A DNA stretch of 57,017 bases, the filler included, from Squatina squatina (taxonomy: Eukaryota): NCBI GenBank assembly GCA_031763465.1. It is 3 parts of 3 records of this genome, joined end to end, with 100 filler letters (N's around TTAATTAATTAA, not from the genome) between each part and the next. Parts side by side here need not be neighbours in the genome. Positions count along the whole stretch, not along the records: positions 38,758 to 57,017 come from JARFOE010000100.1; 2 more parts are not named here. One strand, written 5' to 3'. Positions within the stretch are counted from its first letter, which is position 1. Every line of letters begins with the position of its first letter. This document shows positions 1 through 57,017 of the stretch, in pieces. A model generated the notes under the pieces. The model worked only from the letters and a program-made list of their open reading frames with translations, did not search any database and had not been told where the DNA came from. The position numbers and the translations under genes are program-made.

Positions 1-11939: not shown

Positions 11940-12805
11940 TTGGAGCATGCTCGTTCTATCAGCAATGGACAGCGGGACCTTTTTTAATATTGCAGGATTT
12001 TACAGATGGGATTGTCAGGATACGGACTTTTAAGGAGTGAAAATGTGCAAATGGAATATGTGGTTTTTATTCAATTTTCTAAAGTTTAATAGGGTGGGTG
12101 GTTAAACTGGGAGGGGGAGCCCTTACTGTTGTTGAAAAAAAATAAATCTAAACTAGTTAAATTGGAACAGATCCGTGTCCACTTGTCATTCGCATGAGGT
12201 GCAAGTGCGAAATGCCCATTGCTCCTCGAGCACTTGAGTTAAGTTTTTGTTTTGTATTATACTTGGGTTTTCTATTAGACTATTTCCTAGAGCATTTTGT
12301 ACTAGTCAACTGAAAGGAATGTACTGGGAAAATGCTTCCTAATATTGTGTCATTCCGTTGGTAACTCAGGAGGAATTGATGCAGTCTTACACCAAGTAAA
12401 TTGCATTGATATTTTGTACATCAAGCTGGAGTGTACAGCTTGGCAGCTATGTACCTATTTATGCATTGTTTTTCACGTTATTGATCTGTTTTTTGGGGAG
12501 GGGGAGCGGCTGTTGTCCATGCTGAGAGGAGATCCTCAAATTATGCTTGTGAGCTGGTTTGGAAAAATTGAATTTAATTTTATAAAACTGATCTTCCCCT
12601 GCTATTTCATTTAGATTTTTGATCAGATTTCACTGTACTTAGTTAGTTCTTGTTCCAGATTGCTAAAGGTACTTACACAGATGACCCGATTAGGTGATCC
12701 TGAAATGCTGGATCCAGGAGGAGAGATGGAAGTTTCAGAGGTACGCCTGTGCTGTAAAAGAATAAGAATGTGATAAAATTCACCTTGATATGTTTTCATG
12801 CATCC

Positions 12806-12931
12806 AATAAAAGATACTACATTCCATTCTCCCAGTTCCTCCATCTCCGTCGCTTCTGTTCTGATGATGCCACCTTCCAAACCAGCGCTTCCGACATGTC
12901 TTCCTTTTTCCTCAACTGAGGATTCCCCTCT
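12806..12931 (+). mobile_element. Penelope-like RT C-terminal fragment
   Basis: Translates IPFSQFLHLRRFCSDDATFQTSASDMSSFFLN*GFP, the Penelope post-RT segment IP.SQF.R.RRICS. Confidence 0.75.
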
Positions 12932-13710
12932 NNNNNNNNNNNNNNNNNNNNNNNNNNNNNNNNNNNNNNNNNNNNNNNNNNNNNNNNNNNNNNNNNNNNN
13001 NNNNNNNNNNNNNNNNNNNNNNNNNNNNNNNTTAATGGATAGTGTTTATCTCGCTTATAGTACCGCAGCCAGCTGTTATTTCATAACATCTATTCACTCT
13101 TAACATGTTGACTAATGTTGCCATGGCCACGGAAAACAGATAGGGGTTAGTTTGAATTCTGGGATTGAGTAGGTAGCCTGTGCAGTTCTCATAACTGAAT
13201 GTTTAGCTGTTAGCTTGCTGAATGGCATTCATCGTTGGAGACAGCAAAGTGCTGCTCCTTTGTGATGTACATGGGCTTTTCCTGCCCAAACTGGGGACTG
13301 ACTGTATATATGGGGATTGTATTGCATGAGTTCTTTATGGTGCTTTCCCATGGGCCTTGGTTTGATTGCAATAATGCAACAACCTTTGTTTTTCTGCCAC
13401 AAATCTCTTACAGGTGGATTGCAGTAGTATGGATTTGATGCCATATTTAACTGCACTTGGTTGCTGACGGTGTCCTTTGATGGGAGGGGACCATGGTAGC
13501 CACAATGTAGCGACAATGAGTATTTGCCAATAGATTTGAGGCTTTTCCCAGAATAGTTCCAAAGGATTAAGTCCAGCACTGCAAGGTTAGTGTGTTATTC
13601 AGCCCTCCTGNNNNNNNNNNNNNNNNNNNNNNNNNNNNNNNNNNNNNNNNNNNNNNNNNNNNNNNNNNNNNNNNNNNNNNNNNNNNNNNNNNNNNNNNNN
13701 NNNNNNNNNN

Positions 13711-14990
13711 ATCAACTGAAAATCTGAGGTGTTCAGTCAGCTTATCCTTAATTATAGGCTCTAGTAATTTACCCAAGAACAAATGTTAGGCTAACTGGTC
13801 TATAATTCAGAGTTTCCTCTCTTGCCATTCTTAAATAGCAGAGTTACATGTGCAAATTTCAATTCTAAAGGAATGCTTTCCGAATCGAGAAAACTTTGAA
13901 AGATTATAGTTAGGGCATCTATAATGCACTCACCTACGTCCTTTAAAACCCTGGGATAGAAACCATCTGATCCTGGGGATTTGTCACTCATTAGTGCCAT
14001 TATTCTCTTCATTACTGCTATTTTACTTGCGTTAATTTTGTTGAGTCCCTGCCCCGATTCAATATTAGTTTCCTTGGGATTTCTGGCATGCTAGCCTCTT
14101 CCTCTACTGTAAATACAATGCAAAATAATTATTCAACATGTCCATTTGCTCATCATTGAATATGTCACCGATATCAGTTTTCAGGGGCCAACTTTGCTCC
14201 TGACCACCCTCTTTCCTAATATAATTGTAAAAAATGAGTTGGTTTTGATATCCCCAGCAAGTTTATTTTCAGACTCCTTTGGAGCTCTCACTGTCTGTTT
14301 TGTGACCCTTTGCTGTCGTTTGCATCTTTGTATGCTTTTTCTTTGAGTTTTATGTTGTCTCTTATCTCTTTAGTTGCCCATGGCTTCTTTTTGTAATTAG
14401 AGCTCTTACCCCTCACGTGTATAAACTGGTTCTGTATCACATTAAATTATTTTGTGAACACCTCCCACTGATCCTCTATCATTTTACCCAGTTTACTGTT
14501 AATAGTCTGTCTTATCCTGAAATCAGCCTTGCCTAAATCTAGAATTTTAGTAGCTGTTTTGCATTTCTCCCTTTCAAACGTTAGATTGAACTCAATCAGG
14601 TTATGGTTGCTATTGGATAAATATTCACACAGCTAGCCTGTTAACTAAATCTAATATAGCATGCCCCCTTGTTGCCTCTAGGACATATTGTTATAGAAAA
14701 CAATCCCAGATACACTCAAGAAATTCACTACTTTTCTGACAGGTGCAAGTCTGCTTATCCCAATCTATGTTAAAGTTAAAATCCCCCATTAAAACTCTCT
14801 GCCTTTGCTACATGCTTGTCTAATCACTGAATTTATGCAATCTAACACTTCACAGCTGCTACCCTGGGGCCTATACACAATCCCGCTACAGTCCTAATTC
14901 CTTTCTATTGCTTAAATTTACCCATAAAGTGTCCACTGCCTGCTTACCTCTTGTTATATCCTATCATTGAAGTGATTTCATCCTTAATCA
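13711..14990 (-). mobile_element. CR1 LINE ORF2 fragment (endonuclease to RT start), decayed
   Basis: Minus strand KSPGSDGFYPRVLKDV...IIFQSFLDS..IPLE.K.AHVTLLFKNGKR...YRPVSLT...GKLLEPIIKD, and a GDFN motif near 14775-14790. Confidence 0.85.
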
Positions 14991-15404
14991 CAAAGGCTGC
15001 TCCAATCTCCACCCCCACCATTTCCCCCATATTTCNNNNNNNNNNNNNNNNNNNNNNNNNNNNNNNNNNNNNNNNNNNNNNNNNNNNNNNNNNNNNNNNN
15101 NNNNNNNNNNNNNNNNNNNNNNNNNNNNNNNNNNNAGTATAGACCAGTTGGGCCAAAGGGCTGGTTCCTGTGCTGTACACTATATGTAATTCTATGTAAA
15201 TAGTCTCTCCTGCAGCGAATGAGAGAAGCAAATAGCAAGTTGTTGCCACTCCCTCTAATTACATATCTGAGGCAAAAAATATCCATACTTACTGGAAGCA
15301 GCCAGCTCTCATCCAGGAAACTACTGTTCTGGAAAAATAAACCATACAGAAACATCACTGTGCGTCATAATGCGGATACATGCTCTGCAGCAAACATGCA
15401 ATAG

Positions 15405-15695
15405 GGCCCGACATAAAATCAGTTTGTCAGTCTCATTCCAGTTCTTAGTTGGCACCAATTGCGCAAAACCTGCAGTCCCACTCAGAAAGGACACCACTGC
15501 CTGAAGTTGGAAACCGGTGTGATAATGGGTGCTCTTGAAGTTAAGAAACATTATTGGAGCAGAACAGATTTACTTTACATCCAACCTGTGTCACGCCTGA
15601 CCAGGGAGTACATGGTACTGAGGCTCAGTGTCTGAAATAGAAAGTGATCCAATCTCCAGCACTGACACTCCTCAAGCTGACTAGCATAAAGATCA
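15405..15695 (+). mobile_element. Old SINE resembling LF-SINE
   Basis: aaaatcagtttgtcagtctcattccagttcttagt resembles the LF-SINE core as I recall it. It carries one degenerate copy (about 15560-15625) of the 67-bp unit, in the opposite orientation to the array at 15888-16170. Confidence 0.4.
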
Positions 15696-15887
15696 AAGCA
15701 AATTAGCTGGTGAGATCCCTCTGACACTGTTGGACACGTCCTTGTTGGGAATGAAGGTGTGGGGTCAAATTTCAGAGCAGCTTGTTGTGACTGTGCTTTG
15801 GAATCGGTGCTTGCTGTTGCCCTCAGACTGAGTCATTTAACCACACATTCTTCTAATTTCAGGTCTTTGGAGATGACCACTGACCCC

Positions 15888-16170
15888 AGCTCCCTCGATA
15901 CTGTCCCATCAAACACTCACAGGGCAGGTACAGCACGGGTTAAATACAGAGTAAAGCTCCTTCTACACTGTGCCATCAAACACTCCCAGGGCAGGTACAG
16001 CACGGGTTAAATACAGAGTAAAGCTCCTTCTACACTGTGCCATCAAACACTCCCAGAGCAGGTACAGCACGGGTTAGATGCAGAGTAAAGCACCCTCTAC
16101 ACTGTCCCATCAAACACTCCCGGGGCAGGTACATCACAGATTAGATACAGAGCAAAGCTCCCTCTACACC
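15888..16170. repeat. 67-bp tandem repeat, about 4.2 copies
   Basis: Unit gctccttctacactgtgccatcaaacactcccagggcaggtacagcacgggttaaatacagagtaaa. gtaaagctcc occurs at 15951 and 16018 (period 67). Confidence 0.93.
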
Positions 16171-16527
16171 AGTATGACATTTTCCCATTTCCCACACCAG
16201 CCGTCCTGTGTCCTCTCCATGTGAGATTGCCAAAGTTTGGTAGAGTTTTGTGCTCTGAGCCACACTGATGAGAAGCCGAGTTGACTCTGGCCCAACTGAT
16301 TTCACATTGAACCCTTACAGCTAGCAGGCGCTCATCCCATCCCAATTTGAATCCATCTCTCAAGGTGCAAGTCCAACTGTTTTGTTTCAGCTNNNNNNNN
16401 NNNNNNNNNNNNNNNNNNNNNNNNNNNNNNNNNNNNNNNNNNNNNNNNNNNNNNNNNNNNNNNNNNNNNNNNNNNNNNNNNNNNNNNNNNNNCAGGCTTT
16501 CGGCCCACTCCTACTGGGGGTTAGAGT

Positions 16528-16786
16528 TAGGGTGACCAGACATCTTCGTTTTGCTGGGACAGTCCCAGTTTTTCACCAAACGTCCCAGTGTACTGACAAT
16601 TGTTTGAAATGTTTCAAATGTCCCAGTTTTTTGCAGTCTCGACGGAGACCTGACTGCGCATGCGCAGACTCAGCACGACGCCTGATGGGATTCCAACATG
16701 GTGGTGCCCTTGGTGGTTTCCGGGCAACCAGAAGCGGAAGGTTAGTTTTTGTCCCGGTATTGACTTCTGAAAATCTGGTCACCCTA
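16528..16786. mobile_element. Non-autonomous hAT (Blackjack-like) MITE, 259 bp
   Basis: Perfect 13-bp TIRs tagggtgaccaga / tctggtcacccta. 8-bp TSD gttagagt (16520-16527) / cttagagt (16787-16794), a 7/8 match. Confidence 0.85.
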
Positions 16787-17126
16787 CTTAGAGTTAGAGC
16801 CAGTCTTCCTGTCCCACACCGTTTATTCAGAGTCAGCAGACACGGCACTCATTCACCGTCTGTAAGCAGCAGCAGCAGCAAGGCCCATCCGCCATGAGGT
16901 GCAGCACACAGCATTTGCTCATTCATGCTAACTGACCCTTGACCCCCATCTGCATGCAAAGAGTGATAATTGACCTTTGACACCTTTTGCATGCATCGCC
17001 GTTCTTTCAATGCACCAGCCCTTTCATCAGTTAATGGGTGTGTAGTCAGCAAGGTTACTCAGGCCACTGAAGAAGTTGCCCAGAAACACAAGTATGTTAA
17101 TGAAAGAAGGATTGCGAGATCTTCAC

Positions 17127-17336
17127 CTTGACCTTGCTGTGGTTGGGGCGTTGCTTTCCTCCTCATGGTGTCTGAACACTCAGTGTCTTCGGAGAGGAGG
17201 CTCTCAATGTCTGAGGAAGCACGCGTCAGGGAAGAGCTAGAGGAAAGGCGGGGGATCACTTCCACCGGTAGTTTCCAGGTTACCTTCCGCCCATCGAAAT
17301 CATCGCCCAGCAGTTGGACATGCTTCCATTTGGAGC
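17127..17336 (-). CDS. ITGB4: Integrin beta-4, 210-bp (70-aa) connecting-segment exon
   Basis: gttctgaaag|GC TCC AAA TGG...CAA G|gtgaag encoding GSKWKHVQLLGDDFDGRKVTWKLPVEVIPRLSSSSS..., aligning to human GCGWKFEPLLGEELDLRRVTWRLPPELIPRLSASS. It is phase 1/1, with position and orientation relative to H3F3B as expected. Confidence 0.82.
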
Positions 17337-17497
17337 CTTTCAGAACAAGTTAATGACTCGTGTTGGTATTTAGTGCCAGTAAATGGTTCAGCATCAGCTG
17401 AGCTAGTCCACACCCACTAACCCTAACCTACCTACATCCAATGGGAGGCACTCAGTGGGGCCGCTTGAACAAAAGGCAGCCTAACCACTACACAGGG

Positions 17498-17616
17498 CTG
17501 CACGCATACCGCGCGCAAACACACACGCATGTACACGCACACACACACACGTGCGCGCATGTATACCTGTGCACACACATGCATGTACACATCCGTACAC
17601 GCATATACACGCATGT
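17498..17616. repeat. Alternating purine-pyrimidine (CA/CG/TG) low-complexity tract
   Basis: gcacgcataccgcgcgcaaacacacacgcatgtacacgcacacacacacacgtgcgcgcatgtata... Confidence 0.8.
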
Positions 17617-17699
17617 CCCAGATACTCATATTTGTGAGGATTGGTGGTCATTATGAGGGAGTCAATGAAGAATGAAGAGGTCCCAGTATTTTACATGTA

Positions 17700-18125
17700 G
17701 AGTGATGTACTGCTCGTTTTCAACAAAGGGAACAAGACAAAGCCAGGTAACTAAAGACTGATTTGTCTTACTTTAGTATTGTGTAAGTTAATGAAGTAAA
17801 CCAGAGGAATCACTATGCCGTTGATCTATTAAACAAGAGCCAACACAGATTCAGAACCTACCTGACCAATCACCTTGGGTTCTTTGAGCGTTGGATTGTT
17901 CACTTGCAAAAGTGATGTGACAAAGTCTGCACTGAAGACAACTATTTAAGCTGAATATTGTGGGGATTCATGGAGTAAAACCTGGGACTGGATTAGGTCC
18001 AGCTGACAGGTAGAGAGTCGAGGGATCTTTTTAGAGGAGTAAGTTGAGTTGGAGCCAAGTATTGGGCGGGGAGCCCCAGGGCTCAGTGTTGAGACCACTG
18101 CTGTTTCTGACTTAATCAATGATTT
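17700..18125 (+). mobile_element. Highly decayed CR1 RT fragment
   Basis: Remnants of KG.K.KPGNYR.I.LT, SQH.F, LTN and G.PQGSVL...LF..INDL motifs with many indels. Confidence 0.55.
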
Positions 18126-18134
18126 TGGATTTTT

Positions 18135-18426
18135 TGTTATTCGTTCCTGGGATGTGGGTGTCGCTGGCAAGGCCAGCATTTATTGCCCATCCCTAGTTGC
18201 CCTTGAGAAGATGGTGATGAGCCACCTTATTGAACCACTGCAGTCCTTGTCATGAAGGAACTCCCACAGTGCTGTTAGGGAGGGACTTCTAGGATTTTGA
18301 CCCAGTGACGGCAAAGGAACAGCAATAGACTTCCAAGTCAGGGTGGCGAGTGACTTGGAGGTGGTGCTGTTCCCATGTGTCTGCTGCCCTTGTCCTTCTA
18401 GATGGTAGAGGTTGTGGGTTTGGGAG
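18135..18426. mobile_element. Shark-type interspersed retroelement fragment
   Basis: tattcgttcctgggatgtgggtgtcgctggcaaggccagcatttattgcccatccctagttgcccttgagaag is recognised as a common elasmobranch repeat. The family is not assigned. Confidence 0.5.
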
Positions 18427-18526
18427 NNNNNNNNNNNNNNNNNNNNNNNNNNNNNNNNNNNNNNNNNNNNTTAATTAATTAANNNNNNNNNNNNNNNNNN
18501 NNNNNNNNNNNNNNNNNNNNNNNNNN
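18427..18526. other. Artificial scaffold-concatenation linker
   Basis: 44 N + TTAATTAATTAA (18471-18482, palindromic, stops in all six frames) + 44 N. Confidence 0.95.
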
Positions 18527-19171
18527 CTTATTGTTGGAGGTGAGGGTGGAGACTGGGGAGAGGGGTTTAAAAAGATGGTTAGCAGTGGAGAATAGAAGCG
18601 GGGTTTATCTTTACATTCCCAAATAATTCTGGAATAGTGAACAATTTTGGCAGACGAGAACAGGACCCGATAATGCTTTATGTGGTCCAGCCAGATCTGA
18701 CGGTGAATGGCTAAACCAGTTGTCCACCATGTCCGTTCAAGTCTGCGTCTCTTGGACTTAAGGGACCGAAGATCAGGGCTGTACCAGGGGGAACGACCAG
18801 GGTGAGAGAGAGTAATTGATTTAACAGGGACGAGGCCATCAAAGGTGGTGGTGAGGGTGTGATTGAGCCGATCGGTAGCTGCAGAAATGTCATNNNNNNN
18901 NNNGGAGGGCCAAAGGATCAACAGTTGGGTGTTCATAAGTGAAGGGGGAATTTTTTCCAGGGGCAGACACAGAAGAGGTAGGGTTGGGTGGGAGGTGTGG
19001 CGGGGGTGGAAAGGGGATGTGGGTGGAGAGAGATACGAGGAAGTGGTCAGAGATGGACTTATCTGTGACTGACACGATGGGATTAATGAGATCACGAGAG
19101 ATGCCAAGGTCGAGGGGCTGGGGAGTTTACATGGAGGGAGAGATTCAGGGAGGATAGGAGGCTGGTGAACT
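18527..19171 (-). mobile_element. L2-clade LINE ORF2 fragment
   Basis: VSVTDKSISDHFLV (endonuclease SDH motif)...PWYSPDLRSLKSKRRRLERTW...WLDHIKHYRVLFSSAK, with frameshifts. Confidence 0.8.
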
Positions 19172-20179
19172 NNNNNNNNNNNNNNNNNNNNNNNNNNNNN
19201 NNNNNNNNNNNNNNNNNNNNNNNNNNNNNNNNNNNNNNNNNNNNNNNNNNNNNNNNNNNNNNNNNNNNNNNAAAGGCGCTATCGAAATGCAAATTCTGTC
19301 TTCTGGTTCTAACTAAATACTGTATTCCAACCGGGTACTGCTCAGTGTATATCTTCATGTAGATTCCACACTTGTACATAGTGAAAGCACAACACCCGAG
19401 CTCCACACTCACATCACACAGCAGAAAGATGTTAGCATTTGGTAGCCATCGATATTTAGGCCATTCATTGCAAGGCCAGCTGAAGATCAGATAGGAGAGG
19501 AGACAGCGTGTGAGTGACAGAGACTCACAGCAACAACCTGGGCCTACTGGGTAAATGAAGCAAAGGCAGGCAAATGGGATTGAGGTGCAGATCAGCCATG
19601 ACCTTACTGAATGGCAGTGCAGGCTGGAGGGGCCGAATGGCCTATTCCATGTTCCAGCTTGTACTGACCGGGGTCTGCGTCTGGTAGCCATCAACATTTT
19701 ACAAATAATAAACAGAGACCTAGGGGAAGCCCAGCATCATTTATTTTCTTTCACACACACAAACTTTCTCTGCTGCTGGTACAAAACTGCACAGTGTTGC
19801 AGAGCGGAAAGACTTTAATGAGATTTAGGTGCTCGGTGTGCAGACATTGCTAAATCGTGACTAAATCCGCTCTCTGCCGCAGCGAATGGAAAATTCAGGG
19901 AGCGCCACTCACATCCTGCGCCGAGCATCACGTTACATAGAGACTACAAACTTCAGTCGAACTCCCCCAACCACAGCCCCTAGGCTCCAGCAGCAGACAG
20001 GAGCTAGTGAGCAAAGAGTTAACCTCACAGGCCCTTGCAACTTGGAGACCAAGAGACTCTTTGTTTCCACCAGTGACTCACTCCCAGTATGTTGCTTGCT
20101 GCCAGTTTTAAACCGGAAGCTCAAGGCAATTAAGTCTTTGCTGTTTCTAGACAGACGAGGAACACTGAAGAAAGCAGCT

Positions 20180-20318
20180 CCCCCAACCCCACACACTGTT
20201 CCTCAACCCCACACACCGCCCTCCCAAACTCCACACAACCTAGCCCCACACACTGTCCCTCAACCCAACACACTGTCCCTCACCCCAACACACTGTCCGT
20301 CAACCCCACACACCGCTC
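20180..20318. repeat. C/A-rich minisatellite of about 20 bp
   Basis: accccacacactgtccctca repeated with variants up to the gap. Confidence 0.75.
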
Positions 20319-20684
20319 NNNNNNNNNNNNNNNNNNNNNNNNNNNNNNNNNNNNNNNNNNNNNNNNNNNNNNNNNNNNNNNNNNNNNNNNNNNNNNNNNN
20401 NNNNNNNNNNNNNNNNNNAAGTTTAAGAGTAACAAAATGTCTCAGTTGTCATGAAAAATCAATTTATGGTTTCCCCAGGTGAAAGGTGAAAGGCAAAAGC
20501 CAATAGCTAGTCATAGCTTATGTGTGAATGGGCTTTCCATTAACTGAATTAGATGAATCACGGCTTTTATTCTACTCCGCTTTAAAGACAACTCATGCAT
20601 AACAGCAGAGTAAATCTCACTACAGAAATGATGATTCCTGCTACAGTTGAAGTTCTACACAACACAAGTACAGCACTTGACAAG

Positions 20685-21118
20685 TCAAGAAATATAAAAA
20701 CAGATTGCAAGAGCTTTTACAAGTATGTAAAAAGGAAGAGTCGCAGCAAAAATAAGCTTTGGTCCCTTAGAGGCCAAGACAGGAGAAATTATACTGGGGA
20801 ATAAGGAAATGGCAGTAGAATTCCCAGTAGAAGACAAAAAATACCAAAAATAATAGGGAACCAAGGGGTTAATGAGAGTGAAGAACTTAAAGTAATTAAT
20901 TATCAGTAGAGAAAAAGTACATGAGAAACTAATGGGACTAAAAGCAAATACTTTAGATCCGACGGCCTACATCCTAGGGTTCTAAAAGACATGGTTACAG
21001 AGATAGTGGATGCATTGGTAGTGAGTTTCCAAAATCCCCTAGATTCTAGAACGGTCCCAGCAGATTGGAAGGTAGTAAATGTAACACTCCTATTCAAGAA
21101 AGGAGGGAGAGAGGAAAC
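20685..21118 (+). mobile_element. CR1 LINE ORF2 fragment
   Basis: NIKTDCKSFYKYVKRK...DGLHPRVLK.MVTEIVDALVVSFQNPLDSRTVPADWKVVNVTLLFKKGGRE. Confidence 0.85.
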
Positions 21119-21218
21119 NNNNNNNNNNNNNNNNNNNNNNNNNNNNNNNNNNNNNNNNNNNNNNNNNNNNNNNNNNNNNNNNNNNNNNNNNNNNNNNNNN
21201 NNNNNNNNNNNNNNNNNN

Positions 21219-21400
21219 GGGGGAGATCGTGGATGGAGGGTTGGGGGGGAAGATTGTGGATGGAGGGTTGGGGGGGGAGATCGTGGATGGAGGGTTGGGG
21301 GGGGTGGAGGGTCGGGGGAGGTGGATGGTCAGCGGGGGTCGGGGGGGCAATGGAGGATGGATGGTTGGAGAGATTGTGGAGGTGGAAGGGTTCAGATCAC
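21219..21400. repeat. G-rich minisatellite of about 27 bp
   Basis: gggggagatcgtggatggagggttggg x3, then degenerate copies. Confidence 0.8.
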
Positions 21401-23377
21401 AATGGGAAGGGAGGCTGATTGCGGGAAGGGAAGCAGGTTTGCTTGAGGACTGGGGAAATACTCCTGGTCCTCCTGACCCACAAACAGTGCTGGAAAGGCA
21501 ATACCCACTGAATCTGGGCCTTCTCACCTCCCTTCAGCTGTCGGGTTTCCTGAGTCCTGGGAATCCATGCTGGAGAGGTTAAATTTAAAGGTAAGTAAAA
21601 TTCAATGCAAAAAAACCTCATTAACGTCTCAAGAGGATGTTAGTTGCTGAGTTAAGTACCCAGCCAACTGCATTAATTAAAGCCCTGACTTCAGCGAGCA
21701 GTTTATTCACAGGCTTCCAAACGCAACTCTGTTAAACCCGGAAGTAGGCGCTTTGGAGCCGGTTTGCAGTCGCGATCGAAAAATGACTTATTTTAACTGC
21801 CCACCCGTTGTTGGGGGTTAAAACTCCTCCCAGTTATTCCGAGACTTGGGAGGAAAGACTCAGACAGCTCAATTTATTTTTATTAGATTGAAAAGTATTA
21901 CAAATCAAGAGAAGTTGCTGAGCAACATGGAGAGCATTTTGTGCAGAACCAGAAGCAGAGCTTTCGTGAGTCATGAGCTGAGGGTGATTTGCGGCACAAC
22001 TTTGTCACAATTTTTACAGAATACGCACAAAGGCAGTTGAACAATTTGAGAAGGAAACGGATGTGTTCCTGATTAAGGAAGGGGAGGAAGGATACGGGAT
22101 TGGAGGTAGGGTGGGGAACAGATAGAATCTGAAACTCAGGTCCACAATAGATATTTCAGCTCGAGTAATCTGGGCGGCCTGCAAAGTTTCTTTCTCATTC
22201 CTACCTTGTTCTTGAGAAAGATTTTTCAACAACATGCCAGATAGAATTAGGTGCGGATATCTTTCAACATGGTTTCAGATACAGAATTCATTGTTTTGAC
22301 CACTGCAGCCTAAAGTAAACATGCAGGAAGTCTTTTTGTGCAGTTTTAACAATATAATCGTGAGACTTGAAAAGGAAACATTTACAGGATGATGGGGAAA
22401 GAGCAGGGGACGAATTGAATCGCTCGTTTAAAGGGCCAGCACAGGCAGGCTGGGACGAATGGCCTCCTTCTGCACTGTCATTCTATGATTCTACTACCAG
22501 GTGTACAGATTTGTGTTTTGACTCAGTGGTCCTTTGGGTTATTTTATGTCGTGGATTGAGTATGCCATTAACACGAACCTTGTCCATCTTAATGCAAAAA
22601 ACCTCAGTGAAACTCTCGGGTCACAGTTCACAAAACTTTGAGAAGCTTTTCTCGCGTATATTTTAGGTTCAAATGTGGACGCAAACATCAAATGCTAGCT
22701 GTGGCAAATCACGAAAGGCTTTTCTATTCTGAATATTATCGTACAAAGTATTTTGCACGATTGTGACTTGTAATCACACACAGCCAGTGAGAATTGGGTT
22801 GCTGACTGCCAATATAATCTGCCATGATTATGCTCTTTCCCTCTGACAATTCCCCTGTTGCGCATGTTAACAAGATCCTCCCTTGATTTCCAGTTTAACT
22901 CTGAACTTCCTTATCCTTTGCAATATCGCCACAAAAGAATGCGACAAAGAAGCAATAACAAAGGAACCGTGCTGGGGATTCAACCAGCCATCCTCTTTCC
23001 TTGGGATATCCTTGGGCTTGAGTGAAATTGGCAAGTGCAACATTCTGCTATATCCTGCTCTGTCTTCTAACTCTCTGTGTGAAAAAACTTTGATGTTTTG
23101 GACCTCAGATAAACTCGCTTTCAACATTTTATAAGCATGCTGAAGTATGCTAACTACACCTTAAGATGGTTTTATTACAAAATGCTACTCAACTATAGGA
23201 AATGGCAGCCCAATAGAAACACACAGGATAACAATAGAGCAAACTTTCTGATATAAACCCTGAGGCAGGTGCAGGAAATCTTATCATTGGTGTATATAAC
23301 AATCAAATAGTTCCAAAGAAAATTTTGAATACCTTCTTGATCCATTCTATTTATTGATTTGTTTTTTTTTAAGCGAG

Positions 23378-23642
23378 AACATAAGACCATAAGAAATAGA
23401 GTCGGCCATTCGGCCCCTCGAACCTGCTCCGCCATTGAACAAGATCCTGGCTGATCTTCTACCTAACGCCATTTTCTTGCACTCTCCCCATATCACTTGA
23501 TACCTTTAACATCTAGAAATCTACCAATCCCTGTCTTGAATGTACTCAATGACTGAGCCTCCACGGCCCTCTGGGGGAGAGAATTCCAAAGATTCACCAC
23601 CCTCTGAGTGAAGAAATTTCTCCTCATCTCAGTCCTAAATGG
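23378..23642 (-). mobile_element. CR1 LINE 3' end
   Basis: aacataagaccataagaaatag...ggccattcggcccctcgaacctgctccgccatt...gaattccaaagattcaccaccctctgagtgaagaaatttctcctcatctcagtcctaaatgg. Confidence 0.85.
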
Positions 23643-23742
23643 NNNNNNNNNNNNNNNNNNNNNNNNNNNNNNNNNNNNNNNNNNNNNNNNNNNNNNNNNN
23701 NNNNNNNNNNNNNNNNNNNNNNNNNNNNNNNNNNNNNNNNNN

Positions 23743-23845
23743 AATCACACGAATTGAATTCCCCAATCACACAAATTGAATTCTTCAATCACACGAATTG
23801 AATTCCCCAATCACCTGAATTAGATTCCCCAATCACATGAATTGT
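23743..23845. repeat. 22-bp tandem repeat, about 4.6 copies
   Basis: aatcacacgaattgaattcccc and variants. Confidence 0.85.
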
Positions 23846-24019
23846 CTTAAATGCTGCCCAGCCAGAATCTTTAAAATGTTACCACCCACTTTAACCCATG
23901 TGTGAAAATGTGAAGCAGCATCTCAATGGGCTCGAAGGGTACAAAAATGACATACGTGGCCTTAAATAAAAACATTGAGTTGGGGTTAACATGGTGCTAT
24001 TGCCTTGTACATTAAACAG

Positions 24020-24115
24020 ATATCCATGACCTACGACCTCACCAAGGCCAGGTAAAAGTAGCCGCTCGATTGCGTTCACTCTTGGATTCTGACGTTCATC
24101 CGTCTGAAATCGCAG
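24020..24115 (+). CDS. HAL: Histidine ammonia-lyase paralog A (divergent), 96-bp exon
   Basis: aaacag|AT ATC...GCA G|gtaagg encoding DIHDLRPHQGQVKVAARLRSLLDSDVHPSEIA. Confidence 0.9.
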
Positions 24116-24196
24116 GTAAGGTGTTTGCCTAGTTGTAACAATAACTTCACCGCTGTTTGAAAGGTCTGTGGGGCTTTCTNNNNNNNNNNTTCACAG

Positions 24197-24255
24197 GCAG
24201 CCACAGGTTCTGTGACCGTGTGCAAGATGCCTACAGCCTACGATGCTGCCCGCAG
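24197..24255 (+). CDS. HAL: HAL paralog A, 59-bp active-site exon
   Basis: tcacag|GC AGC...CAG|gtaggc encoding GSHRFCDRVQDAYSLRCCPQ (QDxYxLRC motif). Confidence 0.92.
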
Positions 24256-24397
24256 GTAGGCAATATAAAGCACCGCAGTGCGCTAGACTTATATTTATTT
24301 ACTATTATTATAATCCAATCACTGTAAGTAAAGTGGCCTCGTGAGTTCGGTTTTATGTATTGCACATTTCTCCTGATCTGGGCATTCTCTCTTCCAG

Positions 24398-24478
24398 GTC
24401 CATGGTGTAGTTAACGACACAATTGCTTTTGTGAAAGGTATTCTGGTAACTGAAATGAACAGTGTTACTGATAACCCA
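24398..24478 (+). CDS. HAL: HAL paralog A, 81-bp exon
   Basis: ttccag|GTC...CCA|gtatccttt encoding [27 protein letters not shown]. Confidence 0.92.
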
Positions 24479-24487
24479 GTATCCTTT
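24479..24487 (+). promoter_or_regulatory. U12-type (minor spliceosome) 5' splice site
   Basis: GTATCCTTT immediately follows the DNP codons and matches the U12 donor consensus RTATCCTT. Confidence 0.8.
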
Positions 24488-25959
24488 CGTACTNNNNNNN
24501 NNNNNNNNNNNNNNNNNNNNNNNNNNNNNNNNNNNNNNNNNNNNNNNNNNNNNNNNNNNNNNNNNNNNNNNNNNNNNNNNNNNNNNNNNNNNNAAATAGT
24601 TAGGATCAGGGATCACGTGAATAAGTTATACACGGGTAGAACTGGGTTAGATGTTATGGAGGTCCCTCTTTTCACAGAGAATAGTTGACTGCTGGAAGAA
24701 TTTGCCAGCTTGTGCGATGAGTGCTGATTCACTCTATACTTTCAAAAGAGAGCTGGACTGGTTCCTAGCTGGGGCAGAGATCATGTCATACAAGAGGCAG
24801 GTACCAAGTAATACAAGTCATGGTCAATGTAGCCCTGCTTTTGATCGCCTGAGGCAAGGTGGGATGAAGGTGGGAGGTGGAGGGCAGGAAGGGGGAGGCC
24901 ATGCTGGGGAGAACCTTGAATGGACCATGTGCGAGCCTGAGTTTTTTTTATGAGCCCAGTGGGCGCACTCCTGATTGACATGGGCCCACAAAAATAAAAA
25001 TGGAAAATTTCCTGGGCCTTTTATTGAGTGGGCTCCAGGGGCCTGCTCAAGGGTCTCTCATTAGGTTGCTCCATGTCTAATGCAACAGCAAAGTGTGCAC
25101 GGAACACATTGTACCTGAGTTTCACATTCAGGCCCCTGCAACTTGTGTCGGATGCTGATTTACATACTTAAGGAGCATTGGGTGTGGCAGAACACAATGC
25201 AAAATTATATTATAATATCACGCCAAACCGCAAAATCATTTTCAGTTGTCCCAAAGGCTATAATCCTTCGCCAGTGCTGCCAAACCTCAGGAACTTCCTC
25301 TCTCCAGTACTCCAAAATCCCTCTGTACTGCTGCTGAATCCCCAGATCTCTCCCATCCCCAGTGCTAACACATCCAGGATTGTCCCCTCTCTGGTACTAC
25401 CATATCTTCTGATTCACTGTGAACAATGCAGTGGGATGTATCTATAATATATTAGAAGTAGAGAGTGGTCTAAAAATACTTAAGATATTGCACCATTAGC
25501 AGGTGCTGTAAACATAATGCTACACGATCAATTAACCACCTCCTCTCTCAAGCAAGAAGCAGAGGCCCAATGGAAAAATACAGAAGGCAAAAAATGGGGG
25601 CCACCCCCTCCATTGAGCAGACATATATGCCACGCCCATCCCACTAAGCAAGATATCTCTCACCCTACCCCAGCTGCATTTCCCATTTCAACCTGCCTGC
25701 TTGCTGACAATCCCTTCCCCCTCACACTACCCACTCCCTGTCCCCTCTGATATCCACTGGCTACAGTTTTCCCTCACAGGCTAACTCTATCTGACATTAA
25801 ATCACATTTAACAGTAACCACCACACACCCCCATCTCCATTGTCTGCATTTTTGACCCACAGCCCCAACCCCGCCCCTCCCCTACTGGCTGCATTTCTCC
25901 TCCCCGAAAGCTGGTTGTTCCATGCCTCAAACTCGCTACTCCCACTGATATGAATTCCC

Positions 25960-26995
25960 CTCCCTCAGCACCCTCTTTTCCCTTCCTCTTCTTTCTCCCT
26001 CCTCTTTCCTTTCCTCTCCCACCTCCCTTTCTCCTTTTCTTGCCTCTTCCTTCATCAACCTCTTTCCTCCCATCTCCTCCTCACCTCTTATTTCCTTTCC
26101 TCTCCCCATCTCTACCTTCCTCTTATTTCCTCTCCCTCTACCTCTTCCCTTCCCTCTCCCTCTCACTCTACTTTTCACTCTCCTTCTCTGTCTCCCTCTC
26201 CCTTTCGCTTTCCGTCAATCCCTACCTCTCCTTTTCGCTCTCCCTTTCCCTTTCCCGCTCCCTCTCCCTCTCACTTTCCCTTTCCCTACCCCTCTCGCTC
26301 TCCCCTTCCCTCTCCATTTCCCTCTCCCTTTCCCTCTCCTTCTCCCTTTCCCTCTCCCTTTCCCTCTCCCCCTTCCGCTCCCTCTCCCTTCCCCTCAACC
26401 TCTCCCTTTCCTCCTCACTTTCCCTCTCCATCTCCCTTCCCCTCACCCTCTCCCTCTCCCTTTCCATTTCCCTCACCCTCTCACTTTCCCTCTCTGTCTC
26501 TCTCTCTCCGTCTCCCTTTCCCTCTACCTCCCTCGCCTGTTCCCTCTCCCTTTCTCTCCCTCTCCCTCTCCCTTTCCTCTCCCTCTTGCTTTCCCTCTCC
26601 CCTTCCTTCCCTCTCGCTTTCCCTCAACCTTCCCTCACCCTTTCCCTCACCCTTTCCCTCTCTCTCTCCCCTTTCCTCTCCCTCTCCTTTTCCCTCTCCC
26701 TTTCCCTCTCTCTCTTCCTTTCGCTCTCCATCTCAACCTCCCTCTCCCTTTCGCTCTCCCTCTCCCTTTCCCCTCCATCTCGCTTTACCTCTCCCCTTCC
26801 CACCCTCTCCCTTTCCCTCTCCCTTTCCCTCTCCCTCTTCCTTTCCCTCTCCCTCTCGCTTTCCCTCTCCCATTCCCTCTCTCTCGCTCTCTCCCCCTCT
26901 CCCTCTCATTCTCCCTCTCCCTTTTCTCTCCCTCTTACTTTTCCTCTCTCACTGACCTTACACACAGAGCTCTCCCTCTTTCTCTCTCCCCCTCA
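25960..26995. repeat. Polypyrimidine/polypurine tract of about 1 kb (CTCTCC/CTTTCC hexamers)
   Basis: Almost pure C/T on the + strand. It is the source of the spurious SLSLSL and RERERE ORFs. Confidence 0.95.
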
Positions 26996-27608
26996 NNNNN
27001 NNNNNNNNNNNNNNNNNNNNNNNNNNNNNNNNNNNNNNNNNNNNNNNNNNNNNNNNNNNNNNNNNNNNNNNNNNNNNNNNNNNNNNNNNNNNNNNGTCTA
27101 CTACTCTGGACAAGGTGAAACAGCTTCTCATGGTCTACGTTCTCCAGTCCTATTAGAATCTAAAACACAGCAATCATATCACCTCTCAACCTTCTCTTTT
27201 CCAGTGAGAACATGCTCACTTTATGTAATCCATCCCAATAATCCAATCCCTCCATCCCCTCATTCATTCTGGTCGCTCTTTCCTGTATCCTTTCAATAGC
27301 CTCAATATCCTTTTCATACTTCAGTAACCAGACCTGTACAGAGTGTTCTAAATGCGGTCACACCAATGATTTACCAAGTGGCAGGATCACCTCACTCTTT
27401 CAGCTCAATATTGACCTTTTAATAGAGTCCAACATCTGTTTGACTTTATTCATTGCCACTGAATATTGTTGTGACAGCTTAAATTTATGGTCAATCAGGA
27501 TGCCCGGATTCTTTCATTCCCCCTGCACATTACAAAGAGCCTGCACTACTTAGGTTGTTTGGGAGTCAGTAGATGAATCTGTGTTTTTGCCTGGTGCTTC
27601 TCCTCCAG

Positions 27609-27734
27609 GTGTTGGTAAACCCTTGTCACCAGAGAGGTCCCGTATGCTGCTGGCTCTCAGGATCAATGTACTTGCCAAGGGTTACAGTGGAATCTCCTTA
27701 GAGACCCTCAATCAAATGGTCCAGGCATTTAACG
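27609..27734 (+). CDS. HAL: HAL 126-bp exon (probably paralog B)
   Basis: ctccag|GT GTT...AAC G|gtaatg encoding [42 protein letters not shown]. Confidence 0.93.
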
Positions 27735-27851
27735 GTAATGTCCCATTTTGTACTGACAGTCTATACGCAGGATGTATTTCATATAGTGTTGATTTAGTAA
27801 AAGACTATAACTGTGCTCCTGCTCTGTTCCCTCTCTCTTGGCCTCCTGTAG

Positions 27852-27991
27852 CTTCCTGTCTCTCCTATATCCCAGAGAAGGGAACAGTTGGGGCCAGTGG
27901 GGATCTCGCTCCCCTTGCCCACCTTGCCCTGGGACTGATGGGTGAGGGCAAGATGTGGTCACCAAAAAGTGGCTGGGCTGATGCTAAATAT
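27852..27991 (+). CDS. HAL: HAL 140-bp exon containing the Ala-Ser-Gly MIO motif (probably paralog B)
   Basis: ctgtag|CT TCC...TAT|gtgagt encoding [47 protein letters not shown]. Confidence 0.95.
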
Positions 27992-28474
27992 GTGAGTTCA
28001 CCTTTTTTTACACTGAAGTACCAAAGTAAGGTTCAAAAAATTGTTGATGTTCGGTTAGTGGCACTAGCACCTGTTGTGTCTGTTGGGATTCACACCTGCA
28101 ATGCCTGAATGACTCCAGATTGATTTCCCTCACTCTGTTCAACACGAAATGAAAATCCTATTTCTTGCCATTCTGCCACCATTTAATGTCTCTCCCAAGT
28201 GTAGCCAGCACCTAAAATAGTTTGTGTTTGGTGACTCCAACCTTAGTCTGTCTTCATCTGTCATTCTTGGCCTCTGTGTCTCTCTGAGCTGAAATGGTTC
28301 TCCCACATCTCCTGAAGCTGCATCCAAGANNNNNNNNNNNNNNNNNNNNNNNNNNNNNNNNNNNNNNNNNNNNNNNNNNNNNNNNNNNNNNNNNNNNNNN
28401 NNNNNNNNNNNNNNNNNNNNNNNNNNNNNCTGGTTACCTCTGGTATTAAATTGTGCTGTTACCCCTGTGTTTAG

Positions 28475-28570
28475 ACATTCACAAATTGCGTCCTCATCCT
28501 GGCCAGATGGAGGTAGCCTTTCGATTTAGGTCACTGTTGGGTTCCGATCACCATCCCTCGGAAATAGCAG
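28475..28570 (+). CDS. HAL: HAL paralog B (canonical-like), 96-bp exon
   Basis: gtttag|AC ATT...GCA G|gtaagc encoding DIHKLRPHPGQMEVAFRFRSLLGSDHHPSEIA. Confidence 0.92.
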
Positions 28571-28675
28571 GTAAGCCCTGCCTAACGGTGTGAAGCCATT
28601 AAACGTGACTTTGAGTGGACGACTGTTTAGTAAACCTTCAGTTTGCCTTCCTGTAACTTTGTGCTCTCTTCACAG

Positions 28676-28734
28676 AAAGCCACAGGTTCTGTGACCGTGT
28701 GCAGGATGCCTACACCCTCCGCTGCTGCCCGCAG
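28676..28734 (+). CDS. HAL: HAL paralog B, 59-bp active-site exon
   Basis: tcacag|AA AGC...CAG|gtaggc encoding ESHRFCDRVQDAYTLRCCPQ. Confidence 0.93.
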
Positions 28735-28878
28735 GTAGGCACTGGCATCACTTCTTTGGGATCTGACGGAGTTAGACTCCTCTCAGACTTGGCTTACAAC
28801 CAGCAGACGCCAATGGTTGACACAAGAAGGCCACGATGAGCTGGATCCCATGTTCTGTAACGCTGCTCATTAACTGTA

Positions 28879-29039
28879 CACTGGGACCACGCTATAGCAC
28901 GGAACCCAGTTTAACGCGGGTCCGTCTTGGACCCCATTTAAATCGGCGCTATAAATGGATCTCGCTATAAGGTGGTTTTGGCTATAACGCCGTCCCACGA
29001 TGTAGGCCCTGCAGACCGCATTGTAGCGGAGTCCCAGTG
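28879..29039. mobile_element. Tc1/mariner (pogo/Tigger-like) MITE in HAL intron
   Basis: TIRs cactgggaccacgctata / tgtagcggagtcccagtg are flanked by TA on both sides. Internal gctataa motifs are repeated. Confidence 0.7.
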
Positions 29040-29689
29040 TACAGTTATCTCATTTCTNNNNNNNNNNNNNNNNNNNNNNNNNNNNNNNNNNNNNNNNNNN
29101 NNNNNNNNNNNNNNNNNNNNNNNNNNNNNNNNNNNNNNNNNNNNNNNNNNNNNNNNNTGCCCTTGCTGTTGCCCATCAGCCAGCCAGCTGCAGCTCAGAG
29201 CAAGATGGTGCAGTCTGACACTGGCGTCTTCTAGGTCCAGAGCTACTCGAGGTCATCTGCAGTGTTCTGATCTGAAGGTTAGCAGCTTTCCACCAGCTAT
29301 GCTGTAGCCTGAGGAAGCACCTTGTAGGTGCACTAGGTTAGGCAAAAACACATGGAAGAGGCACTAAAGGAATGCACAAGGGATGATCAGTTTATTTTTG
29401 TATGCATTGTCATAATTTAATTTATAAACTTGGATTAGAATGTGTATTTCGTGTTGGCCTTTATTTTTGTGTTGTGGGAAAGGGGACAGTGTGATGGTCA
29501 GTGACAGGAAAGGTAAAGAGTGTGGGACTGTTGGTGAATGAGTAGCTGTGGTTGAGGTTACTGGTAAGGTTCATGAATTATTTGATCACATAGAGCATAA
29601 GCAGAAAGGGACTGTCTGTGTTACAGCCTCCCTTTCTCTTCCTGTTCCTCCACCTCATCTCCTCATGCTCCTGCTCCTCAGCTTCTCGC

Positions 29690-30119
29690 CTGATAGGTGG
29701 TGGCAAAGACGGCTCCTTCATAATGGCCAAGTTGTGCAGCATGCAGTATACCACCACACATCTTAAGACCCGCTCAGCTGAGTCCTGCAGGGCTTCTCCA
29801 GAATGGTCCAGGCAGCGGAAGCGTTGCTCGAGGGCGCCAATGGTGTGCTGTATAATATTCCTTGCGGGAGCATGGCTCTCATTGTATGCCTGCTGTGCAT
29901 GGATTCTGGACTGGAGGCATGAACCATATCATGAGCGGATAATCCTTGTTGCCCAGTAGCCACACTTTAATTTACCGTGGTGGCTCAAATAGAGCTGGCA
30001 CAGCGGACTGCCGCAGGATGAAAGAATCCTGACTACTACCAGGATATCTGGTATTAACCTGCATGATGTGTTGCCTGTAGTCGTACATCAGCTGCATATT
30101 GAGGGAGCGGAATCCCTTT
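29690..30119 (-). mobile_element. PIF/Harbinger transposase, DDE core and C-terminus, decayed
   Basis: KGFRSLNMQLM.D....IMQVNTRYPGSSQDSFILRQS...WLLGNKDYPL, then after a frameshift ESHA.ARNIIQHTIGALEQRFRCLDHSGEALQ...VYCMLHNLAIM. The element probably extends left to about 29160. Confidence 0.85.
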
Positions 30120-30869
30120 NNNNNNNNNNNNNNNNNNNNNNNNNNNNNNNNNNNNNNNNNNNNNNNNNNNNNNNNNNNNNNNNNNNNNNNNNNNNNNNNN
30201 NNNNNNNNNNNNNNNNNNNTCGGACTCTTGCACCAGATTATATGAGCTGAGGCCGTGTCCCCGCTGAAAAAAGCAGGTGTTGTCACCGCTCGATTTTAGT
30301 GCACACTGACACTGTGCAATTCTGGACGGGCGCTCATTTTGAGCGGCACGCGCAATGATGACATCACAGTGCCACGTTTAGACTAACGCCAACGCCTCCA
30401 GCATTATGGGCTCTGCGCCGGCGCAAACAGGACCCAAATTTTGCACCTGCGTTTTAGCGCCAAAAGTGGCTTAACGCCAGTTTTACGCCACTTTCATGCT
30501 GGAAGCTTTACCACGAGTTGGCCGCCCTCAGTGATTTTTGAACCATTCCCCACACTGACGGGCAGCACTATATTACAGTAGAAGTTTATGAAGGTACAGC
30601 ATGTAATTCTAGACAATACTTGCATTAAGAATTTCTTGAAGCAACGAAACTTCGCTGCGTGTAGAAGCTTGTTTACAGATCTAATCATCAGTTTAAAACT
30701 AACAATTCATTCAGTCATAATTAACCAACATCATGTGAGACCTTTAGAAAGCTCTTGCGATTGAGTAANNNNNNNNNNNNNNNNNNNNNNNNNNNNNNNN
30801 NNNNNNNNNNNNNNNNNNNNNNNNNNNNNNNNNNNNNNNNNNNNNNNNNNNNNNNNNNNNNNNNNNNNC

Positions 30870-31101
30870 TGGAGAAAAAAAGGCCTAGTCTACTCAATCT
30901 CTCCTCATAGGACAATCCCGCCATCCCAGAAATCAGCCTGGTGAACCTTCGTTGCACTCCCTCTATGGCAAATATATCCTTCCTTAGGTAAGGAGACCAA
31001 AACTACACAATACTCCAGGTGCGGTCTCACCAAGGCCCAATATAATTGTGGTAAGACGTCTTTACTCCTGTACTCAAATCCTCTTGTAATAAAGGCCAAC
31101 A
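30870..31101 (-). mobile_element. CR1 LINE ORF2 C-terminal fragment
   Basis: LAFITRGFEYRSKDVLPQLYWALVRPHLEYCV...VQRRFTRLISGMAGLSYEERLSRLGLFS. Confidence 0.88.
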
Positions 31102-32890
31102 CACCATTTGTGTTTCTGGAGTGGGCTTGAATCTATGACCCCCTGACTTAGAGGTAAGAGGGCTACCACTGAGCCAATTAACTTAAAGTAGAAGCAAAAT
31201 AAAAATTGCCGTATTGCAATGTGCCAGGGCATTGCCAACTGCTGTTGACTGCTGACTTCAGTCACCCCGCTATGAACCCTCTTCAACTGGCACATATGAA
31301 TAAACCTGATATCGGTAACATTAAACTGAGACAAACGTCTCATTGAGAGTTTCACTGGAACAGTGCANNNNNNNNNNGACAGAGGTCAGAATGGGACAAA
31401 TTGAACCGATGACGGGGGGCAGTGCCTGCTACTAGTGAGGAGTTTTGAAGTGTTAATTGCATCAAAGGGAGCTTTTTAACTGAGATTAACTTTGATGAAA
31501 GCCATTTGATTCACTGGCCTTTGGGCAGTTGGGATGACATTAGCCGACCTACAGTGGTGTGTGTAAGTGCCTTTTGTTACCCTAAAGCACCTAACTCAAA
31601 GAAGTCTGCAGATGTTCTCAGTATCAGTAACAACAGCCCTATTCAGACATCGTATTGAAATCTAAAATAAAATATAATTCACACTCAAAGATACATCTAC
31701 ATCAGTGAAACCTGTTTGCCTTTTGAACGCCAATTTCTATACACAGACGGAACACAAAAGATCAAAGACACCCAAATGGAGCTTAGAAATGAGGACTGGG
31801 AGTGTAAATGATCAGTAATGGGATCATTTTTACATTTTTCATTTCTTAACAGTGTACTTACACAATGTACGTAATTCTATCGCAGTGTTGAGTAAGGGAT
31901 AGATTCACAGCACCTTACGAACAATTCATATCCTACAGGAGTCAAAGGTCAACAAAATGTTGTTGATGAACAGTTAGTCAATCACATTAAAGAAAGAAAG
32001 ATTTGCNNNNNNNNNNNNNNNNNNNNNNNNNNNNNNNNNNNNNNNNNNNNNNNNNNNNNNNNNNNNNNNNNNNNNNNNNNNNNNNNNNNNNNNNNNNNNN
32101 NNNNNNAGAATGAAATTGCCGTACAACTTAAAGCAATAAAATACGTTTCAATATAAATGACACCGTGGACAAACATTGATGACTAATAGACACAAAAAGA
32201 TTTGAAAAGAGTTCTCTGTGACCTTCGTCCTTCAAACCTCCTCACTAGATTTGCTGGGTGACTTCGCTTACCACTTGAAAGCTGATATGAGTCTTTGTTA
32301 TCGCTGAATGAGAAAGTGAAGAATGGAATATTATCATTAGCAACCGAGGCAGATTGTAGTATATTGTTTCGAAACCAAACAACAACTGTATTAATTCAAG
32401 CAACATCCTTGCAGAGAGGAATTCACAGTGGGAGCATTAACTGTCTGGGTCTCTGAAGTTAACTACTTCACTTCACTAAGTGTGTTTGTAGGAATCTGAA
32501 AGCTTCTCCAGTCTTGTGATGTTTGTATTGAAATTGCTCCATGTACTTGGGTCAATATAATGAGTAAAATGTAATTCACAAAAGCTCGTGGATTACAGTC
32601 AAGCAACAATAAACAGCGGACGTCTGTTTTGTAGTCAAAAACTTTGAACTGCCTGCAACCTGTTTCAAAGTGATTTGTAATCACCCCTGTCTCTGGAGTT
32701 CTTATTTGCCATTGCGGACGAATACAATTGGGACTGGATGTGAATGTGCAGCTTGTATACCTACACAGGAAGCTGCCCAGGAGTCATTTACTGACAGGTG
32801 GTCTTCTTAACTTTAGACGGGCAGTATGGGATTGGCTGCCCGTTATACACGCCAGTTTTCCTTTTATATTGAAGTCGACAGAAGGAAACA

Positions 32891-33322
32891 GTGTCAGCTG
32901 TGGCTCAGTGGGTAGCGCTCTCACCTTTGAGCCTAGAAGGTTGATGGGTTCAAGCCCCGCTCCAAAGACTTGAGCACAAAAATCTAGGCCGACCCTCCCG
33001 TGCAGAGAGAGCACTGCACTGTGGGAGGTGCTGTCTTTCAGATGAAACATCAAACCAAGCCCCTCTCAGTTGGGAGTAAAAGATCCCATGGCATTATCTT
33101 GAAGAAGAGCTGGGGATGTTCTCCCTGATGTCCTGGCCAATATTTATACTAAAACAGATTATCTGGTAATTTTTACATTGCTATTTTTGGGATCTTGCTA
33201 TGCATAAATTGGCTGCTATGTTTCCTACATTACAACAGTGACTGCACTTCAAAAGTACTTCATTGGCTGTAAAGAGCTTTGGGACATCCAGAGGTCACGA
33301 AAGGTGCTGTATAAAGGGAAGG
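32891..33322 (+). mobile_element. Near full-length tRNA-derived Deu-domain SINE
   Basis: Box A tggctcagtggg (about 32901), box B gggttcaagccc (about 32946), Deu core and an aaaggtgctgtataaa tail shared with L2 3' ends in this window. Confidence 0.8.
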
Positions 33323-33469
33323 CGTTCTTTTCTTTTTAAAATGGGTCGNNNNNNNNNNNNNNNNNNNNNNNNNNNNNNNNNNNNNNNNNNNNNNNNNNNN
33401 NNNNNNNNNNNNNNNNNNNNNNNNNNNNNNNNNNNNNNNNNNNNNNNNATAGAAACATAGAAAATAGAA

Positions 33470-33747
33470 AGTTGAGCATCCCCGATTTTATTCGCTCAAC
33501 CATTGGCAGCTGCGCCTTCAGCTGCCAAGGCCCTCAGCTCTGGAATTCACTCCCTAAACTGCTCCACTTCTCTTTCCTCCTTTAAGACGCTCCTCAAAAC
33601 CTACTCCTTTGAACAAGCTTTTGGTCATCTGGCCTAATATCTCTTTATGTGGGTCGGTGCCAAATTTTGTTTGATAACACTCCTGTGAAGCACTTTCGGA
33701 TGTTTTACTATGCTAAGTGTGCTATATAAATGCAAGTTATTGTTGTT
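33470..33747 (+). mobile_element. L2-clade LINE 3' end
   Basis: gccttcagctgccaaggccct...ctctggaattcactccc...tttaagacgctcctcaaaacctac...gctatataaatgcaagttattgttgtt. Same family as 39272-39726. Confidence 0.8.
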
Positions 33748-34657
33748 AGTTTGTAAAACATCCAGCAATTTGTGTTGAGGAAGAGATACAGCATGAATTA
33801 ACAATTGCCACAAATAGCTGGATGATTTGCACCCCTCCGCTATTAGCTTCGCAAAAATGGGAGCTTGCCATCAATCTCTTTGTGTGTGTCTTGAAATTTC
33901 TTCATTTGCACAGTAAATACAAATGACACATGCCGCAGAAAGTTAGGTCCCGTATTTCACACCGTAGGNNNNNNNNNNNNNNNNNNNNNNNNNNNNNNNN
34001 NNNNNNNNNNNNNNNNNNNNNNNNNNNNNNNNNNNNNNNNNNNNNNNNNNNNNNNNNNNNNNNNNNNNTTTAACCAGTACTTGAGCTTGTTTTAAAAAGA
34101 ACAGAATTCTTAATCTTCAAAACTAATTAAAATTGATTTATCTTAATTACCATCTCTAGTAGCACATTATTTTTAGAGTGCTTCTGAAACTTAAAATTTG
34201 GGGGCTTTTTTAAAGGTAGACAGTAGTGGGGAAAATTAACTTTGGGACACAACTTGTATTTTAAAACTTTTTCTCTTTTCCCCTTCCCTTTAGGCCTTCA
34301 TGCACCAAACGTGTGTTGGGGAAGTTGGTAGATCTTCAGACAATGCTATTTTTGAGCCCTTACGGCTTTAGTAAATTTTCATCCTCACTTGAGAAAGTAT
34401 CCAGTCTCCCTCCCTGCCTATAGAGCAGCCAGCTTGCCATGTGGAGGAATTGTATATTGAAATACCCCTTCACACTTGACATACATTGAAGCACCAGCAT
34501 ATCATGTCACACGTTTCCTGCTTATGGAAGTTTAATTTGTGATTGTATAAACTTTTATGGTTGTTATCCATGCTCAGTTTCTTTTGCATTCCTTTCTTGT
34601 AGGTTAACATGTTGGATGTTTGTCGTGCATCTTCCAGAATGCTGATGCCTGAAATCA

Positions 34658-36061
34658 ATGGATAAATGCAAGCATGTAGGGCGGCTTCGGCTTGCCCAGG
34701 ATCATTCAATCTTAAACCCTCAAAAATGGCATTGTGTAGACCGCAATACTACAGAGTCAATGTGGGCATGTCTCAGCTGTTCACACGTTGCTTGTGGACG
34801 ATACAATGAAGAACATGCTCTCAAACATTTTCAGGAAAGTAAGCACCCTGTGGCCTTGGAAGTAAATGAATTGTATGTATTTTGTTACGTTTGTGATGAC
34901 TATGTACTGAATGACAATGCGACAGGTGATCTAAAATTGTTGCGGAGCACNNNNNNNNNNNNNNNNNNNNNNNNNNNNNNNNNNNNNNNNNNNNNNNNNN
35001 NNNNNNNNNNNNNNNNNNNNNNNNNNNNNNNNNNNNNNNNNNNNNNNNNNNNNNNNNNNNNNNNNNNNNNNNNNNNNNNNNNNNNNNNNNNNNNNNNNNN
35101 NNNNNNNNNNNNNNNNNNNNNNNNNNNNNNNNNNNNNNNNNNNNNNNNNNNNNNNNNNNNNNNNNNNNNNNNNNNNNNNNNNNNNNNNNNNNNNNNNNNN
35201 NNNNNNNNNNNNNNNNNNNNNNNNNNNNNNNNNNNNNNNNNNNNNNNNNNNNNNNNNNNNNNNNNNNNNNNNNNNNNNNNNNNNNNNNNGAGTTCACGTA
35301 TAAAAGAACCCTCTCAAATTTATGACCCATCAGCTCAACAGGCACCAGCGAAATATCCAGCAGTAACAACTGGCCTTACCTCGAGCACTGTTAGATGGAA
35401 AAAAATTGGTGATTCTCCTATTAAGCGGAGGCCAACCGTAACACCTGGTGTGACGGGACTAAGAAACTTGGGTAATACCTGCTATATGAACTCCATTCTA
35501 CAAGTGCTAAGTCACTTGCAAATATTTTGTGAGTGTTTCTTGCATCTTGATTTAAGTCAAAGCCAAGAACTGCTGGCCAGTACAGCAAATGGGAAAACTA
35601 GGTCTGCCAGCAAGCGATATTTGGTTAGTGACATTAATTCAAGTACATCTTTGATAGATGAGGAAAAGGGGTCAAGGCGACCCAGTCTTTCTGAAGGATT
35701 AAGTGGGGGAGCATCTAGGAGCAGCAATAGGGAGCTCATTCAACTAAAGGAGCCAAGCTCAAAACATATATCTCTGTGTCATGAACTCCATACCCTTTTT
35801 CTGGTCATGTGGTCTGGCAAGTGGGCATTGGTATCTCCCTTTGCTATGCTACACTGTGTATGGCGACTGATCCCAACATTCCATGGATATGCCCAGCAGG
35901 ACGCTCAGGAATTCCTCTGTGAGCTATTGGATAAAGTACAGCAGGAGTTGGAAGCTACATGTACAATGTATACAGCCCCTATTCCCATATCACAGCGGAA
36001 GCTAATCAAAAGAGTTCTGAATGTGATTAACACCATTTTCCACGGACAGCTACTCAGTCAG
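34658..36061 (+). CDS. USP44: Ubiquitin-specific protease 44, first large coding exon (ZnF-UBP and Cys box), internal gap 34951-35289
   Basis: [47 protein letters not shown]...[16 protein letters not shown]...[16 protein letters not shown]...IFHGQLLSQ|gtactg. Acceptor ttgtag at 34602. USP44 rather than USP49 by sequence and by linkage to HAL. Confidence 0.92.
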
Positions 36062-36221
36062 GTACTGATCATGTTATTTCTCAAACCTTTACTGTGACAT
36101 TTTCTGAATATTTAATTGTCAAATAGGGGTATATGACCAGATTGATTCAAAAGTTACAGTTTAAGAAAATCTTTTTTTATGCATTTCAGCTCAGCAGCAA
36201 AGATAACGTTAACAACACAAA

Positions 36222-37020
36222 ATCAGGGATGTGCAAGTGGCCAGAATTAGAGAAGCACAGAGATCTCCGAAGGTTGTAGGCAATGTTCCCTCTAGTTTTG
36301 TTGCCGCACGGGCCATTCAAAATACAGCGCATGCGCGGTTCTTGAATTGAAAAGCCAACTGCGTGGGATCCCTAGAGCGCTGTACAGCCACGCAGCTTAC
36401 AGGGAACATTGGTTGTAGGCCTGGAGGAGGTTACAGAGATAGAGAAGGGCGAGGCCACTGAGGAATTTGAAAACAAGGATGACCATTTTAAAATCGAGGC
36501 ATTGGCCAGTGTAAGCCAGAGAGATGGATGTGGATGAACACGACTTGGGGCGAGTTAGGATACAGGCAGCAGTGTTTGGATGAGTTCAAGTTTACGATGG
36601 GTGCAAGATGGGAAGCTGGACAGAAGATCATTGGAATAGTTGAGTCTGGAGATAACAAAGGCGTGGATGAGGGTTTCCGCAGCTAATTAACTAATGCAGG
36701 AGCAGAGACGGACGATGTTAGGGAGGTGGAAGTAGGCGTTCTTGGTGATGGAGAGGGTATGGGGTGGGAAGCTCTGCTCAGGCTCAGATGGGATGCTAAG
36801 GTTGCAAACAGTCTGGTTCAGCCTCACAGTGGCCAGGGAGAGTGATGGAGTCAGTGGCTAGGGAACAGAGTTTGTGATGGTGACCGTGATGGCTTTGGTC
36901 TTCCTAATATTTAATTGGGAGGAAATTTCTGCTCATCCAATACTGGATGTCGGATATCAGACAATCAGTATGGCAAATCGGAGGCAGTGGAGGGATCGCG
37001 AGAGAGGTGGTGGTGGTGAG
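36222..37020 (-). mobile_element. L2 LINE ORF2 fragment in USP44 intron (interrupted by a MITE)
   Basis: Reverse-complement L2 RT C-terminal sequence (...gatggagtcagtggctagg...ttcctaatatttaattgg...gctcatcca). Homologous to 49290-49900. Confidence 0.7.
36281..36411. mobile_element. 131-bp hAT MITE
   Basis: TIRs caatgttccctcta / tacagggaacattg (13/14 match) and a perfect 8-bp TSD gttgtagg at 36273-36280 and 36412-36419. Confidence 0.9.
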
Positions 37021-38382
37021 NNNNNNNNNNNNNNNNNNNNNNNNNNNNNNNNNNNNNNNNNNNNNNNNNNNNNNNNNNNNNNNNNNNNNNNNNNNNNNNN
37101 NNNNNNNNNNNNNNNNNNNNATTTGATTGAGAGAAGTAAAAGACAGAGTTTAAAAAAAAAAAAAAAAATTTTTTTACAAAATCTCCAACAGTAATTAAAA
37201 CTTGAAGAAATGAGACTCCACTTCTATCATAAGCCTGGAACAGCTCAAGGACCAGGGTAGGACAGCACCGTGTGTTCTTCTCACCAAAGTTTGCAAGCAC
37301 CGGGCACATCTGCACATACCTTTCAAGATGCAGTTAATGAGCTTGAGGTAGCACTGGGCGAGGAGAAGCAAGTGAAAGTGACAGGATGAGAAAACAATCT
37401 ATGTGCCATCTGATATTCACTAGGAAGTGAGCTGAAATAGTTGGCTATCTTGACTGATGGATCAGTCACTTGTTTCATAGATCTGTGGGCAGACACTGGC
37501 TAATGCTGCAAATGATCCCTCTGGTAGACTGAAAGGAGGCAGTGCGCATTTTTGACCGTGCTGCCGCTATGCTATGGAATGGAAATGGAGCAGATCTGCA
37601 AAGGACTCCATGCTGATTCCGAAACTGTGGAGTCAATTTTCTACAGCCATTACCGAGCAAGTGTGCCAAGGCCTGCTCGTATGGTTGGCAGCATGGGTAT
37701 GGCCAGTCTGGCTGTATCCAGTCCAGCTCTGAAGCCTGCTAAACTGCCTGACGTTTATTCTTTCAACTAATACAATGTAAAGTAAGATACTGTGCTTTCA
37801 AAGCAACTGACAGCAGTAAGGTAGCAGAGTTCCCAATGAGCACTGCACTGTACAGCTAGTTAGCTACTATGGGCACACCTTTTGATGGAATAAACCTTTG
37901 GTACTGTGGGGCACATTGTACATGTCTGTCTTTAGGGAATCTCCTGTTCTACAGAACTTTTGGAAAGTTTTTCAGTACTATCAATTTTGCTGCGATACTG
38001 ATGATGATGCCACTGCTTTTCTCCTTTCGTAAATATTCCCTTTGTTGGCTAATCCAGAAAACCAGGCAAATTACTTTAAATCACGAACTGAAGCATAAAT
38101 CAGCTATTGCACATTTGCTGCAAAATTAGAAAATGTTTAAACATTAGCTGAAAAATATTTAATTGCTTTTTCCCCTTGGCTTTAAATTGGAACCTAAGCC
38201 AGCTTCATATTAACACCAGTTTATAATGGGATGTGCTGTTAGGTGGGACTTCTGCTCAAACAACCAAAATGTGAACAGGCTGACTCAGGATGCTCATTAG
38301 CATACATAATTAGACTCTCAGTGAATTACATGGGCTCAAAATCACTGTAGCTATATCACTGACTCATATCCTTCTGAAACAG

Positions 38383-38581
38383 GTTACATGCCTTGCTTGT
38401 GACAACAAATCCAACACAATTGAATCCTTCTGGGACCTTTCTCTAGAATTTCCTGAGAGATACCACTGCAATGGAAAAGAAGCTGCTTCCCAGCATCCTT
38501 GCTTGTTGACTGAAATGTTGGCAAAATTCACAGAGACGGAGGCCTTGGAAGGGAAAATTTATGCCTGTGACCAGTGCAACA
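38383..38581 (+). CDS. USP44: USP44 second coding exon
   Basis: aaacag|GTT...AAC A|gtgagt encoding [66 protein letters not shown]. Phase matches the previous exon. Confidence 0.92.
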
Positions 38582-38657
38582 GTGAGTAAAGAGGATGTAC
38601 TGTCTATGTACACTGTGGCGATTTAATCAGTAAAGAGCAATGTTGTAGTTTTCCTTT

Positions 38658-38757
38658 NNNNNNNNNNNNNNNNNNNNNNNNNNNNNNNNNNNNNNNNNNN
38701 NTTAATTAATTAANNNNNNNNNNNNNNNNNNNNNNNNNNNNNNNNNNNNNNNNNNNN
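38658..38757. other. Artificial scaffold-concatenation linker
   Basis: 44 N + TTAATTAATTAA (38702-38713) + 44 N. Confidence 0.95.
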
Positions 38758-39095
38758 CCCACCTCAGCGCACAGGGGGGTCGTGGGCGAGTGCTGAGGAG
38801 CCGGCATGATGATGTAACGCGTCCGAAGCCGACACCAACTGTGCTCCTGGTGGCGAGGCATTTACTGCACCGGGGTGCCAGGCCCAAGGCCTCAGTTTTC
38901 ATTTTTAGGCCTCTCAGCTGATTTCACGCCTGGATTGTGCCGCTAATCAGTGCAATCTGGGCATGAGGTTAGATGGATTGGGGCCCCTGAAGGGGCCGAA
39001 GAGAAATTTTCAAGATTTTCTTTACTCTTTAGGGTGTGTTTTTTTTCTGATTTCTTGCCTCTCCCAAGAGATTGCATGGCTGCAGGGATTGGTAT

Positions 39096-39726
39096 AACAA
39101 CAACAGCAACTTGTATTTATATAGCACTTTTGACATAGGCGCTTCACAGGAGTATTATAAAACAAAAAATCTGACACTGAGCCACATAAGGGGAAATTAG
39201 GGCGGATGACCAAAAGCTTGGACAAAGAGGTAGGTTTTAAGGAGCGACTTAAAGGAGGAAAGAGAGGTAGACCAAGTCCCGTTCACCCATCACCTCATAG
39301 CTGACCTACATTGGCTCCCGAATAAGCAACACCTCGATTTCAAAATTCTCATCCTCGTTTACAAATCCCTCCAAGGCCTCGTCCCTCCCTATTATTATAA
39401 CCTCCTCCAGCCCCACAACCCCCCAAGATATCTGCACGTCTCAAATTCTGCCCTCGAGCATCCCTGATTATAATCGCTCAACCTTCGGTGGCTACCTAGG
39501 CCCTAAGCTCTGGAACTCCCTCCGTAAACCCCTCCGCCTCTCTACCTCTCTTTCCTCCTTTAAGATGCTCCTTAAAACCTACCCCTTTGACCAGGCTTTT
39601 GGTCACCTGCCCAAATTTCTCCTTATGCTGCTCGATGTCAAACTTTTGTCCTATAACACTCCTGTGAAGCACCTTGGGACGTTTTACATGTTAAAGGCGC
39701 TATATAAATACAAGTTATTGTTGTTG
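39096..39726. mobile_element. Two L2 3' ends joined head-to-head (minus 39096-39271, plus 39272-39726)
   Basis: The left part is the reverse complement of 39541-39726. Both end outward in (ttg)n/(caa)n tails. Confidence 0.8.
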
Positions 39727-40842
39727 ACACCACCTTCTGTTCGTGAAATGTCCTGTTTAAAGTGCAGGAGATCTCACTCAACAGGAGAGAGAAAAATTGC
39801 ATAATATTTATAAAGTTCCTGCTTGTGGGGTAGATGCTATTAGATTTTAGTTAAATGTACAGAGTTTATTAAGTACAGATGAGATGAGCCATTTGGCCTT
39901 TTAGCTCATTCTTCCATAGAAACTTATCTTTTCCCGTTGGTCCTGCATTGTGGTTTTAACTTGAATTAGTGCTCAAGGTTAACCTTTTTCCACTCAGTGA
40001 TTTTCAAGGCTGTAAGATCCAAGCTTTTCTAACCTTTCCTCATAACTCAATGCTTTGACACAAGGTATCAGCCTTTTGGCCCTTAGATTACACTATCTAA
40101 CTGTGAAGCCCTAAATTTTGAGATTTTTGGTTTGTAACTGCCAAATGAACAATTGCATGGAAACAGTGAACATTTGAAAATTATTGGAGTCTTTTGAAAT
40201 AGAATGGAATCTGAGGAATAGGCTGGTTCAGACAAGCTGAAGAAATGAAATATAGAAACAGCCTCGGTTATGATGCTAAATGTAGTAAATTCCATCAAAA
40301 TCAAGAGGATCTGACTCTGCATTTGACAGTAAGCAGTTTACTGTTTGTTCTTTTAAAAATATTTTTGAACACTCACTAACAATTAGATCCTCCACTCTAA
40401 ACTGAAAAGCANNNNNNNNNNTAGGAAACCGGCACTAGTTCAATTGTTTTCTTAAAAATGGCTGGTGCCTATGTTTGTGCTTCATTGCATTGCATCAAAG
40501 AATAGTAGTCGATGGTTTGCACCTACAATTCCCCACGTGGTAAGATCCCACTCTTAGCTGTGGTGATTGGGAAATGGTCCCAGGCATTTCCCTGTGGGAA
40601 TAGAGAGTCACCCTTGTCTATTTTTTACACATCTTGTGGCATTGTCAGAGGGCTGGGAGTAAGTTGCTTGTCCACCCTCTCAGCTGTTTTTTTTTGTGCA
40701 AAAATATCTGGACTTGGGGAAATGGATAGAAAATATAAATGCCTATCATAAAAGGAGCATTTTAAAACATATAACTGGTCATGAAAAGTGGGCTTTAAAT
40801 GTTGTTTCTTTTGTCGTTGCATTGTAAATCTAATGTGCCTAA

Positions 40843-41082
<240 letters not shown>

Positions 41083-41985
41083 TAAACTTATAGGGAGATC
41101 AAAATTATAGGGAATGTAGAAAACTGTAGATCAGGTAATCCATTGGATTCTGTAAATTAACAAGCAGAGGACATTATTTCAATGTAAGCCTAAGACAATG
41201 AATACAGCAGGCTATTTGACTACATAAGACATCAGAGATGAACCTGACTATCGTTATCCAATGTTCATGAAAACCGACTCTTCAAAGGATTAACTCAAGA
41301 AACTAAAATAGTTTGTTACAGCATTTTTCTCAAGTTTGTTCTCCAAGTAATTAATTTAATTACATATTTGTTATGATTTTGAGCTATTTATCTTCTACTA
41401 TTACCAATGGCAAGATCTAGAGAACTACCACTGAGGTCCTGGATGCATGTAGAGGGACAAAAAGCCTGTGTCAGTTTTCTGCACTAACAGGTGAGGTAGC
41501 TTCATTAAGTCTCGAACAAAGTTACAGGATAATTGAGATCAGTAATAATTACAGCCTAGTCCTTAAAAATTATATAATAAATAAAACAAATGACCAAATT
41601 TCATTTGATACTACAGAAAAACATTCAGGTACATTTACCGAGAATAAATGTCACTCGCATGCCTTTGAAATGATGTTTAATGAAACTCAGCCAATACATT
41701 CGTTCATTTTCATTCTGAAGGAGACAAGGTCATTGACGGACAGGGTCGACAGCTTTCATTAATGTCCTGTATTTGTGTATATATTGCCATCGCTCAGCTT
41801 ATTGATGTATAATAATTACATCTTGAACAATTTGTTCCAGTTTGCAATTTTTCAATTAATTTAGATAATCAGTGAGGGTGTTTNNNNNNNNNNNNNNNNN
41901 NNNNNNNNNNNNNNNNNNNNNNNNNNNNNNNNNNNNNNNNNNNNNNNNNNNNNNNNNNNNNNNNNNNNNNNNNNNNNNNNNNNAA

Positions 41986-43116
<1,131 letters not shown>

Positions 43117-46100
43117 TTTAAGTTGCTTTGCTTCCAAATAATTACAGTGGAACAAAAGCCTGTTTTCGGTTCTGTGGTTAATCTAGTTCTTATGCACTCT
43201 ATTTTACTGACTAGTTACAATTCATTGTACGAAATAAAGGCATCTTGTTTGTATAAGGTGTATCTTTTGGATCTCTCCATATCGTGAATGTACTGTAAAT
43301 AATTACACACAGGGTTATCAAGCACCAAGTTATTTGTGTCCTTTAGACTTTTGCCCCAGAATCTGTTCATAAGAAATTGATGAAGACTATCTGATCAGTT
43401 TCCAGTACCTTTTTACAGTAAAACCTTATCTCCTTTCCCTTGCAAAGCCCTTGCCCCTTTTTCAAGTCTCTCACCTCTGCCACTGTGAATCTCTTAAATT
43501 GATTAATAGCAGTAGTATAACAGTTATTATATACCTACCTCTGACCCGTTTCATTTCCAACATTTAAGTCCTCTCCTGCACAAAAAAGCCCACATATTGA
43601 TTAATGAAAACAAGGCATTTTTAACTGAAAAGTTAATTTTAAGAACATATTTACAGACAGGTATTTTGTGCTAGTTCCTCATTATCCTGACCCATGTTTT
43701 AGTAACTTTCTATTGTTTTCTTTAGGCCATCCCCTTTCCTATATTTGGTATTTATTGCCAAGAGGGCCTCTGTCTGGTATGTTGTGCCTCAGGGCAGTCC
43801 ACAATTACTTGGTCACAAATTTACTGTTCCCTTGAAGAAACACCTCATCTGTTGAACTTTTTCCCCTCTCCATTCCCTTTCACAGGGTGATCATATATAG
43901 ACTGATCACTCCACTGCTCATCGCGCTGCATCTACATATAATACCAAAAAAGAGAGATTTTAAAATCAGAAGCTTAAAAATACAGCAAGAATTATGAACA
44001 CCTCCAAATTAACAATTATTCTGTAAAGTACAGAACAATAATGATGCATTGAATTAAAACGTCCAAATAGTAAAAAAAACTTGAGGCATTTGATTTCCCC
44101 ACTCCCGCAACTGTTGGACGAAAGGCGGAAACAGGAATATCGGGCANNNNNNNNNNAAACATGCATTCCATAGTATTCAGCCTTTAGTCTGCCAGAATGA
44201 AATAAAACCATTGCAGACTAAGAAATGGCAGCCAACCACTTTCAGCAGGCCCACAAAACAAGAGCAGCTATTGTCATCATACGGCGTGACTAAGAGGAAG
44301 TATGTTGCTCCTTGTGGCATTACATCATCTCCCAAAGCAGCACAAATCTAAATCCTCATTACCAACGAGCTCCAACCTTCAACTGTCTGCAAAAACACAG
44401 CAACGTCAGTAATTGCTTTTTAATGACTGCATTTCACATTCACAATCAAGGCTTTTCAGCAACCGTTACTCAGTGGCGGGTAACAAAACTCCCACTGGGA
44501 TTATGAAATTAAGTAAAACTGCTGCTTTTTCTGCAGTACTGAAAGAGGCGGTGAATTTGGAAAAAAGGAACCATGTGTTTTTTAATACTTCGCAGAACAC
44601 TGGAGAGAAGAAAATTTCTTTGCCCAACACAGCAGAGCAGAGCTTTTTACAGCAGATTAATACAGGTACATTTCACAAAATCAGACAACCTATTGTTCAT
44701 TAAGTTTGTTAAAAGTACAATTATAGTGAACTGGCTAGCTGTGGACACTTCAAGCACCGAACAAACAGGAAATTCAGTTCAGCGCTCTTCATCCCATTTT
44801 AAAAAATAAACCTGATGACTCGGAACTAATTCTCCTATGGCAAAACTGTTACATGAGGACACATGCAAGGTACAGTAGAATTGATTTAAAGGATTAGTAT
44901 TTTCTCGAGACTGATTTTTTGTTTTGTTTACGGAGTACATTTGCCTATTTGCAGTTAACATAAACAATGCGGAATAGTCGACATCGACTTTTCCCACTAA
45001 CTTTCATGAACAGAGGTAAATGTAGCCCAATGCAAGGAAAGTCAATTCTTAGCTAATAATGTTAGGCACAACATGGTTAGATGCAAAGCAGATACCATGC
45101 CTCAAATCTAACCACGGCAAAGGATCTTCTCTATACTAGTGTACAAATTTTCAACTTCTCGCACCAATCATCCTTGTAACCTGAACCTTTCAATTGTTCT
45201 GAACAGCAGGCAGTAGTGTAGACCTGTAACCATTACAAATTGGTTGGAATTGGCACCCTCATCTTACCTGGTAACTTTGCAGATATGGTCTCACCCAGCA
45301 GTGAGAACACTACACCATCCATTTCTTCTTCCTGCTTCCCTCCCCATATACAGTGGTTTTATTACACCTTAATACAATCAATCTCAGGCATTAGGATTTA
45401 GCATACGTATTCAAAATAAACACTCCACTCACCAATATTTTCCTCCTCCCTTAAAAAAAAATAAAAGCTCACAACTTGCCGAAGATACTTATATGACTGA
45501 AAATAGTCCGTCAGAACCTCATCTACCCTGTTTAAACTGTCCAGTTTCTGAAGTAAATAACTGCAAAGAATACATCTTAAATGTTTATTTAGAATCTGCA
45601 GCAGGTTTCTTTTGCATCATCACAAATAACTCAGATATGTTTCTCAGCAGATTGAAAATGTATGCTCGAGTTCCCCTGAGACTGGGGCTGAAATTGGTTA
45701 GGAACTGTGTTTAGGGGCCTAACCAATGGCACACAGGCAGTGAGCGCCCCAACCAGGTGCTCAACTGAACTTTGACCAAAAATTTGAGCTAGTCTATCTA
45801 CCTATCAGGAAAGATTGAACAGGCTGGGGCTCTTTTCGCTAGAAAAGGCAAGAGTGAGGGGGGTGAAATTCCCCGTCCTGACTCGCTCGGTTCGCGCTTC
45901 CGGGAGGTCCTCGCTGGGTGGTCAGTGCTTTGCGGCAGCCAGTGGTGCTCCTGCCAGCNNNNNNNNNNNNNNNNNNNNNNNNNNNNNNNNNNNNNNNNNN
46001 NNNNNNNNNNNNNNNNNNNNNNNNNNNNNNNNNNNNNNNNNNNNNNNNNNNNNNNNNNAGTTACAGCAGGAGATGGGTGGAAAGCACTAGGATTCAGAGC

Positions 46101-47811
46101 CACAACATAAATCAATATTTCCCTGTAAGTGCACACAACCAAGAGGCACAGAGAAATTTGTAAGAACAACCAAGAAATAGGCTGTAGCAATAAAACAAGA
46201 ACCTACAGGTGAAATGGGGAAAAAAGACTACAAACAAAAAGGAAAAGAATAATTATTTACGGTCACAGGTACAGCATAAATAAATATATTCTGAATAGAA
46301 TGCTGACTTAACTTGAATCTGTATCAACAAAGGGATGAGATATGCCGCTTCATCTTCAGGCAGCTGTATTTAAACATGAAAATAGTACAGGACACTGCCT
46401 TTCACAATGTATACAAATTAAATTTATTCCCAAAACTTGATACAATATATAGTTTTACACTAAAGGATACTTTTATAAAATGTTAAACCATGTGTATGTT
46501 TTTAAAATCTCTAATCCCAAAAGCACAACTTTTCAAATTTACGAAGCAGCAGGAAATGATTGTAAAACTTTGCATGCGAGTATTCACGCGGCAACATTTG
46601 CAAAATGGGGGCTGATAGTTGGTCTTGCAGTCCCAGAGGCTGCTGTTCATATATAAATAGATACAGAGAGGCACATAGTTTACAATTAAATCTAAAAGAC
46701 TTAATAACAAGCACTATTTGTGAATCACCATAAAATGTAGAAAGCACAATACTGAGTTTAAATTGTCACTAAATTCTAAACCCAGCCATAGAACCATAAC
46801 TATCATTTGTTCACTTGGGGACAGNNNNNNNNNNNNNNNNNNNNNNNNNNNNNNNNNNNNNNNNNNNNNNNNNNNNNNNNNNNNNNNNNNNNNNNNNNNN
46901 NNNNNNNNNNNNNNNNNNNNNNNNNNNNNNNNNNNNNNNNNNNNNNNNNNNNNNNNNNNNNNNNNNNNNNNNNNNNNNNNNNNNNNNNNNNNNNNNNNNN
47001 NNNNNNNNNNNNNNNNNNNNNNNNNNNNNNNNNNNNNNNNNNNNNNNNNNNNNNNNNNNNNNNNNNNNNNNNNNNNNNNNNNNNNNNNNNNNNNNNNNNN
47101 NNNNNNNNNNNNNNNNNNNNNNNNNNNNNNNNNNNNNNNNNNNNNNNNNNNNNNNNNNNNNNNNNNNNNNNNNNNNNNNNNNNNNNNNNNNNNNNNNNNN
47201 NNNNNNNNNNNNNNNNNNNNNNNNNNNNNNNNNNNNNNNNNNNNNNACAAAAGCAGGAGCCTGCTGTTTTGTGAAACCATTGGGAAGTATTTTATTGTAT
47301 TATATGTTTTGAGAAAAGTGTTTGTTTATTCAGTGTGGTGTCAAGCATGGCTGCATGCTCATACATTTGTTCATTATCAAAGCCAGTTTTGCCATTAAGA
47401 CTCTTGTGTTCAGTGTAGTATTTCTAAGGAGTAGTGAATTACATTCAAAATTGTTTTAATGCACTGTTTAAAACCCAATAAAATTGAACTGAGTTTCGTT
47501 TACATTGTGTTTGACTCAAATGCACATAATGTAGCGCAGAGTTACCTAAAATGCCTTTGGCCTTGACATGCTGTGGAATTAATAGGTATGAAGGCATAAT
47601 GCATTGGTCTGAAATTCCTCTGTCCACTATTTTAGCAGAACCATTTTAAACGGGTTAATCGCTCAAATAATGGAGAGAGGAAATTCAGATGAAAGTGTTG
47701 GGTTTTCAGCCACCATTATCGCGTACTATAATTTCAAAGCCTTTATTTAATAAGAAAGCAAATTTGTTTACTTTAGTAGCCATAGGTAAGACTCTTTAAA
47801 GAATAAACACT

Positions 47812-48476
47812 GGGCGCCCAATTGGACTCTGTCCAAATCGGGTGCTGCATTAGCCTGGATTGCGCCTCGCTAGCAGCAGGGCACATCTTCACGGCCTCTT
47901 AGAAGCCATTTCGAGCCAGCGTAATGTGGCAACGCTAAATCAGTGTTGTCACGGTGCTGACCCGGCCAATGCCGCGTCACATCTGGGTTGTGCCAGTAGT
48001 GTGGCGCGAGCTATGCTGCTGGCACAACCGATGTGGCCCCGCCCCCTGCCTTAAAGGCTTGCGCAGCAGAAGCGGATCGAGGGCCCACGGGGCCAGCAGG
48101 TAAGTTTTTTTTTAAATGTCATCTGCTGGCAAAGATGGGAGTGGTTTGTTGGGCTTGATCGGCCGCCAATCATCGGTCGACAATAACATCAGCCGATGAG
48201 AAAAGATGGCAGCCAACGGCGCCTTTAAGGGCCTTTGGCACCGCCAGAGGAAACCTATCGGTGTCAGCGCCGGGGGTAGGCCGTATTCAGTTACAGAAGC
48301 GGTGCCCCCGTGGCGCACAGGAGAGTTAAGAGTGGGTGGCGAGGGGTCGGCACGCGTTGTGATGCATTTACGCCGCCAACGCGCTGGGCCCAATTCCACA
48401 ATTTCAATTATTTGGCCTGGATTGCGCCGCTAATTGGCACATTGTGGGCATGAGGTCAGACCAGTTGGGCACCCCC
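47812..48476. mobile_element. GC-rich non-autonomous DNA element, possibly Harbinger-type
   Basis: Imperfect terminal inverted repeats gggcgcccaattgg / ccagttgggcaccc. The right end (cctggattgcgccgctaa...gggcatgaggtcaga) recurs at about 38928-38975. Confidence 0.45.
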
Positions 48477-49289
48477 TAACTTAAAATAGGCAATTTTTTA
48501 ATAGTTTGCAGAGTCTTCAACCTTAGAGGTGTCACTACAGGGAAACGCCAAATGAGAGCCAGGCACCTATCACTGCTGGGCAGGGATGGTAGTGTCNNNN
48601 NNNNNNNNNNNNNNNNNNNNNNNNNNNNNNNNNNNNNNNNNNNNNNNNNNNNNNNNNNNNNNNNNNNNNNNNNNNNNNNNNNNNNNNNNNNNNNNNTCTG
48701 GACACAGGTAGAAGATGAATATCAAAATTTACTACCAATATCAAATTAGACGGGATGGTAAACGGAAAGGAAAAATGCAGCAGGGTATCAACAACTTAGT
48801 GGAATGAGCAGCTAAGTGGCAGATGCAGTTCAATGTAGTGAAACATGCAGTACTTCTTGAAAACAAAACAGCAAAAGAATACTTAAAATGTAAGATCGTT
48901 AAGGGAGTAGAGTGAGAGAGAGAGAGAAGGGATGTGGCAGGGAAATGAAATTAGGTGGATAGTTCTTTCAGCCAGCTGGAGCAAATGCGAAAGGAGAAAG
49001 GCTACTTTCTGTGCTGTGAAACTCAATGAGTATGAATATTCACAGAATCTACCTGCAAAGTCACCTTGGACAATCTTTTCCACATGTCCACCACTCTCTG
49101 CCAAAAGTAGTTAAATCTAAACTGTCCGTGTACCTTCCCTCTCCTGTGCTTGAGCCCATGTTTGCGGCAATCTCAAAAATATTCAGGGTTCAATTCATCT
49201 AATCCCTTAAGAATCTTGAATACTTGAACAAATCTCCTCAGCGTTTTCTGTTCTCCAGAATGAATAATCCCAGGCTCTTCAAAAGGAAA

Positions 49290-49900
49290 CGGAGGGGGTG
49301 ACAAAAATTTTGATCCAAAAAGTTGTTATTAAGGAGAGTCTTAAGGAAGGAAAGAGGGGTTGAGAAGCAGTCGAGTTCAGGAAAGGAATTCTGGAGCATG
49401 GCGCATAGATGGCTGCATGGAAGGCCAATGTTGGTGAAAAGGGAGCAATTCACAAGGGATTTAAACACAAGTGTGAAGGTTAAATTTGAGGTTTTGGGGT
49501 TTGGGAACCAATGTAAGTCAATAAGGACAGGGATGATGGGTGAGCAGGACTTGGTATGGGTGTAAGATAGGATACAGGGAGCGGACTTTAGGATAAACTG
49601 AAATTTACAGAGGTGGAAGATCGAAGACAAGCCAGGAGAGAATTGAAATAGTTGAGCCTGGATGGGACAATGGTATTGATGAGGATTTCAGCAGTAGATG
49701 GGCTGAAATAGGGCAAGTGAGGAGGACGTGGGCAGTCTTGGTGATAGAGAGGATATGGGGTTGAAAGCTCAGCTCAGAGTCAAATAAGATGCCAAGATTG
49801 TGAACTGCCTGGTTCGGCCTCAGGAAGTGGCCAGGGAGAGAGATGGAGTGTGTGGTTAGGGAAGGGAGTTTGTGGCAGAGACCGAAGACAATGGCAGCTG
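49290..49900 (-). mobile_element. L2 LINE ORF2 C-terminal fragment, decayed
   Basis: LRPNQAVHNLGILFDSELSFQPHILSITKTA...SPIIPVLIDLHW...FKSL. Confidence 0.8.
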
Positions 49901-50291
49901 GCTTCTCTTTTGTGCTATTGGTCAATTTCACTGGATCATTCCCTGCTCAATCTAGCACAACAGTTTCACAAAATACAGATAATTACTCAAAAACCAATCC
50001 AGTGCAGACAGACTATACAGGATATTTTGCTCATTGATTGGCAGGTTTTAGAGTCACCAATGAGAAACAATAGTTCACATTTCCTATCTCAATGTGGTAT
50101 CATTTTGCTTAACTCAGAATCTATGTTTTTTTGCTGGTACTCGAAATGAGTAGTAGCATTACATAGTTATGCAATACTTTGGATACTAATTATATAAATG
50201 TGGTATTTATGAATGTTAACCAATCTGATCAAAATCTATTTATGTGTGATGTTGGCTAATTCTGTAACTTATCTTCCCTCAACTGCCAAAG

Positions 50292-50441
50292 GACATAGAA
50301 TAGTGTCTGAAATCAAATGTGATGGAGGTTCTACTGTTTTTAGCCCTAATATTCAAGGATGCAACAGTGCTAACATCACCATGTCTACGAATTGCAACTC
50401 AGCACCTAGTGACTCGACAGCCAGGGCTAAAGTGCCTTTGG
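50292..50441 (+). CDS. Putative penultimate exon of an uncharacterised CARD gene (beta-prone/RHIM-like linker)
   Basis: Pyrimidine tract + ccaaag|GA CAT...TTG G|gtaact. 150 bp, phase 1/1, open, encoding HRIVSEIKCDGGSTVFSPNIQGCNSANITMSTNCNSAPSDSTARAKVPL. It splices in frame to the CARD exon across a gap. Confidence 0.55.
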
Positions 50442-51320
50442 GTAACTATTTATGATTTTGAAATTCAAATGTAACAAGATATGCACCAGCAATAAATTAT
50501 TCAGCTTTCGTAGATGATTAGATCAAGCGTTTAAGATGGTAACATNNNNNNNNNNNNNNNNNNNNNNNNNNNNNNNNNNNNNNNNNNNNNNNNNNNNNNN
50601 NNNNNNNNNNNNNNNNNNNNNNNNNNNNNNNNNNNNNNNNNNNNNCCAGAAGTTGGCCTCGCCCACAAAATTAACCACATCTCCAGATCGAATTAATCAC
50701 CATGGTGACTTTCCATTAATTGCGCTCGCTTGTGGCCCTTCATGGAGGTTCTTAAAACTAGCTTTTTTTTAAGCACTCGCACACTAATGAGCATGTTTTA
50801 AAAGCTTTTGAATACAATTGTTTTTTTAATTTACGAGGAAACTGACTACTGCACCCCGATATAACTAGAAAATAGTTTTATATATTTATTAAAAGTGATT
50901 TTCAATAATTTAAAATCATGTTACTCAGAGGTGGCAGATTGACACTGTGATCATAAATACTTGTTTTTTGTGATAAAATCCTTTAAGCTGTTTTAGTCAA
51001 ACTTCATCAAGTCACTACGGTTAAATATAAGGAAAAGTTTTTAAAACAAAATTAAAAAAACAAAATTACATTTTAAAACGGGGCCTGTTTACGCTGGTTC
51101 AGGGCAGAGTTTGCGTTCGGCAATAAGAAATGAGTTTGAGCGGAAATGTGAGGGAAAAAACATTTTTCAAAATGGACGCAACTTTGAGCACAATTTGCAC
51201 CGGAGTCACTGATTGTGCCCAAAGCAGAAACTCTACCTCAAAATTCTGTCTCTGAAAGTCTTGCATTTAAGTATGACATTAATTCCTACATTCTTTTGTC
51301 TGCATTTTCTGAAACAACAG

Positions 51321-51574
51321 ACAAGAAATCCTTTGTGCAAAAAAACTGGGGAAATCTGGTTCAGAAAATAAAAAGTGTTGATGAACTTGCGGATCAAATG
51401 ATGGGATACGGCCTCACTAATGAAATGTATTCCGAAATCATGACCTGCAAAACCTCTGAAGAGAAGATGAGAAAACTTCTACAGTATATGACGGTGACTG
51501 AAAACACTTGTCATCATCTCTTTTCAAAATTGTGTGAGTTGCACTATTGTATCATGGAAGAGCTCATTCAATAA
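51321..51574 (+). CDS. Terminal exon encoding an ASC/NLRP1/CARD8-type CARD domain
   Basis: caacag|AC AAG...CAA TAA encoding DKKSFVQKNWGNLVQKIKSVDELADQMMGYGLTNEMYSEIMTCKTSEEKMRKLLQYM...LFSKLCELHYCIMEELIQ*. The pattern FV......L...I..V..L.D......LT.E.Y..I....T...KMRKL...L...L.E....LVE.L matches ASC-class CARDs. AATAAA overlaps the stop codon. Confidence 0.8.
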
Positions 51575-51825
51575 AGCCAACACCTCTCCGCCAAAAACTG
51601 CTATTTGTCTCAGGTCATTCTGATAAATTTAAGAAAAACTTGCATTTATATAACACCTTTCTCCACCTCAGGGCATCCCAAAGCATTTACANNNNNNNNN
51701 NNNNNNNNNNNNNNNNNNNNNNNNNNNNNNNNNNNNNNNNNNNNNNNNNNNNNNNNNNNNNNNNNNNNNNNNNNNNNNNNNNNNNNNNNNNGGCTGCTGA
51801 ATTTCCCACATTGCAACAGTGATTC

Positions 51826-51826
<1 letters not shown>

Positions 51827-51873
<47 letters not shown>

Positions 51874-51874
51874 T
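51827..51874. repeat. (CTTT)12 microsatellite
   Basis: Perfect tetranucleotide run. Confidence 0.95.
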
Positions 51875-52763
51875 CCTAGTATCATGAAACCTAGCAACTT
51901 CAAACTGTTGCCTCATCAGTTGCCATGCAAGAGGACAATGCAAATTCAAGCATGTGACTGCTTTTTTAGCTGAATACTGAAAGTTGCAGTCATAAAATGC
52001 TGGAGCAAGAAGCCAGTTGCAGAACTGCTGGCGTAATGGATAATGGCATTGCCCAGTTCAGGACTGAGCTATACCAACCAGGAATGTTTAAATCCTGGTC
52101 CAAGCTAAGTTAGATGACGTGGTCAGGTGGAGGATGAAAATCAGTCAGCGTTCCTACTCTCTTGATAGTTAGCCAGTGGGATAGCTTCTGAAAAGTGCTG
52201 ACATCAAGCATAAAGCTCAGTGCTGATGCTTCCTATGATGAAACATGTGTCAGTCCTTCAGTAGAGAAGAGGAAAAAACTGAAATGATCAGAAATTGAAA
52301 CCGTGTGCTGTTTTGTGAACAGTGCAAATCTAGTGGTCAAGAACATATTTCATCCCTTTTGTGATGTCAATTTTTATTAAACTTTATGGTTTTCAAGCAA
52401 CTTTTACAAAAATAATGGCTATGTGAATTTACCCATGTAAAATTAGTTAGTAATCAAACCCTGAAAGATTTGTATGGCCTCCACTGAAAAGTGTTAGTCC
52501 TGTCTCTGATGCTTTTTAATCAAATACTTTAGTAGCATTTCCACTTTATATTGTGAGTTTGCTCTTTTTCTAGTTTGATCGAGTGAGGGTGATCTACAAA
52601 TATGCACTTGACAGAATTGCCAAACAGCAGGCTCAACAGCTCTTTAAAAACTACACTGTCTTCTAAATGGTTTGGGCTGGGTTATTTTACAAGTTTATTT
52701 TCTTTTTCATTCTGCTCTTCTGTTCAAAACTTAATCTAATATTACAACAAACAGAAGTCTGAC

Positions 52764-52983
52764 CTGCAATATGTTACAGGTTGTTTCTTTTTCAATAGCA
52801 CTTCCTGACAAATCGGACAGACATCCTCCGGGTCAATTTCCTTCTGGCGTACGACTCCGACCATTTCTTCAACATTCTGCTTCACCTGAGATTTGCTGGC
52901 GTGTGGCTGTGGAATCTGCTCTGTATGAAGACTGTCCAGCAAAATTTCAATTTCTCGGTCCACAAGACCAAGTTGGAAGGAGT
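52764..52983 (-). CDS. ZSWIM2: ZSWIM2 (MEX) internal exon, start of RING finger
   Basis: ctttcag|AC TCC...TGC AG|gtcaga encoding SFQLGLVDREIEILL...VRQKEIDPEDVCPICQEVLLKKKQPVTYCR. Confidence 0.88.
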
Positions 52984-53901
52984 CTGAAAGGAGTGGAGCC
53001 CCAGAAATTACACGCTCACTCCAGTACTTATGGAACAATCTTAAATCAACAATTAATTCAACATTCTTTTCCTATATCATGTTCCACGCAACATAACATC
53101 CATACAAGGTTTTTACATTATCTAATCATCACTTTATGTTTGGAATAATGCGTAGTTCCGCACAGTTNNNNNNNNNNNNNNNNNNNNNNNNNNNNNNNNN
53201 NNNNNNNNNNNNNNNNNNNNNNNNNNNNNNNNNNNNNNNNNNNNNNNNNNNNNNNNNNNNNNNNNNNGGGAAAAGGGCAGGTAGCTGTGATTTTTGGCCC
53301 ACTGCTGCCCTGCTTCCCCCCAAAAATGGGAATAAAAATCAGCTCCATACACCGTGCTGCAGGTAACAATAGAACTGTGAGAGTTCAAACCTATGAATAA
53401 ACATCAAACTTCTATCCTACTGGGCTTGCAATAATGATACACATTTTTTGCTGTATGCTTATGTAAAATCTATGCTCTTATCAACTGCTACCAATAGACA
53501 AATATGTTAAGTTCCAGAGGTCCACACCTAGTAAATACAAAGCCACCCTGAATTCATTCCATGCTCTGGCTATCTCTGTGAAAAAGATGAATAACAGTTT
53601 GGAGAATGGAAATGGAATGAAGTAGCCAGTCGGGCTGTTGTTCCAGTACCTTTACATCCCAAATATTCTTGGCAAAGGCAAGGAATAATACTGCAACCCT
53701 GAGAAAGATCTTTATGTGAAGAGTGGACAGTGCAAATTTCTGCTCGAGTTTTGTATTTTTCAGTATAAATTATGAAAACACCAAATGATTCTGAAAATTA
53801 GAAAGCTGAGAAATGTTGAGAACTTTCTTTAGTAAATATTAAATAATGGAACCAGTTCCAAATAAAAGCAGGAGAACTCTTGTTAATTTTTGTATACTTA
53901 C

Positions 53902-54051
53902 TTTAAAATATTTAGTTACACCCTCTTCTTTAAGAAGAAATCCAACTGGACCTAATTCTCTCAAAATATATATAGTTGTACTGAGTGCCTGATCTTGATG
54001 CCAGCTAACTAAATCAGTTACCGTTATTCTCAACGGAGCTGCTCGTGACAT
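53902..54051 (-). CDS. ZSWIM2: ZSWIM2 first coding exon
   Basis: ATG at 54051, MSRAAPLRITVTDLVSWHQDQALSTTIYILRELGPVGFLLKEEGVTKYFK|gtaagt. An upstream acceptor ttcttcag at about 54086 implies a 5' UTR intron. It is convergent with FAM171B, as in human. Confidence 0.9.
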
Positions 54052-54689
54052 GTTGAGAAAGTAAGGCTGAGGTAACCTCCAGTACCTGAAGAAAATTAAA
54101 CAATGTTCAGTGAAATTATACAATTCATTCCCACGTCTGTCAATTTTTTTTCTTAACTTACAGCAAAGGTTCATCAGAGTGGTTTATTTAAACGTTATTA
54201 ATCAAGTTGTAATGTGTTAACCTTGGGTGGTGTTACAAGTTTACGACTTTCCATAGATACCTTCTGGGGTTCAGTGGCGTCAGTCACTCCCATAAGTGGT
54301 CTGTGTGTCGTACTTCTATGGGAGTTGACTCACACTGTCCTTCATCTATTTGAACAATTGCGTAACCTTGGGGTGTAACAGTAGTACCCTTGTGACCTGA
54401 ATTGCTTGTGGCTTTTGCATATGTTCTCACGTGTCTCTCCAATCTTTCCAACAGTGGACCGAGAAAAGATTGGGAAAAACATGGCCTGATATGAATCGAT
54501 AAGCTGCTTTATTTCGCAATAAGGTGAACATACAGAATAGCAGTTACGATCAGGCTCATTTAATTCAATTAGTACAAATTATTATTATGTAATAGTACAA
54601 AATAAAGAATAAGCCACACTTCTCAAATCAGTGACTTAAACAAGATAACTTCTAACTTTCCAAAGCATTTAACCCTCTTACTCTACAAA

Positions 54690-55030
54690 AGGCTTTACAG
54701 CTTTCTCTTTAGAAATGTGACTGACTCATGGTTTAACATCCTTCCTAAAGTACAGCACCCTAAATTGGACACAATATTCTAACTGCAGCATAGCCAATGA
54801 TTTGTCTATGCTTACCATTACCTCTTCCTTTTGTACTCTAGCACCCACTTATAAAAGCTGAGATACTATATGCTATTTAAAACAGCTTTATGAATTTGTT
54901 CTCCCAAAGATTTTTGTAACTGTAGTTCTAAGTCTCTCTGCTGCTCAACTGCTTTTAAAATATTACCATGTTGTGTATATTTCCTTTCCTTGTTCTACCC
55001 ACAATATTTCCAACTGACATGTCTCTGCAG
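54690..55030 (-). mobile_element. Old CR1 fragment
   Basis: aattggacacaatattctaactgc... is the reverse complement of the LEYCVQF motif region and is heavily decayed. Confidence 0.55.
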
Positions 55031-57017
55031 NNNNNNNNNNNNNNNNNNNNNNNNNNNNNNNNNNNNNNNNNNNNNNNNNNNNNNNNNNNNNNNNNNNNNN
55101 NNNNNNNNNNNNNNNNNNNNNNNNNNNNNNGTATTCATTACTTTATCAACCTGTGGAGGGGACACTATCTATTAGGTATTAAAACTGCCGAGTTGGTCGC
55201 AAAATTCCATTTCAAATCTCCTATGTCAGGTTCCATCTATGGCAAAATACATTATATAAAAGCACCAGAATTTAACCCCAGTCCAAGTTATGCTGCGGGG
55301 TGGTGCTGTGATAGGGTTTTCAACTGTTAAATATCATGTAATGTTAGATGCTAAAACAGCAATTAATTAAAGTTTGTATCAAAACAGGTTGCGTCTGCAT
55401 GCAATTGCTGGCTCTGGCCACTGAGTGTTGCTGAGGAGCAACCTATGTGTCTTTTAGCTACCCAGCCTCGTTGGCACAGATAAGTACAGGAGGTATGTGT
55501 TTAAGTTTATAAGGAAATCTAATATTTTTTGTAAAAACATTGGACCTTTCACAGCTTTATTGAACTTCCTCCCATCTCTCCCTGCCAATGTCCTTTTCCC
55601 ATGGAAACTCTCAGTACTGGCGACCAAATGAGCCAGCCCCACTATATCATCTTGTGACTGACCCTGAGAAATGCAGCCAGTTAATTCCCCCACCTCTGCA
55701 GTTCACACCCAGTTCGCATGTCCTTCATTTTACCCACCAGCATTTGTTGTCAAGGTCTGCTCAATCGCTCACCAAATACTCAATCGCCTGTGTCGCAGCT
55801 CTTGGATCTGTAAATGGTAGGTAGCTGCATTAAAAAGTGGCCCTTGTGTCCTATCTCTCCACTTCAGTGGTTAGTTTCTGAACCTTTCCCCCACTCTATC
55901 TCATTAAGTAGCAACTTGATCCTTCCCTGCCTTCCCCAAGCATTGACTCAACCCTTGATCCTTCTCTCACTGAGTAGTTCTTTGTTAACGCCCCTCCCCC
56001 ACTGAGCAGCCACTCATCCCTTGCTATCCTCATTCCCCAGCAAGCATCAACAAATCACTGGCTAATTTTCCCCCAATCAATGGCTTCTCCCTACAAGCAG
56101 CATTTTGGCTGCTGTGTCCACCCCTCCCCCTGTCCCCCACTGAGCAGGGAAATTGTTCCTGGCTCACTGATTCTCCCCCATTCACAGAGCATGACGNNNN
56201 NNNNNNNNNNNNNNNNNNNNNNNNNNNNNNNNNNNNNNNNNNNNNNNNNNNNNNNNNNNNNNNNNNNNNNNNNNNNNNNNNNNNNNNNNNNNNNNNGACC
56301 AAGCCGCCTCCTGGGAAAAATGGAAGTTGGCAGTTTGGGGTCGGGTTTGAGAGTTTTAAAATTTTCTCAACTCACCTGACCATCCATTTTTGCTTTCAGA
56401 ACAGTTGTTATCTTTACTGAAGATCAGTGCTGAAGAATAGGTCTCAATCTACACATTTTAACATTCTGCAGTTCTTTTATCTAAGGAAGGGGATAACTGC
56501 TTGATACTTTGTTTAATACAAAATGGCTTATGAATATTTACTACAGTAAACCACACATCTCTGATGATCTATGGTTTGGACTCGAATGAGTTTGGATCTG
56601 TCAATATGAAACAACTAATATTGAACCTAATTCTCAGGGTCAGAGAAATCCAAAGACCCAGCAGCACCAGTTCAATCCCATTCTTCAAATACGAGAGAGT
56701 TGAACACAATTATTGATTCAGTGCTCTAAGTGATGAAAACATCTTGCATCCTGTCAAGTATGAAGCATTTCTGTTACATATGTTTGTCACTTTCAATAAG
56801 GTAAATGCGATTTCAAAATTGGTTTCAGCTCGGCCCTTTGTATCTGGGGCAATGGAATGGTCAACACAGGAAACTGAACTCATCAAGGTGAAAGATTTAT
56901 TTATTTTCCCAACTTGAAGACGGAGGCCTAGAGATAAATTGTCCATGAGATGAAGTCAGATTCTTGGCCTCTAAATTAGGCAGGCTGCAGAAGGCTTTTT
57001 CTTAGGTACATATGAAG

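Follow-up and report, generated by a model that had tools for sequence, protein, structure and literature searches.

A conserved beta-rich motif joined to an ASC/NLRP1-class CARD in sharks, a candidate non-RHIM amyloid signalling module

The window analysed here, a 57,017-nucleotide stretch of Squatina squatina DNA (GCA_031763465.1), contains parts of a gene whose predicted product joins a conserved motif to a CARD of the ASC/NLRP1 class. Sequence comparison identifies the locus as a real gene, the ortholog of a 156-aa shark protein consisting of this motif, a linker and a CARD without a PYD, and places it in the uncharacterised fish family si:dkey-10c21.1. Gene and family are already in databases and the gene itself is not new. 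Our preferred reading, to which we assign a probability of roughly 60%, is that the motif stacks in a HET-s-like manner and clusters the CARDs, likely triggering recruitment of a caspase. Feature coordinates are collected in Table 1.

Table 1. Positions of the CARD gene features and of scaffold neighbours in the window
Feature	Position	Strand	Basis
Exon A (motif and Ser/Pro linker)	50284..50441 (5' edge ~50284 or 50292)	+	66-73% identity to shark orthologs from 50285; donor GT 50442
Beta-rich motif of ~33 aa, single copy, candidate amyloid signalling motif	50294..50392	+	34.8 bits, family motif HMM
100-N assembly gap; probably hides ~48-nt middle exon	50546..50645	.	16-aa segment of orthologs; sequence search
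Final coding exon with the stop codon; encodes the ASC/NLRP1-class CARD	51321..51574	+	Pfam CARD E 3.4e-09
AATAAA over TAA stop, possible polyA signal	51570..51575	+	Sequence
FAM171-family last exon, scaffold neighbour on a separate piece	41989..43113	+	Pfam FAM171A1-2-B_C 4.7e-50
Exon with start of RING-like domain, scaffold neighbour on a separate piece	52745..53071	-	Translation; weak RING match E 0.75

A sequence-only reading of this locus had reported two exons with canonical splice sites in matching phase and an AATAAA overlapping the TAA stop, and all of these can be read directly in the sequence: an open reading stretch at 50292-50441 is followed by a donor GT at 50442-50443, and an acceptor AG at 51319-51320 precedes the CARD exon in a phase matching that of exon A. 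The exons had also been taken as directly joined, and this part was not borne out. Exon A lies on the piece 48697-50545 and the CARD exon on the piece 50646-51691, with a gap between them, and all short orthologs have approximately 16 extra residues between the parts corresponding to exon A and to the CARD, so that a direct join is not the expected main form. In the sequenced window, the best score for this 16-residue segment among 99,247 scored positions was 15.9, compared with 39-47 for true segments; as the segment is present in the orthologs and was not found in the sequenced window, an exon of approximately 48 nt probably lies within the gap. Isoforms of an elephant shark paralog occur with and without the matching segment (P0018 and P0024, respectively), and a direct join is thus possible as a minor form. 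The two exons align, one after the other, to a common set of 156-aa shark proteins (exon A with 66-73% identity over 47-52 aa and the CARD with 76-87%), indicating one gene rather than a chance arrangement.

The upstream edge of exon A is less simply drawn. Ala-Lys directly upstream of the acceptor proposed at 50292 is conserved among orthologs, and the true edge may therefore lie at approximately 50283-50285. At the edge implied by the orthologs (50270-50292 region) the window has AC and no AG, which could mean that the acceptor has been lost, that the intron is of the minor class or that the base was misread. An in-frame AG at 50290-50291 would be usable with a preceding exon that ends in phase 1. 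A search of 43000-50290 gave no fitting candidate for a first exon or a minor-class donor. The upstream PYD or FIIND exons that had been envisaged are not expected, as only 4 residues precede the exon A part in the orthologs. The absence of an AG at the ortholog-implied edge, together with the location of the exons on separate pieces of a patchwork window, would fit a functional family whose copy in the window is decaying or mis-assembled, having lost the exon A acceptor or been put together from pieces of different copies. We regard this as highly improbable, since the reading frame is open on both pieces, each of which is closer to one and the same short ortholog than to the long paralog described below, the in-frame AG offers an alternative acceptor and the motif core is unchanged relative to orthologs.

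When the CARD exon was used as a query against longer proteins, 15 of 37 candidates matched, all from sharks and rays, and a further search with the best of these matches returned 18 of 31, adding skate and elephant shark. The CARD exon was 87% identical to Heptranchias XP_067842917.1. Two forms were distinguished among these proteins: a short form of 155-156 aa, comprising 4 residues, the exon A peptide, approximately 16 residues and the CARD, and a long form of approximately 250 aa with an additional N-terminal CARD. Accessions of the short and long forms are consecutive in Heptranchias and Chiloscyllium punctatum, suggesting that the two genes lie in tandem. Both window exons match the short form better, the window protein lacks the N-terminal CARD found in the neighbouring long paralog, and the window CARD falls within the shark short-form clade with support of 99/97 in a tree of 47 rows and 91 columns in which many deeper forks are open. 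Four short shark orthologs carry the RefSeq name 'ASC', and several long forms are named si:dkey-10c21.1. Assignment of the window gene to the latter family rests on the motif followed by the family C-terminal CARD, and on a chondrichthyan clade supported at 100/97; the family is known from a zebrafish gene and the elephant shark cDNA JX052809, and the shark long paralogs that bear its name share motif and C-terminal CARD, the window gene being the short duplicate in sharks that lacks the N-terminal CARD. The gene had been put forward as uncharacterised; it is already annotated in RefSeq, as ASC, for several sharks. In the accessible text of Tan 2012 (PMC3466250), si:dkey-10c21.1 is listed among the ancient CARD genes that tetrapods have lost; it was found in intestine, its function is given as unknown, and the motif is not mentioned.

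The CARD itself had been called correctly, with a Pfam match above the cut-off (E 3.4e-09), and its proposed class was upheld, the best PDB matches of the ortholog being ASC CARDs followed by NLRP1. The short ortholog CARD matched the human ASC CARD at E 2e-07, with an rmsd of 1.7-1.8 A over approximately 80 residues. An AlphaFold2 model of a single-copy ortholog folded the CARD confidently, with pLDDT below 50 for residues 1-60. Pfam scans of four full-length short orthologs found the CARD only and no PYD, and no FIIND was present in the 156-aa and 252-aa shark proteins scanned. The window protein thus resembles ASC/PYCARD in the class of its C-terminal CARD and in its layout as a small two-module adaptor, and differs from it in that the PYD is absent and the N-terminal module is a beta-rich motif predicted to be disordered. 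The RefSeq name 'ASC' for the shark orthologs follows the CARD only.

Other family members carry CARDs of a different class. CARD-caspase prodomains and the CARD of a herring NLR form one group with the N-terminal CARD of the long paralog (support 98/100), and the C-terminal CARD of percomorph proteins is likewise of the CARD-caspase class; the motif is thus shuffled among CARD types. The grouping of the long-paralog N-terminal CARD with caspase prodomains suggests fish CARD-Casp8 as a class of partner. The window protein itself lacks both a caspase-type CARD and a protease domain. According to the part of the source available (PMC2779465), CARD-Casp8 is specific to fish and promotes apoptosis. 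In bowfin, a two-copy adaptor (P0035) and a CARD-caspase-8 (P0082) both have a longest contig of 30,710,096, which suggests location on the same chromosome.

The motif is characterised by alternating hydrophobic strands, a Gly-Gly-Ser turn and conserved Pro and Ile residues. It is conserved, with none of its 12 core residues differing in any of the 5 ungapped orthologs. Sharks have a single copy, whereas bony fish and coelacanth usually have two, and the motifs of the short and long shark forms share approximately 28-37% identity. The Pro in mid-motif is near-invariant; a Pro in the middle of an amyloid core is unusual. A profile built from 23 chondrichthyan proteins matched 555 representatives at E <=0.001, of which 150 were listed, and motif carriers from sturgeon, bichir, bowfin, coelacanth and teleosts were present among 20 of the matches listed. 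The family therefore extends beyond the chondrichthyans, for which it had been proposed. A motif-only profile, scored against 7,998 candidates, gave 50 matches; 45 have a named fish source and 5 no named source, and a CARD is present in 43 of the 50. This search covers proteins sharing exact words, and distant partners may escape it. The motif scored at least 12 bits in 106 of 222 fetched proteins, with two copies in 44. Near motif-only or short forms recur in teleosts (P0122, P0190, P0192, P0220), and the isoforms P0190, P0192 and P0220, from tuna and sea bass, have two motif copies and no CARD and are possible natural inhibitors or seeds. One sequence (P0044) is labelled both tilapia and ferret, the mammalian attribution being, it seems, an error in the database. 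A motif-like score of 9 bits in a frog PYD-CARD-FIIND protein was rejected, as it sits at the start of the FIIND.

The motif had been likened to RHIM or cRHIM sequences, and this likeness did not hold at the level of sequence. The RHIM core tetrad is [IV]Q[IVLC]G, which was found in none of 109 motif copies, the window having I-Q-G-C. Pfam searches with 10 and 19 proteins and with 25 motif rows gave no RHIM, HET-s or related match (HMMER filters drop weak ones), and comparison of the motif profile with the PDB at E 10 matched no RHIM or HET-s chain. On these grounds the motif is classed as distinct from RHIM. Like the RHIMs and cRHIMs of RIPK1, RIPK3, ZBP1, TRIF, Imd and PGRP-LC, it is short, prone to form beta strands and set in disordered sequence next to death-fold domains of animal immune proteins; differences are the missing tetrad, a longer unit and other invariant residues (Ser after the Gly turn and Pro/Asp-x-Ile). 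The available part of Kajava 2014 (PMC4262963) reports that RHIMs also occur in tandem and mentions unnamed fish proteins with RHIM matches.

Signatures of HET-s-related motifs, as set out in the accessible portion of Daskalov 2015 (PMC4518210), include opposite charges at equivalent positions of the repeats and few charges in single copies. Each copy of the fish motif was aligned independently to the motif HMM, and opposite and same charges were counted at shift 0. Across all 48 two-copy proteins, copies 1 and 2 had 109 opposite and 6 same charges at equivalent positions. The corresponding counts were 58 and 2 in 27 representatives (1 of 20,000 permutations) and 36 and 2 in 20 representatives (0 of 20,000), and complementarity was much weaker at shifts other than 0. 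In 12 hand-picked proteins, one per lineage and chosen after the alignment had been viewed, there were 15 opposite and no same charges (2 of 20,000; 0 of 20,000 on shuffling of partners), with an average of -0.01 for mismatched copy pairs. Omission of the percomorph from this set left 12 opposite against 0 same, and the 7 basal-lineage proteins alone gave 6 against 0 (82 of 20,000). The polarity of the charges is swapped between lineages at two motif columns, and at one motif column some lineages have Pro/Pro where others have Arg/Asp. A control with ordinary tandem duplicates, the tandem CARDs of 32 proteins, gave the reverse pattern, with 91 opposite and 455 same charges. The source of the charge signal is the bony-fish and coelacanth homologs rather than the shark protein, and percomorphs contribute much of the raw count.

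Charged residues made up 3.7% of single-copy motifs (17 proteins), compared with 21% of first and 14.5% of second copies; the single-copy value was obtained after setting aside 11 of the 28 rows first classed as 'single', which were either fragments or pairs whose second copy had escaped detection, all 28 giving 9.0%. Spacers between copies were 15-40 aa long and contained 26% Gly plus Pro (26 of 27 representatives measured), and a variable Gly/Pro-rich loop between repeats is also a feature of HRAM and BASS pairs, according to the portion available of 10.1101/2020.01.06.895854. Fish motif pairs thus share with HET-s-type motifs the variable Gly/Pro-rich loop, charge complementarity, low charge in single copies and, tentatively and in a single herring protein, a copy on an NLR. 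The pseudo-repeat with a Gly/Pro loop is found in homologs (44 of 106 with two copies), while the window protein has a single copy. Differences from HET-s-type systems were also evident: the unit is approximately 33 aa compared with 21 in HRAM and the prion-forming domain of HET-s, with no PDB or Pfam sequence match; it is joined to CARDs rather than to a HeLo or Bell pore-forming domain and is often central; and no adjacent NLR was seen for the fish motif.

An AlphaFold2 model of the two-copy coelacanth protein, generated with 50 sequences, gave block-mean pLDDT values of 82-92 for both copies and the same six short strands in each, 61 residues apart. The model was seen as pLDDT values and strand assignments rather than coordinates, and from these we infer the stacking geometry. 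Fold searches with the two-copy model were dominated by the CARD and barely probed the repeats, with only death-fold domains among the matches listed. A four-copy complex prediction for the window motif, in which the alignment was not used, scored 0.01 and is evidence neither way. Generic beta-arch predictors are unspecific, as stated in the accessible part of 10.1101/2021.01.22.426858. The earlier proposal of an amyloid motif coupled to a CARD gains real support from the charge signatures and the repeated-strand model in homologs, though not its RHIM membership.

The same observations bear on a reading in which the motif is a closed beta-roll, a dimer or oligomer module, or a binder of a globular partner by strand addition, and forms no open-ended amyloid. 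The in-register charge pairs and the AlphaFold2 model are evidence of no more than a fit between two copies, extension might be restricted by the central Pro and by the Cys residues, and the nearest ESM Atlas model, from feature searches whose two queries gave no usable match, is a globular beta-helix, SufBD, at a TM score (0.43) below the usual same-fold level. However, one or two rungs would leave both faces open, the lone motif is predicted to be disordered, and single-copy forms avoid charge as expected under repeated self-stacking; with these in the balance, we judge a closed module to be distinctly unlikely.

In the preferred HET-s-like reading, the contrast between a lone shark motif predicted to be disordered and two copies predicted to adopt a repeated-strand fold would mean that the single-copy shark protein completes its fold only by stacking on other molecules, and such a protein would polymerise once seeded. 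The motifs would stack in register as a HET-s-like beta-solenoid polymer, probably seeded by the tandem paralog (CARD-motif-CARD) or by a motif-bearing NLR, and the polymer would display ASC-class CARDs able to nucleate filaments of caspase-1 or ASC CARDs, the motif taking the job performed by the PYD in true ASC. Nucleation of filaments by ASC/NLRP1-class CARDs is established. Points against an amyloid adaptor are the central Pro, the divergence between the motifs of the short and long shark forms, and the lack of a motif-bearing shark sensor among the proteins searched. The divergent short and long motifs may not cross-seed, judging from their sequences.

Evidence for the motif on a sensor comes from one herring protein, an NLR, with the order CARD, motif, FISNA and NACHT. 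Its motif scored 18.3 bits with a broad HMM built without the herring protein, a score reached by 0 of 2,000 linker shuffles, and 8.3 bits, inside the tail of the null distribution, with a narrower HMM. The motif-only search of 7,998 scored candidates found no NLR, kinase or caspase, and none of 14 fetched caspases had the motif. A wider proposal, held tentatively and at slightly less than even odds, is that jawed fish possess an unrecognised non-RHIM amyloid module, lost in tetrapods, in the form of a HET-s-like beta-solenoid motif that has been shuffled between adaptors with CARDs, reached one NLR or more, and couples sensors to outputs of the caspase-1 and CARD-caspase-8 types. On this view, the shark RefSeq 'ASC' would be an adaptor with an amyloid motif in place of the PYD.

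The polymer might instead be opposed rather than propagated by the short shark protein. As a partial duplicate of the long paralog minus its N-terminal CARD, it would in this case act as a decoy or brake, capping or diluting the polymer or sequestering caspase-1 or ASC CARDs in the manner of CARD-only proteins. The CARD missing relative to the neighbouring paralog, the consecutive accessions in two sharks and the recurrent short and motif-only teleost forms (P0122, P0190, P0192, P0220) are in keeping with such a role, but the motif core has diverged from that of the paralog and is yet invariant among orthologs, which fits a specificity of its own, and the CARD is intact and under strong conservation (81-87% identity of the window CARD to 5 orthologs). 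We therefore consider a decoy unlikely and retain the adaptor as the preferred role.

No description of the motif or of its amyloid-type signatures was found in the open literature searched, some of the searches being too broad to exclude one. If the adaptor reading is true, vertebrates would have a further type of signalling amyloid beside RHIM, and a mechanism would be provided for a family listed since 2012 as ancient, fish-specific and without a known function. Since the motif has a zebrafish family member, the question of a vertebrate signalling amyloid is directly testable. A motif-CARD gene is also relevant to the activation of caspase-1 in cartilaginous fishes. A 2026 preprint (10.64898/2026.07.03.736391), in the portion available, reports no ASC in elephant shark and an 'ASC' in Chiloscyllium plagiosum; elephant shark has the long paralog. 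The RefSeq label on these shark proteins may mislead comparative studies.

The window is composed of approximately 49 short pieces, mostly separated by 100-N gaps, and the order and distances of pieces joined across such gaps are those of the scaffolder. The gaps at 18427-18526 and 38658-38757 each have at their centre a 12-base spacer that carries stops in all frames and is flanked by 44 N on either side, suggesting artificial joins, and they divide the window into three blocks of unrelated gene content. The CARD gene had been placed between FAM171B and ZSWIM2; Pfam confirms the FAM171B assignment, the ZSWIM2 label is tentative and the order is that of scaffolded separate pieces. The minus-strand exon at 52745..53071, which is putatively ZSWIM2-like, gave no match in the Pfam search (the weak RING match is in Table 1). 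Two early ZSWIM2-like exons (52745-54183, minus strand) are oriented towards the CARD gene, and no later, downstream exons were seen in the window, so that the CARD gene may lie antisense inside a ZSWIM2 intron. A repeat search over 48697-51691 returned short AT-rich pairs only. Elsewhere in the window, the stretch 1370-2185 is presumably CDR2L-like, and a plus-strand exon at 38314-38586, without a match in the Pfam search, is assumed to encode a USP44/49-type ubiquitin-specific protease. Separate pieces carry a BTB/KCTD-type exon (4688-4951, minus strand; Pfam 1.3e-07) and a C2-type exon (7220-7468, plus strand; Pfam 0.0014). The piece 9695-10084, which has no Pfam match, resembles a fragment of a DDE_Tnp_4 (Harbinger-type) transposase at 29581-29928 on the minus strand (Pfam 1e-08).
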